From an uncultured delta proteobacterium (GTDB lineage: Bacteria > Desulfobacterota > Syntrophia > Syntrophales > UBA2185): a stretch of 64,000 nucleotides of DNA. Positions 1-64,000 of the stretch are shown here, piece by piece. How positions within the stretch are numbered: the stretch's first letter is position 1; the number at the start of each line of letters is the position of its first letter. Location: contig CAVSPA010000005.1 in NCBI GenBank assembly GCA_963729715.1, positions 608,001-672,000 of the forward strand, written 5' to 3'. The notes under the pieces were generated by a model. That model searched no databases. It saw only the letters and a list, made by a program, of their open reading frames with translations, and was not told where the DNA came from. A program made the position numbers and the translations under genes.

Positions 1-470
1 AGCATTTGAGAAGCGCAGGCAGGACAAAGGCTATGCGTAATTGCCGGTGCGCCGCATTCCGTGAGGTACTGCTCAATCGGATGCCACGCGCCATCCACAT
101 TACGATAGCACTTGCACTTGGAGCATAACGGCAACAGAGACTCCAAGTCATGGATAATCTTCTCCTTTGCACGATGAGATCTAATTGTCTGAATAAATCC
201 CATAATTAGGAAAAGAACCGCCAAGACATCGGCAAAGTTCCCCGTGATGCTCATTACCAAGTCAAAGGATTGCCTGTTCAAGTTTATGTAATTAGAGATA
301 TGAAAAGTGGGGTGCTCAGTTAACACTTCACTTATACGCGCCACAAATAAAAAAGTGATGCCCCAGATGATCGGGCGGAGAGACAGGATTCTTCTTTCCT
401 TCCACAATAAATAAAACGACCACGCTAAGGGGACAAGAACCAGCACATCGAGAAAGAATACTATATTCAT
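1..470 (-). CDS. Membrane protein (about 3 TM segments) with C-terminal Cys/His zinc-binding-type domain; 3' end runs off the window
   Basis: Not in the ORF track. Manual translation from ATG at 470 is open to the window edge: MNIVFFLDVLVLVPLAWSFYLLWK...LESLLPLCSKCKCYRNVDGAWHPIEQYLTECGAPAITHSLCPAC. Confidence 0.8.
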   Translation of the reverse strand, partial: MNIVFFLDVLVLVPLAWSFYLLWKERRILSLRPIIWGITFLFVARISEVLTEHPTFHISNYINLNRQSFDLVMSITGNFADVLAVLFLIMGFIQTIRSHRAKEKIIHDLESLLPLCSKCKCYRNVDGAWHPIEQYLTECGAPAITHSLCPACASQM

Positions 471-853
471 CTTTAGCCTCTACTTATTTTTTGTTGGGGT
501 TTAGCCTTAGCTCCGGAATCATAATTTATTTCCGGACAATCGCGGTCATTAAAGGGATAAAACTTTCTGCTATCCCGGATAATCCCGCTGTCGGCCTGAA
601 GTAATAAAGTGCAGAAAGCGTACCAGAAATGGGGAAAAATATAATCGTTTGATATGACGGAATATTTAATGATTGATATGGTAATGGAGCAAATTCGTTC
701 TTATAAAAATGGATAATATATATCCAATCTGAGGTATCCAGTTGTATAAAAAGTATCCAAGCAGATGAGTTTACGAAAACAGCGGCGATTACCATGATAT
801 TGACATGGAAAGTTCTGATGGGTTTCAGGGAAGAGAGGTGCTCCAGACTCTTT

Positions 854-2320
854 TCAATGTATGGCGCCGGTTTCTTTATTGAAATTAGATGTGTCTTTCT
901 TGTCTTGGTCCGAGGCAATTCTCTTGTCCGCCTCTATGACCCAGCCGCCGCCTACCGCCTTGTAAAGGTTCACGAGGGCTTGGAAGAGAACTCCTGCTGT
1001 CCGCGCCCGGGCAAGTTCTGCGTCGAAAAGGCTGCGCTCCGCATCGAGCACCTCGATATAGCTCGTGTAGCCGTTTTCAAATCTCAGACGTGCGAAGCGA
1101 GAATAGGTACGTAGAGATTCTACCTGCCGCGTCTGGATATCAAGTTCTTCCCGTGATCTCCTCTGATCAATAAGGGCGTCTTCGACTTCGCGAAAGGCCG
1201 TCTGGATGGATTGCTGATACTGAATGAGGGCCTGCCGCTGTATCGCCTCGGCTGCTTCGACCTGTCCGGCAATGGCGCCTGCTGTGAAGATCGGTATATT
1301 CAGGGGAACGTTCCAGCTCCAGGCTCTCGATGGACCCTGGAAGAGTGTTGAGAGGTCATTGCTCGCGAATCCATACGTGCCGGTGAGAGAGATCGTAGGA
1401 AAGTAGAGTGCCCGCGCCACACCGATTCTCGCATTGGCCGCAATCAGGGTCTGTTCCGCCTGACGTATGTCCGGCCGTTTGGCGAGGAGCTCTGAAGGCA
1501 GGCCCGCCGGTACGGCGGGAAGGACAAGGTCATCGATCTTTCTTCCACGGGGAATAGGACCCGGATTTCGTCCGAGAAGCACGGAGAGGGCATTTTCTTG
1601 CTGGGCAATGGCCTTTTCGAGAAACGGGATTATCGCTAGGGCCTGTTCATAATTTGATTTAACCTGACTCAGTTCGAGTTCGGAGATGACGCCGCCCCGG
1701 AAGCGCAACTGGAAAAGGTCATAAGTTTCCTTACGGCTCTGTACGGTGCGTTTGGCAATCTCAAGCTGTTTGTCAAGGTCGCTGAGGTTTACATAGGAGC
1801 TTGCCACAGAGGTTATAAGAATCAAGATAACGCCCCTTCGCCCCTCTTCCTGACTCAGGATATCGGCACGGGACGCCTCTTTTGCCCTCCTCAGCTTTCC
1901 CCACAGGTCAATCTCCCAGGTCGCATACAAGGTGGCGGAATAGTTGTCCGCAGGGTTTATAGTGGCTTCTGTGAGGGGAGTTTGGCTGTTATCCGTGGCC
2001 CTGCTTCTGCCCACAGCTGCTCCTGCACCCGCCTGGGGGAAGAGAGAGGCGCGGGTTATGCCGTACCGACCGGCAAACTCTTCAATACGCGCCGTGGCAA
2101 TCATGAGATCCTTATTCTCTTTCAATGCCGTTTGAATCAGTGTGTTCAGGACGGGATCGTTGAATTGCTCCCACCATGCGGCATTGCCGATCTCTCTTGC
2201 CTCTTTTTCTTCAAAGCGCCAGGATGCGGGTGTCTCCACAGCGGGCCTCCGGTAGTCCGGGCCCACCATGCAGCCGGCAAGGATGAGCGCCAGCAAAAAG
2301 GATAAAAGCATCTTACGCAT
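854..2320 (-). CDS. RND efflux outer membrane lipoprotein (NodT/OprM family)
   Basis: Lipobox LAGC followed by MVGPDY; WEIDLWG and [11 protein letters not shown] motifs; [10 protein letters not shown]-terminus. Confidence 0.95.
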
Positions 2321-5300
2321 GATCTCCTCCCTCGCTCTCCGGCTTCTCGTTATTCCTGCGTCTTTCCGTCATTTTGGCAACGACATAGAACGTCACCGGA
2401 ATCAGGAAGATAGCAATCAACGATGCGGCTGCAGTGCCGCCCATAACTGTGGTCCCCATGATTTGTCTTGCCACGGCCCCTGATCCTGTAGAGATGGCAA
2501 GGGGAAGCGTGCCGAAGAGAAATGCAAACGACGTCATGAGAATTGGCCGGAGCCTCAATCGGGATCCTTCGAGGGCGGCGTCCTCGAGAGATCTTCCCTG
2601 TTCATGACTGTTTTTTGCAAACTCGACAATCAGAATTGCGTTTTTCGCGGCCAGACCGATCAGCACGATCAGGCCGATCTGTGCATAGACGTTATTCACC
2701 TGGCCGCGGAGCCAGATTGCCGTGAAGGCGCCAAAAACAGCCACTGGCGTGCCGAGAACAACACTGACGGGTAGTGACCAGCTTTCGTACTGGGCCGCAA
2801 GAATGAGAAAAACGCAAAGCAGCGAGAACCCAAAGATGACCGTTGCCGGTATACCCTCTTGTGCTTTCTTCTCCTGGAAACTCATGCCTAGATAATCAAA
2901 ACCCATCTCCCGTGGCATGCTCTGGGCAAAGGCCTCTTGAAGTGCCTTCATGGCCTGGGCCGAACTGTAGCCGGGGTTGGCCATAGCGTTGATCTGTGCC
3001 GAACGGTACATATTGTACCGCATCGTAAATTCGGGTCCCATTCGTGATTCGATCGTCGTGACCGCCGAGAGAGGAACCGGGTCCCCCCGGTCGTTCCGCA
3101 CATAAAACTGTCCGACATCCTCCGCTTTGGTGCGGTAGGCGCCCTCCGCCTGAACGTAGACCTGCCATTGCCTTCCGAATCGGTTGAAGTAATTGATGAA
3201 ATAACCACCCATAAAAGCCTGGAGCGTTTGATACACCTCTTCGACGTCGATACCTTGCTTGAGCACCTTGTCCCGATCGACATTGATGAAAACCTGGGGC
3301 ACCGTCGGGAGGAAGGTCGTTCTCACTGAGGCAAGCTCCGGCCTCTTCTGTGCTACATCGAGGAACTTCTTGACATTCTCCGAGAGAAAATCGATGTCCT
3401 TGCCGGCACGGTCCTCAAGGATCATCGTTACACCACCGGCCGTCCCAATGCCTGGAATTGCGGGTGGAGAAAAGGCGAAGGCGGTGCATTGCGGAAGTTT
3501 GACCAACTCTCTGTTAAGCTGGGTCATAATCGCGTCATATTGCTGTTCCGGTGTTTTCCGATCCTTCCACGGCTTGAGGTTCACAAAGAAAAAAGCGCTG
3601 TAGGTGTTCTGCACAAGGCTGAGCAAGCTGATGCCGACGATAGTTTGATAATACTGAACACCGGGCGTCTTCGCGATGATTTTTTCTATCTCTTTGCAGG
3701 CCTCATCGGTGCGTTGCATTGAGGAGGCATTAGGCAACGATACATTGACAAACATGTACCCTTGATCCTCTTCCGGCAGAAATCCCGTGGGGATGCCTTT
3801 TCCGATCCCGGCGCAAAGAACCGTGATCCCTGCAAGGAATAGAAGACTGAGGGCACTCTTACGGATCAGGAGTCTGCAAAATCCCACATATCCTGTTGTG
3901 GCACGTCCGAACCAGTGGTTGAATAACCCGAAGAAGGAACCCAAGGGGCCCCGTGCCTCTTTCCGGGGCTTGAGGAGAAGAGCGGCAAGGGCGGGACTGA
4001 GACTCAAGGCGTTGAAGGCCGATATGAGGACTGAAATGGCAATGGTTGCCGCAAATTGCTGGTAAAGCCTGCCCGTAATTCCCGGGATGAACACCGTGGG
4101 GATAAAGACCGCCGAGAGCACCAAGGCAATAGCCATGACTGGGCCGGAAACCTCCTGCATGGCCTTGAATGCGGCATCTTTGGGGGGCATACCCTCCTCA
4201 ATATGACGTTCAACGCACTCCACAACGACAATGGCATCGTCAACGACCAGGCCGATGGCGAGCACCAGGCCGAAGAGAGACAGGGTGTTAATTGAGAAGC
4301 CGAGAAGAGGAAAGAAGGCAAAGGTGCCGACGAGGGAAACCGGAACGGCGATGGTCGGAATAAGGGTCGGCCTCCAGCCTTGAAGGAAGATGAAGACGAC
4401 GACAATGACCAGCACCAATGCGATCAAAAGCGTCTTGACAATTTCATGGATACCTTCGGTAATAGCCCGCGTCGTATCAAGACCGACTACATAATCGAGA
4501 CCAGCCGGGAATTGCATCTTAGCCTGTTCCATAACTCTCCTGACACCGTTGGCTGTTTCGATGGCATTCGTACCGGGCAACTGATAGATACCGAGATTGG
4601 CGGCAGGTTTTCCGTTCAGACGCCCCCTGAACGTATAAACCTGCGAGCCCATTTCAATGCGGGCCACATCATTTAGGCGAACAATAGATCCATCGGAATT
4701 GGCCCGCAGAACGATCTGGCCGAATTCTTCCGGCGTGATCAGACGGCCTTGGGCTCTGACGGAATAGGTGAACTCCTGGCCCGGAGGCGCGGGTTCAGAA
4801 CCGATCTGCCCTGCCGGATTAACTGCATTCTGCTTCTGGACGGCATCGATGACCTGGGGAACAGTTATTGCGAGCTTCGCCAGCACATCGGGTTTGACCC
4901 AGATACGGATCGCATACATGCCGGAACCCCAGACTGTGGCCATGCCGACGCCTGGCACGCGCAGCAGTTGATCGACTAGGTTGATGTAGGCATAGTTCGC
5001 CAGAAATTTGGCGTCAAGGGACTCGTTGGGTGAATACACGGAAAGGATCATCAGAGGGGCGGACCGGGCCTTCTGGACCGTGACGCCATAATTACGCACG
5101 TCCTGGGGAAGCTGAGGCTGAGAAAGATTCTGCCGGATCTGGGTGAGCACCAGGTCCGTATTTGGACTGGTCGCAACATCGAAGCTGGTCGTCAGGCGCA
5201 TGGTACCATTATTGGCATTGAGGGAGTACATGTAATTCATGTTATCCACGCCGCTCAGCTGCTGCTCGATGGGGGTCGCCACGGACTGTTCGACAGTCTG

Positions 5301-5462
5301 GGCATCCGCACCTGTATACGTCGTATAGATCTGAATTTCAGGAGGCACGATCTCCGGGAACTGGGCAATGGGCAGACCTACCAGCGCCACTATGCCCACG
5401 ATGATGAACATAATGGAAATTACCATGGCAACAATAGGACGATTGATGAAGAACTTAGACAT
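2313..5462 (-). CDS. RND multidrug efflux permease (HAE1, AcrB family)
   Basis: 1049 aa; MSKFFINRP start; [31 protein letters not shown]. Confidence 0.97.
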
Positions 5463-5468
5463 AACGGC

Positions 5469-6677
5469 CTACTTTTGCGCCGGCCCGGATTGCACCGATT
5501 TCTGTTGTTCGGCGCTCGAGGCGTTGCCATTGGCGGATGGTACGTAAGGCTGCGGATTGACGATCATGTCCTGCTTTACCTTCTGGAACCCTTCCACGAC
5601 CACTTTATCTCCCTGCTTAAGCCCCTCGTCAATCACCCAGAGGCTGTCGATTCGTTCAGCAGGTTTTACCGATCTTATATCGATTTTATTACCGGGGCCT
5701 ACAACGGCCACCTGATAGCCACCCTGAAGTTCTGTCACTGCTCGCTGGGGTATCAGCAATGCGTTTTCCTTAATTTTACTTCTGGCACGGACCCTGGCAA
5801 ATTGTCCAGGTCGAATAACATTTCCGGGATTGTTGAAAAAGGCCGCGAGCTTTATAGTGCCTGTCTTCACATCCACCTGACGGTCAGCAAGGGCAAAGTA
5901 TCCTTTATATGGATGGACGAGGCCTGACGATAGAATCAATTCCAGGGGCATGTTCTTGAAACTGGGCCCGCCGTTTCCGACAATCTTGAGGTACTCCTGT
6001 TCACCGACGGATACATAGACCTTAATAGGATCAAGGGTTGATACCGTCGTAAGTTCCTCGATCAATCCGGGACCGACGAGATTCCCGATCTGGGTCTTGG
6101 CAATGCCGGCGATGCCATCAACGGGAGAGGTAATCTTCGTAAAGCCGACGTCCAGCGTTGTTTTTTCAACAACTGCTTGTGCCGAAATCACGGCCGCATG
6201 CGCTCCCTGTTCACTGCCCACAGCGTCGTCCAGGTCTTTTTTACTGATGGCATTCTGTTCTGCCAAGGGTGCGATCCTGGCAAGATTCGCCTTGGCAGTT
6301 ACCCAGCGTGCCTGCTGTTCCTCCAGTTGCCCCTTCGCCTGATCCAAGGCGGCCTGGAATGGACGCGGATCAATCTCAAAGAGTATCTGTCCCTTCCTGA
6401 CAAAATCGCCTTCACGGTAATGCTGCTTGATCAAATAGCCCTGTACCTGGGCCCGAATTGTGGCATTGACCTTACCATCCGTTATGCCGATCCATTCTGT
6501 ATATGCGGGGACGTTCTGCCGACCAACCTGTGCTACTTGCACCATGGGCGGAGAGGAATCCCTCTCCTTTTCTCCTTTACCGCAACCAACCATGAGGAAA
6601 AAGACCAGACTCATGGCAGCGATGGAAACCGATACGGCCAGTCGTAGAAATATCACACCGTTGTCCTTTCTTGTCAT
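5469..6677 (-). CDS. RND efflux periplasmic adaptor (MFP)
   Basis: IRAQVQGYL, LFEIDPRPF, TKITSPVDG, PGQFARV motifs; operon position. Confidence 0.95.
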   Translation of the reverse strand: MTRKDNGVIFLRLAVSVSIAAMSLVFFLMVGCGKGEKERDSSPPMVQVAQVGRQNVPAYTEWIGITDGKVNATIRAQVQGYLIKQHYREGDFVRKGQILFEIDPRPFQAALDQAKGQLEEQQARWVTAKANLARIAPLAEQNAISKKDLDDAVGSEQGAHAAVISAQAVVEKTTLDVGFTKITSPVDGIAGIAKTQIGNLVGPGLIEELTTVSTLDPIKVYVSVGEQEYLKIVGNGGPSFKNMPLELILSSGLVHPYKGYFALADRQVDVKTGTIKLAAFFNNPGNVIRPGQFARVRARSKIKENALLIPQRAVTELQGGYQVAVVGPGNKIDIRSVKPAERIDSLWVIDEGLKQGDKVVVEGFQKVKQDMIVNPQPYVPSANGNASSAEQQKSVQSGPAQK

Positions 6678-6823
6678 AGAAATACCCCTTTGCTCTTGCC
6701 TCAGTGTCGCGGAGAACAGATGAATACATGATCTCCAGCATCAAACCATCTGCGGATTTGTATGGATCAACGACTCCCCCGAGAGATTTCCTTCCGGAAT
6801 AGTCAAGGAAAGACGCCAATCGT

Positions 6824-7447
6824 TCATTCCGTCAACTCCAGTCCCACCCCTTTGAGAAAGATGTCCGAGACAAAGCCCACCTTACCACTCAAAGGTGCAT
6901 CCTGATTTGTAAGCATCCAGTAATAAAAGAATGACCGGATGATGCCCAAGAGTGTATAAGCCATCATGCGCGAATCCCCGGCCTTCAACGTTCTTGTCTC
7001 CATCCCGAAGCGCATGATGCTTTCCACAAAAGAGACGTGGTTAAAATAGTCCGCTATAAGTTTGTCCCTCAAAATTGTCCCCTTATCCGAGAGTGTCAAA
7101 CCTTCTCCGCGTATAAGAAGGTCGCAGAAAGCGACATTGTTTTCTACGAAATGAAAATGTGATCCCACCAGCTTCTCGATCTTACCCGTCAGTTCTTCTT
7201 CCACGTTTACGGCGTCTCTGATTTCGGAATACATCCTATCAATCTTCTCGCTCACCATGACATTGTACAGGCTTTCCTTGCCCTCAAAGAACTGATACAG
7301 AGTGCCCGTGGCAAAGCCTGATGCGCTGGCAATCTCTGCCATAGTCGTATTATGGAACCCTTTTGCAGCAAATATCTTTTCTGCCTGACTGAGAATCTCC
7401 GTCCTCCGGAGTTGAAATTCCATCTCTTTTCTTTTTGATTTTTCCAT
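6824..7447 (-). CDS. TetR/AcrR family transcriptional regulator
   Basis: N-terminal HTH FAAKGFHNTTMAEIA...GTLYQFFEGKESL; heads the efflux operon; ATG at 7447 preferred over TTG at 7465. Confidence 0.93.
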   Translation of the reverse strand: MEKSKRKEMEFQLRRTEILSQAEKIFAAKGFHNTTMAEIASASGFATGTLYQFFEGKESLYNVMVSEKIDRMYSEIRDAVNVEEELTGKIEKLVGSHFHFVENNVAFCDLLIRGEGLTLSDKGTILRDKLIADYFNHVSFVESIMRFGMETRTLKAGDSRMMAYTLLGIIRSFFYYWMLTNQDAPLSGKVGFVSDIFLKGVGLELTE

Positions 7448-7802
7448 AACAGAACTTTTATTCAAATATTATAATATGCGTTCAAATAGTGAATTGGCGT
7501 TCAGTAATTATATAATTTGTATTATTTGTCAAGAAAAAAGCCTATATCTGTTGAGATTGTAATTTGAAGCCACCATGCCGATCAGTCGGCAAAAAAAGAA
7601 TGAAAATTATGGTTGAATCCTGCAGTGGGTACTGATGTCAGATTTTGTAATTACGGCAGTCAATGATTGACCGATTTTGAGAATTATGAAAGATTGCAAA
7701 CGGTAAAGCTCCCGCTGGGAAGCTAAGCTGTAAAAGGAGAAGACAAACTTCAACCTGTCGTATCGGCGGAAACATATCTACCCGACCCAGAATAAAAAAG
7801 CT

Positions 7803-8666
7803 ATGAGCGCTCAAGCACTGTTCTTAGTCATATCCGCTGCATTGTTGCATGCTGTATGGAATCTCATCTTTAAAAAAACGAACGGCAGACTTCCTTTTGT
7901 TTGGTTGGTTTCTTTAGCTTCCGCAGTCATCTATCTTCCGTTTGTCATTTGGCAACTTGTACAAAGTCAAGCACCGTTGACAGGCGTCACGTATGGCCTC
8001 GCATTGGCAAGCGCCGTACTCCATTTGTTATATTTTATAGTCCTGCAAGTCGGTTACAGAAAAGCGGACATTTCCGTTATATATCCGATGGCACGGGGAA
8101 CCGGCCCATTGCTTTCCGCAATGGGCGCCGTGTTATTTTTTGGAGAAAGACCGGGATGGATGGCTATTTCCGGCATGGTATTGATCGTGACCGGTGTTTT
8201 TATAATGACCGGACTGAGATTGAGCTTATCCGCTGATGAAAGATTGAAAACCGGGACCATTTACGGGACTGTCACAGGTTTGTTTATTGCCGCGTACACG
8301 TTATGGGATAAAACAGCCGTAACGGACTATAACGTTTCCGCATTGATTCTCACTTTTGCATCAATGCTGTTGCCGTTGTTGGTGTTGCTTCCCAAGGCAG
8401 TAAAAGAAACCCAGGAAATACGGCATGAGATACGACAACACTGGAAACATATTGTAGCCATAGCAGTGCTTGCGCCGCTTTCCTTTATTCTCGTCCTGAT
8501 GGCGCTAAAAACATCTCCCGTAAGCTATGTGGCGCCGGCACGCGAACTTAGTATTGTCTTTGGCGTATTTTTCGGAACCGGTCTTTTGAAAGAAGCAGAT
8601 GCAAAAAGGAGAATCATTGCCGCAATCATAATGCTGATCGGCATATCATTCTTAGCGATCGGATGA
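7803..8666 (+). CDS. EamA/DMT family transporter
   Basis: About 10 hydrophobic segments; SAALLHAVWN, YPMARGTGP and YVAPARELSI motifs. Confidence 0.9.
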   Translation: MSAQALFLVISAALLHAVWNLIFKKTNGRLPFVWLVSLASAVIYLPFVIWQLVQSQAPLTGVTYGLALASAVLHLLYFIVLQVGYRKADISVIYPMARGTGPLLSAMGAVLFFGERPGWMAISGMVLIVTGVFIMTGLRLSLSADERLKTGTIYGTVTGLFIAAYTLWDKTAVTDYNVSALILTFASMLLPLLVLLPKAVKETQEIRHEIRQHWKHIVAIAVLAPLSFILVLMALKTSPVSYVAPARELSIVFGVFFGTGLLKEADAKRRIIAAIIMLIGISFLAIG

Positions 8667-8816
8667 GCAGCGGAAGCGGAGTTCTTGTTTACTCCTTACT
8701 GCAATGTCATGTTTTCATTTCGGCCGCTCCCTACGGTTTATCTGAAGCCTTTGTTACGCATACTCTCCATCAGTAATTATCGACACCGCACACCAAATTG
8801 TGCGGCCATTATTACA

Positions 8817-8845
8817 TTGACACACAAGACCGCTTATCCTATATT
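8817..8845 (+). promoter_or_regulatory. Sigma70-type promoter for the YkgJ/QxK-repeat unit
   Basis: TTGACA (8817-8822), 17 nt spacer, TATATT (8840-8845). Confidence 0.6.
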
Positions 8846-8880
8846 TTCTCCACATAAAAAGAAGTTCTTATCAAGAGACT

Positions 8881-9651
8881 ATGAGCTTACCGCTGCGCAG
8901 AACAGGACTGAACAGAGAGACGCCTTTTTTCTTCTCATGCTCTCAGTGTCTTCGTTGCTGCCACCACAAGAAAATCCAGGTCAACCCCTACGAAATCGCG
9001 CGCCTTGCTGCGAACCGGCGCCTGTCCACTGCCGAATTCATCGAACGCTACACACACGAAAGCGGAACCATTCTGAATTGGGAAGAAGACGGCGCCTGCG
9101 TCTTCCTCGATTCCCAGGGTTGCGGGGTCCATCCTGACCGTCCTCTTGTCTGTCGTCTTTACCCTCTCGGCCGCCATGTCCTTCCCTCGGGAGAGGAGAG
9201 TTTCTCCGAGATCGAGCCGAATGAGGACTGCAAGGGCGTCTATGGCGATGACGGCATGATCACGGCGTATCTCGACTCGCAGGGCGCCCGCCCTTTCATG
9301 GAAGCCGCCGACAGGTATCTCGATCTCTTCTGGAGGCTTTGCCTGATACTGGAAGAAGAGGCGGCTGAGCCCGAGAAACAAAGCGCCATCATGAGCGTGT
9401 TTAAGAAGTTTGCCGGCGGTGAACGCAACGGTGACATCGGGTTTGCCGATGTGGATGCCATAGTAGCCGCCTTCTGCGAAAAACTATGTATATCGGTACC
9501 GGAGAGTACTGACGACAAAATGTCGATCCACATACAGGCTGTTGAAGCCTGGGCAAATAACTCAGGGAGGAGACAAAAACATGAAGCAAAAAAAAAGAAA
9601 CGAACCGCCACAAAAGGATCCGGGAAAAAGCCCCTTAAGGCAAGCCATTAG
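8881..9651 (+). CDS. YkgJ/UPF0153 (FliB-related) CxxCxxCC cysteine-cluster protein
   Basis: FSCSQCLRCC...CVFLDSQGCGVHPDRPLVCRLYP motif set; 3' end overlaps the next gene by 71 nt. Confidence 0.88.
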   Translation: MSLPLRRTGLNRETPFFFSCSQCLRCCHHKKIQVNPYEIARLAANRRLSTAEFIERYTHESGTILNWEEDGACVFLDSQGCGVHPDRPLVCRLYPLGRHVLPSGEESFSEIEPNEDCKGVYGDDGMITAYLDSQGARPFMEAADRYLDLFWRLCLILEEEAAEPEKQSAIMSVFKKFAGGERNGDIGFADVDAIVAAFCEKLCISVPESTDDKMSIHIQAVEAWANNSGRRQKHEAKKKKRTATKGSGKKPLKASH

Positions 9652-10162
9652 TGTCGCCACCGTTGTTGCCTCACTTGGAGCTTCCCTCGGCGTCAGCGTT
9701 ACTGACTTGATTGCCGCAGACCAGAAGGGCCCCATTCGCAATGAAGCGGTACAGCATAAAGATGCGGCGTCATGGGATTGGGGAAATATAAACGCAAACC
9801 AGTGGAAGCTCTCCGACCAGATCAAAACGCTCGAGGCATCTCAGTTCAAATTTTGGAACCAGGTCAAAGGGGAGTCACGGCAGGGAAAGATCAACATAAG
9901 GCAGTACAAGGAACTACAGGCAAACGAATACAAACTTGCAGACCAGATCAAGGATTTGCGGGCAAGCGATTACAATCTGTCGAACCAGTTTAAGTTCTGG
10001 CGGTCGAACATGCATAAGGGTGATCAGGCAGACCAGCTCAAAATCGACGGCCTCGAATCAAACGAACTGAAGATCGCAAACCAGCTCAAGATCCTGGAAG
10101 CCAACCAGCTCAAGATCTCAGAGCAGATGAAGATACTTCAGTCGAATCAGGATAAGCGCTGA
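9581..10162 (+). CDS. Exported QxK-repeat protein (193 aa), function unknown
   Basis: GGAGG RBS at 9566-9570, ATG at 9581; basic N-terminus plus hydrophobic AISVATVVASLGASLGVSV segment; about 18 [S/A][N/D]QxK units. Confidence 0.8.
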   Translation: MKQKKRNEPPQKDPGKSPLRQAISVATVVASLGASLGVSVTDLIAADQKGPIRNEAVQHKDAASWDWGNINANQWKLSDQIKTLEASQFKFWNQVKGESRQGKINIRQYKELQANEYKLADQIKDLRASDYNLSNQFKFWRSNMHKGDQADQLKIDGLESNELKIANQLKILEANQLKISEQMKILQSNQDKR

Positions 10163-10194
10163 GTATAGATGAGGATACGTATCGGTAAGAAACA

Positions 10195-10225
10195 AAACCC
10201 CGCCCATCAAAAGTGGGCGGGGTTT
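10195..10225. terminator. Likely bidirectional intrinsic terminator
   Basis: AAACCCCGCCCA-7 nt-TGGGCGGGGTTT between convergent genes. Confidence 0.85.
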
Positions 10226-10259
10226 CTAAAATTAATTTCTGTTGCGGCGTAAGGACCCA

Positions 10260-10964
10260 TCACTTCGGCTTCTTCCAGAATGGGCCGGTCTTACCGATTT
10301 CTTTCATGCCTTGAACCATCTCACGGGCGTATTCATGTATGTGTGACAGATAGTCCTTATCCATCCGCCGCCTGAAGAAAGGCCCGGAGAATAGTTTGCG
10401 TAATTGCTCCAGTGACAGGATGCCCTCGTCGGTGCCTTGGACAAAGGACTTCCAGTTGCGGACATGCTCTTCCGACCGGAAGAGATTCATCGTGCTTCAG
10501 GCATAGCCCGGATCTTCAAACCATTTCCAGAAGGGCACGGCTACATAGGCCGTGTATCCTGAGGCTTCGGCATTCAAAATGACCCCGTCCCGGATGACCA
10601 CACGGAGCGGCGCGCCGCAGTCCAAACAGGGGAAATCCACCGTCACCGCCTTGCCAGGGAATAGCCAGCAGACCGCCAGCGATTCGAATGCTCACTGGCC
10701 GAACCATTTCTGCTGACCGTCGATGGTGATCCGGTATTGGGTTGGAAGATTGTTGAAGGGAGCGAAGGAGACGATGTGGTCCGTGCGGGGATACAGCCAC
10801 GAAGGGATTCCCGAGGAGAACAGGTCGTGCATGACCTTCCGGCCTTCCTCAACGGGAAGCCCGAATTCTTGGGCAAGTTCCGTGTAAAAGGGCGCCTGCC
10901 CGGTTTCTACCATGCGTTTCATGATGATGTGAAACGCCTTCTCCAGCATTGGGGGTGCGCTCAT
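10260..10964 (-). CDS. merB: MerB-like (organomercurial lyase fold) selenoprotein, 234 aa, with two Sec residues (U91, U156)
   Basis: Track ORFs 10692..10964 and 10260..10490 are in one frame, interrupted only by TGA at 10692-10694 and 10497-10499. Read-through gives KWFGQ-U-AFESLAV...PCLDCGAPLRVVI...DPGYA-U-STMNLFRSEEH, matching the MerB WCALD, CxxxG and FC..VHFF motifs; a hairpin follows each UGA. Confidence 0.88.
10464..10490 (-). promoter_or_regulatory. Putative bacterial SECIS for MerB U156
   Basis: UGA-agcacg-AUG-aau-CUCUUCC-GGUC-GGAAGAG-CAU; perfect 7-bp upper stem, loop starts 19 nt after the UGA. Confidence 0.75.
10659..10685 (-). promoter_or_regulatory. Putative bacterial SECIS for MerB U91
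   Basis: UGA-gcauuc-GAAU-c-GCUGGC-GGUCU-GCUGGC-u-AUUC (G-U pairs included); loop starts 17 nt after the UGA. Confidence 0.65.
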
Positions 10965-11021
10965 GGTATTTCCTCCTTTATAATTCTGTTTTTCAAATTC
11001 CCTATTCAGATGAAAGTCTAT

Positions 11022-11579
11022 CTACACGTCCTTCATAAACTCAATTGACGTCATACTTTTGAAAAGAGGATAAAGCGGGTTGTTGCGGTACAGGTTCAAT
11101 GTCGTTTCATGAATTTCCCTGGTGAAGGCGGCGCAGCAGTCTTCGAGGATATAGGCCTGGAAATCGTTAGACAAGGCGTCAAGGGCGGTTACGAGGACAC
11201 ACCAGTGCGTGCTTATGCCGCAGATTGCAACCGTGTCCACTCCGTGCAGTCTGAGAATCTGATCCATGTCCGTCTTGTAGAAGGCGCTGAACCTGCGCTT
11301 GGGACTGTAAATATCCGTCGGAGCCTGAATCAAGAGCTCCGTTACCTCCGCATCTGTTGTCCCGCGAATGGAGCGCTCTTTCATCTTTCCACCGAAGATG
11401 AAGTCTCCTTTCAAAAAACTGTCCATGGAAAAAATCACCGGGATGGACTTGCGGCGGGCAAATTCGGTAAGACGGTTGATATTTGGGCAGACGGCACGGG
11501 CAAGTGGGGTAATCGGAAAGCCCGGTTCAACTTCCAATGAGTCTTTAAGCATGTCGACGATAACAATTGCAGGTTTCAT
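11022..11579 (-). CDS. Isochorismatase-family cysteine hydrolase
   Basis: AIVIVDM, KRRFSAFYKT and GISTHWCV give the Asp-Lys-Cys triad. Confidence 0.92.
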   Translation of the reverse strand: MKPAIVIVDMLKDSLEVEPGFPITPLARAVCPNINRLTEFARRKSIPVIFSMDSFLKGDFIFGGKMKERSIRGTTDAEVTELLIQAPTDIYSPKRRFSAFYKTDMDQILRLHGVDTVAICGISTHWCVLVTALDALSNDFQAYILEDCCAAFTREIHETTLNLYRNNPLYPLFKSMTSIEFMKDV

Positions 11580-11597
11580 TCACATCTCCGCCAAAAT

Positions 11598-11630
11598 AAA
11601 AAGAGGCAAGTAATAACGCCTTGCCTCTTT
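11598..11630 (-). terminator. Intrinsic terminator after the AbfD-like gene
   Basis: Minus strand: AAAGAGGCAAG-9 nt-CTTGCCTCTTT continuing into TTATTTT. Confidence 0.7.
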
Positions 11631-11652
11631 CTTCTTCGTTTGATCTCCTTGA

Positions 11653-13104
11653 TTATTCTTCCTTCATGCCCATGAGCTTCTTGGCCATCTTCTTCTTAGC
11701 GTCAAAGTCCGTGAGCACGGAGATCATGAACCGCTGTGTCTGAGGGGCGCCGGCGCCGTGCCAGGTTCCCGTGCCATGCAGACCGGCTGACCAGTGCTGG
11801 AGGAACTTTGCGACCTTAAGGCGCTTGTCCGCCGGGGCTGCAGCCGCGAAAGCCTTTTTCAGCATGGGCCCGACCTCCGGGTCTTCCAGGTCCTTTTGCC
11901 TCGGCATGGTTACCACCAGGCCGCCACCGATATCTCCGGCGTTCTTGATGATTTCCCAGAATCCGTGGGCGATGTTCAGCTTGGCGGCATTGCCGAAGAG
12001 ATCGTCCGGAAGGAAGACGCCGGATCCCCTGGGTTCTTCCCTTCCCCGCATGGCTGCCGCGATAGCGCAGGCGTGGGACGTCTCGCTGAAGCGTACCATA
12101 TCAATGATCTTCTCCTGGATGTGAGGGACCTTGTCCACACCGGTGTATTCGGCGGCAAGCACGGTGCCTCCGATAACCAGGTCGGCGAATCCCACCTTGC
12201 AGGCGCCGCCGCAATTCATGCGGTGGGCCTTGGCGAACCGGGTAACCATTTTCCCGCAGAACTTGGTCTCGCCGCAGAGGAAAACTCGCTCCCAGGGAAT
12301 GAAGACATTGTCAAAAACCATCGTCGACGTTTCCCTCTGTCCGAAGACGGGATTCCCAATCTCGGCTTCGTCTTCACAAAATTCACGCTCCGCCGAGTAG
12401 GCATTGTATTGGCAGATGTATGTAAGCCCCGGTACGCTGTTTTGTACCGCAAAGGCCAGGGCAAAGGCCTCTTCGCCTTCTCTCAGGGCGCCTCCCGGCA
12501 GAACAAGTGTTTCATGCGAGCCTATGGCGCCGCTCTGGCTCACCTTGATCCCGCGTACTACGATTCCATCGTCACGTTTTTCAACAAGGTGAACGAATGT
12601 ATCGGGTTCGTCCTGCTGGGAAGGCCTCTTTTTCCTGTCTCCTTTTGCATCGGTTATCGCGCCGGAGACTGCGAGGTCGTTGGCCTGGGCGAATGCAAGC
12701 CATTTGTTAAATCTTTCATTATATTTCGTTTTCAAATCCCGGTCCATCTCCCACGTCGTAGAGGCGAGGCTGTTGAGTGCATCGCAACCCACGCAGCGGT
12801 AATTGCAGGTACCCACCGTCTGGCTCGTCAAGAGGGCCATCTCCTGCCGCATGTCGAGGTCGTGGATATTGCGTGCCACGTTAAGGTTGCGGTTGATCGC
12901 TTCCCCCGTCAGGTGCGATGTAGCGACCATGATTCCCTTGTATTTCGGGTCTTCAGCGAGCTCGTAAATCGCCGCGTTGGCCATAACCATGGAACGCGTA
13001 ATTTTGTTGTTGAGCAGATTCTTCACCCATTTACCCCCGCAATAGACGCGGGGCGACAGCTTCTTCATACTGTCCAGATATTCCTTTGCAGTCTTTAAAG
13101 CCAT
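11653..13104 (-). CDS. Divergent 4-hydroxybutyryl-CoA dehydratase/HpaB-family flavo-Fe-S protein
   Basis: CNYRCVGCD, TDAKGDR, HRMNCGGACK and WHGAGAPQ motifs; colinear with the paralog at 21471. Confidence 0.88.
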   Translation of the reverse strand: MALKTAKEYLDSMKKLSPRVYCGGKWVKNLLNNKITRSMVMANAAIYELAEDPKYKGIMVATSHLTGEAINRNLNVARNIHDLDMRQEMALLTSQTVGTCNYRCVGCDALNSLASTTWEMDRDLKTKYNERFNKWLAFAQANDLAVSGAITDAKGDRKKRPSQQDEPDTFVHLVEKRDDGIVVRGIKVSQSGAIGSHETLVLPGGALREGEEAFALAFAVQNSVPGLTYICQYNAYSAEREFCEDEAEIGNPVFGQRETSTMVFDNVFIPWERVFLCGETKFCGKMVTRFAKAHRMNCGGACKVGFADLVIGGTVLAAEYTGVDKVPHIQEKIIDMVRFSETSHACAIAAAMRGREEPRGSGVFLPDDLFGNAAKLNIAHGFWEIIKNAGDIGGGLVVTMPRQKDLEDPEVGPMLKKAFAAAAPADKRLKVAKFLQHWSAGLHGTGTWHGAGAPQTQRFMISVLTDFDAKKKMAKKLMGMKEE

Positions 13105-13122
13105 AATATCCTCCGGATTAGT

Positions 13123-13443
13123 TTATTCTTTAGACTTGATGTCTATTATATATTTCGCCTTTCCGGTACCGGGAAAGGCCCCTATATTCTCTAAGGCAAT
13201 GTCCATGATTTCCATCAATTCGGTCTCGCTTCTCTTTCCGGATAATACGAGCAGCATGCCTTTTTCCTTCAGTCGAGCTTCAGCAATGAGACCCTTTTCC
13301 TGAAAACCCGGTATGAACTTCTTGTCAAGACAGCAATACATAAAACTCGCGAATGTGCCGCCCAGACCACTGTAGCTTCCCTGCATCTCGCGTCCGATCT
13401 TGACAGCTATCACTTCCAATCCCGCATCGTTCTCTAACGCCAA
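13123..13443 (-). CDS. Hypothetical protein (106 aa, YCC motif)
   Basis: Fills the gap between operon genes; GAGAGGGA RBS before TTG. Confidence 0.6.
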   Translation of the reverse strand: MALENDAGLEVIAVKIGREMQGSYSGLGGTFASFMYCCLDKKFIPGFQEKGLIAEARLKEKGMLLVLSGKRSETELMEIMDIALENIGAFPGTGKAKYIIDIKSKE

Positions 13444-13509
13444 CTTTGATCCCTCTCACCACTATTGAGACTTATTCGTTCTGGAAATTTCTTCCAAGGC
13501 CTTCCCGAT

Positions 13510-14844
13510 TTACATCTTTCCCCTGAGAGACTGGGCCGCGATGTGGATGGCGTCCCAGGCGCCTCCGAAGGGCGGCGCGTATGGAAGATCAAGGTAGCCG
13601 ACCTCATCCACGGAGAGTCCTGCCCATAGGGCGACAGAAAGGCTGCTGATTCGTTGAACGGCCCCTTTCTCACCGATGCACTGCCCGCCGAGAAGTTTTC
13701 CCGTCTTCTTGTCTCCGACAAGTTTCACGCCCATCTTCTCCCCTTTAGCCATGGGACGGCCAACGGGAAGACCCCAGATCATGGTGCTCACCGGCTGGAA
13801 TCCATATTTTGCGGCTTCCTCCTCCGTAAGTCCGGTGGCAGCCACCTCCAGTTTGAATACCTTGAAGGCCTGAGCACCCACGACACCCGGAAACTCCGCC
13901 GGGTAACCGCCGATGTTTTGACCGGCAACACGGCCCTGCTTGTTGGCAACATCGCCGAGGGGAAAATAGACCCACCGGCCGGCGACTTTGTGAAATACCT
14001 CACAGCAGTCTCCCACTGCGTAAACCCCTTCCCGGGATGTCTTCTGCCGGAGATCCACCGTGATGGCGCCACTTTCCCCTAAGGCAATTCCCATGGATTC
14101 GGCAAGCGCGGCATTCCGCTTTGTTCCCACTCCCATCAGCACGAGATCGGCATCCAGCTCGCCGCCGCTGGTATGAAGATTCAACCTGTATTCCTTCCCT
14201 TTTTCAATCGATAGAGGCTTCGTCTCCGGAAGGAATTCCACCTGGTTCTTGGCCAGCTCTTCCACTATCATCTTCGTGAATTCGGCATCCCACCGTACGG
14301 CCGGCCGGGGCAGGATGTCCATGACCTTCACTTCAATTCCCAGGCTTCGGAGCGCCTCACACATCTCCATACCGATATAGCCCGCACCGATCAGAACCGC
14401 TTTCCTGCAGCTCTTTTCGTTCAGGTAGGATTTCATCTTCAAGGCGTCGCTCAAGTCTCTGAAGACATAGACGCCGTCCATGTCTTTGCCCGGAATATCC
14501 AGGCGGATCGCTTCGGCCCCTGTCGCCATGACCAGGAAGTCGTAAGGAAGACTCGTGCCGTCTGATAACGAGAGAGATCCCTTTTGAGGATCGACACTGT
14601 CCACGCGCGTCTTGATTTTTACGTCGATGCCCGTTTTCTTGAATTCTTCCGGCGTACGGATGACGAGCCTCTTTGACTCTTTGATTACATCACCGATGTA
14701 ATAAGGCATCGGTCAGGCCGCATAGGAAACAAAGTCACCCTTCTCAATCATCGTCACTTCCAGAGAAGGGTTTCTTCTTTTGGCCTCGGCAGCCGAAGAC
14801 GGGCCTGCCGCCCCGCCTCCCACTATAACCAGTTTTTGACCCAT
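13510..14844 (-). CDS. CoA-disulfide reductase/NADH oxidase-family selenoprotein, 444 aa, U44
   Basis: The track ORF lacks the FAD-binding N-terminus. In-frame upstream ATG at 14844 (GGAGG RBS) gives MGQKLVIVGGGAAG...FVSYAA-U-PMPYYIG, with TGA at 14713-14715 at the catalytic Cys site; GAGYIG and YAPPF motifs present. Confidence 0.92.
14684..14702 (-). promoter_or_regulatory. Putative bacterial SECIS for U44
   Basis: UGA-ccgaugccuu-AUUACAUC-GGU-GAUGUAAU; perfect 8-bp stem, loop starts 18 nt after the UGA. Confidence 0.78.
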
Positions 14845-14909
14845 TTAATGTCCTCCACAGTTATCAATTTAATTGTATACTGTCCGTTTCAAGCCTTCTC
14901 CTGATTACA

Positions 14910-15452
14910 TCAATCCTTGAGGTTTTCCACGTTTTCACTGAAGGGCTTCGACGCCAGTTCATCCTTGTCGGATAGTACTAGGTCCGCCGCAATCCCGGCT
15001 GCATCAGTAATGACCTCACGGCAGTACAGCGCGTGTTCCCTGCACAGCCAGGTGCTCTGCCATGGCACCGTCAATTCCCTGCACAGGGTCTTTCCGTATT
15101 TCGCCTTGAAGCGGTTGGGGACCACATTGAATATCCTGTAAACACCGGGCTTCCCGTACAACTGGGCCTTCGACTTCATCGCCACATCCTTTTGATCCGC
15201 TCCTTCAGGGAGTGATGCCCTGCCGTGGACGGCGCTCACGGCCATTACCGCCCCTGCCAGGGCGCCGCAGGTGTCTCCGAAAAGCCCTATGCCGCCGCCA
15301 AACCCGGTTGCGACCTTTTTGACTGCCGGAGGCAATCCTGTATCCACCAGGGTTAGAACCGCTTCAGTGACGCATTCCGCACAATTATACCCTAAAGAAA
15401 AATTCTTGCGGGCACGCTGACGGATTTCCTCGATTTTCTCCTCTTTTGTCAT
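14910..15452 (-). CDS. C-GCAxxG-C-C family putative redox-active protein
   Basis: YNCAE, GFGGGIG, TCGALAG, LCREL and C-terminal Cys motifs. Confidence 0.9.
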   Translation of the reverse strand: MTKEEKIEEIRQRARKNFSLGYNCAECVTEAVLTLVDTGLPPAVKKVATGFGGGIGLFGDTCGALAGAVMAVSAVHGRASLPEGADQKDVAMKSKAQLYGKPGVYRIFNVVPNRFKAKYGKTLCRELTVPWQSTWLCREHALYCREVITDAAGIAADLVLSDKDELASKPFSENVENLKD

Positions 15453-15581
15453 TGATCCTTCCTCCTTTTTTAAGAAATCTTTCTAAGACTTTTGTCTCAG
15501 CACATTACCGCGTTAGTCGTCTCCCCTTAGAGGCTGTCTACGCGTCTCAACGCGAAATATCAATACTGAAAAACTGCGCAT

Positions 15582-15609
15582 AGTATACGTATTTTTTCTA
15601 AGTAGTCAA
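15582..15609 (-). promoter_or_regulatory. Sigma70-type promoter for the selenoprotein cluster
   Basis: Minus strand TTGACT (15609-15604), 16 nt spacer, TATACT (15587-15582). Confidence 0.5.
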
Positions 15610-15630
15610 TCGGATCGCAATAGGATAAAA

Positions 15631-16911
15631 CTATAAAGACAAAAGATGGGATCTCAAGTTTGCCTTCTTCTTATTAAGCCTCAACTTTCTTCTAATATGA
15701 TTGCGATGAACCTCCACTGTCCTCACTGACGCATTCAACAGCTTTGCCATTTCTTTTGTCGTGCGTCCTTCTTTTATCAAATTAATGACCTTGATTTCCG
15801 TTGGCGTGAGATCGGGATATTTCGAAGAGAGGGTACGGAGGAAGGGGGAAACGATTTCATTGAGATTTCTCTCGAGTATTTTTAATTGATTCAATTGACG
15901 GCTATCAACTTGGGTCATTTTCAAATTCTCGATGTACGGGAGAATCAATTCCTTCATGTTGCAGGTAACCTTTTCCTCAAGCTCCGCTTTGTCTTCCTCT
16001 CTGCGCTTGAGCAGGACTTTCATGGCTGTATTGGCATCTTCAAGATTGCGCGAATTTTCTTCCAGCTCGCGCTCCCTCTTCTTCAACGCCTCTTCCATTT
16101 TTTTTCGTTCCGTAATGTTACGGGCAATGCCATGGATCGATACCCGTCTGCCGTTTTCTTCCATGCTCCGGGCGTTCACCTCCACCCATACGGCTTCACC
16201 GTCTTTTGTATACGTGAGAAACTCCTGTGGGTTCTGAACATCCACATCATCGAGCCTGTTTCGAATGAGCTTTCGCACTACAGGTAGATAATCCGCATCC
16301 AGAAGATTCTCTATGTTCAGCCCCAACAGCTGCGCCTGTTCATAGCCGTATGTCTTGGATGCGGCGGCATTGCAGGATAAGATCTTACCGTCGAAATCAA
16401 GTATCAATATCATGTCATTGGCATTTTCGAAGAGTTCCCTGTACTTCTGTTCCGATTGCCTCATTGCCTCTTGGGCCTTTCTCCGCTCGGTTATATCCGT
16501 AACTATCTCCACGATACCGATTGGGGAGCCTCTTCCGTCCCGCACGGGATAGCTGCGTAGAACCCAATTCTTCTTGTAAGATGAAAAATCGACTACTTCC
16601 TGGGGGTCACCCGTCTTAAGAGTTTTTACAGCCGGGCAAATTCGGCATGCCCTGCTTCTATTATGAAGCGCCTCATAGCAGTGTTTCTTATTCAATTTGC
16701 CGGGCGCCAGATTAAATGCATCAAGCATGGCCTTATTAGCCCAGATCACCCTCAGATCCTTATCAAGGTACAAGACGAGCTCGGTCATGGCATCGAGAAT
16801 GACCGATTTTTCCTGCTCTGATTTTCTCAGTTTTTCAAAGAGAGGAAGATATTTTTTTTCGGTTTGGTGGGTCGACAAACTTGATTTGTCAGGCTCCCTC
16901 ATTTTTTTCAT
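15631..16911 (-). CDS. PAS-PAS-LuxR HTH transcriptional regulator
   Basis: Two PAS/PAC domains ending DITERR and NITERK; C-terminal LTPTE...GRTTKEMA...TVEVHRNHIRRKL. Confidence 0.92.
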   Translation of the reverse strand: MKKMREPDKSSLSTHQTEKKYLPLFEKLRKSEQEKSVILDAMTELVLYLDKDLRVIWANKAMLDAFNLAPGKLNKKHCYEALHNRSRACRICPAVKTLKTGDPQEVVDFSSYKKNWVLRSYPVRDGRGSPIGIVEIVTDITERRKAQEAMRQSEQKYRELFENANDMILILDFDGKILSCNAAASKTYGYEQAQLLGLNIENLLDADYLPVVRKLIRNRLDDVDVQNPQEFLTYTKDGEAVWVEVNARSMEENGRRVSIHGIARNITERKKMEEALKKRERELEENSRNLEDANTAMKVLLKRREEDKAELEEKVTCNMKELILPYIENLKMTQVDSRQLNQLKILERNLNEIVSPFLRTLSSKYPDLTPTEIKVINLIKEGRTTKEMAKLLNASVRTVEVHRNHIRRKLRLNKKKANLRSHLLSL

Positions 16912-16954
16912 CTTTGCCTCTAATTACAATTGGGTTCGTCTTGTAATATTTTGA

Positions 16955-17980
16955 TTAATCCGGTTTTTCTTCCGGCAGTTTTTCTCCCAAAGCTAATCGG
17001 CAGATGTCGCTGATCATGAAATTCTTCATGCCCTCGTCACGCACCTTTTTATTAAGGGTTGCGAAGCACATGGCGCAGAGATAGACCATCGCCTCGGCGC
17101 CGTGATCCTTCGCATCCTTGATGTTCTTCTCCCGAAATGGCTCGAAGTTCTTTCCCCTTGGGAAGAGCTTCAGCCCCGGGCCTGCCACCTCCACACCGCA
17201 GCATATGGCATCGATACCGTCGTACTGCCGTTTTACCCGCTCCACCCCGACGAGGTCGAAGACTTCGTCCACCAGGTAATCCTTCTCAGGCGTATACCGG
17301 GAGGCGCAGGGACGCTGGTAGGCAACCTTCATGTTCAGGTTCCTCACTTTGCTTTTATTCTCCTTGAGATGGTCCCTTAGATATTCAAACAGGTGAACCG
17401 GCCGGAAGGGAAGCTTGATGCCGTATTCGGGCGCAACACCCTTAAGGACGGCATAGCAGTCGTCATGCACGAAGACGATTTCCTTTGCCCCGGACTTGGC
17501 CAAGTTGTCCACCATGGCTTGCAAGCGATTACTCATGATCGATTCGTCCCCCATGTGGGCGAAGAGGACATTGCAGAAGTAGTGTTTCCCTTTGAGGAGC
17601 GGCATCGTCTCGAAGAGCTGTCCCTGAATCGCCCAGGGCATGTTGCCCTGCATAACGCAGATGGACATTGCCCGCTCTTTGGGCGCTACCGGTTTCGGTT
17701 CACCTTCCGGCTTGAATCTTTCAGCCATCTGGACCTTCAGAGCCGGGTCGGTGAAGCTGCCGTCTTCTTCCAGTCGCTTCAGAATCAAATCGAAGGGACG
17801 GGCTCCCTTTGAGCAGTATTCATTACAGGCGATGCATGTCACACAGTCCGTGAGCCAAGCAACCTTTTCACCCAGCGCCAGTTTCTTAAATTCTCTGCCC
17901 CCGCTTTCCCTGTCGAAATCAAGGTAGCGGCATAGATTTAGACACTCACCACAATAATCGCATTTATCTTCGTGAAACAT
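16955..17980 (-). CDS. Fe-S oxidoreductase (HdrD/GlpC-like; 4Fe-4S dicluster plus CCG domains)
   Basis: CDYCGECLNLC, CVTCIACNEYC, YQRPC, ICCG and LCAMC motifs. Confidence 0.88.
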   Translation of the reverse strand: MFHEDKCDYCGECLNLCRYLDFDRESGGREFKKLALGEKVAWLTDCVTCIACNEYCSKGARPFDLILKRLEEDGSFTDPALKVQMAERFKPEGEPKPVAPKERAMSICVMQGNMPWAIQGQLFETMPLLKGKHYFCNVLFAHMGDESIMSNRLQAMVDNLAKSGAKEIVFVHDDCYAVLKGVAPEYGIKLPFRPVHLFEYLRDHLKENKSKVRNLNMKVAYQRPCASRYTPEKDYLVDEVFDLVGVERVKRQYDGIDAICCGVEVAGPGLKLFPRGKNFEPFREKNIKDAKDHGAEAMVYLCAMCFATLNKKVRDEGMKNFMISDICRLALGEKLPEEKPD

Positions 17981-18126
17981 AAATTCTCCTCAATAAATAT
18001 TACTTGTGCTCCAATCCGTCACAAGTTCTTACGTCCTGAGGATGCCGTGCTGTCGAGTTATTACCTATCAGAAAAAGGTCTCTGTCAATAGCATTTTTAT
18101 CCCTCCGTATAGTTCTGTCTCCACAG

Positions 18127-18603
18127 CTACTTTTCATTTTTCTTAGTCTTGCATTTGCTGCATAACCCGTAAAATTGTATGAGATGGTTAATGATTGTGA
18201 AATCATATTTCTTGGATAATCCGGCTTCCGTCTTTTTTAAGAGGGCCAACTCCTCATCGATAAAGTCCGCATAATCAATGACACGACGACAGCCCGTACA
18301 TACCAGATGATGATGGTGCGCCTCTCCCCGGCGCCCTTCGGCTATCTCGTATCTGGCCCTCCCGTCGCCAAAATCAAACTTATACACCAGACCGGTACTC
18401 ACAAGAACCTCCAGTGTTCTGTAAACGGACGTCAAGCCAATGGCAGGATAGGCGGTGTAAGCCTTTAAATAGATGTCCTCCGCGCTCAGATGCTCCTTCG
18501 CATCCGCCAGAACATTCATGATGGCCGCACGGCCCTGGGTTATCCGGTAGCCGTATCCCCTAAGTTGCCCATGCATGAGCGGCGGCTCCTGTCTATTCTT
18601 CAC
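18127..18603 (-). CDS. Fur-family transcriptional regulator
   Basis: HLSAEDIY, SVYRTL, HHHHLVCTGC and CSKC motifs. Confidence 0.93.
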   Translation of the reverse strand: MKNRQEPPLMHGQLRGYGYRITQGRAAIMNVLADAKEHLSAEDIYLKAYTAYPAIGLTSVYRTLEVLVSTGLVYKFDFGDGRARYEIAEGRRGEAHHHHLVCTGCRRVIDYADFIDEELALLKKTEAGLSKKYDFTIINHLIQFYGLCSKCKTKKNEK

Positions 18604-18622
18604 GAATTTTCCTCCTATTGTT

Positions 18623-18641
18623 AATGAAATTCATTTCCATT
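18623..18641. promoter_or_regulatory. Possible Fur-family autoregulatory box
   Basis: AATGAAATTCATTTCCATT, an imperfect 7-1-7 inverted repeat just upstream of the regulator start. Confidence 0.4.
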
Positions 18642-19005
18642 TACTTCTTGCAAAAGCGTCTGTCAAGGATTAATATCCGACCGTGAGACTAACCTCGGCG
18701 TTCGCTTTCCACTCATCACCGGAAATTAATCAGATTTCATTGGATAAGGGCGCTATCCGAAATTTGAATTATATTTATTTCACGTATCGTGACCCGGAGA
18801 TTACGCTTGCATTATTATTTTTTCTATGGTGAGCTGAAAACCCATGTCAGTCTCAAGCTGCAACATCCAGTTTCCGTTTTGTTTTTCTTTTTGTGTTCCT
18901 TTATCCTCGTTGCAGATGACCGGCATTAGGGCATCCGTGGGTTTGTAAAGGAAGCCCGCTCTATAATGATCGCGGGTGAATATATTTTTCGAGAGGAGTG
19001 ACGCC

Positions 19006-20178
19006 ATGCAAAATTTCATATTCGATAATCCCACGAGGATCATCTTCGGGAAAGGAACGATTGCCCGCATAGGGAATGAAGTTAAACGATTCGGCACCAA
19101 TGTACTGCTCGTCTACGGTCAGGGAAGCATCAAGAAACATGGAATTTATGACCAGGTCATCTCGTCTCTTAAAGAAGCAAACCTTTCAATCGTGGAATTT
19201 CCCGGCGTCAAGGCAAATCCTGTTTTCTCCCATGTCCTTAAGGGAATAGAGCTTGCCCGCAGTCAAAACATCGACGTTGTCCTCGCCGTGGGTGGCGGAA
19301 GCGTGATCGATACGGCAAAGACAATAGCGGCAGGCGTAAAGGCAGAGCCGGGTGACGATATATGGGATTTTTTTACATTCAAGAAGAAGATACGAAATGC
19401 CCTTCCTGTCCTTACGGTGCTTACCGTGTCTGCCAGCGCCTCGGAAATGAATCCTACAGCGGTGATTACAAAGGAGGATGGGGCGCAAAAATTCAGTATC
19501 AGCTCTCCCTTGATACAGCCCAGAGCTTCAGCCCTGGATCCAACCGTGCTGTTTTCACTCACAGCCGAGTGCAGCGCTTACAGCGCCGTAGACGTAATCA
19601 CGCATCTGCTGGAAGGATATTTTAACAACACAGAGCCGAAAAGCCCGCTTCAGGACAGGCTGGTCGAAGGCATTATGAAAACAGTCATGGAAAGTACGGA
19701 GGTTATCCTCAAAGATCCTCAAAATTACAACGCCAGGGCCAACATGATGTGGTCGGCAACCTTGGCCTTTAACGGCTTGACGTCGGCAGGCATGGGATTG
19801 ATAAGCCTGCCTGCTCACATGATCGAACACTCGCTCAGCGCCCTCTACGACATTGCACACGGGGCCGGGCTGAGTATAATATTTCCCGGTTGGATGAAAT
19901 ATGCCGTGCACAAAAGGCCCGCGAAATTTGCCCGGCTGGGAAGGGAGATTTTTAATATCAGAGAAACCGATGACCTGAAGGCGGCAGTGGAAGGGATCAA
20001 TCGTTTAGAGCGATGGTTTTCATCCATCGGCAGCCCCACATCATTGAAAGAGGCCGGCATACCCGGATCTGATATAGACCGAATAGCAGAAAACTCAGCG
20101 GCGCTGGCCAAACTGTGGGTATTGAAAGACTACACCCGCGAAATCATCGTAGAAATATTGCATCTCTGCAAGGCGTAA
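19006..20178 (+). CDS. Iron-containing alcohol dehydrogenase (Bdh/YqhD-like)
   Basis: FDNPTRIIFGKG, GGGSVID, HMIEHSLS and HGAGL motifs; GAGGAG RBS before ATG at 19006. Confidence 0.93.
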   Translation: MQNFIFDNPTRIIFGKGTIARIGNEVKRFGTNVLLVYGQGSIKKHGIYDQVISSLKEANLSIVEFPGVKANPVFSHVLKGIELARSQNIDVVLAVGGGSVIDTAKTIAAGVKAEPGDDIWDFFTFKKKIRNALPVLTVLTVSASASEMNPTAVITKEDGAQKFSISSPLIQPRASALDPTVLFSLTAECSAYSAVDVITHLLEGYFNNTEPKSPLQDRLVEGIMKTVMESTEVILKDPQNYNARANMMWSATLAFNGLTSAGMGLISLPAHMIEHSLSALYDIAHGAGLSIIFPGWMKYAVHKRPAKFARLGREIFNIRETDDLKAAVEGINRLERWFSSIGSPTSLKEAGIPGSDIDRIAENSAALAKLWVLKDYTREIIVEILHLCKA

Positions 20179-20223
20179 GGAACAGCCGACAGCAGATGTT
20201 TTTGACATAAGGAGGGAGTCTGT

Positions 20224-21444
20224 ATGAAGCGGTATGGAGATTTTATCGCGTCCGAGGAAGATCTTGCTTTCCTCACCGTAATCCGGAAATACGTTGACAA
20301 CGAAATGATGCCGGTTCGTCTCAAGTTGGATGAAGATTATTCCGTCTTCGAAAAAGTATATGAGGGCCTGGTGAAGCTTGGTATCCAGAAGCGGGGATTT
20401 TCTCCCGAATACGGAGGTCTGGGAATCCGGTCCGCAACCACGGTCTGCGCCATCACTGAAGAATTATCCCGAGGGGACAGCGGCGTATCCCTTCATTCGC
20501 TTATCATACCTTGGTGTCTGGCGGGAGCGATGGGCGCGCGCAATAAAGTCCTCATGGATAAGTTCATTCCCATGTTCTGCGGGGATACACCACGCTGCGG
20601 CTGTCTTGCTATTACCGAACCCGCCGGGGGCTGCAATATCGAAGATGCGGCCGAACATGGCCTTACCATTCGAACCAGGGCCAGACTGGACGGGAACGAA
20701 TGGGTGATTAACGGCGAAAAAATGTGGCCCAGCGGCGCCAGCATTGCGGACATCTACTGTGTCATCTGCACGACCGATCCCACTCAGAAGGAAGATGGTA
20801 TGGCGCTCATCTACGTCCCCAAGGATGCCCCCGGGCTTTCCTTTGGCAAAGCGGAAGAAAAAATGGGCATGAAGGTGACGGACGTGAATACGGCCATCTA
20901 CTTCGACAACGTGAGGGTACCCAAAGAATATAGAGCCGGCGGAGCTGGCGTTGACTGGCAGCTTTTCCGGGCCAACATCGGCTGGGGACGACTGACGAGC
21001 GCTCCCATGACGCTGGGAAACGCCCAGGCCGTTTTGGAGATCGTGATAGAGTATACCAAGAATAGATTCTATGGAGGGAAGCCCGTCCGCAACCATTCCC
21101 TGCAGGCTGCCATGATTGCAGATATGGCGATCGGCATCGAATCAGCGCGCGCCCTTTATCTCTCCGTGGCAGCCATGTTCAACAACAGAAAGAAATACGG
21201 AAATCCCGGTGAGGATTATCTGATGGCTCGCGCCAGTGCCGCAAAGGTGTACGCCTGTGATGTCACCGAGACTGTATGCGACAGGGCTATGGAGCTCATG
21301 GGTTCATACGGGTATGCCCGCGATTACCATGTGGAGAAATATCTCAGGGACAGCAAGATTATCCAGATCTGGCTCGGCGGCGGACAATTGGGAAGGCTGG
21401 ACGTGGTCCAGAGCTACTACCCTTACGTAGAGAATCATAAGTAA
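20224..21444 (+). CDS. Acyl-CoA dehydrogenase-family flavoprotein (non-canonical active site)
   Basis: AITEPAGG, WVINGEKMW, GSYGY and VEKYLRDSKIIQIWLG motifs. Confidence 0.9.
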   Translation: MKRYGDFIASEEDLAFLTVIRKYVDNEMMPVRLKLDEDYSVFEKVYEGLVKLGIQKRGFSPEYGGLGIRSATTVCAITEELSRGDSGVSLHSLIIPWCLAGAMGARNKVLMDKFIPMFCGDTPRCGCLAITEPAGGCNIEDAAEHGLTIRTRARLDGNEWVINGEKMWPSGASIADIYCVICTTDPTQKEDGMALIYVPKDAPGLSFGKAEEKMGMKVTDVNTAIYFDNVRVPKEYRAGGAGVDWQLFRANIGWGRLTSAPMTLGNAQAVLEIVIEYTKNRFYGGKPVRNHSLQAAMIADMAIGIESARALYLSVAAMFNNRKKYGNPGEDYLMARASAAKVYACDVTETVCDRAMELMGSYGYARDYHVEKYLRDSKIIQIWLGGGQLGRLDVVQSYYPYVENHK

Positions 21445-21470
21445 CACATCTTATATGAGGAGTAACTGAT

Positions 21471-22922
21471 ATGGCACTAAAGACACCTGAACAATATGAA
21501 GAGAGTCTGCGCAAGATGAATTTTAAGATCTACCTGATGGGTGAGCGGGTGGAAAATCCCGTGGACCATCCGATCATCAGGCCTTCGATGAATTCGGTAA
21601 AGATGACATACGCCCTGGCCCAGAATCCCGAGCATGAAGATTTGATGACGGCGACATCTCACCTCTCAGGAAAGAAGATCAACCGTTTCTGCCACTTGCA
21701 CCGGAACACCGAGGATCTGATAAAGAAGGTGAAGATGCAGAGGCTTTTGGGGCAGAAAACGGGGGCCTGTTTTCAGCGCTGCGTGGGCATGGATGCGATC
21801 AATGCCGTGGACAGCGTCACCTTCGAGATGGATATGAAGCTCGGCACCAAATACCACGAGCGATTCATCAAGTTCCTCTCGATGATGCAGGAAGAAGACC
21901 TCACTGTGGATGGCGCCATGACGGACCCCAAGGGTGACCGTAGCCTGACGCCCGGCAAACAGGCAGACCCTGATCTATATACGCGCGTGGTGGAAAGAAG
22001 AAAAGACGGCATTGTCGTCCGGGGCGCGAAGGCCCACCAGACGGGGGCAATCAATTCCCACTGGATTCTTGTCATGCCGACGATGACCATGGCAAAGGAG
22101 GACAGCGATTATGCCCTTTCCTTTGTGGCGCCTGCCGACGCGAAGGGCATATTTTACATTTACGGCCGCCAGTCCTGTGACACGCGGAAACTCGAAGGCG
22201 GTGAAATCGACGTGGGGAATAAAGAATTCGGTGGGCACGAGGCCTTGATGGTCTTTGACAATCTCTTTGTCCCCTGGGAAAATGTCTTCATGTGCGGCGA
22301 ATACGAATACAGCGGCGCCCTGGTGGAAAGGTTTGCCGGGTATCATCGTCAGAGTTACGGCGGCTGCAAGGTCGGCGTGGGCGACGTGCTCATTGGCGCG
22401 GCGGCACTGGCTGCAGATTACAACGGCGCGGCCAAGGCATCCCACGTCAAGGACAAGCTGATCGAAATGATGCACCTCAATGAGACCCTTTACGCCTGCG
22501 GGATCGCGTGTTCGGCGGAAGGACACGAGACGGCATCCGGAAACTATCTGATCGATCTCCTCCTTGCCAATGTCTGCAAACAGAATGTTACGCGTCTCCC
22601 CTACGAGATCGCGCGGCTTGCAGAGGATATAGCGGGTGGGTTGATGGTCACCATGGCCTCGGAGCAGGACCTGCGGCACCCTGAAATCGGCAAGGTAGTG
22701 GAAAAATATTTCAAAGGTGTTGCGTCGGTACCTACCGAGCATCGCTGCCGCGTGCTCCGATTGATTGAAAACGTCACGCTCGGGACGGCGGCGGTGGGAT
22801 ACCGCACCGAATCCATGCATGGCGCCGGCTCACCGCAGGCGCAAAGGATTATGATCTCACGGCAGGGCAATCTCGATTACAAAAAGAGGCTGGCTAAAGA
22901 AATCGCCGGAATCAAAGATTGA
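21471..22922 (+). CDS. abfD: 4-hydroxybutyryl-CoA dehydratase/vinylacetyl-CoA isomerase
   Basis: Canonical CFQRCVGMD, TDPKGDR, GGHEA, HRQSYGGCK and TESMHGAGSPQAQ motifs. Confidence 0.9.
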   Translation: MALKTPEQYEESLRKMNFKIYLMGERVENPVDHPIIRPSMNSVKMTYALAQNPEHEDLMTATSHLSGKKINRFCHLHRNTEDLIKKVKMQRLLGQKTGACFQRCVGMDAINAVDSVTFEMDMKLGTKYHERFIKFLSMMQEEDLTVDGAMTDPKGDRSLTPGKQADPDLYTRVVERRKDGIVVRGAKAHQTGAINSHWILVMPTMTMAKEDSDYALSFVAPADAKGIFYIYGRQSCDTRKLEGGEIDVGNKEFGGHEALMVFDNLFVPWENVFMCGEYEYSGALVERFAGYHRQSYGGCKVGVGDVLIGAAALAADYNGAAKASHVKDKLIEMMHLNETLYACGIACSAEGHETASGNYLIDLLLANVCKQNVTRLPYEIARLAEDIAGGLMVTMASEQDLRHPEIGKVVEKYFKGVASVPTEHRCRVLRLIENVTLGTAAVGYRTESMHGAGSPQAQRIMISRQGNLDYKKRLAKEIAGIKD

Positions 22923-22955
22923 CCCGGGATGTAAGATGAAAAGAAAGAGAAGAAG

Positions 22956-23429
22956 ATGCCAAACGAAGATAAAGACTTATTGGAAGAGTCCCTGACCGGC
23001 TACAAGGAAAAAATAGTACCAATCACAAAAACTACCCTGACCTGGGATAGGGAACTCATCTTTACAGGCACGACCCAGCAGGGATATGAGATAGCATTCG
23101 ATGCCCATGCCCAATGGGGCTGCAAGCCAACGGAGGCTCTGCTTCTGAGCCTCGCCGGTTGCATGGGGATCGACGTGGTAATGTTTTTACAGAAGATGAG
23201 GGTCCAACTGACAAGTTTCAAGATGGAGCTTGTGGGAGAGCGAAATCCGACACCGCCGCAGTATTTCAAGGCCATCGAGATCGTCTTGCATATAGGAGGG
23301 AAGAACCTTAATGCCCAGAAGGTCGATCGTGCCGTTTCCTTATCCCATGACAAGTATTGTTCTGTCTATAACACCCTCCGCAAAGATTTGGAAATGAATG
23401 TCCGCTACGTACTCGAAGAATCAAAATAG
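22956..23429 (+). CDS. OsmC family protein
   Basis: PTEALLLSLAGC and SHDKYCSV motifs. Confidence 0.92.
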   Translation: MPNEDKDLLEESLTGYKEKIVPITKTTLTWDRELIFTGTTQQGYEIAFDAHAQWGCKPTEALLLSLAGCMGIDVVMFLQKMRVQLTSFKMELVGERNPTPPQYFKAIEIVLHIGGKNLNAQKVDRAVSLSHDKYCSVYNTLRKDLEMNVRYVLEESK

Positions 23430-23608
23430 CCGATCTCATATAGCCCCAAGTACGGTGCCCCGATTCTACTGGGCACCATGGTTATTTATAAGCTAACTAC
23501 GTCTATAAACAACTACTCCCCTTTCATTTCTTGTGTATCCTTTTTCACACGCTTCTAGTCTAAAGAGTTAAGGCGAGAGAAAAAAAGAATTTGTCAAGGA
23601 GGAATGAA

Positions 23609-23782
23609 ATGGAAAAGATGTTTGGTTCAATGATGCAAGGATTCATGAGCAGTATGTCGAAGGACGATAAGAACAAGATGACGGCGATGGGCCCATCTTG
23701 TAATATGAAAGCTATGCCTGAAGAGGATAAGAAGGCAATGATGGAAAAGATGAATGCATGTTGTGGAAGCAAGATGGACTGA
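23609..23782 (+). CDS. Small Met-rich protein (57 aa) with CC motif
   Basis: AAGGAGG RBS; MEKMFGSMMQGFM...MNACCGSKMD with an internal repeat. Confidence 0.6.
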   Translation: MEKMFGSMMQGFMSSMSKDDKNKMTAMGPSCNMKAMPEEDKKAMMEKMNACCGSKMD

Positions 23783-23865
23783 CATCATCTATTGAGGATA
23801 AGGAGAAAAGCAAAATATTTACTGGTGTTATGGAAATGAATCGTGGCTGAGGCTTGCGGGAGAAT

Positions 23866-25413
23866 CTATGGAAGCAGAAGCTGATTGTCTCGGGATCTTG
23901 ATTCCCCGACACTGGTTACATAGATGGCGGGCTGTCCAAGAACGGGGCATTTTGCCTCGCAGAGCCCGCAGCCGATGCAGAGCTCCAGGTCGACCCTAGG
24001 CAGCTTTAATATCCGTTCCTTTCCTTCTCTGTTTTTTACGTGTACCTGTTCAAACCAGATGGCCTTTTTCGGGGTGGGACAGACCTCCTCACAGACGATA
24101 CACGGCGTGGCATGGGCATGGGGCAGGCATCTCCCCTTGTCGATCATGGCGAGTCCTATCTTCACCTTGTTCTTCTCACGAAGCTCCAGTCTCTTAATCG
24201 CCTCCGTAGGACAGACCTGACCACAGAGGGTGCACCGGTATTCACAATAGCCGATGCGCGGAACAAGGACGGGTGACCATATCCCCTCAAGGCCCGCCTC
24301 AAAGAGCGTCGGCTGGAGACCGTTTGTAATACAGACCTTCATACACTCGCCGCATTTTACGCATCTCCTGAGAAATTCCTTTTCTTCGAGGGAGCCCGGC
24401 GGCCTGATTAATCTGGGATCGGACACGCCTGCCCTGGCAATGGGTGTGATTCTCATCAACGGCACGGCGATAAGACCCGTCAGGATTGAACCGATGACCC
24501 GCCTTTTGCCGAGGTCCATGCCGGCAACAGGCTGCTTTTTCAGGAAACCGAAATCAACGGCATTCCGAGGACAGAGATCATCGCAGTCCATGCAATAGAG
24601 ACACTCCGTGTTTTTCCAGCTCTCCTTCTCATCGGGGGTTGCGCCCCCCTGACATGCATACGCACAAGCCCCGCAGTCATTGCAGTCTTCGCTAACAGAC
24701 CTTCTCAGGAGGGCATACCTCGAAAGAATCCCGAGGAGCCCGCCTAAGGGGCAGAGATACTTGCACCAAAAGCGTCTCTCCACAAGATTCATTCCGAGAA
24801 TGAGGAGAAACAGAAACCCCACGAGGGCACTCTGGAGGTAGAAGGGCTGCTGGAAGGGGAGAAATATCTTTTTCAGAACGGAGTAAATAAATTCGGAGAC
24901 ATTGACCAGAAAAGGTATGTTTGCATTATAGAAGGCGTCAAAAGTGGCGCTCGTAGCGTAGCTCACCAATGGGTAAACAGCCAACGAAAACGACCTGATC
25001 AAGAGCGAAATCGGGTCCGCTATTCCTGTGAGCTGTAAAGAGAATAGGGACGACACTAGAAGAAAGATCAGGATATAATACTTGAACCGATACCAGTCCA
25101 CTGTCGCTGTCTTGGGGCGCCCTTTCTTTATGGAACCCACCATGTTATTCAAGGTTCCGAGCGGGCAAACCCAGCCGCAGAAGACCCTCCCCAGGAGAAC
25201 TGTCGCAACAATAACTAAAACGGCGAGGTAAAATGTTTGATACCACTCACGGCTGGACAGTATCGTTGTGATGAAGATCAGAGGGTCCGCATCGAGGAAT
25301 ATCTTTACGGGGTAGCCGAGGTCATTGGCCCCTTTCGATTCGGTCTGCAAAAAGAGCCACAGGAAGAGCAGTAAGAAAAGCCCCTGCGTAACTATACGGA
25401 TTTTTTTTGTCAT
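23866..25413 (-). CDS. Membrane polyferredoxin (NapH/MauN-like N-terminus plus several 4Fe-4S domains)
   Basis: GRVFCGWVCPLG, FWCKYLCPLG, several CxxCxxCxxxC motifs, RPPG motif. Confidence 0.9.
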   Translation of the reverse strand: MTKKIRIVTQGLFLLLFLWLFLQTESKGANDLGYPVKIFLDADPLIFITTILSSREWYQTFYLAVLVIVATVLLGRVFCGWVCPLGTLNNMVGSIKKGRPKTATVDWYRFKYYILIFLLVSSLFSLQLTGIADPISLLIRSFSLAVYPLVSYATSATFDAFYNANIPFLVNVSEFIYSVLKKIFLPFQQPFYLQSALVGFLFLLILGMNLVERRFWCKYLCPLGGLLGILSRYALLRRSVSEDCNDCGACAYACQGGATPDEKESWKNTECLYCMDCDDLCPRNAVDFGFLKKQPVAGMDLGKRRVIGSILTGLIAVPLMRITPIARAGVSDPRLIRPPGSLEEKEFLRRCVKCGECMKVCITNGLQPTLFEAGLEGIWSPVLVPRIGYCEYRCTLCGQVCPTEAIKRLELREKNKVKIGLAMIDKGRCLPHAHATPCIVCEEVCPTPKKAIWFEQVHVKNREGKERILKLPRVDLELCIGCGLCEAKCPVLGQPAIYVTSVGESRSRDNQLLLP

Positions 25414-26315
25414 TAAATATTGACTCTTTTGATTTTCAATTTCGATAGATCCATAGTACCGAGTCCTGCCTTGTGTCCTGCCATAACGTAGCCGAGATCC
25501 GCCCCTTTCAAGCCGAAGAGTGTGGCTCCATAGGCGTCAACGGCCACCTGATCCGTTCCCGCGATAACGGTGTTGAGCTGCTTCACATCTGAAAGGCTTC
25601 CTCCCTGCGGGCCATTGGCGGTCAGAATGCGAACCGCATCGAGTATGACAAGAGAGGGTTTGACGAACATGGCAACATCGACAAGGCTTCCATCCATCTT
25701 CTGGTGTATCCTGCCTCGCGATCCGCCCATGATGCCCATCAAGTTCTTCATGCCGAGGGTAAGGGTGGAAAGTCCGTGCGTCTTCGCGATAGGTATATTG
25801 ATGACCTTGTCCGCTTCTATGGCCTCCGTATATAAGGGCCAAGATTTCAGCGCCACGCCTGGAAGTTTTACCTCCCTGAATTTCCTGTCATCCACGAAGC
25901 TCACGACGCCGCCCACGGCGGAGGCTGCGTCGACAATGCCGCTCTGCTTATAACACCGTCTCGGGTCTACAACGGCACGGTCAAAAACCTTTACCTGTTT
26001 TGCTCCCGCCTCATAGCACATCCTGATAACTGTCGAGACGACTTCAGGATTGGTAGTTGCCGCATATTCAGGCATCCTATCCCATCCGATGTTCGGTTTA
26101 ACAACTACGACATCGCCCCTCGATATGAATCTCTTTATTCCGCCTAAAGCATCAATGGCCGCTTTCGTTATCCCTGCAGGTGAAACGCCATGGGCGATCG
26201 CAAGGTCAACCTTATCGGCGGCTTCCAGGGAACTGAGGATCATGCCCGTATTACCCGGGAAGGTTAAAGTCACGCCTGCCGCAATAGCAGCTTTAATAAA
26301 ATCCCTTCTCTTCAT
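25413..26315 (-). CDS. Tat-exported DUF362-family protein
   Basis: MKRRDFIK twin-Arg signal; VVVKPN, TTNPEVV, TLGMKNLMG and DQVAVD motifs. Confidence 0.88.
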   Translation of the reverse strand: MKRRDFIKAAIAAGVTLTFPGNTGMILSSLEAADKVDLAIAHGVSPAGITKAAIDALGGIKRFISRGDVVVVKPNIGWDRMPEYAATTNPEVVSTVIRMCYEAGAKQVKVFDRAVVDPRRCYKQSGIVDAASAVGGVVSFVDDRKFREVKLPGVALKSWPLYTEAIEADKVINIPIAKTHGLSTLTLGMKNLMGIMGGSRGRIHQKMDGSLVDVAMFVKPSLVILDAVRILTANGPQGGSLSDVKQLNTVIAGTDQVAVDAYGATLFGLKGADLGYVMAGHKAGLGTMDLSKLKIKRVNI

Positions 26316-26683
26316 CGCCACTCCTTTATGTGTGCCTTAATACCCGCCTTCCAATCAGAGACTGTTTCCAACGAGCTTGGGAATCAAAAACAATATCCAC
26401 GTTAAATAATATATACACTAATACTTTATTGTCCACCCTTTTACGAAACACCAGAACTTACCGTGAGTATGAATCAAATTCATAGCTTTCTTTTAGCACC
26501 ACGGAAGTTGGACGTCAAGCATCCCCGGTTCCGCTTCCTCATCATTCAACAGTTACGGGACAAAAAAGTGTGGTAAAAACGCTATTTCACATCTATACTT
26601 ACATAAGACCCTTGGTTCCGAGATGGCCGTTAAGAAGTAGCGGCTAAGGAACTTCGTAGAGAGATGAACGATGGGAGAAACGC

Positions 26684-28486
26684 ATGGAAAAACGTCATAG
26701 ATTTTCTATCTGGTATGTCCTCTTAGGCGTATGGGCAGTCCTGATTATCCAGGGTTATATCGCATCCATGTTTGCCGCCCAGATGATACCGTACAGCCAG
26801 TTCCTTAACCTTCTCAAGGCGGGAAAGATCGTTGAGGTGGCGGTAACAGCCAATCAGATTCAGGGCAAGATGAAAGGGGAAGGTGGTGCTCCCGATGAAA
26901 CAAAGACCTTTAAAACCATACGGGTTGACCCCGAATTGTCCACCTTACTTGAACAGTACAGAGTCATTTTCAAAGGGGAAATCGAATCGACTTTTCTGCG
27001 CGACCTATTTTCATGGATTTTCCCTATAATACTCTTTGTCGGCATCTGGTACTTCTTTATGAAGAAGATGGGCTCCCAGCAGGCAGGTTTCATGACTATC
27101 GGCAAGAACAAGGCAAAGATATATGTGGAAAATGAATTGAATGTTACCTTTAAGGACGTTGCCGGTGTTGACGAAGCCAAGCAGGAGCTGATCGAAGTTG
27201 TGGAATTCTTGAAGAACCCGGGGAAATTTACCGAACTCGGAGGCAGGATACCCAAGGGCATACTCCTGGTGGGCCCACCGGGGACAGGGAAAACGCTTCT
27301 GGCCAAGGCCGTCGCCGGTGAAAGCGGCGTGCCCTTCTTCAGCCTCTCGGGATCGGAATTTGTGGAGATGTTCGTGGGACTGGGAGCGGCGCGGGTGCGT
27401 GACCTTTTTGTTCAAGCCAAGGAGAAGGCACCCTGTATCATCTTTATCGATGAACTCGACGCCCTGGGAAAAGCCCGCGGCATCGGAACCTTCGGGGGAC
27501 ACGATGAACGAGAGCAAACACTAAATCAGCTTCTCGCGGAAATGGACGGTTTCGATCCGAAGGTAGGGGTTATTCTCATGGCCGCAACGAACAGGCCGGA
27601 GATTCTGGACCCCGCACTCCTCAGGCCCGGCCGGTTTGATCGTCACATCCTTGTGGACCGCCCCGATAAGACCGGACGGATGGAGATTCTGAAGGTTCAC
27701 CTGAGAAATATAAAAGCAGCGACAGACCTTGACCTGGAGAAGCTGGCAAACATGACCCCTGGTATGGCGGGTGCGGACCTCGCCAACCTGGTTAATGAAG
27801 CGGCGCTCCTCGCCGTCAGAAGAGACAAGAAAGAGGTGGGGATGCCCGAATTCGAGGAGGCTGTCGAAAGGATTGTGGCCGGACTCGAAAAGAAGAACCG
27901 TCTTATAAACCCCGAGGAGAGAAAAATCGTGGCCTATCACGAGATGGGTCATGCCATTGTGGCCTTATCTCTCCCTGGAACCGATCCGGTCCAAAAGATC
28001 TCCATAATACCACGCGGCATCGCCGCCTTGGGTTACACCATGCAAGTTCCTACAGGGGATCGTTTCCTCATGAGGAGGACTGAGCTCCTCAACAAGGTCG
28101 CATCCCTTCTGGGAGGCAGGGCGGCAGAAGAGATCATATTCGGAGATATATCCACTGGCGCCCATAACGATCTCGCGAGGGCTACGGATATTACGAAGAG
28201 TATGATCAAGGAATACGGCATGAGCAACAGATTGGGTCAAGTATACTTTGCTCACGAGAAGCGGCAGCAGTTCCTTGACATGGGCCTGCAGGAGACTGGT
28301 GACTACAGCAACGCCACGGCAGAAGCCATCGACAAAGAAATACAGACGATTATCAGCACGGAATATGCCAAAGCACTCGAGATTCTTAAAAGCAAGAAAG
28401 ACATCCTGCAAAAAGGCACCGAATTGCTGCTGGAAAAGGAAAAGATAGAAGGAGCGGAGCTGAAGGAGCTGCTGGAAAGCAAATAA
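26684..28486 (+). CDS. ftsH: ATP-dependent zinc metalloprotease FtsH
   Basis: Two TM segments; [28 protein letters not shown]. Confidence 0.97.
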
Positions 28487-28509
28487 GTGTAATACGAAAG
28501 GATTTTAAA

Positions 28510-28954
28510 GTGACCAAGAAAAAAGCAAAAGACAAAGTTGTTACCGGCAGTGGCATCAAGACATCGGCAGGCGCAGTTCTCCTCTCCTGTACATTGCACT
28601 GCCGCGTATGCGGGAGTTCCGAGCTCTTCGAATGGCATGATAAAGAGATAGCCCCGGAAGATGTAGAGGGTATCGACACAATGGGCCTCATAATGGCAGT
28701 TGCGCACAGCCAGAACTGGATCGCCCAGCGCGTTCACAATATCAATGAGGGGGAAAATTGCCTTTTTGTGCTTTGCCCAACCTGCTTGGCCCTCTTCTTC
28801 TCCGCCACGACAGGACCTGATACAAGCAGCAAAGGACCTTCCTGACAGCCATGTCATGGACATTCTTCTCACAAAGTTCCCAAAGGAATATTCCCAAATT
28901 CTTCATCGCCTGACAGCAGGCACTTGTCCCCGCGTGGCCAATCACCCCCGTTAA
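28510..28954 (+). other. Hypothetical Cys-containing protein, possibly frameshifted near 28800
   Basis: ORF 28510..28845 has CRVC and CPTC; an overlapping frame continues QDLIQAAKDLPDSHVMDILLTKFPKEY to 28954. Confidence 0.45.
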
Positions 28955-29002
28955 AGAACCCCTTTCTTTCCCGCATCTAAAGATGGCTGAACGATGGTGG
29001 TA

Positions 29003-29031
29003 TTGACTTTTTACATGCAAATGATGATAAT
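29003..29031 (+). promoter_or_regulatory. Sigma70-type promoter of the thioredoxin gene
   Basis: TTGACT, 17 nt spacer, GATAAT. Confidence 0.55.
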
Positions 29032-29054
29032 ATTGAAAATGATTGAGGATGAAT

Positions 29055-29615
29055 ATGGCACAGGACCACATGATAATTAGGTGCCTCAACTGTGGAACGA
29101 GGAATCGTATAAAGAGAGAGCGGATTCACAACCGGCCTACGTGCGGCAGATGCCATGCTCATCTTGACGATATGATTATCAGATGTCTCAGTTGCGGAAC
29201 GAAAAACCGGATGCCTGAGAATCGCCTGAACGAACGCCCACTGTGCGGGAAGTGCGGCGTACCTCTCGTCATTAGGGGAGGTGAGGGATATCCTATAGAT
29301 ATAACGGATGAAACATTCTCAAGAGAAGTCCTCTCCCATGCCGGTTCCGTTCTGATGGATCTCTGGGCGCCATGGTGTACCCCCTGCCGCACGATAGGTC
29401 CTATTCTGGAAGAACTTGCAGCCAAGTATGCCGGCGGCGTCAAGATTGTCAAACTGAATGTAGATGAAAGTCCCCTTACGGCATCGAAATATGACGTTCG
29501 CAACATTCCGACAATGCTGTTGTTTAAAGACGGAGAGCTCGCAAACAGATTGGTCGGTGCCCTGCCTAAAGAAGAAATCGAACGACATCTCCTCGCCATC
29601 ATGAAGACAAACTAA
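29055..29615 (+). CDS. trxC: Thioredoxin, TrxC-like, with duplicated N-terminal zinc finger
   Basis: Two CxxC-GTxNR...CxxC modules; WAPWCTPC active site; cis-Pro motif IPT. Confidence 0.88.
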   Translation: MAQDHMIIRCLNCGTRNRIKRERIHNRPTCGRCHAHLDDMIIRCLSCGTKNRMPENRLNERPLCGKCGVPLVIRGGEGYPIDITDETFSREVLSHAGSVLMDLWAPWCTPCRTIGPILEELAAKYAGGVKIVKLNVDESPLTASKYDVRNIPTMLLFKDGELANRLVGALPKEEIERHLLAIMKTN

Positions 29616-29666
29616 TTTCAAGAATTTTAGATCGGCTTTCCGGCGCCATAGCTTCTCGCCACGGCG

Positions 29667-30701
29667 TTATTTGAAAAGCAGAACGAACTGCTCGAAGAGG
29701 TCTCTGTGGAAGTGATGAATCATCTCCTCTTTCATCAATTGAAGGGCGCCAAAGGGGTCGAGTTTCTGTCTGTAGGAACGCTCCGATGTCAGTGCATCAA
29801 ACACATCGGCGATTGAGCATATCCTCCCATAGAGATGGATGTCGTCTCCTTCAAGCCCATCAGGATATCCCTTGCCGTCGAACCTCTCGTGGTGTTGTAG
29901 CACTATCTTCTTGCATTCATGGGTCAATTGATTCGTCTCATAGAGAAGCTTGTATCCCATGTGGGGATGCTGCTTCATCTGGGCCATTTCCTCTTCCGTC
30001 AACTTGCCGGGCTTATTGATGATGGACGCGTCCACCTCCACCTTGCCCAGGTCATGAAGAAAAAAGCCGGCTCCCAGTTCGTGCATGTTATGAGCCGCCG
30101 ATTTCTTGAAGAGGGACTTGGAAAGGGAAACCGCCAGAAACCCAACATTGACCGAATGCGTATAGGTATAGAAATCATGGGATGTAATGTTAAGCAGGTA
30201 CAGGGATGTATCATCATCAGTAAGAATCAGATCGACAACTTCCGCAATACCTTTTTTAACATCCTGAATATTTTCAGCAGTAGGATTTTCAAGCAGGTTG
30301 CTTATCATGGTGAGGGAATGGGCTCTGACTGCTTTTGCCTTTTCTTGAGGAGCTAACTTTACATCATGGATTGCCTCCCGGAGTCCATCCGGTACGACGG
30401 TTCTGGATACGGGTGGTCTTGTGGTCAGTTCACATTCGGTTTGAGGTGCGCTACTCTTTTGCTCTCCGTTAAAATTGCTTTTCTTGGTATCAAGGATAAC
30501 TTCTGTTATGCCGCTTTCAGAGATCTTTTCTATCTGTTCTCTTGATCTAATAAGAAATTCGTTCTTTACAAACGGGTGCTGATACCACGACACCGGCAAA
30601 ATAACATACATGCCGATTTTCAGATTGTCCGTGTTAATCGTTTTTTGCATACCTTGGCCGAATATAATGATCTCGAAATTGTGTGAAACCTGTTCTCTCA
30701 C
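29667..30701 (-). CDS. HD-GYP c-di-GMP phosphodiesterase with DUF3391-like N-terminus
   Basis: HSVNV, HDLGK, HHERFDGKGYP and DVFDALTS motifs; start uncertain (30650 or 30701). Confidence 0.92.
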   Translation of the reverse strand: MREQVSHNFEIIIFGQGMQKTINTDNLKIGMYVILPVSWYQHPFVKNEFLIRSREQIEKISESGITEVILDTKKSNFNGEQKSSAPQTECELTTRPPVSRTVVPDGLREAIHDVKLAPQEKAKAVRAHSLTMISNLLENPTAENIQDVKKGIAEVVDLILTDDDTSLYLLNITSHDFYTYTHSVNVGFLAVSLSKSLFKKSAAHNMHELGAGFFLHDLGKVEVDASIINKPGKLTEEEMAQMKQHPHMGYKLLYETNQLTHECKKIVLQHHERFDGKGYPDGLEGDDIHLYGRICSIADVFDALTSERSYRQKLDPFGALQLMKEEMIHHFHRDLFEQFVLLFK

Positions 30702-30727
30702 ATTCTAATATCGGCAGGTCTGCAAAT

Positions 30728-31261
30728 TTACCTGAGCATTTTTTCCCTTTTTTCCAGTTGTACTTCCAGGCTTTTCAAGAGCTGAATATCCTTTTTGAGC
30801 TGCTCATTTTCCTGAATCAATTTCGCCGTTTCCTCAAGCATACGATGGTTGTCTTTCTTCACTTGTTCGTTTTCCTTAAGGAGTCTCGTGTTTTCTCCCT
30901 TTGCCCTCTCGATGAACTGCAGGTCAGTGCGGCACTGTTCCTCATATAACTGCTCTATATCGATGAGACGGATGAATGTCTCTGAGAGGCCCCGCCACTT
31001 GCTCTTGGGATATGTCTTCAGCACTTCTGCGAATGCCGCTTTTGCTTTGGCATATTCCGCCGACTTCTCGTTATCTCCCAGATATGATATCCCCTGATAA
31101 AAGATAACTTCATCCGCAGGCGATCTCTTGAACCAACTCTTTTCATTCGCCCGCGGGGGAGTCCCAGGGGGTGAGGGCAGAGAAGAGCAGGCCCCCAGCA
31201 AGGCGATGAGCAAAAGAACCAAATATTTACGATAATTTTTCAAAATACTCCTGTTTAACAT
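30728..31261 (-). CDS. Lipoprotein with TPR-like segment and C-terminal coiled coil (QseG/YfhG-like)
   Basis: Lipobox LLGAC; AFAEVLKTYPKSKW; long heptad region ending LKSLEVQLEKR. Confidence 0.75.
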   Translation of the reverse strand: MLNRSILKNYRKYLVLLLIALLGACSSLPSPPGTPPRANEKSWFKRSPADEVIFYQGISYLGDNEKSAEYAKAKAAFAEVLKTYPKSKWRGLSETFIRLIDIEQLYEEQCRTDLQFIERAKGENTRLLKENEQVKKDNHRMLEETAKLIQENEQLKKDIQLLKSLEVQLEKREKMLR

Positions 31262-32561
31262 AATTGCTTCCCGGCAATGTCTTTGCATATTCCTTCAATT
31301 CTGCAGCCTTCTTCGCCATGTCCAGGGGGCCCTGAAACTTGGACCCGTCATCCGTTACTACAGCAATAGTCATGGTTACGAGAGGAAAGTCTTGCTGTTT
31401 CCCCTGTCTGTCTTTCCCTGTGATAAATCCTTTCTGCCTGTCTTTCTCGCTGTAAAACCTCATGCTGCGGCGGTCAAACTCTTCCACGACTTTCTTACAT
31501 ACCTGCTCCGCACGCTCAGCGCCCGTAATGACAATAAAATCATCACCGCCCACATGGCCGACAAAGTCGCCGTCAAGATCAGTGGTATGCACAGTTTCAG
31601 TCAGGATCTTCGCCACCTCCTTGATGACCTCACTTCCCCATGCATAACCATATTTATCGGCGAAAGGCTTGAAATTATCAAGATCGACATGGCAAAGGGA
31701 AAACTGTTTTCTTTCTGAAAGCCGCTTTTGAATCTCCATCTCAATCGCCATATTGCCGGGCAAACCCGTCAAAGGACTCGCATCAAGGAGGAGACTTTCC
31801 AGGACCTTGAGTCGCTCCATCATAAAGCTGAAAGCATCCGCGAGACTGCCTATCTCATCAGGGCGGTTGATATTCAGATTATATTCGAACTTTCCCTCGG
31901 CGATATGTTCTGTGGCCTTTTTCAGTTCCTTAAGAGGTCTGGAGATATTATAAGTAATTAAGAGCGCCAAGGCCAATCCTACAATCAATCCTATGGCGCT
32001 TAAGGTTATTGTCATTCTCGAAGCCTGTACACCGCGCATTTTAATAAGATTCATGCGTGTATCTATATTATTTTCGGCCTTCGTACGGATATCACGCAAC
32101 GCTGTGGCCATATCTTCAATGGCTTTTTGACTATCCGCTTCGGAAATCTTGGTTGCATCCTCTATGTGATTGCCATTAACAAGTGTTACGGTCTGATTAA
32201 AAAGGTCATCATACTGCTTATGCAGTAATGAAATTGTCGATAGTGTCTTTGCCATCCCGGGGATATCATTCTTCCTTAGATTGTCAAGACTGTCACTGAA
32301 TTCATGGCTTCGCGACCAGAACAGCTCTGCGATTGACGGGTCTTTAAGAATAAGATATCTTTTCTCTGCGCTTTCCTGGGCAAGGAGCGCATCCATCATT
32401 GTCTTGCTCGTATCGACAACAATGAAATCCTCATCGATTATTGCATATGCCAATTCATTGAGATTATGAAGGCTGAAGATCGCGTAGGCGCTTGCCAGAA
32501 TGGCAAGCAACGCCATGGCCAAGTAACTCGCGAGCAATTTTCCGCTTATTGTAAATTTCAT
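31227..32561 (-). CDS. Membrane sensor-HAMP-GGDEF protein
   Basis: Two TM segments flanking a periplasmic helical domain; HAMP (ISRPL...DEIGSLA); DLDNFK; HVGGDDF signature. Confidence 0.9.
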   Translation of the reverse strand: MKFTISGKLLASYLAMALLAILASAYAIFSLHNLNELAYAIIDEDFIVVDTSKTMMDALLAQESAEKRYLILKDPSIAELFWSRSHEFSDSLDNLRKNDIPGMAKTLSTISLLHKQYDDLFNQTVTLVNGNHIEDATKISEADSQKAIEDMATALRDIRTKAENNIDTRMNLIKMRGVQASRMTITLSAIGLIVGLALALLITYNISRPLKELKKATEHIAEGKFEYNLNINRPDEIGSLADAFSFMMERLKVLESLLLDASPLTGLPGNMAIEMEIQKRLSERKQFSLCHVDLDNFKPFADKYGYAWGSEVIKEVAKILTETVHTTDLDGDFVGHVGGDDFIVITGAERAEQVCKKVVEEFDRRSMRFYSEKDRQKGFITGKDRQGKQQDFPLVTMTIAVVTDDGSKFQGPLDMAKKAAELKEYAKTLPGSNYVKQEYFEKLS

Positions 32562-32729
32562 TACCCTTACCGCTATTCAGTTCTCCTCGTATACGGCAGA
32601 GCATCAAGTACCATATCCCGCCGATTTCCGCAAAGCAGAAAATCTCCTTCCGTGCCTAATGTTTGTTGCCCCCTGTATTAAGTTTTGGTATATTAGAAAA
32701 AATCTTAGTGCAAAGTGGAGGCGATATCG

Positions 32730-34037
32730 ATGATATATAATGAAGATTTCGAAACGTTGCCCCGCGAGGTTTTAGAAACCCTGCAGTTGAAGAGGTTGCA
32801 GCAGGTTGCGCAGCGTGTCTATCATACGGTTGGCTTTTACAAAAAGGCTTTCGATAAGGCCGGCGTGCAGCCGGATGACATCAAGACACTGCCGGACATA
32901 AAGCGGCTTCCCTTCACGACGAAGCAGGACCTGAGAGATAACTATCCTTTCGGGCTCTTTGCTGCACCGATGAGCAGTGTGGTGAGGCTTCATGCTTCTT
33001 CCGGCACAACCGGCAGGGCGATCGTCGTCGGCTACACGAAAAGGGACGTTGATACATGGTCGGAGCTGATGGCCAGATGCTTTGTGGCCGCCGGCCTGAC
33101 CAAGAATGACATCATCCATAACGCATACGGATATGGCCTCTTCACCGGCGGTCTCGGCGCCCATTACGGCGCGGAGAGGCTTGGCGCCAGCGTAATACCC
33201 ATGTCAGGCGGCAATACAAAGAGGCAGATAATGATCTTGCAGGACTTCGGCCCCACGGCAATCTGCTGCACGCCTTCTTACGCGCTGAACCTAGCAGAGC
33301 AGGGTACGGCCATGGGTGTTGACATGCGGTCACTAAAGCTCCGTGTCGGCATTTTTGGCGCCGAGCCGTGGTCTGAAAATATGAGGGACGAAATAGAGGG
33401 TAAATTGAATCTTGCCGCTCTGGATATCTACGGCATCTCGGAGGTTATGGGGCCCGGTGTTTCCATGGAGTGCATGGAAGGACGTTCCGGCATGCATGTA
33501 TTTGAGGATCACTTCATCGTGGAGGTGATCAATCCGGAAACGGGCGAGACATTGCCATACGGCGAAGAGGGAGAACTGGTCTTCACCACCATCACGAAGG
33601 AGGCATTCCCTATCATCCGGTATCGAACCCGCGACATATCCCGCCTGATCGCCGAACCCTGCCGCTGCGGCAGGAGCCACATCAAGATGGCCCGGGTCAC
33701 CGGCAGGAGTGACGACATGCTTATTATCAGAGGCGTAAATGTCTTCCCGTCTCAGATCGAGGCAGTTCTCGTAGGCATCACAGGACTCGAACCGCATTAT
33801 CAACTAATTGTGGACAGGGTCGGCGCCATGGACACCCTGGAGGTCCAGGTTGAGGTAAGCGAAAAGGCATTTGCAAACGCAGACGAGATCCGCTATCTGC
33901 AGAATTTAGAAAAAGGCCTCGCCAAAGACTTGAAGGACTATCTCGGCGTGACAGCCAAAATAAAATTGGTAGAACCCAAATCCTTGCAGCGTTCTGAAGG
34001 TAAGGCCAACCGGATAATTGATAAACGAAAGATGTAG
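32730..34037 (+). CDS. paaK: Phenylacetate-CoA ligase
   Basis: [30 protein letters not shown] and [16 protein letters not shown] motifs. Confidence 0.93.
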
Positions 34038-34086
34038 GGGAAGCTCTCACTTACTCTTTTTCCCTCGAAATCAATTAGGAGGACAT

Positions 34087-34518
34087 ATGAAAGTAGAACA
34101 GATATCCATATTCCTGGAGAATAAACCAGGAGCGCTCGAAAGCGTCATGCGGCTGCTGAAGGATGCTGATATTAATATCAGGAGCCTCTCTCTTGCTGAT
34201 ACGTCCGATTTCGGAATCCTCCGGCTGATTGTGAATGATACAAACAAGGCACTCAAGGTGCTGAATGACAATGGTTTGAGAGTCAGCCGGACAAGCGTAG
34301 TGGCTGTGGAAGTCCCTGACCGTCCGGGCGGTCTTCACCGTATCCTGGCAACGCTGGCGCAGCATGGAATCAACGTGGAATACCTGTACGCGTTCATCGA
34401 AAAAAGCGGCGAGAATGCTGTGATCATTTTCCGTTTCGATGCTCCGGATGATGCCGTTGAGGTCCTTTCAAAAAATGGGTTTTCTGTCCTGCCCGGAGAG
34501 AGGCTGTATTCTTTTTAA
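34087..34518 (+). CDS. ACT-domain protein (paaK-associated)
   Basis: [11 protein letters not shown] and VPDRPGGL...INVEYLY tandem ACT repeats; GGAGG RBS. Confidence 0.92.
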
Positions 34519-34586
34519 GTATGATAATCCCGTAACAAGGTGTCTGGTCCAAGAATGAAAAATCTAGTAGAAAAGGAGGTATTTGC

Positions 34587-35288
34587 ATGAAGACACAGAC
34601 TCGCTCACTAAACCAGTTGGTTGATAAACAATTGAAAAGCTGGCAGGGCGCAACCGTGGAGCGGAAATCTGTGAAGTCAAAGCCTGGTCCTGTTATCACC
34701 GTCTCGAGAGAGCCGGGGAGCGGCGGCAGCGAGATATCGAGAAGGCTCGCGGAAAAACTGAAGATGGACCTCCTAGGCGCGCAAATCATACAGAAGATCG
34801 CGGAAAGCGCCAATATGAGTGCAAAGGTTATCGAGTCGCTCGATGAGAAGGAAGTCACCAGGCGCGATGACTGGTTGAGCGCTCTATTCGAAACACGCCA
34901 CCTTTGGGTAGATGATTATCTTCACCACCTCACAAAGGTCATCGGCACATTCGGAAGGCAAGGCAACATGATCATCGTAGGCAGAGGCGCTCAGTATATC
35001 CTGCCTCCTGACGACACTTTCAGATTGCGTTTCATCGCCCCCATGGAAACCAAAATTGAAAATGTGATGCACCATTCCGACTGCACCAAGGAAAACGCGA
35101 AAAAATACGTCATAAAGACAGATTCAGACCGCCGTGCATACTTGCGCAAGTACTTCAACGCCGATGTAACGGACCCTTCACACTACGACATGGTTCTGAA
35201 CACTGGGAAAATCGGCATAGACGGTTCTGTCGAAGCGGTTGCTATTGCTTTCACTTTGTGGAAACAGAAGCGCGACCGCAACCCGTAA
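34587..35288 (+). CDS. Cytidylate kinase-like family protein
   Basis: ITVSREPGSGG, IIVGRG, DSDRRAY and YDMVLNT motifs. Confidence 0.88.
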   Translation: MKTQTRSLNQLVDKQLKSWQGATVERKSVKSKPGPVITVSREPGSGGSEISRRLAEKLKMDLLGAQIIQKIAESANMSAKVIESLDEKEVTRRDDWLSALFETRHLWVDDYLHHLTKVIGTFGRQGNMIIVGRGAQYILPPDDTFRLRFIAPMETKIENVMHHSDCTKENAKKYVIKTDSDRRAYLRKYFNADVTDPSHYDMVLNTGKIGIDGSVEAVAIAFTLWKQKRDRNP

Positions 35289-35441
35289 TGGGCATGACCT
35301 GCTGCCGTAGTCGTCGTTCCCGTCCCGGAGAACGACATCCGGAGGCACCCTCCCGCAGACACCGGTGCATTCAGTTTTGATAAACTATCAAAATAGATGA
35401 AGCAACCAGATGATATTGGATAGCAAAAGCGACGTTCAAAC

Positions 35442-36281
35442 ATGAAGAAGATCGGTATAGCCCTGGGTGCAGGCGGCGCCAAAGGATTGGCACATGTGCT
35501 GATACTCGAAGCACTGGATGAACTTGCATTAAAGCCATCTTATGTCACGGGAACCAGTACCGGCGCCATTGTGGGCGTTCTATATTGTTCGGGATTGAGT
35601 GCGAAGGACTTAAGGCAGGTTATCAGCCATATAAGTATTGGTGAAAACGATACACTGAAAGACGTTATGACCAAGAAACATATGTTCAAGTGGCTCAATT
35701 TTATGGCGCCACAATTTGACGGCCATGGTTTCCTAAATGCGGAACGGTTCATAAACTATCTCTTCGAATCCATCGGGGCGAGGACTTTCGAGGAGCTCGT
35801 CATTCCTTTGCGGGTCGTCGCTTCAGATTTTTGGACTCGCGAGCAGGTGGTGCTTGACAAGGGAGAATTGGTGCCGGCCATACAGGCAAGCATGTCGCTA
35901 CCCGGAGTGTTCACTCCCGTCACCATGGGGGAGAATGTCTTAATCGATGGCGGAGCGGTTAATCCCGTGCCCTTTGACCTCTTGCCAAGCGATTGCGATC
36001 TCACCATTGCCGTTGATGTTATCGGACGCCGTGACGCAGGACCGGACCGTATGCCGTCTCTGCAGGAAGCAATTTTTAACACATTCCAAATCATGGAGAG
36101 AAGCATCGTCCGCGAAAAATTGCGCAATTCATCGCCGGACATTTACATTGAGATTGAAATTTCAAATATTCGTGCGTTGGAATTCTACAAGGCGGACCAG
36201 GTGTTTAAACAGGCGCAAACGGCCAAGGATCAGCTTAAACGTGAATTGGAGAAGCGAATCTATTTCCACAACAGTTCCTAA
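35442..36281 (+). CDS. Patatin-like phospholipase
   Basis: GAGGAKG, GTSTG, ASMSLPG and DGG motifs. Confidence 0.92.
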   Translation: MKKIGIALGAGGAKGLAHVLILEALDELALKPSYVTGTSTGAIVGVLYCSGLSAKDLRQVISHISIGENDTLKDVMTKKHMFKWLNFMAPQFDGHGFLNAERFINYLFESIGARTFEELVIPLRVVASDFWTREQVVLDKGELVPAIQASMSLPGVFTPVTMGENVLIDGGAVNPVPFDLLPSDCDLTIAVDVIGRRDAGPDRMPSLQEAIFNTFQIMERSIVREKLRNSSPDIYIEIEISNIRALEFYKADQVFKQAQTAKDQLKRELEKRIYFHNSS

Positions 36282-36290
36282 TGCGGACTG

Positions 36291-37730
36291 TCACCCTTTG
36301 ATACATCCCAATGCCCGGAGTTTTGCGACCTTCCTGGAGATGCCGGATCTGTGAACTACATCCACTACCTGATCTAAATCTTTATACGCCTCTGGCAGCT
36401 CCTCGCTGAGGGTTCCTCTCCCCGTGGCCATGACAACGATGCCCTTGGCTGCCATTTCGCGCTCTATTGATCTCCCGCGGCTTGCTTTTTTCGCCTGGGT
36501 GCGGCTCATGACGCGCCCGGCGCCGTGGCAGGTGCTTCCAAAGGTCTCCGCAAAGGCTTTCTCCGTCCCCGCAAGCACGTACGAGCCCGTTCCCATATCG
36601 CCGGGTATTAATACAGGCTGGCCTATATGGGCGTGCCGCGCCGAAAGCGCCGGATGCCCGGGAGGAAAGGCCCGGGTAGCTCCTTTTCTGTGCACGCATA
36701 GCTTCGTTTCTTTGCCATCGACGATAAATGTTTCGATCTTGGCGATATTATGGCAAACATCGTAAAGCAATCTCATACCTAAATCGCGGGGACCTTTTTT
36801 CAAGGTACGTTCGAACGTCTCACGTGTCCAGTGCATTATCATCTGACGGTTGGCCCAGGCATAATTGGCGGCACAGGCCATAGCGGCAAGGTATTCCTTC
36901 CCCCGATTTGACGTGAGATATGCGCAGGCAAGCTGCCTGTCGGGAAGGGGAACCTCCAGTTCGCCAAGATGCTTGACCATCCTTGCCAGATAATCATCGC
37001 AGACTTGATAGCCAAGTCCCCGGGAACCGCTATGAATGAGAACGCAGATCTGATCCTCCTCAAGGCCAAAGGCAGCCGCGGCTTTTTTGTCGAAGATCTC
37101 CTCGACGACCTCGATCTCCAGAAAATGGTTACCCGATCCGAGTGTGCCCAGCTGCTCCCGTCCGCGCTCAATAGCCCTTGTGCTTATCATTTCGGGATCG
37201 GCGCCTGGTATCTTACCTCTGTCTTCCGTGGCCTCCAGATCATCATGTGTGCCGTATCCTCGCTCCACCGCCCATTTGGCCCCTTCGATGAGAACCTTTT
37301 TTTCTTCATTCGCGGAAAGCTTGAGGTCGCTCTTCGAGCCCACACCTGTAGGGATATGATGATACAGGCCGGTTATCAGATCCCTTAAACGATCCCTTAT
37401 GTCTTCATGCGCCAGGCGGGTCGTCACCAGCCTGCATCCGCAGTTGATATCATAGCCCACGCCGCCCGGAGAAATAACTCCGTCCTGAAGACCGAAAGCC
37501 GCAACACCGCCTATCGGGAAACCATAACCCCAGTGCATATCAGGCATGGCCAGAGAATATTTCACAATCCCGGGGAGCTGCGCTACATTGGCCACCTGCT
37601 TCGGGCTTTCGTCCGAACCCATTTCCCGGATGAGGCGTTCACTCGAATAAATGATCCCGGGAACCCTCATGTTGCCCGTCTGCGGAATCATCCACCGGCA
37701 ATCGTCAAGCTTCTTGAGTTCAGACATCAA
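36291..37730 (-). CDS. rtcB: RNA-splicing ligase RtcB
   Basis: MPDMHWGYGFPIGG, GYDINCG, GNHFLE, HSGSRG, HN, HRKGA and HGAGR motifs. Confidence 0.96.
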   Translation of the reverse strand: MMSELKKLDDCRWMIPQTGNMRVPGIIYSSERLIREMGSDESPKQVANVAQLPGIVKYSLAMPDMHWGYGFPIGGVAAFGLQDGVISPGGVGYDINCGCRLVTTRLAHEDIRDRLRDLITGLYHHIPTGVGSKSDLKLSANEEKKVLIEGAKWAVERGYGTHDDLEATEDRGKIPGADPEMISTRAIERGREQLGTLGSGNHFLEIEVVEEIFDKKAAAAFGLEEDQICVLIHSGSRGLGYQVCDDYLARMVKHLGELEVPLPDRQLACAYLTSNRGKEYLAAMACAANYAWANRQMIMHWTRETFERTLKKGPRDLGMRLLYDVCHNIAKIETFIVDGKETKLCVHRKGATRAFPPGHPALSARHAHIGQPVLIPGDMGTGSYVLAGTEKAFAETFGSTCHGAGRVMSRTQAKKASRGRSIEREMAAKGIVVMATGRGTLSEELPEAYKDLDQVVDVVHRSGISRKVAKLRALGCIKG

Positions 37731-38136
37731 AAATCACCCTTCCCGTCCACATGCCCCGATCTCCTCTCACGGCTGCCTGGTGATACGTTACCGCCTTGAT
37801 CTCCGTATTTATCGTATGCTTTGCGGGATCAAATGGCTCCCCCGCCACCTTCCCTTCCAAATGCCGCGGGTCGATATCAACCACGGAGAACTCTTTGAGC
37901 AAGAGTCCTTCGCCGTTATACATATAGAGAACCTCCCGCAGATAGTTCACCAGAAGATCTTCCCAGCCTTCACCATCAACAACTATTTTTCTTTCTACGA
38001 CTGGACTAACATGCGAGAGGTCGGCAAGAATGTCAAAGACGGCAAAGGCGGCATTGGCAAATAACTCATCTGCCGTTTTGCCGTATACCTCCACTCCTAA
38101 ATCCGCCGTGTGATCAAACAGCTTGTATCTATGCAT
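37720..38136 (-). CDS. Archease
   Basis: DHTADLG, EIKAVTYH and C-terminal FDV motifs; overlaps the rtcB start. Confidence 0.93.
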   Translation of the reverse strand: MHRYKLFDHTADLGVEVYGKTADELFANAAFAVFDILADLSHVSPVVERKIVVDGEGWEDLLVNYLREVLYMYNGEGLLLKEFSVVDIDPRHLEGKVAGEPFDPAKHTINTEIKAVTYHQAAVRGDRGMWTGRVIFDV

Positions 38137-38246
38137 TTCGGGTAATCGCCGTTTTCGCAGTAAGCTACGGCAGGCTCCAGTAGGGGTCGTCTATGCATTT
38201 TGCAATTCCCGCGCTGCGCGGGCACTGCGTCTGGATTCTCGATCAA

Positions 38247-39985
38247 GAGACTGTGTCATAATCAGGTTAATTTACAAACGGGCTCTTCGGCAAAAAGATA
38301 TCAGGTTTAGGAGAAAAAGCTGTAACACAAGCCACATTGATATGATAGAGTTTTTCCGAAAGGAGAAACAGCATGGCATATCGAAGTGGCGATCGTCAGC
38401 AGATGAGTTTACTTCCCCAGAGCATTGAAGAATATGTGGCTGAGGATGATCCTGTCAGGGCCTATGACGCCTTTGTTGAAGCTGTTGATTTCCATGAACC
38501 GGGAATCAATATCAATCCGTACAAGGTAGGCCATGCCGAATACGATCCCCGGTCAATGCTCAAGCTGCTTGTATATGGCTATTCGTACGGCGTGAAGAGT
38601 TCCCGTAAGCTGGAGAGGGAGTGTTACCATAACATAGCCTTTATCTGGCTCATGGGCGGTTTGAAACCTGACCATAAGACGATAGCGGAGTTCCGGCGCC
38701 GGAACAAGAAAGCGTTGAAAAAGGTTTTACGACACTGTGCCCAGGTATGCATCAAACTGGAACTGATCGCGGGTAATATCTTATTTGTTGACGGTACGAA
38801 GATCCGTGCTAATGCATCACGTGACCGGACCCATAACCGGGCTTATTATGAAAAGCTTTTGGTCGATATAGACTGCCGTATTGAGCAGTTGCTCGCCGAT
38901 TGTGAGACTACCGACAAGTCAGAGGAAGGCACATCCTCTGAGGTTGCGATGGACAAAGAGTTGGCTAAGAATCAGAATTTGAAAGAGCGGATCAAGGAGG
39001 CCCTTAAATCTTTTGCATCAAGCGATAGGAAGCAAGTCAATCAGACTGATCCTGATTGCGCCATGATGCACAGTGTTCAGGGCAGTCATGCCGGTTATAA
39101 TGTCCAGAGCGTAGTGGATGATGAACACGGCCTTATCGTTCAGGCAGAAGCGGTAAGCGACGCCAACGATGTACGGCAGTTTGCCCGGCAGATCGATCAG
39201 GCCAATGAACTGTTGGAGGCGCCCTGCAAAGTGGCGTGCGCCGATGCCGGATATAGGGATACCGTTGAATTGGAGAAGATTGATCAACAGGAGATAAAGG
39301 TTATTGTTCCATCACAGCGGCAAGCATTACACGAGGCAGAAAGTCCATTCAGCAAGAGCCATTTTACCTATGATAAAGAGATGGATTGCTATATATGCCC
39401 GGAAGGACACAGATTGCTTTATAGTTTTACCAATAAGAGAAAAGGCAAGCGGCAATATCGGATGGAAGATAAGAAGTTGTGCCATCACTGTCGGCATTAT
39501 GGTCATTGTACCAAAGCCCGTAGTGGCCGTAATGTTATCCGGTTGCGCAATGAGGACGTAAAGATAAAACTGGAAGCTCAGTATGAGGAGGAATCATCTC
39601 AGAAGATTTACGCCCGCAGGAAAACCAGAGTCGAGCATCCCTTCGGCCATATTCGACGGAACTTAAAAACCGATGCTTTTCTTTTGCGAGGCCGAGATGG
39701 TGTTCAAGCCGAAACCTCACTTTTAGCAACCTGCTTCAATGTTGCACGCATGATTACGATCTTTGGAGTTGGGGTACTGAGAGAAAAGCTGGTAGCCTTG
39801 AATACGGTTCCAGTTGCCGCGTGATGTGACGGGTAAGTCTAACTGTGCATGCCACAAAGCAGACACGGATATGAGTTGACAGCGCCTGAAATCTTTTCAT
39901 GTTACAGCGCGTGACGATTTCCTAATATTTTTTTGTCAAAGAGCGCTTATGTTACAAAGTGCCTAATCTATTATGACACAGTCTC
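38247..39985 (+). mobile_element. IS1182-family insertion sequence (1739 bp)
   Basis: Perfect 16-bp terminal IRs GAGACTGTGTCATAAT (38247-38262) and ATTATGACACAGTCTC (39970-39985); flanking 3-bp direct repeat CAA. Confidence 0.92.
38373..39824 (+). CDS. IS1182-family DDE transposase
   Basis: YDPRSMLKLLVYGY, PDHKTIAEFR, VDGTKI, TDPD, ADAGY and RVEHPFG motifs; uninterrupted ORF. Confidence 0.95.
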   Translation: MAYRSGDRQQMSLLPQSIEEYVAEDDPVRAYDAFVEAVDFHEPGININPYKVGHAEYDPRSMLKLLVYGYSYGVKSSRKLERECYHNIAFIWLMGGLKPDHKTIAEFRRRNKKALKKVLRHCAQVCIKLELIAGNILFVDGTKIRANASRDRTHNRAYYEKLLVDIDCRIEQLLADCETTDKSEEGTSSEVAMDKELAKNQNLKERIKEALKSFASSDRKQVNQTDPDCAMMHSVQGSHAGYNVQSVVDDEHGLIVQAEAVSDANDVRQFARQIDQANELLEAPCKVACADAGYRDTVELEKIDQQEIKVIVPSQRQALHEAESPFSKSHFTYDKEMDCYICPEGHRLLYSFTNKRKGKRQYRMEDKKLCHHCRHYGHCTKARSGRNVIRLRNEDVKIKLEAQYEEESSQKIYARRKTRVEHPFGHIRRNLKTDAFLLRGRDGVQAETSLLATCFNVARMITIFGVGVLREKLVALNTVPVAA

Positions 39986-40063
39986 CAAGTCGGGAACGAC
40001 ACGTGGTCCTGTTGAGACTGCCACGCTTAATTTTTTCACTCTCAATGGCAAGCAAGAATTACG

Positions 40064-42583
40064 TCACACTTTTTCTTCATCGTCCGCAGATAATTCTAGC
40101 TCGTTTATGGTTTCTTCATCTGCATCTTCCTGCGGCAAGCCATTATCCTTTTCTTCCGGTTCCCTCTCGGCGCGGGCGACACCAACCAGCTTCTCTTCAG
40201 GATCAATCTCAATCAGTCTTACTCCTTGAGTACTTCTATGAAGGAGAGGAACTTCTGCAACCTTCAGACGTATGATCTTTCCGGCGTTGCTGATCAGCAT
40301 AATATCTTCATCGCCCGTAACCTGAAGGACCCCTGAAACATTTCCTACCTTGGAAACTGTTTTGAGATTTATAACCCCTTGGCCGCCGCGGCTTTGCCGC
40401 CGGTATTCTTCCACTTCGGTGCGCTTGCCATAGCCGTTTTCGGAAACTGTTATAATAGAATTGCCTTCCGATGGTATCTCCATCCCGACCACGGCATCAT
40501 CATCGTCCATGCGAATGCCGATAACGCCCCTGGCCGTTCTCCCCATATCCCGGACGTCATCTTCATGGAAAAGGATGGACTGGCCTTTTCTCGTCCCCAA
40601 AAAGACATCCTGATCTCCGTGGGTCAACTGGACGGCAATCAGCTCGTCTCCTTCGTCAATGGATATGGCGATGATTCCTCCGGACCGCGGGTTCGAATAG
40701 GCTGCGAGATCGGTCTTTTTTGCTATGCCTTTCCTCGTCACCATAATCACATACTTCCCCTCGACGAACTCTTGGACAGGAAGTATCGCCGCCACCCGTT
40801 CTCCCGGCGACAGATTGACGAGGTTGACAATTGCCTTTCCTTTCGATGCGCGTCCGGCCTGGGGAATCTGGTAAACTTTGAGCCAGTATACCCTTCCCAA
40901 GTTCGTAAAGATCAGTATATAGTTATGGGTGGAGGCGATGAATATCTTCTCGACAAAATCCTCCTCCTTGGTTCCCATTCCGACCTTCCCCTTGCCGCCG
41001 CGGCGCTGGCTTCTGTAAAGGCTCACGGCGTTCCTCTTAATATAGCCAGAGTGGGACACGGTCACCACCATGTCTTCTTCCACGATCATGTCCTCGATAT
41101 CAATATCCTCCACGCTTTCCACGATCTCCGTGCGTCTCTCATCGCCATACTTTTTCTTGATCTCTTCAAGTTCCGCCACGATGAGATCGAGCACCTTCTT
41201 GGTATCGTCCAGAATCCCCTGTAATTGGGCGACCAGCCGGATGAGTTCCGCGTACTCGTCATCGATCTTGGCCCGCTCGAGACCTGTAAGCCTCTGCAGG
41301 CGCATATCGAGGATAGCCCGCGCCTGGATCTCAGAAAGGCCAAACTTTTCCGTCAGGGCCTGCGTTGCCTCCTGGGGATTCTTGGATTTCTTGATGAGCT
41401 GAACTACGGCATCGATATTATTAAGGGCGATGATGAGTCCTTCCAGGATATGCGCCCGTTCCTTCGCTTTCCTGAGATCAAAGATCGTCCTGCGCGTGAT
41501 GACCTCCTTGCGGAAGTCCACAAATTTCTGGAGGACCTCTTTGAGATTGAGCACCTTCGGCTGGTTGCGGTCGATTGCGAGCATGATAACCCCGAAGCTC
41601 GTCCCCATCTGTGTATGCTTGTATAGCTGGTTGAGGATCACGCCGGAAGGCTCATCCTTCTTCAAGTCTATGACGATCCGTATTCCGTCCCGGTCCGATT
41701 CGTCCCTAAGATCGGAGATGCCTTCCATCTTCTTCTCTTTCACGAGTTCGGAAATCTTTTCAATGAGATTGGCCTTATTCACGAGGTAGGGGAGCTCAGT
41801 TACGACGATGCTTTCACGGTCGTTCCTCGCGTTTCTCTCGATGCTCGCCCTGGCCCTCATGCGTATGGAACCCCTGCCTGTAGTATACGCGGAGACGATC
41901 CCTTCCCTGCCGTTGATGAAACCGGCCGTCGGGAAATCAGGGCCTTTGATATGAACCATCAGTTCGGGAACCGTGATCTCCGGATCGCGGATCAGGGCTA
42001 TTGTCCCGTCGATGAGCTCGCTTAAGTTATGGGGCGGGATATTTGTCGCCACACCAACAGCGATCCCGGAAGTGCCGTTTAGCAGAAGCGCAGGCATACG
42101 CGCAGGCAGTACCGTAGGCTCCTCCATGGTGGCGTCATAGTTCGGAACAAAATCTACCGTTTCTTTTTCGAGGTCGGCAAGCATCTCCTCTGCAAGCCTC
42201 GCCATGCGGATCTCCGTGTAACGCATCGCCGCAGGCGGATCTCCATCGACGCTCCCGAAATTTCCCTGACCGTCAATCAGGGGATAGCGCATGGAGAAGT
42301 CCTGGGCCATGCGGACAAGGGTGTCATACGCAGCGGTATCGCCGTGAGGGTGATACTTACCGATGATATCCCCGACGATCCTGGCGGATTTCTTATAGGC
42401 CTTGTTCCAGACGTTCCCCATTTCCGACATGGCGAAGAGAACCCGGCGATGGACCGGTTTCATGCCGTCCCGAACATCCGGGATGGCGCGGCCGATTATC
42501 ACGCTCATCGCGTAATCCATGTAGGATTTTTTCATTTCATCTTCGATATTGATGGGGATGTTCTTCTGGAAAAGCTGCTCCAT
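40064..42583 (-). CDS. gyrA: DNA gyrase subunit A
   Basis: [15 protein letters not shown] and GyrA-box QRRGGKG; ATG at 42583 with GAGGA RBS. Confidence 0.97.
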
Positions 42584-42768
42584 AATTTTCAAGTCCTCAC
42601 TATACGTTTTAGCTTCTAAAAACACCTGCAATTTCAAGCATTAACGTGGCAGGTATTCTATAAAATTTTATACCACTTTTTGCCAAATAAGTCGCGTTAT
42701 TTTTTATCTTTTTGCCGGGTTAAAAAGAGGGGATTTCAGGCACGGCTGCTCACTAGGACAGTGTATCC

Positions 42769-45222
<2,454 letters not shown>

Positions 45223-45302
45223 CTATTGCGAGGAGGGCTGTAGCCCGGATGCGCAGTCTCCGTGCCAACGGCGCTCTACACCTCGCGATGAGGCACGGTC
45301 GT

Positions 45303-46427
45303 TTATTGAAGCTTCAACGGCATGACGATACACAGATAATCATCCTTCTCTGCAGGCCTTATAACGCCCGGTTTCATGCCCGTGCCTATCTCGAAGATGA
45401 CTGTTTTCTCATCGATAACCTCTATTGCATCGATCAAATATTTGACGTTATAACCTACGGAGAACTCACTGTCGTGATAGTCTACTTCAATCTCATCTTT
45501 GGCTTCTCCCACATCCGGATTTGCCGATTCTAACACCATTCTGCCATCATCCAGTTTAATTATTACTCCACTGTACCTTTCGCTTGATATAACACTCATC
45601 CTTCTCAAGGCATGTAGAATTCTGTCTTTATCGAATTGCACGAGGACCCCCTTCTCCGTGGGTATGACCCGCTTGTAGTCGGGATAATCTGCATCAACCA
45701 AGCTAACCTTTAACATCGTGCTGTCTGTCTTGATGACGCACATGCCTTGCCGCACGCCTACGAAGATATCCTCCGGTGCACTTTCGATGAGCCTTCTGAT
45801 TTCACCCAATCCCTTCCTCGGAATTATAACTCCCTTTTCCATCCGCAAGAACGGTGTCCCCTCCGTGTCCACATTAGCCATAGCCAGGCGATGACCATCC
45901 GTCGCGATCATGCGCAACTTATTCTTGCCACCATCATCTATAGTTTCAAAGAAGACTCCATTTAGATTTTTCCTCATTTCATCTGCCGACATGGCAAATG
46001 ATGTCTTACGAATTAATCTCTCAATCAATTGCCCTTTGATCTTATAGAAATTCAATTCACTGCGATCATCAACGACACTTGGGAAGTCGTCTGCCGGCAA
46101 ACCGGGTATCTTATAGATTATCTTCTGCGAGGTCAGTGTTACCCTATGGTTCTCGTTTGCTTCACACAGAATGGTATCACCTTCGATCTCTCTGATCATT
46201 TCATAGAGTTTTCTTGCAGAAACGGTCACATCGCCTTTATTTATGATTTCTGCTTGATGGTCTGCCACCAATCCTATCTCCCTGTCAGTCGCCACAATTG
46301 TTATTTTATCTTTTTCCGCCTTGATCAAAACATTGTTGAGGATCGGCATGGTTGTTTTCTTCTCCACGATGCTGAGCGTCTTTTGGATGCCTTCCAGAAA
46401 AGAATCTCTTTGTATACTAAATTTCAT
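45303..46427 (-). CDS. dnaN: DNA polymerase III beta sliding clamp
   Basis: ATDREI, ATDGHRLA, YPDYKRVIP and VMPL motifs. Confidence 0.97.
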   Translation of the reverse strand: MKFSIQRDSFLEGIQKTLSIVEKKTTMPILNNVLIKAEKDKITIVATDREIGLVADHQAEIINKGDVTVSARKLYEMIREIEGDTILCEANENHRVTLTSQKIIYKIPGLPADDFPSVVDDRSELNFYKIKGQLIERLIRKTSFAMSADEMRKNLNGVFFETIDDGGKNKLRMIATDGHRLAMANVDTEGTPFLRMEKGVIIPRKGLGEIRRLIESAPEDIFVGVRQGMCVIKTDSTMLKVSLVDADYPDYKRVIPTEKGVLVQFDKDRILHALRRMSVISSERYSGVIIKLDDGRMVLESANPDVGEAKDEIEVDYHDSEFSVGYNVKYLIDAIEVIDEKTVIFEIGTGMKPGVIRPAEKDDYLCIVMPLKLQ

Positions 46428-46439
46428 TACCGTACCCTC

Positions 46440-46570
46440 CCTCTATTTTAAGTTATATTATTTATTAAATATAATAGTCATAGTAATAGTCCCTGTTACG
46501 ATTGTTCATAGGTAGACTTACTTATGTTGTCCCGCAAAGATAGACCAAACATCATTGTTGATAACCTGTG
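46440..46570. other. oriC unwinding region (AT-rich DUE, DnaA-trios, DnaA boxes)
   Basis: AT-rich 46444-46471; TAA TAG TCA TAG TAA TAG at 46472-46489; CCC; degenerate tandem boxes at 46494-46511; TGTTGATAA at 46556-46564; located in the dnaA-dnaN intergenic region. Confidence 0.8.
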
Positions 46571-46583
46571 AGGCAAAAAGTTG

Positions 46584-47939
46584 TTAACTTCTCTGCTGCA
46601 AAGACTCCTCAATTTCTTGGACGATTTTTTTTAGATTTTTATCCTCGTCACAGCCTTTTTTCATCTTATTGTTGGCATAGATGACCGTAGAATGGTCCCG
46701 TCCGCCTATCTTTTCCCCGATGTCGGGGAATGATAAAGCAGTCAGTTTCCTCGCAAGATACATGGCAATCTGTCTTGCGAATACAAGATTTTTATTCTTC
46801 TTCTGCGATTTAATGTCTGATATCTTTACATTGAGTTTAGCGGCTATTGTTTTTATAATTTCCTCAATTGTGACTTCTTCCTTTTCAATTCTCTTCAGAA
46901 TCCTCTTTAAGACCTCTTTGGTAAGGTTTATATCAATCTCTTTACCGGTGAGAGAGGAGAAAGCGGAAATTCTTATGAGATAGCCCTCAAGTTCCCTGAT
47001 GTTAGATTCCACCTGGGATGCTACATAATGCGCAACGTTAGTCGGCAGAGTCAGATTATTTTCCTGGGCCTTTTTTTCCAGAATGGCGATTTTTGTCTCA
47101 ATCTCCGGGGGATGAATATCGGCGATAAGGCCCCACTCAAACCGTGAACGCAACCTGTTTTCCATGTTCGGTATGTCTTTGGGAAACTTGTCACTCGAAA
47201 CGACGATTTGTTTGCCGGAATCGTGCAGGGTATTAAAGGTATGAAAAAATTCCTCCTGCGTCTTTTCCTTCCCGGCAACGAACTGAATGTCATCGATGAG
47301 AAGACAGTCAATGTTTCTGTATTTCTCCCTGAACTTCGGCATCCTGTCATACCTGATCGAATTGATCAATTCGTTCATGAACTCTTCCGCAGAAACATAC
47401 ACAACGTTCATGTCCGGATGGCGCGAAAGCGCGCGAAGCCCGATAGCATTAAGCAGATGTGTTTTTCCCAGACCAACACCGCCATAGATAAACAGGGGAT
47501 TATAATTCTTGGCAGGCTGCTCAGCTACAGATACGGATGCTGCATGAGCGAATTGGTTGCACGGTCCCACGACAAATCTTTCAAAACTGTAATGAGGATT
47601 CAATGACTGATTAATTCCCGAGCGGACACGCTTGCTCTGAGAGCGTGTTTTTTCCTGGTGTTCCCCGTGACGGCGGACAGATGTTTGGCTTTTTTTCATT
47701 TCCTGGCCGATCTGAAGCTCTACTTTCAAGTCGAGGCCCGCCACCTTCGCGATGGCCTCCCTGATGACATATTGGTAGTTTTCTATCAGCCAGTCTTTGA
47801 AAAACTTATTGGGGACATTTAAGGTGACATTGTTACCCTCCAGGGAAGACATTTTGATGGGCCTAATCCAGGTCTCGAAGTTCTGCGGACTGACCTTTTC
47901 TTTAATGATTTGAATACTCTTTTCCCAAAGCATGTCCAA
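46584..47939 (-). CDS. dnaA: Chromosomal replication initiator DnaA
   Basis: YNPLFIYGGVGLGKTHL, IDDIQF, RLRSRFEWGL and GGRDHSTV motifs. Confidence 0.98.
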   Translation of the reverse strand: MDMLWEKSIQIIKEKVSPQNFETWIRPIKMSSLEGNNVTLNVPNKFFKDWLIENYQYVIREAIAKVAGLDLKVELQIGQEMKKSQTSVRRHGEHQEKTRSQSKRVRSGINQSLNPHYSFERFVVGPCNQFAHAASVSVAEQPAKNYNPLFIYGGVGLGKTHLLNAIGLRALSRHPDMNVVYVSAEEFMNELINSIRYDRMPKFREKYRNIDCLLIDDIQFVAGKEKTQEEFFHTFNTLHDSGKQIVVSSDKFPKDIPNMENRLRSRFEWGLIADIHPPEIETKIAILEKKAQENNLTLPTNVAHYVASQVESNIRELEGYLIRISAFSSLTGKEIDINLTKEVLKRILKRIEKEEVTIEEIIKTIAAKLNVKISDIKSQKKNKNLVFARQIAMYLARKLTALSFPDIGEKIGGRDHSTVIYANNKMKKGCDEDKNLKKIVQEIEESLQQRS

Positions 47940-47950
47940 TGCTACTCACC

Positions 47951-47982
47951 TTATAGACAATGTTGTCAACACCTGTTGATAA
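47951..47982. promoter_or_regulatory. Cluster of three DnaA-box-like 9-mers upstream of dnaA
   Basis: TTATAGACA (47951), TTGTCAACA (47963), TGTTGATAA (47974). Confidence 0.65.
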
Positions 47983-47988
47983 ATCAAT

Positions 47989-48861
47989 TTACCTGGAAAT
48001 ACGTTTACTGTCGACGACATTCATCAGTAATGTCACAAGTCGATTCAGTTCTTCCGCCGTCCTAAACTTGATATCTATAGATCCCTTGTTCTTGCGCTGG
48101 CGAATATGAGTTTCCGTCATCAGCTTCGAAGATAGCTCTTTTTCAAGATCGCGAAGGAACGGGTCCTTTTTCTTGGCCTTCTTTTCCGCGGGCGTTTTTC
48201 TCAGTTTTTGAATCAGGCCTTCTGTTTCCCGAACGCTGAGAGCCTTCTTCATGATGACATTGAGGAATCTGATCTGTTCTCCCGGCGAATCGAGCATGAG
48301 TATGGATCTGGCATGCCCGGAACTAATGGTTTTATTAATCAGAGCCGACCTGATTTCCCGGGGCAGTTTCAGCAACCTTAATGTGTTGGCAATAGTTGAG
48401 CGATCCTTCCCAACTCTCGAAGAGAGCTCCTCCTGCGACAGGCTGAACTTATTGATCAGAGTCTGGTAAGCCTCAGCCTCTTCCAGGGGGTTCAAATTTT
48501 CACGCAGAAGGTTCTCTAAGAGAGACAATTCTGCTGCCGCTGCGTCGGGTGCCTCTCTGATAATAACCGGCACTTCCTTAAGGCCTGCTTCCTGAGCGGC
48601 CCTCCAGCGCCTCTCCCCCGCTATAATCTCGTAGCCCGAAGCGGATCTCCGCACAACGATAGGCTGAATGATGCCATTCTTCTTTATGGATGCGACAAGG
48701 CGTTTCTGTTCCCTGTCATTGAAATCCTTGCGGGCCTGGAACCGGTTGGGGGAAAGCTCTTCAATTCCGCATACAATGTACGAAGGCCTTGTGCTGACAT
48801 TATCAAGCAGGTCGGGAAACAACGCCCCGAGCCCCTTGCCGAGGGAACTTTTTGGCTGCAT
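47989..48861 (-). CDS. parB: Chromosome partitioning protein ParB/Spo0J
   Basis: LGKGLGAL, GIIQPIVVR, IIAGERRWRA and HTH GKDRSTIANTLRLL motifs. Confidence 0.96.
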   Translation of the reverse strand: MQPKSSLGKGLGALFPDLLDNVSTRPSYIVCGIEELSPNRFQARKDFNDREQKRLVASIKKNGIIQPIVVRRSASGYEIIAGERRWRAAQEAGLKEVPVIIREAPDAAAAELSLLENLLRENLNPLEEAEAYQTLINKFSLSQEELSSRVGKDRSTIANTLRLLKLPREIRSALINKTISSGHARSILMLDSPGEQIRFLNVIMKKALSVRETEGLIQKLRKTPAEKKAKKKDPFLRDLEKELSSKLMTETHIRQRKNKGSIDIKFRTAEELNRLVTLLMNVVDSKRISR

Positions 48862-49632
48862 CTAAATCCTCCCGTTGACCAGGATTTCTCGAGCGAGGTC
48901 CATGTAGGAAACAGCGCCGCGGGACTTGATATCATAGAGAATGATGGGGAGACCATGACTCGGACTTTCAGATAACCTGACATTTCTCGGTATAATTGTA
49001 TTAAAAACTTTCCCCCCCAAATGCCTTCTCACATCCTCACTCACCCTGTGGGACAGCGAATTTCTCGTATCAAACATGGTGAGCAGAATGCCCCCCAGGG
49101 ACAAAGATGGATTCAGCCGTGCTTTAACAAGTTTGACGGTATTGAGTAAATATCCGAGGCCCTCCATAGCAAAATATTCACACTGCAGGGGGATGATCAC
49201 GGAGTCCGAAGCAACAAGGGCGTTTACCGTTAAGAATCCGAGAGACGGCGGACAATCGATAATGATGTAGTCGTACGCAATATCAAGGCTCTTCAACAGC
49301 TCGCGGAGCTTTTTCTCCCGGTTTTCAAGATTTACGAATTCTACCTCGATCCCTATCAAATCCTGGTTCGCAGGCGCCACGTCAAGGCAGGGCAACTGGG
49401 TACCAACAATTACCTCTTTTAAGGGAACCTTACCGATGAGGGAATGATAAAGATTTTTCTTGTTGATGGTTTCCCTGTCTATGCCCATGCCGCTCGACGC
49501 ATTGCCCTGAGAGTCGCAGTCGATGAGCAGGGTTCTCTTTTCCGCCGCCGCCAAGGTTGCGGCAATATTTATGGCAGTGGTTGTCTTTCCGACACCCCCT
49601 TTTTGGTTTGCTATGCATATGATTTTACGCAT
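48862..49632 (-). CDS. parA: Chromosome partitioning ATPase ParA/Soj
   Basis: NQKGGVGKTTT, DCPPSLG, PLQCEYFA and IPRNVRLSESPS motifs. Confidence 0.96.
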   Translation of the reverse strand: MRKIICIANQKGGVGKTTTAINIAATLAAAEKRTLLIDCDSQGNASSGMGIDRETINKKNLYHSLIGKVPLKEVIVGTQLPCLDVAPANQDLIGIEVEFVNLENREKKLRELLKSLDIAYDYIIIDCPPSLGFLTVNALVASDSVIIPLQCEYFAMEGLGYLLNTVKLVKARLNPSLSLGGILLTMFDTRNSLSHRVSEDVRRHLGGKVFNTIIPRNVRLSESPSHGLPIILYDIKSRGAVSYMDLAREILVNGRI

Positions 49633-49704
49633 GATTTAGCAGAGCACACACCCGGCATTTTGAGACGTAAATTTTGGAGAGACGTTAGCATAAAACACGA
49701 ATCT

Positions 49705-50391
49705 TTAGAAGGAATATTTACCTTGTAAAGAAAGTTTTTCATAAATTATAATTCTTCGAAAATCACCGGTTATAGGCAATGTCAAATCATGGCTTCCGAT
49801 ATATTTTAGCCCCAGACTATGAGATATCGCGACGGCATCTGTCAGTTCTTGATCGGACATTTTCCCTTTCATTGCTATCAAGGAACCTTTCGGGGCAAGA
49901 AAAAATGCGCCCATTCGGAGGAATTCTAGTAGCTTAAAAGTGGCCCTCGATGTGACTACCTGATAAGAATCTTTGCACGTTTCGTCTTCCATCAGAGCTT
50001 GAGCCCGGTTATGGATAACCACAGTCTCTGCGAGGCCCAAACTGCGGATCACATGCTTCAGAAAAGACGTTTTTTTGCGTGATGACTCGAGGAGGAAGAC
50101 CTTCAGTGAATATACCGCGATCTTTAAAGGGATACCGGGGAATCCGGCTCCTGAGCCGATATCGAGAACCTGACAGGTTTCAGACTTGATATACGGCAAC
50201 AGCGTCAAGGAGTCAATGAAATGTTTTATGATAATGTCGCGTTCTGATTTCGTGGAGATCAGGTTTATCTTTTTGTTCCAGGCAAGAAGTTCATCGTAAT
50301 AGGCTGCAAACAGGCAAAGCTCTCCCTTTCCAAGGGCTATTCCCATTGCATTTGCAGCTTCGCAAAGTATTTGCGATATCCGCTCTTCCAT
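49705..50391 (-). CDS. rsmG: 16S rRNA m7G527 methyltransferase RsmG (GidB)
   Basis: WNKKINL, KHFIDSL, DIGSGAGFPGIPL, SRA and MKG motifs. Confidence 0.95.
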   Translation of the reverse strand: MEERISQILCEAANAMGIALGKGELCLFAAYYDELLAWNKKINLISTKSERDIIIKHFIDSLTLLPYIKSETCQVLDIGSGAGFPGIPLKIAVYSLKVFLLESSRKKTSFLKHVIRSLGLAETVVIHNRAQALMEDETCKDSYQVVTSRATFKLLEFLRMGAFFLAPKGSLIAMKGKMSDQELTDAVAISHSLGLKYIGSHDLTLPITGDFRRIIIYEKLSLQGKYSF

Positions 50392-50516
50392 TGATTAGTT
50401 CTTGCAGAGGTCGCTAGGCATGTCAACCTTTTCTTATCCTGTTTCGAATCGGCTGAACCGATGTCAATGCAAATTTTTAGTAGAAATAATATCCATTATC
50501 TAATAAATGCAACAAG

Positions 50517-51266
50517 GTGAGAGGGGAGGTGCCCGTGAGAGCAAAAAACGAGAAGATTACAATCGTTCTGAACAAGCCGAAATATCCGGGCAATGTCGGG
50601 TCCGTGGCGAGGTGCGCGAGGAATATGGGAATCGAGAAAATTTCTGTCGTGGGTAACAGAGACCTTGCCTCCGAGGAGATGAAACAGATGGCCACCCATT
50701 TTGCTGCCGGTATTGTGGATCGTATTCAGCATTTCGACGCCTTGGATGAAGCATTGGCGCGGTTTCAGTATATCGTCGGGACCACATCGAGGCGCGGCTC
50801 TGCAAGAGGCCCAGTTGTATCTCCGAGAGAGATGGCGGCACGTATCGTGGATGCATCCCAGGAGAATGAAGTAGCGCTGCTATTCGGACCGGAGGATACG
50901 GGATTGTCGAACGATGATCTCCGGTTTTGCCACCTGTTGGTAACCATACCCACATCCAAACATAACAAATCCATCAACCTTTCTCATGCGGCCATGATTC
51001 TCTGCTACGAGATCTTCGTGGCCCACATGGAGTCCCTGGAGTCATTTACACCCCGTCTCGCTCAATCAGCAGAGCTCGAAGGGATGTACGAACATGTAAA
51101 GGGGATATTGATGAAGATTGGTTTCCTGAATCCGGAGAACCCAGATTTTTGGATGATGCATATCCGCCGTTTCCTCTCCCGGACAAATCTCTTCTCCAGG
51201 GAGGTGAAGATTATCAGGGGCGTTTGCCGGCAGTTAGACTGGTATCTGAAAAACAAAAAGACTTGA
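50517..51266 (+). CDS. trmJ: TrmJ/TrmH-family SPOUT RNA methyltransferase
   Basis: PGNVGSVAR, LFGPEDTGLSN and SINLSHA motifs. Confidence 0.88.
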   Translation: MRGEVPVRAKNEKITIVLNKPKYPGNVGSVARCARNMGIEKISVVGNRDLASEEMKQMATHFAAGIVDRIQHFDALDEALARFQYIVGTTSRRGSARGPVVSPREMAARIVDASQENEVALLFGPEDTGLSNDDLRFCHLLVTIPTSKHNKSINLSHAAMILCYEIFVAHMESLESFTPRLAQSAELEGMYEHVKGILMKIGFLNPENPDFWMMHIRRFLSRTNLFSREVKIIRGVCRQLDWYLKNKKT

Positions 51267-51318
51267 CTTTCCATCGACAGAAATTTATTACTCATTGAAA
51301 TTTCATGGGGGTGCAATC

Positions 51319-52479
51319 ATGTATAAGAATTTCTCCTTCACGGGTGCCAAGAAAATCATCTTTGGCAACGGTGCCATAGAGTCTCTAGTAGAGCATGTTC
51401 GTGAACTGAAGGCGAGCCGTCCCCTCATCGTCCTCGATAGGAACCTAGGCAAGACAGATCTCAAAGGGAAGGTCTTGGATATACTTGGTAACGGCGGTCT
51501 TAAGGCGACCCTGTATGATCAGAAGGTTGAAGCCGAGCCGAGGCTTGAGGTAGCTGATGAGGGAGTGAAAGCGGCCCAGAAAGGGAAATGTGACATCGTC
51601 GTGGGCATCGGGGGAGGAAGCGCCATGGATGTGGCAAAGGCCATTGCCGTCCTTGCAGCCAACAACGGCAGGGCCAAGGATTATTTAGGGCTGAATAAAG
51701 TGCCCGGACCCGGGCTTCCCAAGATCATGATTCCCACTACGGCAGGAACGGGAAGCGAGGTCACCTTTACGGCTGTCTTTGTCAGGCAGAACCTGAAGAA
51801 GAAAGAAGGGATGAACAGCCCGCACCTTTATCCCGAGCTGGCGATCCTTGATCCTACCCTCACACTTTCTCTCCCTGCTGTTTCCACGGCATCAACAGGT
51901 ATAGATGCCCTCTGTCACGCGATAGAATCCTACACATCAATTAATGCCTCTCCTATGAGTGAGTTGCTTTCCCTCGAAGCTATTTATTTGATTTCGTCGA
52001 ATCTTCGCACATGTGTCCATGATGGTAGCAACCTGGAGGCAAGGGGAAATATGCTCCTCGGGAGCCTTTATGCGGGTCTGGGTCTCGCCAACGCCGGTGT
52101 CGGCGCCGTTCATTCCCTCTCCTATCCTCTCGGAGGGAAATATGGTGTCTCCCATGGCCTCTCCAACACCATCATGCTGCCGCATGTGATGGCCTTCAAT
52201 CTGCCTGGGGCCCTCGAAAAATTTACTGTCGTCGCCGAAACGATGGGAGAGGTGATCGATACTCTGCCGCTCCGCGAAGCGGCGTTCATGGCCGTAGAAG
52301 CAGTACAGGCGCTGATTGAAGACTGCGGCATCTACACCACCCTCGAGGACTTGGGCATACCCGAGGAGGCGCTGCCTGAGCTTGCCGAAGTGGCGATGAC
52401 GGTTCTCCGGCCTTTGGAGAACAATCCTCGGAAATTGACCATAGAGGATGCCATAGATATATACGGAGAGGCATATTAA
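51319..52479 (+). CDS. Iron-containing alcohol dehydrogenase, candidate Kdo 8-oxidase (KdnB-like)
   Basis: GGGSAMD, PTTAGTGSE, DALCHAIE and HG motifs; directly upstream of the kdnA-like gene. Family is secure, specific function is inferred. Confidence 0.85.
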   Translation: MYKNFSFTGAKKIIFGNGAIESLVEHVRELKASRPLIVLDRNLGKTDLKGKVLDILGNGGLKATLYDQKVEAEPRLEVADEGVKAAQKGKCDIVVGIGGGSAMDVAKAIAVLAANNGRAKDYLGLNKVPGPGLPKIMIPTTAGTGSEVTFTAVFVRQNLKKKEGMNSPHLYPELAILDPTLTLSLPAVSTASTGIDALCHAIESYTSINASPMSELLSLEAIYLISSNLRTCVHDGSNLEARGNMLLGSLYAGLGLANAGVGAVHSLSYPLGGKYGVSHGLSNTIMLPHVMAFNLPGALEKFTVVAETMGEVIDTLPLREAAFMAVEAVQALIEDCGIYTTLEDLGIPEEALPELAEVAMTVLRPLENNPRKLTIEDAIDIYGEAY

Positions 52480-52628
52480 GCGAAGGCCGTCGAGTGTCTT
52501 TTCGAGGTACATGTGTAGAACTAATCAAGCGAGTCATTTTGGAGGAGATTAGCCAAGCAAGAAATGACAGAAGAAAACTGCGACACGTTATCGATGCAGG
52601 ATGATAACAAGGTAGTGGAGGTAGTTAT

Positions 52629-53831
52629 ATGGCGGGCGCTGAGCTGATTGGAAAAGAAGAGATAAAAGAAATTATGGATGTCATGGAAACAGGCATCCTC
52701 ATGAGATACGGTTTTGACAAAGACAGAAAGGGCATCTTTAAGGTACGCGAATTTGAGGAAGACTTCGCGCGCTACTGCCAGGCAAAATACGCCTTGGGTG
52801 TTACGTCCGGCTCCACAGCGCTCAAAGTGGCCCTTGTGACTATGGATGTAGGACCGGGGGATGAAGTCATCGTGCCGGCCTTCACATTCATCGCCACGTA
52901 TGAAGCGGTATTGGAAGTTGGCGCAATTCCCATCATGGCTGACATCGATGAGACTTTGAATATGGATCCCGACGATATAGAAAAGAGGATAACACCTTAC
53001 TCGAAGGCCATTATTCCCGTGCACATGTGCGGTGCTCCGGCACATATCGACAGGATCATGTCTGTTGCGAGAAAAAATAAACTCCTCGTCCTCGAAGACA
53101 ATGCCCAAGCTTCCGGCGGCAGCTATCGCGGGAAAAAGCTGGGGACGTTCGGTGACATGGGCATCTTCAGTTTTGACTATTATAAGACCCTCACCACGGG
53201 CGAAGGGGGAATGGTACTGACTGATAATAAAGATTTCTATCTCCGTGCCGACGGGTACCACGATCACGGCCACGACCACAACCCCAATGTCAGCAGAGCG
53301 CTTGAAGGGCGGACGATTCTCGGCTTTAATTACCGCATGAACGAACTTCAGGGCGCCCTTGGCCTCGCCCAACTCAGGAAGCTTGATACGATTATTGCCG
53401 AGCAGAAAAAAAATAAAAAAGCGATTAAAGATGTCCTTAGCAAATGCAAAGGCATTAAGTTCAGAGAGATCCCGGATCCCGATGGAGATACGGCAACTTT
53501 TCTGGCGTTCAATATGCCGGACGAGAATGCCAAGGCGCGGTTTCAGAAGGCCCTCTCCGGCGAAGGAGTCGATACCGTCTGCTTCAAGAATAATCTCTGG
53601 CACTACCTTCCCAACTGGGAGCATTTTCTGGCGCGGTCAACAGCGAACTCAAAGAAGTATCCTTTTACAGATCTGTCATACAAAGGAAAGGTTAACTACG
53701 ACAGATCGACCATACCCCAGGCGGAGGATATACTTGGCCGGACTCTTGTAATGAATATATCAGTAAAGATGCCGGCAGAAAGATTTGCGAAGATCAAAGA
53801 AGGGATTGAGAAAGCGGCAAAGAGTCTATAG
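52629..53831 (+). CDS. kdnA: DegT/DnrJ PLP aminotransferase, KdnA-like (8-amino-Kdo transaminase)
   Basis: SFDYYKT, DHGHDH, LGLAQLRKLD, FREIPDPDGD and WHYLPNW resemble Shewanella KdnA as recalled; clustered with kdsB. Confidence 0.75.
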   Translation: MAGAELIGKEEIKEIMDVMETGILMRYGFDKDRKGIFKVREFEEDFARYCQAKYALGVTSGSTALKVALVTMDVGPGDEVIVPAFTFIATYEAVLEVGAIPIMADIDETLNMDPDDIEKRITPYSKAIIPVHMCGAPAHIDRIMSVARKNKLLVLEDNAQASGGSYRGKKLGTFGDMGIFSFDYYKTLTTGEGGMVLTDNKDFYLRADGYHDHGHDHNPNVSRALEGRTILGFNYRMNELQGALGLAQLRKLDTIIAEQKKNKKAIKDVLSKCKGIKFREIPDPDGDTATFLAFNMPDENAKARFQKALSGEGVDTVCFKNNLWHYLPNWEHFLARSTANSKKYPFTDLSYKGKVNYDRSTIPQAEDILGRTLVMNISVKMPAERFAKIKEGIEKAAKSL

Positions 53832-53842
53832 GGGAAAGTTTC

Positions 53843-54814
53843 ATGATCATCGTTACCGGCGGCGCCGGATTCATCGGGAGCGCCTTCGTCTGGAAGCTCA
53901 ATCAGGAAGGCATCGACGACATCTTAATAGTTGATGAACTCGGCGAGTCGGACAAGTGGAAGAATCTGGTGAACCGGCGTTACGTTGAGTACATACACAA
54001 AGATGTTTTCCTCAAAATGATCCGCAGCGAACAAATGCCCTTCACACCGCGGGCAATCATCCACATGGGGGCATGTTCCTCCACAACGGAACGTAATGCC
54101 GACTATTTGATGGACAATAACTACCACTATACGTGTCGGCTGGCAGAGTGGGCGCTGCCGAACAACATTCGCTTTATCTATGCAAGTTCAGCCGCCACTT
54201 ATGGCGATGGCTCGCAGGGATTTTCCGACGACAGCTCTGTAACGGGGAAGCTTCGCCCCATGAATATGTACGGGTATTCAAAGCAGGTCTTCGACCTCTG
54301 GGTTCTGCGCCAGCAGGTGGAAAAGCAGGTCTTGGGCATAAAATTTTTCAACGTCTTTGGTCCCAACGAGTACCATAAGGGCGACATGCGCAGCGTTGTC
54401 CATAAGGCCTTTGAACAAATCAGGGACACAGGGGAAGTCCGGCTCTTCAAATCTCACAAGCCTGAATACATAGATGGCGGGCAGATGCGCGATTTCGTGT
54501 ATGTAAAAGATTGCGTTGATGTCATGTGGTGGCTCTTTGAACATCCGGAGATAAACGGCATATTCAACGTAGGCACAGGCAAGGCCCGTACGTGGAATGA
54601 TCTTGTTCATGCGCTTTTTTCGGCCATGGAGATGAAACCCAAGATAGAGTATTTCGAAATGCCGCTGGAGATACGTGACCAGTACCAGTATATGACGGAG
54701 GCAAGAACGGATAAACTCCGCGCGACAGGATGCCCCGTCACATTTCGTCCCTTAGAAGATGCCGTGAAAGACTACGTGGTGAACTATTTAAAGAAGCCTG
54801 ATCCACACCTATGA
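53843..54814 (+). CDS. hldD: ADP-L-glycero-D-manno-heptose 6-epimerase
   Basis: IIVTGGAGFIGS, GACSSTT, YASSAATYG, YGYSK and HKGDMRS motifs. Confidence 0.95.
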   Translation: MIIVTGGAGFIGSAFVWKLNQEGIDDILIVDELGESDKWKNLVNRRYVEYIHKDVFLKMIRSEQMPFTPRAIIHMGACSSTTERNADYLMDNNYHYTCRLAEWALPNNIRFIYASSAATYGDGSQGFSDDSSVTGKLRPMNMYGYSKQVFDLWVLRQQVEKQVLGIKFFNVFGPNEYHKGDMRSVVHKAFEQIRDTGEVRLFKSHKPEYIDGGQMRDFVYVKDCVDVMWWLFEHPEINGIFNVGTGKARTWNDLVHALFSAMEMKPKIEYFEMPLEIRDQYQYMTEARTDKLRATGCPVTFRPLEDAVKDYVVNYLKKPDPHL

Positions 54815-55560
54815 AAGTCGTCTGCATTATTCCCGCCCGTTATGCATCCACTCGCTTTCCGGGGAAGGCCCTTTCGGATCTCTTGGGAAAGCCGATGATC
54901 CAGCACGTATACGAACGTGTGTTGAAGGCCGGCACTGTATCCGTTGCAGCCGTGGCGACTGACGATAAACGGATCGTTGCTGCTGTAGAAAGCTTCGGGG
55001 GCCGCGCCATTATGACAGCGGCGTCTCACAGGTCAGGAACAGACCGCATAGCAGAAGCCGTTTCCATCCTTGATATCGATGAATCTGATATTGTGGTTAA
55101 TATCCAGGGTGATCAACCCCTCTTTGAACCATCGCTGATTGACGCTGTGGCAAAGCCACTCTTGGACGACCCAGCCATTCCCATGTCCACCCTTATATAT
55201 AAAATCGTGAGGGAAGAAGAGATTACCCATCCCAATGCAGTAAAGGTCGTCTTTGATCGGGATCACTTTGCCCTCTACTTTTCCCGGTCAACCATTCCTT
55301 ATGTAAGAGACAGGGGCACAAAGGCGTCATATTATTATAAACACCACGGCATTTACGCCTACAGAAGGGCATTCCTAAAAGAGTTTACCGAACTCCCTGA
55401 AGGCATTCTCGAGAAAATGGAGGCCCTTGAGCAGCTGCGAGCCCTTGAGCATGGATACAAGATCAAGGTTGTAGAAACGCTCTACGACTCTGTGGAAGTT
55501 GATACCCGTGAGGAACTGGAGAGGGTGAGGCGCCTCCTCGAAGCGAAGGGGAAATCGTAA
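54811..55560 (+). CDS. kdsB: 3-deoxy-manno-octulosonate cytidylyltransferase
   Basis: IPARYASTRFPGK, SGTDR, NIQGD, ALYFSR and LEQLRALE motifs. Confidence 0.95.
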   Translation: MKVVCIIPARYASTRFPGKALSDLLGKPMIQHVYERVLKAGTVSVAAVATDDKRIVAAVESFGGRAIMTAASHRSGTDRIAEAVSILDIDESDIVVNIQGDQPLFEPSLIDAVAKPLLDDPAIPMSTLIYKIVREEEITHPNAVKVVFDRDHFALYFSRSTIPYVRDRGTKASYYYKHHGIYAYRRAFLKEFTELPEGILEKMEALEQLRALEHGYKIKVVETLYDSVEVDTREELERVRRLLEAKGKS

Positions 55561-55573
55561 ACGGGAAGGATGA

Positions 55574-56509
55574 ATGATAGATATTGATTATTTAAAAAAG
55601 ATCAAGCTGGTAACTTCACCCCTGGGCCAGCAGCTCGTCGCGGCGTTATTGCTGTTTCCTAATTACCGTATCTTCGCTAAGGTCGACATTCAGATCGAAA
55701 ATATCGAGCTTATTCCACGCAACGAGAATGTGATCTTTGCCATGAATCACACAGATCGTTTCAATTACTGGCCGTTCCAGTATAAACTCTGGAGCATGAG
55801 ATGTTTTTCATATACCACGGTCTGGGTGAAGGGCAAGTATTACAGGAATGCGCTGCTTGCCAAAGGGCTTGACCTGTGCAATCTCATTCCCGTCCCCTCC
55901 ATGGGTTATTTGATCGAGGAGTTTTACAGAAAGAAATTGAAACAGCGGCTCGATAGGAACGTTTACAGGGCGATTAAGGATATCATTGACGGCAAGTATG
56001 AAAGTATTGAAGCCTACCCGAGGAAGGCAGCGGAGGTACTCAATGCATTAGGGGGACAATTTGTTGATCTTGTGAGAGGCCACTATGATCTCATAATGGA
56101 GCGGGTAGCGGAATTGAGCAGGACGGCCCTCTCTGAAAAAAAACTTAACCTTATCATCTTCCCTGAAGGTACGAGGGGAACCCAGCTCGGAGAAGGAAGA
56201 ACAGGCGTTGCGCAGCTTGCATTATCCACGCGGAAAAAGATCGTTCCAATCGGGTGTAACAATTCGGATGAGTTATATACAGGGAGCCTGCCTTTCGCGA
56301 AAAGCGGACGGATTGTCTATCGCGTGGGGGAACCCCTCTCTCTCGACAATCAATTGCGGGAATTCGCGATTGACGAACCATTCAAACTGTTTTCCAAGGA
56401 ATCGCAAAGGAAGTACAAGAAACAGTTCGAAGAGGTGACGAGAATTGTCATGGAAAACATCAACAAGCTCCTGGATGAGAAGTACAGGCGCGCCTTCACC
56501 GGGTCATGA
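55574..56509 (+). CDS. Lysophospholipid acyltransferase (PlsC-like)
   Basis: AMNHTD, IFPEGTR and IVPIG motifs. Confidence 0.8.
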   Translation: MIDIDYLKKIKLVTSPLGQQLVAALLLFPNYRIFAKVDIQIENIELIPRNENVIFAMNHTDRFNYWPFQYKLWSMRCFSYTTVWVKGKYYRNALLAKGLDLCNLIPVPSMGYLIEEFYRKKLKQRLDRNVYRAIKDIIDGKYESIEAYPRKAAEVLNALGGQFVDLVRGHYDLIMERVAELSRTALSEKKLNLIIFPEGTRGTQLGEGRTGVAQLALSTRKKIVPIGCNNSDELYTGSLPFAKSGRIVYRVGEPLSLDNQLREFAIDEPFKLFSKESQRKYKKQFEEVTRIVMENINKLLDEKYRRAFTGS

Positions 56510-56563
56510 CGTTATAGAAATTTGCTCTCCAATCCATTTCACCAACTCGCAAGGAGGCGGCAT

Positions 56564-56968
56564 ATGAGCGCCATCGCGGTTATTCAAGAACTCATCAAGC
56601 CTTTGTTTCCCGGCCTGATGGGAATGCAGCTCACAGAAGTTACTCCTGAAAGAGTTATTGCGTCGATGGAGGTTCGTCCGGATTTGTGTACCGTCGGTGA
56701 GATACTTCACGGCGGCGCGCTTATGGCCTTTGCAGACACTCTTGGGGGTATCGCCACGTTTATCAACCTTGAAAAGGGCGCACGCACAACAACCATCGAG
56801 TCGAAGACCAACTTCCTCGGCGCCATGCCCGTTGGCACTCGTATCATCGGCGAGTGCACCCCCTTGCATCGCGGCAAGACCACGATGGTCTGGCAGACGC
56901 GCGTGAAGTCCGAAAACGGCAAGCTCTGCGCCGTTGTCATCCAAACGCAGATGGTGCTTCCCGCCTGA
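56564..56968 (+). CDS. PaaI-family hotdog thioesterase
   Basis: LHGGALMAFADT, TTIESKTNF and LHRGKTTMVW motifs; AGGAGG RBS. Confidence 0.92.
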   Translation: MSAIAVIQELIKPLFPGLMGMQLTEVTPERVIASMEVRPDLCTVGEILHGGALMAFADTLGGIATFINLEKGARTTTIESKTNFLGAMPVGTRIIGECTPLHRGKTTMVWQTRVKSENGKLCAVVIQTQMVLPA

Positions 56969-57078
56969 TGTCTTTCCCCCTGTTGCAATCGGTCTGTTGG
57001 TGGCACCTATCATTTATATCCGGTGCGTCAGGTGGAAAGGCGTTCGTTTGAGACAGGTCTCAAATGAATACAGATTTG

Positions 57079-57131
57079 TCAGTTTCTTAAAATGGCGCCA
57101 GTACTTGCGGGGGAAACAAGTCCGGCATACC
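57079..57131 (-). pseudogene. Diverged duplicate of the last 16 codons and stop of ilvD
   Basis: 44/53 nt identical to 57220-57272 with no indels; reads YAGLVSPASTGAILRN* versus [16 protein letters not shown]. Confidence 0.85.
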
Positions 57132-57219
57132 ATGCTAGGCACCCGAGACGATAAGATATCCCCCTCCCTAAACGGGAGGGGGCCAAAGTGCATCATCGGT
57201 AGAATTATATTCGGGGCTA

Positions 57220-58881
57220 TCAATCCTTTAAAATGGCGCCTGTGCTTGCGGAGGTCACAAGTCCGGCATACCGGACCAGGTAGCCGCTCTTGACTGCAGG
57301 TGGCCGTGGTTTAAACTTAGCCTGTCTTTTCTTCAATTCGTCCGGACCGACCTTGAGAGAGATTGTCTTTTTCGGGATGTCGATAGCGATAATGTCGCCT
57401 TCCTTGACAAGACCGATGGGACCTCCCTCGGCTGCCTCCGGAGAGATGTGTCCGATGGCCGCCCCGCGAGTTCCGCCGCTGAACCTGCCATCAGTTAGGA
57501 GCGCCACCGTCGTATCGAGCCCCATACCGGCTATAACCGACGTCGGCGCCAGCATCTCGCGCATGCCCGGTCCGCCCTTCGGACCCTCATAGCGGATGAC
57601 GACGATATCGCCCGGTTTGATCTTCCCGCCGAGGATGGCGGCAATGGCATCGTCCTCAGAATCAAAGACCCGGGCCTTGCCTTTGTTGACGAGCATTCTT
57701 TCTGCGACAGCGGACTGCTTGACGACAGCGCCATCGGGGGCCAGATTACCCCTCAGGATAGCGATCCCCCCTTCTTTCGAATAGGGGTTGTTAAGCGGCC
57801 GGATGACGTCGCTGTTTAACACCACAGCCCCTTTCAGAGTGAAGCCCACCGCCTTTCCTGTAACGGTCAAGGCCTTCAGGTCAATGACGCCAAGCCGACT
57901 GATTTGCTTCATCACCGCCTGAACCCCGCCTGCCATGTCCAGGTCTTCCAGATGGTGTTGCCCCGCGGGGCTTAGCTTGCAGAGATTAGGGGTTTTCTTG
58001 CTGATCTCATTGAAAAGGTCGAGGTCTAGTTTAATTCCCGCTTCGTGGGCAATAGCGGGAATATGGAGGACTGTATTGGTCGAGCAGCCCAGGGCCATGT
58101 CCACAGCGATGGCATTCTTGAAGGCTGATAGTGTTGCGATTTTCCGCGGACGGATATCTTTTTTGAGGAGTTCCATGATCTTCATGCCGGCCTGCTTCGC
58201 CAGGCGCCGCCTGGCCGCGTGGACGGCAGGTACCGTGCCATTGCCGGGGAGGCCGAGGCCGAGGGCCTCGGTTACGCAGTTCATGGAATTGGCCGTATAC
58301 ATGCCTGAGCAGGACCCACAGCCGGGGCAGGCGCAGTCTTCCAAGGCCTTCAGATACTTTTCTTTCATCTGGCGGGATTTTACCTTTCCCACGCCTTCGA
58401 AGACACTGATGAGATCAACAGTCTTACCCTCCAGGGTTCCGGCCATCATGGGACCGCCGCTGATGAAGATGGTAGGGATATTCAGTCGAAGCGCCGCCAT
58501 CAACATCCCGGGAATAATCTTGTCACAGTTGGGGATCATGACGAGCGCATCAAAGGGATGGGCGACAGCCATGACCTCGATGGAATCGGCGATCAGCTCA
58601 CGGCTGGCAAGGGAGTATTTCATGCCTGTATGTCCCATGGCAATCCCGTCGCAGATGCCGATGACGGGGAATTCGACGGGCGTTCCGCCTGCCATGCGGA
58701 TGCCTGCCTTTACGTCTCCGGTGATAATATCCAAATGAATATGTCCGGGTATGATTTCATTGGCGGAATTCACCACGCCTATCAAGGGCTGTGCAATTTC
58801 TTTATCCGTATACCCCATGGCTTTGAAAAGAGATCTGTGGGGCGCCCTTTCAAGCCCCTTTTTCATCAGGTCGCTTCGCAT
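57220..58881 (-). CDS. ilvD: Dihydroxy-acid dehydratase
   Basis: [32 protein letters not shown] and TDGRFSG motifs; ATG at 58881 with GGAGG RBS. Confidence 0.97.
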
Positions 58882-58956
58882 GCTTTCCTCCTTATATTTT
58901 TTTCCAATGAGCGGAATGTAGAGAGCCGTATCGCAATCCTCCCATTTTGTCATTCC

Positions 58957-60003
58957 TTACTTTTTTCTTCGCTCCGGTCTCAATGAGCGAACCACTGCGC
59001 CCGCCAGCCACATTTCGCTATTCTTTATGGCTTCGAGTTCCTTTTGCAGTTTCTCCCTGTAGTCAGGGGCGGAGTTTACCTCGAGGACTATGGCTGTTTC
59101 CTTGCCGGATGCCACTCTGTCGTACAAGTTATCGAATACAGGCGCTACAGCATCACGAAATCTGTTTTTCCAGTCCAAGGCGCCCCTCTGGGCAGTTGTG
59201 CTGCAATTGGCATACATCCAGTCCATACCATTTTGCGCGACAAGCGGCATGAGGCTCTGGGTCAATTCCTCGACTGTTTCATTGAAGGCTTCACTGGGGC
59301 TGTGTCCATGCTTGCGGAGAACATTATACTGCGCCTCCAGGACACCGGCGAGACAACCCATGAGGACGCCGCGCTCACCCGTGAGGTCGCTGTAAACTTC
59401 CTGTTCAAAGGTGGTGGGGAACAGATACCCTGATCCTATGGCAATGCCGACGGCAAGTGTCCTTTCCAGGGCTTTTCCTGTGGCGTTTTGGAAAACGGCG
59501 TAACTCGAATTTATGCCGCTTCCCGCAAGAAAGTTGTCGCGTACCGTGCGTCCGGCACCTTTTGGCGCTACCAGTATAACATCGATGTCAGAGGGAGGGA
59601 TCACACCAGTCTGATCTTTATACACGATGGAGAATCCATGAGAAAAATAGAGGGCCTTTCCTTTTGTCAGTTGGAGTTTTAGTTCCGGCCACATGGCCTT
59701 CTGACCGGCATCTGACATCAGGTACTGGATGATTGTGCCGCGTTTTGCAGCCTCCATTGGTGGAAACAGCGTCTCGCCCGGCTTAAAGCCTTCGTCAATG
59801 GCCTTCTGCCAGTTGAAGTCTCCTTCGCCCACGATACAACGGATTCCGTTGTCCCTCATGTTTAGGGCTTGACCGCGTCCCTGTACACCGTAGCCAATGA
59901 CGGCAACCGTTTCATCCCTGAGCACTTTGCGCGCCTTTTCGAGGGTGAACTCCTCTGATGTGACAACCTCTTCCATGACCCCGCCGATGTTGATTTTAGG
60001 CAT
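58957..60003 (-). CDS. ilvC: Ketol-acid reductoisomerase (Ilv5/Bacteroidetes-like type)
   Basis: IGYGVQG, FSHGF, APKG, SDLTGERGVLMG and CSTTAQRGA motifs. Confidence 0.95.
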   Translation of the reverse strand: MPKINIGGVMEEVVTSEEFTLEKARKVLRDETVAVIGYGVQGRGQALNMRDNGIRCIVGEGDFNWQKAIDEGFKPGETLFPPMEAAKRGTIIQYLMSDAGQKAMWPELKLQLTKGKALYFSHGFSIVYKDQTGVIPPSDIDVILVAPKGAGRTVRDNFLAGSGINSSYAVFQNATGKALERTLAVGIAIGSGYLFPTTFEQEVYSDLTGERGVLMGCLAGVLEAQYNVLRKHGHSPSEAFNETVEELTQSLMPLVAQNGMDWMYANCSTTAQRGALDWKNRFRDAVAPVFDNLYDRVASGKETAIVLEVNSAPDYREKLQKELEAIKNSEMWLAGAVVRSLRPERRKK

Positions 60004-60082
60004 ATTAGTTCCTCCTTATTGTTATAAATTTAACGATCAATAGCATTGTGTGGTATGTACTCTGAATACCCCTCATTTACGA

Positions 60083-60580
60083 CTATTTCTGACGCTCCAC
60101 GGCGACAACCCCAGTTCTCGTAAAATCATCCATTCCCATCTTGTCCAAAAAAGCAAGGGCGTCGTCGATGTCCTTTTTACCGCCCGTTACTTCCAGTATG
60201 CAGGTGTCAGCATCCATCTTTACAATCTTCCACTTAAGCGTGTCAACAGTCTGCATGATTTTCACTTGATTCGCATCGGTTAATTTCATTCTCACCAGAA
60301 CCATTTCCCGGCAAGCCGCATTCGCGCGCGTCAGATCCTTCACTTCAAGGACATCAATAATTTTTGTCAGTTGCTTTTCAAGTTTGATGACAGTCTCCCG
60401 ATTACCGAGGGTGGTAATAACGATTCTGGTAAATTCAGGATTTCTCGTGATATTTGCCGAGATGCTTTCGATATTGAACCCCCGGCCACTGAAGGTTCCC
60501 GCGATCCTGGCCAGGACATCGGGTCTGTTATTTACCAGGATGGAAATCGTATTCTCTTTTACTTCCATAAGCTCATTCAC
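60083..60580 (-). CDS. ilvN: Acetolactate synthase small subunit
   Basis: ISILVNNRPDVLARI...RGFNIESI ACT domain; RTG near the C-terminus. Confidence 0.93.
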   Translation of the reverse strand: MNELMEVKENTISILVNNRPDVLARIAGTFSGRGFNIESISANITRNPEFTRIVITTLGNRETVIKLEKQLTKIIDVLEVKDLTRANAACREMVLVRMKLTDANQVKIMQTVDTLKWKIVKMDADTCILEVTGGKKDIDDALAFLDKMGMDDFTRTGVVAVERQK

Positions 60581-60612
60581 CTCACAATAGATTTGATATA
60601 TTCCAATCCACG

Positions 60613-62301
60613 CTATTTGCGTAAGACCATATCTGAGATCGCCGCACCCGGTGAAACCATGGGGTAGACGCCTTCTTCTGGTTCAACATGGAAATCCATT
60701 ATGACAGTCTTTGGAGTATCGAGACCCTTCCTTAATGTGGCCTCCACCTCTTCGGGGCGTGTCGCCCGCAGGCCGACAGCGCCATAAGCCTCGGCAAGCT
60801 TCACAAAGTCAGGCACATTATTTATGTTGCTGTGGGAATAACGCTTTCCGTAGAAGAGTTCCTGCCATTGGCGAACCATGCCCAAAAATCCGTTGTTAAG
60901 GATGACGATCTTAACGGGAAGGTCATAATTAACAGCCGTTGCGAGTTCCTGTATGTTCATCTGGATACTTCCATCTCCGGCAATATCTACTACGACCTTG
61001 TCGGGACGCGCAACCTGAGCGCCGATGGCAGCCGGGAATCCATAACCCATTGTCCCGAGGCCGCCCGATGTAATAAATGAATTGGGGTAATCGAAATGAT
61101 AGAACTGCGCCGCCCACATCTGGTTCTGCCCCACCTCTGTCGAGATAATAGCTTTTCCTTCCGTGAGACGATAGAGTGTCTCGACAACGTATTGAGGTTT
61201 TATTTTATCAGACTGACAGTATGTCAGGGGGGCAAACTTTTTCCACTGGTCAATCTGATCGAGCCATGCCTTTGTTTGCTTTTCGGGCATTGCAAAACTC
61301 TTATCGGAAATCCACTTATTGAGCAGCTGCAGTACAGGCTTGCAATCGCTTGCTATCGACAGGTGCGTCTTTACAAATTTATCAATGGAAGCCGGGTCAA
61401 TGTCGATGTGAAGTACCTTGGCATGGGGCGCAAAGGCGTCAAGCTTCGATGTAACCCGATCATCAAAACGGACACCAAGCGCGATCAAAAGGTCGCAATT
61501 ACTGATGGCCATATTGGCGTAATATGTGCCATGCATACCCGGCATACCGAGCCAGTGTGGGTCGGATGCGGGGAATGCCCCAAGTCCCATAAGCGTCGAC
61601 GTGATGGGCACATTGAGCATTTTCACAAACGTTCTCAACTCGTCCCAGGCCCGCCCCAGAAGCACGCCACCGCCTGAGATGATGAGAGGCTTTTCGGCCT
61701 TCCTGATCATGTCGAGTGCCTTTACGCATGCGTCGTCGATGGAAGTCTTCTTGTTGTTATTAGGGAGACTTGATGTCCAGGATACAGCAGAATCTTCTAT
61801 AAGGGATCTAGTGATATCCTTGGGAATGTCGATAAGAACAGGACCGGGTCGTCCTGAGCGGGCAATGTCAAAGGCCTCCCTGACGATGCGTCCCAAGTCG
61901 TCAATCCGCCTGACCAGAAAATTATGTTTCGTGCATGGTCTTGTAATACCGGTGATGTCCACTTCCTGAAAGGCGTCACCGCCAATCAAGGAGGTCGCCA
62001 CCTGACCTGTCAGCACGACGACAGGAATGGAATCCATGAACGCATTTGCAATACCGGTTACCGTGTTTGTCGCTCCAGGCCCGGAGGTAACCAAGCATAC
62101 ACCAACCTTTCCGGAAACCCTCGCATATCCGTCGGCTGCGTGTATGGCGCCCTGTTCATGCCGTACTAAAATATTTCTAATCTTTCTTCTATACAGTTCA
62201 TCAAAGATGTCGAGTACGGCTCCACCGGGAAACCCAAAGATCGTATCGACGTTCTCCTTTTGCAAGGCCTCAAAAAGGACTTGTGCTCCTGTTAACTTCA
62301 C
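60613..62301 (-). CDS. ilvB: Acetolactate synthase large subunit
   Basis: FGFPGGA, RHEQGA, TSGPGATN, GMHG, RFDDR, GDGS...NN and GMVRQWQ motifs. Confidence 0.97.
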   Translation of the reverse strand: MKLTGAQVLFEALQKENVDTIFGFPGGAVLDIFDELYRRKIRNILVRHEQGAIHAADGYARVSGKVGVCLVTSGPGATNTVTGIANAFMDSIPVVVLTGQVATSLIGGDAFQEVDITGITRPCTKHNFLVRRIDDLGRIVREAFDIARSGRPGPVLIDIPKDITRSLIEDSAVSWTSSLPNNNKKTSIDDACVKALDMIRKAEKPLIISGGGVLLGRAWDELRTFVKMLNVPITSTLMGLGAFPASDPHWLGMPGMHGTYYANMAISNCDLLIALGVRFDDRVTSKLDAFAPHAKVLHIDIDPASIDKFVKTHLSIASDCKPVLQLLNKWISDKSFAMPEKQTKAWLDQIDQWKKFAPLTYCQSDKIKPQYVVETLYRLTEGKAIISTEVGQNQMWAAQFYHFDYPNSFITSGGLGTMGYGFPAAIGAQVARPDKVVVDIAGDGSIQMNIQELATAVNYDLPVKIVILNNGFLGMVRQWQELFYGKRYSHSNINNVPDFVKLAEAYGAVGLRATRPEEVEATLRKGLDTPKTVIMDFHVEPEEGVYPMVSPGAAISDMVLRK

Positions 62302-62390
62302 TTTTCTCTACCCCCTTTCAAAATCCCCTCCGTCAATGCCCTCAACCGATACGGGTTAAGCATGGGTAAAGCATGAAGGGAAATTTCTCC

Positions 62391-62424
62391 AAAAAAAAAC
62401 CGTTACCTTTTGGCTGGTAACGGT
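62391..62424 (-). terminator. Attenuator terminator of the ilvBNCD leader
   Basis: Minus strand ACCGTTACC-AGCCAAAA-GGTAACGGT followed by a T8 run. Confidence 0.9.
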
Positions 62425-62459
62425 CTTTTGACTGCGAAATATGTGCTAAACGCAAACCA

Positions 62460-62537
62460 TCATCCAGCCCTCCTATGGAAGGGAATGATTATGCCGATAA
62501 TAATTATGATGGTGTTTGCGATACTAAATGCGTGCAT
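62460..62537 (-). CDS. Isoleucine-rich attenuator leader peptide (25 aa)
   Basis: MHAFSIANTIIIIIGIIIPFHRRAG*, 9 Ile codons; upstream of the terminator and ilvB; GAGGA upstream and TTGACA at 62593-62588. Confidence 0.88.
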   Translation of the reverse strand: MHAFSIANTIIIIIGIIIPFHRRAG

Positions 62538-62612
62538 GTCGTTGTCAATCCTCACTGCGGGACATTTTTAACAGCATCCCATCGTATTGTCAAGAATATT
62601 TTATGATTTCTT

Positions 62613-63125
62613 CTAGATTTTTCTCTGGGGCTTCGTTCTCTCAATAGCAATTGACCCAGTTCTATTTATTTCCTCCACACCGAATGACTGAAAGAATTTC
62701 AGGAATGCCGCCGTTTCATCCGGCTGACCCGTCAACTCCAGGATGAAATAATCCGGTGTCATGGTGACGATTCTGCAGCCAAACAGTTCAATTGCCCGCA
62801 GGATTTCTGCATAGGCTCCCTCTTTGACGGTAACGCCGATCAACATTAACTCTCTCTGAATGTAGGACTGTCCTGAGACATCGGAGACATTGATGATATC
62901 TACCAGCTTGTCCAGTTGCTTTTTTATCTTTTCAGTAAAGTCAGGATCCGATTCGCTGGTCAGAGTGATTCTTGAAACGTCCGGGTTCGTTGTTTCTGCC
63001 ACGCAGAGGCTCTTGATGTTGTATCCATGGCGGCCAAACACGCCTCCCACACGGGACAGCACGCCCGGTTGATTGTTTACGAGAATGGAAATAGTCTGTT
63101 CCTGTTCGCGTGCCTTTCTTAACAT
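62613..63125 (-). CDS. ilvN: Acetolactate synthase small subunit, second copy
   Basis: ISILVNNQPGVLSRV...GYNIKSLCV, KQLDKLVD and RTG motifs. Confidence 0.92.
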   Translation of the reverse strand: MLRKAREQEQTISILVNNQPGVLSRVGGVFGRHGYNIKSLCVAETTNPDVSRITLTSESDPDFTEKIKKQLDKLVDIINVSDVSGQSYIQRELMLIGVTVKEGAYAEILRAIELFGCRIVTMTPDYFILELTGQPDETAAFLKFFQSFGVEEINRTGSIAIERTKPQRKI

Positions 63126-63148
63126 AGTAGATCCTCCGCAGTTATTTC

Positions 63149-64000
63149 TTAGTCAAGTCTGTCGTACATCATCTCGATATTCGAGCATCCCGGCGGGATG
63201 ATGGGGTAGACATAGTTTTCCGGATCAACAACGGCTTCCAGGAGATATGGGCCATCAGCCTTTACCATAGCTTCGATGCCGGCCTTCGGATCTTTATCTA
63301 CGGCAATTCTGCTCCCTGGGATGCCGAAGCCGCGGGCCACCGTCACAAAATCAACCTTGCTTCCCAAATCAATAGTGGTAAAACGGGCATTGTAAAAAAG
63401 ATCCTGAATCTGGCGAATCATCCCCAGATGACCGTTATTGATGACGACAATCTTTATGGGTAAATGGTAGTAGCTAATGGTAGCCAGTTCCTGGATGTTC
63501 ATATAGAATCCTCCATCGCCTGTGATAGCGATGACCGCCCTCTCCGGAGCGCCTACCTTAGCGCCGATCGCCGCAGGCAGGCTGAATCCCATAGTCCCCA
63601 TGCCGCCGCTGGTGATGAGGCTGCGGGGACTGCGCGCCTGCCATGTGCGCACTGTCCATATCTGATTCAGCCCCACATCCGCAGTCACCGTTGTTTCGAC
63701 GGGCATGGCCTCCTGTAGCATGTGGATAAAATCTCCCGCCGATCCGCAGCCCGTGTCCGCGACTTTTCCGGTGATGGCGTCGCGCTCAGACTGGATTCTC
63801 TGGAGCCACTCCGACTTTTCCTTTGCATCTATCAGAGGCAGCAAGGCCGTCAGTGCATCGCGAATATCCCCGACGTAAGGCAGATTAATCTTGATGCTCT
63901 TTCCGATCGAAGTAGGGTCGATATCGATCTGGGCAATCTTTGCCAAAGGCGCGAATTCTTCTATGAGTGCGGTACTGCGATCTGAGAAGCGTGTACCTAT
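63149..64000 (-). CDS. ilvB: Acetolactate synthase large subunit, second copy (C-terminal part; 5' end outside the window)
   Basis: IDIDP, DVGLNQIW, SGGMGTMGF, GDGG...NN and GMIRQ motifs; frame is open to the window edge (RFSDR motif at about 63977-63991). Confidence 0.9.
   Translation of the reverse strand: MGTRFSDRSTALIEEFAPLAKIAQIDIDPTSIGKSIKINLPYVGDIRDALTALLPLIDAKEKSEWLQRIQSERDAITGKVADTGCGSAGDFIHMLQEAMPVETTVTADVGLNQIWTVRTWQARSPRSLITSGGMGTMGFSLPAAIGAKVGAPERAVIAITGDGGFYMNIQELATISYYHLPIKIVVINNGHLGMIRQIQDLFYNARFTTIDLGSKVDFVTVARGFGIPGSRIAVDKDPKAGIEAMVKADGPYLLEAVVDPENYVYPIIPPGCSNIEMMYDRLD

Follow-up and report, generated by a model that had tools for sequence, protein, structure and literature searches.

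A conserved two-gene cassette that pairs a YkgJ-type cysteine-cluster protein with a putatively exported QxK-repeat protein in anaerobic bacteria

The cassette described here spans positions 8817–10226 of the window (the entire 64,000-nucleotide stretch of DNA that was analysed; coordinates are plus strand unless stated) and comprises a promoter, a PF03692 gene, an overlapping gene for a 193-aa protein, and a hairpin. A sigma-70-like promoter (TTGACA-17-TATATT, 11 of 12 matches; 8817–8845) precedes gene 1 (8881–9651), which encodes a YkgJ/PF03692 Cys-cluster protein of 256 aa that is putatively an Fe-S protein. Gene 2 (9581–10162), which encodes a QxK-repeat protein of 193 aa with predicted export, overlaps gene 1 by 71 nt in a different frame, and a candidate ribosome-binding site read from the sequence, GGGAGGAG (9565–9572), lies 9 nt before its ATG. 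These coordinates and scores bear out an earlier note on this DNA, which had reported a promoter, a CxxCxxCC gene, and an overlapping 193-aa gene. The terminator that the note had placed downstream is upheld in part: a GC-rich hairpin of 13 pairs (8 of them G-C; 10194–10226, no strand assigned) is present between convergent genes, but a terminator scan called it on the minus strand only and the plus-strand T tract is weak. This suggests that the hairpin is a probable shared terminator of the convergent genes. Genes for an EamA transporter, a TetR regulator, an RND pump, an isochorismatase, and an HpaB-like protein surround the cassette. Its base composition does not stand out and thus gives no sign of recent transfer.

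Gene 1 matches Pfam PF03692 over residues 20–97 (8938–9171; E = 1.2e-13, 51.9 bits against a cut-off of 23), with the CxxCxxCC domain opening on the Cys motif CSQCLRCC (residues 20–27). In the subfamily alignment (A4), C20, C23, C26, C27, C73, C81, H84, and C91 are invariant in 16 orthologs, and these seven Cys and one His are kept in orthologs down to 39% identity. An invariant set of this kind is typical of a cofactor site. PF03692 is the sole Pfam match of gene 1; the C-terminal half of the subfamily (~100 residues) is helical and has no Pfam family match, and it is all-helical in the AF2 model of gene 1 (pLDDT 77.8, pTM 0.75). Low pLDDT values are found in the basic C-terminal tail (residues 228–256; 9562–9651), the part of gene 1 that overlaps gene 2. 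Within A4, a tail of 29–30 aa is restricted to the 6 sequences of the window’s clade; the 9 metagenome and G372 orthologs stop right after the shared C-terminal helix (8 at WAA and 1 at WAE), and the G023 enzyme ends 7 residues beyond that helix. Judged from this alignment, the tail is a clade-specific extension. Structural comparisons returned little: a Foldseek search of the model against the PDB gave nothing at E ≤ 0.001, a VIA wide search gave a best Z of 3.9 with helical fragments only and nothing specific, and a sequence-profile search of the PDB gave a best E of 0.27. We place the gene 1 product in a YkgJ/PF03692 subfamily of its own, as a presumably cytoplasmic Cys-cluster protein that probably binds a [4Fe-4S] cluster.

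The PF03692 family is very large; to our knowledge, FliB is essentially the only member that has been characterised, and most others have no known activity. At E ≤ 1e-20 the subfamily of gene 1 comprises 940 clusters, and source labels assign one enzyme homolog to an isolate, Desulfatiferula olefinivorans. Gene 1 shares the CxxCxxCC domain with E. coli YkgJ and generic PF03692 proteins, and the source databases annotate its subfamily as ‘YkgJ family cysteine cluster proteins,’ although the subfamily differs from these in its added helical half and its obligate downstream partner. FliB, the flagellin lysine N-methyltransferase of Salmonella, likewise carries an N-terminal Cys-rich motif related to PF03692; however, the FliB model has 373 positions and a CX4CX3CC motif, whereas gene 1 has a core of ~227 aa and CX2CX2CC. 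Gene 1 falls below the threshold of the FliB equivalog model NF038110 (15.4 bits against a cut-off of 85), the alignment being limited to the Cys-cluster region (profile positions 7–83 of 373), and a SAM-binding site is not recognisable in it. The neighboring genes that were read do not form a flagellar locus, and the partner of gene 1 is the repeat protein rather than a flagellin.

The gene 2 product comprises a basic N-terminal stretch (residues 1–21; 9581–9643), a conserved hydrophobic segment resembling a Sec signal (residues 22–46, AISVATVVASLGASLGVSVTDLIAA; 9644–9718), and a predicted mature repeat region (residues 47–193; 9719–10159). Eighteen Lys are located beyond the hydrophobic segment, and all but one belong to a motif (14 QxK, 2 ExK, and 1 MxK; 17 of 18). 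In 100,000 shuffles of residues 46–193 the mean number of QxK motifs was 2.17 and the maximum was 9, with none reaching 14. The motif count and the shuffles thus substantiate the 14 QxK motifs and the 17 of 18 Lys in [Q/E/M]xK that had been reported for this protein.

Searches with gene 2 identified 28 homologs, and its profile gave 76 matches among 1.84 billion representatives. The repeat family has no named counterpart in Pfam, NCBIfam, PADLOC, or PHROGs and no description in the literature searched; for PADLOC and PHROGs, which cover anti-phage defence and phage families, 0 families were returned for 4 proteins in each library. Members are short (about 100–130 aa, with 5–10 motifs); one example, the partner of the L037 enzyme, has 124 aa and 8 QxK. 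Mature parts span 50–150 residues and carry (S/A)(N/D)QxK motifs, with repeat number, spacer length, and composition varying across the family. Among 87 leader-bearing proteins, a set that was not de-replicated, 610 of 1093 mature-part Lys lie in QxK, and the motif Lys is most often partnered by Q at −2 (59% of Lys contexts). The observed QxK count was not reached in any of 2000 shuffles for 47 of these 87 non-de-replicated proteins; 9 of the 87 are not enriched in QxK, their counts being equalled or exceeded in 100 or more of 2000 shuffles. Within the window’s clade, the motif Q (0.86) and motif K (0.84) columns are more conserved than other mature columns (0.66). Individual motif lysines are replaceable, with R in 19 and N in 20 of 353 non-gap cells at the motif K. 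At the motif Q, E stands in 68 of 355 non-gap cells, and in some members entire repeats carry E instead.

Conservation in the family is highest in the leader, with a mean column conservation of 0.89 compared to 0.66 for non-motif mature columns, and this result answers favorably the earlier suggestion that conservation of the SLGASLG leader be examined. The repeat proteins have in common the consensus ASLGxSLGV ... LA|AD; across 47 sequences there is little or no variation at its L, G, L, and G positions or at the Ala that precedes the acidic residue. In these 47 family members the basic N-terminal region has a median length of 23 and a median net charge of +3, the predicted −1 residue is Ala in all 47, and the predicted −3 residue is V, L, A, T, or I in all 47. 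The hydrophobic core is ~16 residues long with N/P and G helix breakers; for a signal peptide, the n-region is of unusual length. PEP-CTERM tails occur on proteins with a cleaved signal peptide, and one family member has a C-terminal PEP-CTERM sorting signal that passes its cut-offs.

The length of the n-region (median of 23) raises the alternative that the hydrophobic segment is an uncleaved membrane anchor, such that the repeat domain would be tethered in the periplasm with the cytoplasmic Fe-S protein docked on the basic N-terminus, in a two-subunit transmembrane module for sensing or redox. The GxxxG-like SLGxSLG pattern would suit helix-helix packing, and FliB is membrane-associated (PMC8598068). 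However, the invariant Ala, the V, L, or A two residues before it, and the N/P/G breakers 4–6 residues upstream fit a signal-peptidase site, the hydrophobic core spans only ~16 residues, and the PEP-CTERM tail of one member likewise argues against an anchor. We therefore consider an uncleaved anchor improbable.

The AF2 model of gene 2 contains helices at residues 55–100, 106–142, and 149–192 (pLDDT mostly 83–95) arranged as a three-helix bundle, and a structure search with it returned generic helical or three-helix-bundle matches only (E of 0.02 or weaker). A helical moment calculation places the motif Lys ~110–130 degrees from the hydrophobic face, a rough indication given 4–6 motifs per helix. 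Since the helical bundle is confidently predicted for the window’s clade, part of the motif regularity there could be structural, and the earlier note had itself offered a simple coiled coil as an alternative. The three long predicted helices favor that alternative in part for the window’s clade; a coiled coil does not, however, explain the family, because spacers vary and a short-repeat member (P0052) is predicted to be disordered (Atlas model pLDDT of 0.35). P0052 has no neighbor above 0.80 in the ESM Atlas. A separate observation concerns annotation: one source labels a homolog ‘cell division protein FtsB,’ which we take to reflect its appearance as a membrane segment followed by a coiled coil.

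Forward pairing of the two genes was evaluated using the repeat protein or its leader as the only query. A YkgJ-subfamily ortholog is directly upstream on the same strand in 18 of 18 distinct loci, other than the window’s own, that encode a full-length repeat protein (8 genomes of the order, 1 further genome of the phylum, and 9 distinct of 10 metagenome records). Repeat-protein homologs without a YkgJ gene, which had been set in advance as a refutation, were absent among these 18 full-length loci, and the sole unpaired piece is a 29-aa remnant in G189. Decay also appears to be joint, in that one genome keeps enzyme fragments only and another, G189, keeps this repeat remnant only. In the reverse direction, the non-own genomes with enzyme matches at E ≤ 1e-98 among 339 genomes of the order are precisely the 8 in which the repeat protein occurs, and full-length matches at E ≤ 1e-104 among 401 sampled genomes of the phylum occur in exactly the 3 genomes with leader proteins (own included). 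More distant outgroup YkgJ genes of the phylum (E of 1e-37 to 1e-64) have no repeat-protein partner in the 7 loci that were read. We also considered whether the cassette arose by a gene split, with the hydrophobic C-terminal tails of outgroup YkgJ proteins homologous to the leader; this was rejected, as a leader HMM applied to 1627 ORFs found every precursor and none of those tails.

Flanking genes differ between loci and no third gene recurs, yet the start/stop overlap or short gap between the two genes is conserved, as is the promoter upstream of gene 1. Similarity between loci of the window’s clade begins upstream of gene 1 at about the −35 element, and the −35 and −10 elements are kept in 7 of 8 aligned clade loci. 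The gene pair is a conserved, self-contained two-gene cassette with its own promoter, and the claim of a dedicated pair is strongly supported by the 18 of 18 paired loci. That the genes are chance neighbors, with an ordinary coiled-coil gene lying beside a YkgJ gene, could be entertained in that the repeat-part profile of the clade also matches generic long coiled-coil proteins. Against this stand the complete pairing in different genomic contexts, the agreement of the reverse test, and the conserved overlap or short gap and promoter, and we regard coincidence as extremely improbable. Long profile matches were rejected as family members: the 7 that were fetched (283–1841 aa) are generic coiled-coil repeats without the leader or QxK, a comparison from which a 3829-aa match (P0032) was left out. 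By source labels, the carriers include Desulfobacterota, Thermodesulfovibrionales, and Betaproteobacteria, with Syntrophaceae/Smithella-type MAGs among them. From sequence comparison, the enzyme and repeat protein look like an undescribed enzyme-and-substrate pair of many anaerobic bacteria.

How the pair might function is suggested by analogy. The FliB gene adjoins the gene of its substrate, which leaves the cell through the flagellar type III apparatus; the repeat protein, in contrast, has a Sec-like signal. FliB carries a [4Fe-4S] cluster, depends on SAM, and methylates numerous lysines of flagellin in the cytosol, ahead of export; the sites show no sequence consensus around them (PMC8598068). 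The proposed system would resemble FliB in its cytosolic action, in the many lysines per substrate, and in export of the substrate afterwards, but would differ from it in the sharp pentapeptide motif of the repeat protein. We give an even chance to the reading in which the motif lysines are modified in the cytoplasm by a FliB-like Fe-S enzyme, prior to export through Sec. Several observations weigh against it: the FliB-model score is low and covers the Cys region only, the Cys spacing differs from that of FliB, neither a SAM-binding site nor a similar solved structure was recognised, motif lysines are replaceable, 9 of the 87 leader-bearing proteins are not enriched in QxK, the helical bundle predicted for the window’s clade could account for part of the motif regularity, and the sister-family pairing described below comes from one locus. 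The gene 2 product would be the dedicated substrate of the gene 1 enzyme, its Sec-type signal peptide would probably double as the recognition leader, and the variable array of Lys-centred motifs, (S/A)(N/D)-Q-x-K-hydrophobic, would be the target. As with FliB and flagellin, the enzyme would reach the motif lysines in the cytoplasm while the chain is unfolded; the most likely chemistry, by analogy, would be N-epsilon-methylation using SAM. The modified protein would then leave via Sec with its signal cleaved after the invariant Ala. The analysis demonstrates the gene pair and its strict co-occurrence, the conservation of leader and motif, and the Cys-cluster family membership; in this scheme we infer Fe-S binding, export, and cleavage as well as the occurrence, site, and chemistry of the modification.

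A sister family bears on the chemistry. Its leader is related to that of the QxK family (leader HMM E of 0.006), its repeats read FPKVE, and at the one locus examined its gene adjoins an enzyme that is 39% identical. Its repeat has Lys but no Gln, and the two repeat types share nothing but a Lys with a hydrophobic residue after it. A single match to this family on a viral contig was spurious, lying in the wrong frame of a GC-rich phage gene. An enzyme acting on both Gln and Lys of each QxK might generate an i-to-i+2 side-chain cross-link (isopeptide, −17 Da) or some other product that requires Gln; the protein would then bear a series of small rings, like those of multi-motif cross-linked RiPPs. 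Radical enzymes typically place cross-links within three-residue motifs, and the prevalence of Q at −2 across the 87 proteins, together with conservation of Q columns equal to that of K columns, would accord with such a product. However, the absence of Gln from the sister repeat, which is associated with a homologous enzyme, and the replacement of Q by E in the clade and in whole repeats of some members weaken the Gln-Lys chemistry among those proposed in the earlier note, and we assign it little probability.

Strict pairing does not by itself require catalysis, and the two proteins might be functionally linked without covalent modification, the repeat protein being a structural periplasmic or surface protein (a helical bundle in the window’s clade, disordered in other members) and the YkgJ protein its dedicated accessory. 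Such an accessory might hold or target the conserved signal peptide, or might regulate export in response to redox state or metal. The leader, at 0.89, is the best conserved part, as would be expected if leader binding were the main interaction; the mature part is predicted to be a three-helix bundle; one homolog bears the FtsB label; and most PF03692 members lack a known activity. Three observations run against this alternative: the Cys/His set invariant in 16 orthologs is of the kind usual at cofactor sites, conservation of the motif Q and K exceeds that of the rest of the mature part, and the motif persists while fold and spacing change. The last of these points to a site that is recognised residue by residue. 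An accessory role without modification is possible, although we consider it on balance doubtful.

Returning to modification of motif lysines before Sec export, the change on each Lys repeat need not be methylation. A minimal FliB-like [4Fe-4S] enzyme that uses the signal peptide as a leader might instead install, for example, a radical-derived cross-link or adduct, which we think unlikely. The gene layout is that of RiPPs, in which a small precursor gene with a conserved N-terminal leader and variable core adjoins an enzyme gene. Graspetides such as plesiocin are multi-core RiPP precursors with repeated core motifs, and the QxK proteins resemble such precursors in having one conserved leader followed by several copies of a short motif whose number varies between relatives. 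They differ in that release of peptides from the mature part of 50–150 residues is not apparent. Neither a protease nor a transporter was found for the cassette, and an RRE was not recognised among the Pfam matches of the enzyme (PF03692 only) or among its structural matches (best Z of 3.9, none specific); a PF03692-type enzyme is not known from RiPP pathways in the literature searched.

A closer parallel in export may be the bufferins, in which BufA precursors are accompanied by the MNIO BufB and the DUF2063 protein BufC (PMC11626156). Bufferins are modified in the cytoplasm by a neighboring metalloenzyme without a dedicated exporter or protease (PMC11626156), as is proposed here for the QxK proteins. 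The two systems differ in that bufferins depend on an MNIO and a partner rather than a single PF03692 protein, and in that their target is Cys, which is turned into thiooxazole, and tandem arrays of motifs are absent (PMC11626156). Moreover, the bufferin signal peptide is described there as dispensable for modification (PMC11626156), whereas the leader is the most conserved part of the QxK proteins.

A distinct PF03692 subfamily thus comes with a probable substrate encoded next door. Given a sharp motif, short members, and no need for further genes, YkgJ-type Fe-S chemistry becomes directly testable. If modification is confirmed, the cassette would provide a second example, after bufferins, of cytoplasmic maturation of Sec-exported ribosomal products, and the repeat proteins would form a new family of modified envelope proteins. 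Were the change on each Lys repeat to prove other than methylation, the pair would define a new class of ribosomal, Sec-exported, multiply modified proteins, and its products in syntrophic and sulfate-reducing anaerobes would be materials of the periplasm or cell surface whose charge and resistance to proteases are altered.

The promoter-like site, CxxCxxCC gene, overlapping 193-aa gene and QxK motifs that the earlier note had described were all confirmed. The site TTGACA-17-TATATT (11 of 12 matches) lies at 8817-8845 and is followed by gene 1 (8881-9651), whose 256-aa product carries CSQCLRCC and matches Pfam PF03692 (E 1.2e-13; 51.9 bits vs a cut-off of 23). Gene 2 (9581-10162), encoding the 193-aa repeat protein, starts 9 nt past GGGAGGAG; its first 71 nt are shared with gene 1, read in a different frame. 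In the alignment of the window's own branch of the pair (hereafter the clade), seven of eight loci retain the -35 and -10 elements ahead of gene 1, and upstream similarity stops there, so the cassette has its own promoter. At the place of the noted terminator, a GC-rich, 13-bp hairpin is present at 10194-10226; the scan called it on the minus strand only, and it is therefore best seen as a terminator common to two convergent genes.

A word-indexed search recovered 28 homologs of gene 2, none with a Pfam domain. The best conserved region of their alignment is the hydrophobic segment AISxATVVASLGxSLGVxVTDLIAA(E/D), in keeping with the SLGASLG leader singled out previously. A gene 2 profile yielded 76 matches at E ≤ 0.001 among 1.84 billion representatives; the 46 members retrieved, all shorter than 220 aa, have in common a basic N-terminus and LKKxLAVATxAASLGVSLGV(P/N)VGD(V/L)LA-AD. 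Behind this leader, (S/T/A)xQxK motifs occur in variable copy number between very different spacers (e.g., five copies of ‘SSNQGKFRDT’, about eight of ‘IESQQMK’, or ‘AVQSK’ between Pro-rich stretches). Seven long profile matches, generic coiled-coil repeat proteins, had neither the leader nor the motif and were excluded. Pfam and NCBIfam assigned no family to 16 members, save for a PEP-CTERM sorting tail on one (above its cut-offs), and by these searches the repeat proteins appear to be a family without a name. Five proteins (P0053, P0061, P0076, P0077, and P0086) have an extra C-terminal domain of ~55 residues, with a consensus like GKQTPAxDxxYxLxDGxKxxxxGGxI; it resembles Pfam DUF6799 weakly and below the cut-off (E 0.025 and 0.08).

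Past the hydrophobic segment of gene 2, the 18 Lys comprise 14 in QxK, two in ExK, one in MxK, and one other; when the mature part was shuffled 100,000 times, the QxK count averaged 2.17 and peaked at 9. Among 87 leader-bearing proteins, a set that was not de-replicated, QxK holds 610 of 1093 mature-part Lys, and the observed count was reached by none of 2000 shuffles in 47 proteins, while nine showed no enrichment. The consensus context of Lys is (S/A)(N/D)Q-x-K-(L/F/I). Within the clade, conservation of the motif Q and K stands at 0.86 and 0.84, above the 0.59 of the x residue, the 0.61 of the +1 residue, and the 0.66 of the remaining mature columns. Substitutions of the motif Lys included 19 to R and 20 to N (353 non-gap cells), and the motif Gln was replaced by E in 68 of 355 non-gap cells.

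The earlier note had offered a coiled coil as a simpler reading of these repeats. For the clade this is structurally right: an AlphaFold2 model of gene 2 from 20 sequences has helices at residues 55-100, 106-142, and 149-192 (pLDDT mostly 83-95; low confidence at residues 1-58), and Foldseek matched it to generic three-helix bundles only. The reading does not extend to the family, where the Atlas model of one short-repeat member has a pLDDT of 0.35 and spacers containing Gly and Pro are common. These two observations suggest that the QxK motif outlives the fold.

When the repeat protein or its leader was used as the sole query, matches were found in 10 of 339 genomes of the order, comprising the window's own genome, eight with full-length genes (three genera), and one with a 29-aa remnant. 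An enzyme ortholog lies directly upstream of all eight non-own full-length genes, overlapping them by ~60-70 nt; counts of this kind over relatives are non-independent. Three separately retrieved contig loci from Syntrophaceae and Smithella MAGs are apparently identical to three of the order loci. The leader protein was detected in three of 401 sampled genomes of the phylum, and in the new one (G372) the enzyme is 27 nt upstream of the repeat gene. Ten metagenome contig records (two identical) match the leader peptide pattern, and in each of them the gene just upstream, on the same strand, encodes an enzyme ortholog (45-54% identity). The earlier note had reasoned that repeat homologs without the YkgJ gene would count against a dedicated pair; no full-length case was found among these genomes and records.

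Searches in the reverse direction agree. Enzyme matches at E ≤ 1e-98 in the 339 order genomes come from exactly the eight non-own repeat-protein genomes, and full-length matches at E ≤ 1e-104 in the 401-genome phylum sample from exactly the three leader-protein genomes. One order genome has decayed enzyme fragments only and no repeat gene. Next-tier matches (E 2e-64 to 1e-37) had no leader or repeat ORF downstream in the seven loci read. Collectively, these distributions suggest that the enzyme and repeat gene form an obligate pair, and chance adjacency of two genes is hardly credible. In G103 (L011 / L023, L030), the enzyme ortholog lies in two frames (residues 1-176 and 165-254) beside an apparently intact repeat gene, owing to a frameshift or to faulty assembly.

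No recurring third gene emerged when 42 flanking ORFs were scanned with Pfam, and a convergent glycosyltransferase lies beside the cassette only in three related contigs. The flanks of the three Syntrophaceae and Smithella MAG loci differ, with ornithine decarboxylase and PilZ at one locus and a SAM synthetase-like gene (assigned by eye) and a group II intron at another. The cassette of a Syntrophaceae MAG (L004) is followed just downstream by a group II intron reverse transcriptase/maturase at 2693-3985 (RVT_1 E 1.5e-42; GIIM E 6e-16). In the window, conserved minus-strand ORFs downstream of the cassette at 10260-10490 and 10692-10964 (76 and 90 aa) match no Pfam family, and their synteny extends to the closest relative (L002). 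In G185, of the same genus, the cassette begins 19 nt past a tRNA-Lys(UUU) gene (L013, 303-378), a position that could mark a hot spot for insertion or be coincidental. The tRNA site, the differing flanks, and decayed copies in G188 and G189 hint that the cassette is mobile or often lost.

Seven Cys and one His are invariant among 16 enzyme orthologs. The core comprises ~227 residues, and the metagenome and G372 orthologs end at ‘HIxAVxxWAA’. A basic tail exclusive to the clade is an out-of-frame reading of the gene 2 start: lacking the usual stop, the clade enzyme runs 29-30 residues into gene 2 (window 9562-9651). The tail's length is kept in six of six clade sequences, probably only because it is constrained by gene 2. 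The enzyme model (pLDDT 77.8, pTM 0.75) pairs a small, beta-rich Cys domain with a helical C-terminal half and shows no resemblance to PDB entries by sequence or fold. The enzyme has no signal sequence and so should be cytoplasmic. Its subfamily comprises 940 clusters at E ≤ 1e-20, and each of the best 120 shares 49% identity or more with a metagenome ortholog. Its members go by no names other than ‘YkgJ family cysteine cluster protein’ and ‘Fe-S-cluster containing protein’, and among their source labels are Desulfobacterales, Geobacteraceae, Syntrophobacteraceae, Syntrophorhabdaceae, Thermodesulfovibrionales, Betaproteobacteria, and the isolate Desulfatiferula olefinivorans. Tandem pairs of distant YkgJ paralogs (256-280 aa; N-terminal domains 30-38% identical) occur at L026 and L033 (genomes G299 and G006), each pair between a large upstream and a small downstream ORF. 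These loci, of redox appearance by eye, represent a different, likewise uncharacterised, YkgJ context.

In 47 diverse members, the leader has an n-region with medians of 23 residues and +3 net charge, a hydrophobic core of ~16 residues in which L, G, L, and G are fully or almost fully conserved, and then helix breakers (N or P, then G). An Ala is invariant in all 47, preceded two residues earlier by V, L, A, T, or I and followed by A/D and then D/E. This arrangement fits Sec-type cleavage after the Ala, and the PEP-CTERM member supports export. An uncleaved membrane anchor, making the pair a two-subunit module, is improbable in our estimation. Leader conservation in the clade (0.89, vs 0.66 for the mature part outside motifs) is unusual for a plain signal peptide, which suggests that the enzyme also reads the leader.

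In G023, an enzyme 39% identical to the gene 1 product is followed by an overlapping gene for a 131-aa protein (L024, 2166-2561), the one locus from which the enzyme pairing of this sister type is known. The leader of this protein is related (LRLAMAAATLGMTMGISPGD..; E 0.006 with the leader HMM in a set of 1627 ORFs), and its repeats, ‘PGAEFPKVE(K/R/Q)’, span nine residues and contain no Gln. The type comprises 16 clusters in the protein collection and, within the order, G023 only (one of 339 genomes). Across the sister family (also P0228-P0242) the repeats read ‘PGAxFPKVE(R/Q/K)’, and many members have ‘RLAAxFxKxDGxxGES’ before them, which resembles the strand motif at the N-terminus of Hcp proteins of type VI secretion. 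The two repeat types have nothing in common but a single Lys with a hydrophobic residue after it. Gln-Lys chemistry, an option raised earlier from the QxK motif, is weakened by the Gln-free sister repeats, and we give it little credence.

We infer, with middling confidence, that a cytoplasmic Fe-S enzyme reads the leader and acts on the motif lysines, modifying them while the precursor is still unfolded, after which the precursor would leave through Sec and its signal be removed. A non-catalytic partnership, with the enzyme serving, for example, as a holdase or targeting factor, is a less probable alternative to lysine modification. As described in one study (PMC8598068), FliB is a membrane-associated, oxygen-sensitive, SAM-dependent [4Fe-4S] enzyme that acts in the cytosol, where it methylates many lysines of flagellin, with a CX4CX3CC motif that its authors relate to PF03692. 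By analogy with FliB, methylation is tentatively the likeliest chemistry. Bufferin precursors have Sec signal peptides and are modified by a neighbouring metalloenzyme (PMC11626156). The pair would work most like FliB with flagellin, although it lies outside the FliB family (15.4 bits to the FliB equivalog model, cut-off 85, in the Cys region only); its export logic resembles that of bufferins, although it lies outside that family too. PADLOC and PHROGs gave no matches, and full-text searches of one literature collection found no description of such an enzyme/repeat-protein pair. We propose that the cassette may comprise a FliB-like enzyme and its dedicated, motif-bearing, Sec-exported substrate.

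Follow-up and report, generated by a model that had tools for sequence, protein, structure and literature searches.

To our knowledge, no enzyme other than MerB, which uses two cysteines, has been characterised as cutting the mercury-carbon bond. A selenoprotein with the same fold is SaoL, and in a 2026 inventory of 119 selenoprotein families SaoL is the sole MerB-type entry. As far as that inventory shows, a MerB-type arrangement with two selenols, as analyzed here, has not been recorded. The remainder of the literature is harder to place. Reviews credit Zhang and Gladyshev (2008) for a “MerB-like” selenoprotein; the main text and four supplements of that paper hold no mention of “MerB”, and the BSepDB paper does not mention MerB either. 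A supplement table in Peng et al. (2016) lists an “Organic mercuric lyase MerB2” with 17 selenoproteins in 17 organisms, given without sequences or selenocysteine (Sec) positions, and this entry may mean either SaoL or the two-Sec family described below. A lake study (PMC11984097), in its accessible part, dismisses its merB homologs for lacking catalytic residues.

In the following we analyze a gene from an uncultured UBA2185 bacterium, for which the original prediction, made from the DNA letters, was a MerB-like lyase with Sec at both catalytic positions. Its accompanying remark that a MerB-like selenoprotein belongs to the SAO system was correct according to the accessible text of the Haft and Gwadz preprint.

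The two-TGA gene and the MerB catalytic columns

The gene is carried on the minus strand of the window (the whole stretch of 64,000 nucleotides that was analysed) at positions 10260-10964. Translation of the reverse complement gives one 234-codon frame, starting with the ATG at 10962-10964 and interrupted solely by a TGA at codon 91 (10692-10694) and a TGA at codon 156 (10497-10499), while a third TGA (10260-10262) ends the frame. Between the two internal TGAs lie 64 codons without a stop, which read AFESLAV...PCLDCGAPLRVVI. Both the single broken frame and the MerB-like, stop-free middle part had been predicted, and translation agrees with them, the strand being minus. The features are as follows:

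10260..10964, minus strand: whole gene, predicted to encode a MerB-fold protein with two Sec; 234 codons plus terminal TGA (translation, Pfam MerB, AlphaFold2 model)
10972..10978, minus strand: ribosome-binding site AAGGAGG, 7 nt before the start codon (read from sequence)
10692..10694, minus strand: UGA-1, codon 91, predicted to be read as Sec; MerB Cys96 column (alignment to solved MerB/MerB2; TGA in 30/30, 49/49 and 77/77 related loci; Cys in other family members)
10683..10685, minus strand: codon of Glu94, column of the MerB proton donor Asp99 (alignment; invariant in alignment A3; 115 Glu and 5 Asp among the 120 listed homologs)
10664..10680, minus strand: SECIS-like hairpin 1; 6-bp stem GCUGGC/GCUGGC, loop GGUCU, loop G 17 nt past UGA-1
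10617..10628, minus strand: CLDC (Cys113-x-x-Cys116); columns C113, L114, D115, C116 and G117 invariant (alignment to MerB)
10497..10499, minus strand: UGA-2, codon 156, predicted to be read as Sec; MerB Cys159 column (alignment; TGA in 29/30, 48/48 and 77/77 related loci; Cys in 2 homologs)
10467..10484, minus strand: SECIS-like hairpin 2; 7-bp stem CUCUUCC/GGAAGAG, loop GGUC, loop G 19 nt past UGA-2
10260..10262, minus strand: true stop codon, TGA in the UBA2185 copy (homologs end at the same place; no GGUC-loop hairpin downstream)
10194..10226, minus strand: intrinsic-terminator-like hairpin; 13 pairs and then a T-run, beginning 34 nt past the stop

The protein obtained by reading through both TGAs matches Pfam MerB (PF03243) with 66 bits against a gathering cutoff of 27, over residues 72-190 and profile positions 3-119 of 126. 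In a six-frame search of the genome the gene reached 49.4 bits for the MerB domain and was the sole MerB-domain gene. When aligned with phmmer to solved MerB and MerB2, codon 91 falls on the first catalytic Cys (gqCAf against awCAl), codon 156 on the second (gyaCst against sfCSh or gtCkq), and Glu94 on the column of Asp99, exactly where the original prediction had placed them. All 120 listed homologs have an acid at the Asp99 column (Glu in 115, Asp in 5). Cys113 aligns with MerB Cys117, and Cys116 is extra in the two-Sec family. The AlphaFold2 model (pLDDT 90.2, pTM 0.86) was compared with the PDB using Foldseek, and 11 of the 11 matches with E <= 0.001 are MerB or MerB2, with TM values of 0.49-0.68. 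It is clear from these data that the two Sec positions, spaced 65 residues apart, occupy the MerB metal-ligand columns and do not make up a CxxC-like redox motif.

Neither of the two named families accommodates the protein. The NCBIfam equivalog for MerB (NF009710) gives 29.1 bits against a cutoff of 193, the canonical Cys96/Asp99/Cys159 are replaced by Sec/Glu/Sec, which are chemically analogous but not the defining residues, and the mer context is also missing (see below); we therefore rejected identity as canonical MerB. Identity as SaoL was rejected as well, since NF040728 gives 30.3 bits against a cutoff of 140 and covers residues 14-134 only, while positions 155-156 are Ala-Sec with no CU dipeptide and a further Sec stands at position 91.

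Conservation of the TGA codons and the hairpins

Strong matches (n=44) were found in 39 of 401 genomes of the phylum, down to 41% identity, and 41 of the 44 contain exactly two TGAs and no other stop. A check of the individual columns in the phylum loci gave TGA in 30/30 at codon 91 and in 29/30 at codon 156. In metagenome loci, chosen as relatives of a database protein showing Trp/Trp, the corresponding values were 49/49 and 48/48, and among the species-representative loci both columns were TGA in 77/77, these 77 being the loci out of 80 in which both motifs were located. TGG was seen at neither column among the metagenome and species-representative loci. The sole exception among readable loci is the homolog L047, which is decayed and carries GTA at column 156 plus a TAA. 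The TGAs are thus not private to one assembly, and the original argument that two chance nonsense mutations would be implausible is strengthened by finding the same TGAs in every readable related gene bar this one decayed copy. The family has 334 relatives among 185,579 species representatives and is present in many wetland, peat, soil and sediment metagenomes. The true stop is TAA or TAG in 23/28 homologs of the phylum set and in 54/76 of the species-representative set, and TGA serves as the ordinary stop of the UBA2185 gene and of 22/76 homologs.

Contigs from RNA libraries of four studies (X15, X16, X17 and X19) span both TGA sites and cover the gene in part. These are assembled contigs with 85-99% likeness, and no difference at the TGA codons is seen among those listed. 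Their support for transcription of family members is at most weak, DNA being able to occur in RNA libraries.

The machinery for Sec insertion, which the original prediction had named as a point to check, is present in the genome, and tRNA-Sec (76.2 bits), SelB (387.7), SelA (606.7) and SelD (390.3) all score over their family cutoffs. The SelD gene itself has one in-frame TGA.

A SECIS-like hairpin had been predicted after each TGA, and both were found and are conserved in relatives. Hairpin 1 is paired in 180/180 cells across 30 sequences with zero compensatory changes, so that its support consists of invariance and synonymous constraint; the shuffle control was uninformative (477/500). Its codons are nearly fixed (Ser TCG 70/73, Leu CTG 71/77, Cys TGC 69/69), in contrast to the freely varying Leu, Arg and Ser codons on either side. 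For hairpin 2, 98.5% of 203 cells are paired, with compensatory changes in two pairs (7 cells); none of 500 shuffles matched its score, slid registers pair 47-61%, and the codons are again fixed or nearly so (Arg CGG 77/77, Ser TCG 77/77, Phe TTC 76/77). The alignment used for this hairpin (A2) holds 29 of the 30 sequences, leaving out L037, in which a deletion removes the 3' arm. The synonymous-site entropy collapses only over the hairpin codons; at conserved Arg, Ser and Leu in the rest of the gene it is 1.6-2.35 bits. Single-sequence folding of the 60 nt past each UGA was indistinguishable from shuffles (z +0.91 and -1.47), and the case for the hairpins rests on the comparative data. An Rfam scan of window positions 9500-15500 at E <= 1 returned no SECIS family; its sole match, a sub-threshold “rnk_pseudo” (30.5 bits against 55) over the terminator, was taken as chance. 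The geometry of both hairpins agrees with that in the SelD gene and in a CoA-disulfide-reductase-like (CoADR-like) selenoprotein gene of the same genome, whose hairpin loops are G-rich and equally far from the UGA, the CoADR-like hairpin having been read by eye from the sequence.

From this comparison we conclude with high confidence that each UGA is recoded to Sec by its own in-frame SECIS. Each hairpin has a GGUC apical loop about 20 nt downstream of its UGA and would be read by the SelB, tRNA-Sec, SelA and SelD system of the genome. Equally strongly, the conservation pattern indicates a genuine two-selenocysteine protein and not a broken gene.

Relatives containing Cys, and not Trp, at these columns were found. 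Column 91 is Cys in 65 of the 120 listed clusters. Among the matches listed, 60 clusters have Cys91 and end exactly before codon 156, and 2 clusters are Cys/Cys, the only ones with Cys at column 156. The Cys/Sec form was confirmed on DNA in loci L201 and L202, where the TGA is read through into the conserved C-terminus; a search for Cys/TGA pairs at the two columns, which had been suggested earlier, thus has a positive outcome. Another 52 of the 120 listed clusters show Trp at both columns. We reject these Trp/Trp proteins as a translation artefact in which TGA was read as Trp, since related loci have TGA in 49/49 and 48/48 and never TGG. A quick tree shows the Cys and Sec forms interspersed, and its well-supported branches force at least 5-6 switches, a count that comes from this quick tree only. 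Within the family there have been several exchanges between Cys and Sec at column 91, while column 156 is almost always Sec.

Genomic setting and possible chemistry

The absence of mer genes nearby, part of the original prediction, holds among the scanned ORFs of window positions 1-25 kb. In searches of the genome the best MerA match was 344.5 against a cutoff of 454.45 and MerT gave none, and the annotated neighbours of the UBA2185 gene and of homologous loci include no metal transporter. HgcA, the mercury methylation protein, is encoded in the genome (459.6 bits against a cutoff of 275), with hgcAB about 125 kb from the two-Sec gene on the same contig and unlinked to it. By hand tally, HgcA exceeds its cutoff in 19/39 carrier genomes versus 100/362 non-carriers, which leaves 20/39 carriers without HgcA over the cutoff and 100/119 HgcA genomes without the two-Sec gene. 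The co-occurrence is modest, and since the genomes are related the comparison overstates it. No conserved operon among 38 loci gave a clue to the substrate, and even two genomes of the same genus have different neighbours. The most frequent ones are C-N hydrolases (amidase in 5/38, isochorismatase-like in 4/38 and Amidohydro_2 in about 3/38 loci), and an HpaB-like / CoADR-like / 106-aa trio occurs in 8/38; none of these points to metals. In the window, the CoADR-like selenoprotein (Sec44) and a C-GCAxxG-C-C putative redox protein are encoded upstream on the same strand, and in one locus, L110, a redoxin gene adjoins the homolog. The SAO-like genes searched for near the two-Sec gene, including the ABC transporter, were not seen; a genome search for SaoC gave no match, but the SaoC model matched no control genome either.

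Taking the evidence together, we find it probable that the gene encodes a two-Sec MerB-fold enzyme with a predicted carbon-metal lyase function. Such an enzyme would be cytoplasmic and of the organomercurial lyase fold, with Sec91 and Sec156 replacing both metal-binding catalytic cysteines and Glu94 replacing the proton-donating Asp. An organometallic substrate would be clamped at its soft metal(loid) centre by the two selenolates, and the leaving carbon would receive its proton from Glu94. By homology, the balance tips slightly towards a carbon-metal lyase with a two-selenol active site, and the chemistry that we infer is protonolysis of a carbon-metal or carbon-chalcogen bond. As the likeliest physiological substrate we tentatively suggest an organomercurial such as methylmercury, attacked without a mer operon in an hgcA-carrying anaerobe. 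A broader and more doubtful scenario is that the family is a mer-independent methylmercury degrader of anaerobic sediment and peat bacteria, carried by many of the Thermodesulfobacteriota that produce methylmercury through HgcAB. Its selenols would pull methylmercury from sulfide and thiols at environmental concentrations, and mercury-cycling surveys would have overlooked it, since gene callers cut it short at the TGAs and its catalytic residues then seem to be missing.

Three other explanations have to be weighed. That the gene is no selenoprotein at all, but a pseudogene in decay that has acquired two nonsense mutations, the product of a faulty assembly or a gene in which TGA is read as Trp, might be suggested by public gene calls that split it or put Trp at both columns (the 52/120 listed clusters), and by the visible decay of L047. 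This we consider extremely improbable, as the same two TGA columns recur in the readable loci of three collections in a protein conserved down to 41% identity, TGG is never found at either column and homologs carry Cys instead of Trp, TGA is also used as an ordinary stop, and a full Sec machinery occurs together with conserved SECIS hairpins. It is unlikely, on other grounds, that the MerB scaffold has been turned to redox chemistry, with Sec91 and Sec156 cycling between two selenols and Se-Se, maybe relayed by Cys113-x-x-Cys116, to reduce a small molecule or protein. The Sec pair lies 65 residues apart exactly on the MerB metal ligands, the catalytic acid is kept in 120/120 listed homologs, and the redox neighbours are common to only 8/38 loci and absent beside the same-genus copy L101. 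Consistent with redox chemistry, however, are the invariant CLDC motif, which canonical MerB does not have, the two same-strand redox neighbours and the L110 redoxin gene mentioned above, and the failure to find MerA and MerT in the genome; furthermore, thiol-type oxidoreductases make up most bacterial selenoproteins according to the accessible part of a 2026 review.

The affinity of Hg(II) is far higher for selenolates than for thiolates, so that a two-selenolate site could be slow to let go of a mercury product, which would suit binding no less than catalysis. The protein might accordingly be a non-catalytic binder of very high affinity for Hg(II), methylmercury or another thiophilic metal(loid), acting as a sink or for hand-over in sulfidic habitats, for instance by buffering mercury around HgcAB. 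We rate this lower still than redox chemistry. Tight selenolate-Hg binding would, as general chemistry, work against turnover, the genome has HgcA yet no MerA over the cutoff to take the product, HgcA is enriched in carriers (19/39 versus 100/362), and the accessible part of the SaoL preprint (10.1101/2022.07.06.499078) reports that the MerB active site binds other metals and that one residue change makes it a copper binder. On the other hand, every one of the 120 listed homologs keeps an acid (Glu or Asp) that only protonolysis would need, a stoichiometric binder that takes two costly Sec insertions for each molecule would be an expensive design, and the gene is unlinked to hgcAB. The two-Sec carbon-metal lyase remains our preferred reading.

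With both MerB ligands replaced, the protein would provide a natural two-selenol active site, where SaoL is a one-selenocysteine MerB relative in anaerobes. The two-Sec family is widespread in anaerobic sediment bacteria, yet it is split or mistranslated in public annotation. In the sources consulted, its members go by no other name than “hypothetical protein” or “Alkylmercury lyase”, and the clusters contain fragments 49-156 residues long. Surveys that screen merB homologs for catalytic residues would throw such genes out. Should methylmercury be the substrate, the gene would have a direct bearing on the control of net methylmercury in anoxic habitats; otherwise, the family would still offer a clean natural system in which to study the contribution of a second selenol. 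At column 91, Cys and Sec have replaced each other several times.

Comparison with MerB, SaoL and the Cys-containing relatives

The two-Sec protein shares the whole-length fold of MerB (EC 4.99.1.2; 3F0P, 3F2F, 1S6L) and MerB2 (5C17), with Foldseek E values from 6e-10 to 4e-6, and has the same positions for two chalcogen ligands and an acid, Cys113 corresponding to MerB Cys117. Its sequence identity to MerB is only about 20%, Sec/Glu/Sec stand in place of Cys/Asp/Cys, Cys116 is additional, and the C-terminus is lengthened by a helical stretch of about 25 residues ending in a conserved PFW. The two-Sec gene is chromosomal and occurs in strict-anaerobe lineages, and neither merA, merT nor any other mer gene was found with it.

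Going by the accessible text of its preprint, SaoL (NF040728; 10.1101/2022.07.06.499078), the MerB-like organometallic lyase in the SAO (selenocysteine-assisted organometallic) system, is likewise a MerB-fold selenoprotein of anaerobes that is recognised by Pfam PF03243, has Sec at the MerB Cys159 column, is typically truncated at the TGA in database entries, lies outside a mer resistance operon and possibly has a substrate other than mercury. According to the same source SaoL has one Sec, in a Cys-Sec (CU) dipeptide, and its Cys96 and Asp99 columns still hold Cys and Asp. In the two-Sec protein both ligand columns hold Sec, the residue preceding the second one is Ala or Ser, and the acid is Glu. 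SaoL also marks a nine-gene locus with ABC transporter selenoproteins, of which none is near the two-Sec gene.

The closest likeness is to the Cys91/Sec156 and Cys/Cys members (e.g. L201, L202, P0036 and P0050), which are 47-78% identical to the two-Sec protein over the full length. They differ from it by Cys at column 91 and, in two clusters, also at column 156, are no less common than the Sec/Sec form among the listed clusters, and extend to other phyla, record titles naming a Proteobacteria MAG and a Methylomirabilota MAG. With the two-Sec protein they share the motifs GQ[C/U][AG]FE, [AS]U[ST]xMN.FRSEEH and PCLDCG and the C-terminal PFW.

A MerB-like gene with two in-frame TGA codons

The original prediction described one frame interrupted by TGA at codons 91 and 156, and this part stood, with the clarification that the gene lies on the minus strand. 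The features of the gene are as follows.

10260-10964, minus strand: MerB-like gene, one open frame of 234 codons
10962-10964, minus strand: ATG, start of translation
7 nt before the ATG, minus strand: ribosome-binding site AAGGAGG, read from the sequence
10692-10694, minus strand: UGA-1, in-frame TGA at codon 91
10664-10680, minus strand: hairpin 1, GCUGGC-GGUCU-GCUGGC, GGUC apical loop, 3' of UGA-1
10497-10499, minus strand: UGA-2, in-frame TGA at codon 156
10467-10484, minus strand: hairpin 2, CUCUUCC-GGUC-GGAAGAG, GGUC apical loop, 3' of UGA-2
10260-10262, minus strand: terminal TGA, end of the frame
10194-10226, minus strand: terminator-like hairpin of 13 pairs, beginning 34 nt past the stop

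The protein scores 66 bits against the Pfam MerB model (cutoff 27). In phmmer alignments with solved MerB and MerB2 chains, the two catalytic cysteines are matched by codons 91 and 156, in that order, and MerB Asp99 by Glu94; across the 120 listed homologs this acid is Glu 115 times and Asp 5 times. A Cys113-Leu-Asp-Cys116 motif is invariant in the family; Cys113 corresponds to Cys117 of MerB, whereas Cys116 is additional. There is also a C-terminal helical extension with a conserved PFW at its end. The AlphaFold2 model (22-sequence alignment) reached a pLDDT of 90.2 and a pTM of 0.86, and all 11 PDB matches found by Foldseek at E <= 0.001 were MerB or MerB2 (TM 0.49-0.68), while the next matches (E > 0.09) were winged-helix repressors aligned to the N-terminal 60-70 residues only. 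It is clear from the frame, the two TGA codons, the Pfam score and the phmmer columns that the structural reading originally proposed is right, and that the gene is real.

Evidence for recoding of the two UGA codons

The source genome (3.76 Mb in 19 contigs) contains all four components of the selenocysteine machinery above their family cutoffs, namely tRNA-Sec (76.2 bits), SelB (387.7), SelA (606.7) and SelD (390.3). The SelD gene has one in-frame TGA, and SelD is itself a selenoprotein (...HGAGUACKIG..., contig C12:74564-75493, locus L018), a frequent situation in anaerobes rich in selenoproteins.

When 401 genomes from the phylum were searched in six frames, 39 of them yielded 44 strong matches (E <= 7e-40, 41-99% identity). 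In 41 of these the only stops are two TGAs; the other three have, respectively, one TGA more, an additional TAG, or a TAA beside a single TGA. When the columns were checked in 30 fetched loci, the first TGA was conserved in 30/30 (motif GQU[AG]F) and the second in 29/30 (motif [AS]US[TR]M), the sole exception being locus L047 of genome G325, which has GTA at this column and TAA upstream and looks like a decayed copy. Among 51 metagenome loci related to one family member, TGA was found in 49 of the 49 reaching the first column and 48 of the 48 reaching the second. Both columns were likewise TGA in all 77 loci located among the best 80 of 334 relatives from species-representative genomes (in the other three the columns were missed by the search pattern), a count that is not independent of that for the phylum since the collections overlap. 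The TGAs are thus not peculiar to a single assembly. Because the true stop is mostly TAA or TAG (23/28 homologs in one set, 54/76 in the species-representative set), the internal TGAs form a codon class distinct from the terminator.

A protein search returned 225 relatives, and the residues at the two columns were tallied from the 120 listed.

Residues at columns 91 and 156 among the 120 listed protein clusters
Trp/Trp: 52 clusters, full length, all on contigs <= 2,713 bases (P0002-P0066 range)
Cys at 91, end exactly before 156: 60 clusters, 150-157 residues
Cys at 91, alignment gap at 156: 3 clusters, near-identical cases ending about one residue later
Cys/Cys: 2 clusters (P0036, P0050), full length
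Ser/stop, Gly/stop, Trp/Leu: 3 clusters, oddities

Trp at these columns had been named with the original prediction as a result that would speak against it. In the DNA of loci related to a Trp/Trp protein, both columns are TGA and never TGG, which rules out Trp as the real residue and identifies it as a gene-calling artefact of a code with TGA as Trp; short contigs are, we infer, prone to such translation. With these entries artefactual and Cys homologs present, the stored Trp does not count against the original prediction. A pseudogene, an assembly error or a TGA read as Trp can effectively be excluded. The stored Trp/Trp entries could mislead alignments of catalytic residues.

The DNA of L201 and L202, loci of the Cys-ending type, confirms that codon 156 is a TGA beyond which the frame stays open to the conserved ...MNLFRSEEH...PFW C-terminus; in the remaining 58 clusters, Cys/Sec is read from the position of the protein end. 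On a tree made by a quick method (residues 5-155, column 91 masked) the Sec/Sec and Cys/Sec forms are interspersed, well-supported branches force at least 5-6 switches at column 91, and one clade of 38 rows contains 37 Cys/Sec forms. Sec at column 156 is thus almost family-wide, while column 91 has toggled repeatedly between Cys and Sec, as would be expected of a functional chalcogen position.

The strongest signal for the two SECIS elements lies in the synonymous sites of 77 genes. Past UGA-2 the codons are nearly fixed (Phe TTC 76/77, Arg CGG 77/77, Ser TCG 77/77, Glu GAA 75/76), as they are past UGA-1 (Ser TCG 70/73, Leu CTG 71/77, Cys TGC 69/69), whereas Arg, Ser and Leu residues of equal conservation in other parts of the gene are freely encoded by three or four codons with an entropy of 1.6-2.35 bits, and codon choice is free again from the first codon beyond each stem. 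Hairpin 2 was paired in 98.5% of 203 cells over 29 sequences, with compensatory changes in two pairs (7 cells); none of 500 shuffles reached the observed score, and slid registers paired 47-61% of cells. Hairpin 1 was paired in 180/180 cells over 30 sequences, with one-sided changes in two pairs (U-G to C-G; G-U to A-U or G-C) and no double, compensatory change in any pair; its slid registers paired 12-62% of cells, and the shuffle control was uninformative, 477/500 reaching the score. Locus L037 (genome G246) was left out of the hairpin 2 alignment; its 15-codon deletion removes the 3' arm together with the conserved SEEH segment, so that one of the 30 genes has no hairpin 2, and like L047 it looks damaged. 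Single-sequence folding of the MerB-like gene alone was not significant, and no Rfam family matches the hairpins. In the same genome, the UGAs of SelD and of a CoA-disulfide reductase (CoADR)-like gene are each followed by a hairpin with a G-rich loop 20-24 nt downstream, and a GGUC loop at a similar distance from the UGA is likewise a feature of the SECIS of E. coli fdhF. The pairing and the synonymous constraint together bear out the SECIS-like hairpin anticipated after each TGA.

Collectively, these comparisons establish, on sequence grounds, two UGA codons, each with its own SECIS hairpin, at both metal-ligand positions of a MerB-fold protein with a conserved catalytic acid.

Genomic context and possible function

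The MerB-like gene is the last of a minus-strand string and is followed by the terminator. In the 5' to 3' direction the string encodes a PAS-LuxR regulator, a C-GCAxxG-C-C protein, the CoADR-like selenoprotein, a 106-aa protein matching no known family, an HpaB-family protein, an isochorismatase-like hydrolase and the MerB-like protein. Further features in the window are listed here.

13510-14844, minus strand: CoADR-like selenoprotein, 444 aa, ATG at 14844, Sec44 at TGA 14713-14715
11022-11579, minus strand: C-N hydrolase neighbour
11653-13104, minus strand: HpaB-family paralog
21471-22922, plus strand: second HpaB-family paralog
854-7465, minus strand: RND efflux set (outer-membrane factor, AcrB-type pump, membrane-fusion protein) with a TetR regulator

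The upstream CoADR-like gene, a pyridine-nucleotide-disulfide oxidoreductase, reads through one TGA (...SYAAUPMPYY...), and Sec44 occupies what we take to be the active-site Cys position of that enzyme family. Over its whole length the read-through product aligns with CoA-disulfide reductase models (381 bits, under the equivalog cutoff of 458). A possible SECIS 3' of the TGA, AUUACAUC-GGU-GAUGUAAU, is a reading by eye and not a minimum-energy fold. The family is already among the known selenoproteins in a 2026 review.

Across 38 loci with flanks the string is not conserved: the HpaB-like/CoADR-like/106-aa trio occurs in 8, an amidase in 5, an isochorismatase-like gene in 4 and Amidohydro_2 in about 3, and a copy from the same genus retains the isochorismatase-like neighbour alone. 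The context therefore points to no firm substrate. C-N hydrolases (isochorismatase-like, amidase PF01425, Amidohydro_2) recur near the gene in different lineages (L101, L102, L104, L105, L108, L110, L112, L115), for which we have no explanation. The HpaB paralogs belong to the 4-hydroxyphenylacetate hydroxylase / 4-hydroxybutyryl-CoA dehydratase family, the plus-strand copy sitting with an Fe-alcohol dehydrogenase, an acyl-CoA dehydrogenase and an OsmC-like gene. The RND efflux set appears unrelated to the MerB-like gene.

Judged from record titles, nearly every carrier is a Thermodesulfobacteriota MAG (Syntrophales, Syntrophaceae, Desulfomonilaceae, Desulfobacterales, Syntrophobacteraceae), the closest of the 334 species-representative relatives being 94% identical. 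Of the sampled words of the stretch, a fifth to a third occur in runs labelled as soil and freshwater-sediment metagenomes, and smaller shares in wetland and peat runs.

The mercury lead is indirect. HgcA is found in the same genome (459.6 bits, cutoff 275; contig C5:493625-494614, locus L203), which predicts an organism that methylates mercury. The gene lies outside the window, about 125 kb from the MerB-like gene on the same contig, and shows no in-frame stop in the matched part. By hand tally HgcA exceeds the cutoff in 19/39 carrier genomes versus 100/362 others, a modest enrichment that is non-independent because the genomes are related; fragments of HgcA lie at contig ends in two more carriers, and the MerB-like gene is absent from most HgcA genomes. 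It is the only MerB-domain gene of its own genome, where MerA stays under the cutoff (344.5 versus 454.45) and MerT was not found. The annotated neighbours include no mer gene, in line with the original prediction, and no metal-transport gene.

By homology with MerB, the two selenolates would serve as ligands of a soft metal(loid) centre and Glu94 as proton donor to the leaving carbon. The weak context hints that the substrate may be an organomercurial. Hg-Se bonds far exceed Hg-S bonds in strength, which counts against simple turnover, as does the lack of a MerA above the cutoff to take the product; both points favour a role in high-affinity binding, which we nevertheless consider quite improbable. 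A Se-Se redox role, which could use the additional CxxC, strikes us as unlikely.

Relation to MerB, SaoL and known selenoproteins

More distant MerB-like matches in the phylum with one or two in-frame TGAs (22-30% identity; G399:C1, G373:C24, G368:C22, G036:C171, G110:C1, G083:C63) may belong to the SaoL type or to other MerB subfamilies that contain Sec; others (28-35% identity) have no in-frame TGA. Full-text literature searches on MerB and selenoproteins turned up only the SaoL preprint and two reviews of relevance. The accessible part of the 2026 review has a table of 119 selenoprotein families, taking in those of Haft and Tolstoy 2025, with SaoL (motif CU, one Sec) as the one MerB-type entry and no double-Sec form. 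A supplement of Peng et al. 2016 lists 'Organic mercuric lyase MerB2' selenoproteins from 17 organisms without sequence detail. As far as we found in full-text literature and NCBIfam, the Sec/Sec form is not described.

The protein reaches no model of NCBIfam release 20. With 29.1 bits against the MerB equivalog (cutoff 193) it is not canonical MerB, and with 30.3 bits against SaoL (cutoff 140) it is not SaoL. In the Haft and Gwadz preprint, the one Sec of SaoL forms part of a CU dipeptide at the Cys159 column, Cys and Asp remain at the other catalytic positions, and the gene is the marker of a locus of nine genes that include transporter selenoproteins. The present protein departs from this at all three columns, and no gene of such a locus was seen near its gene. 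We rate it as representing a second, widespread MerB-fold selenoprotein family beside SaoL.
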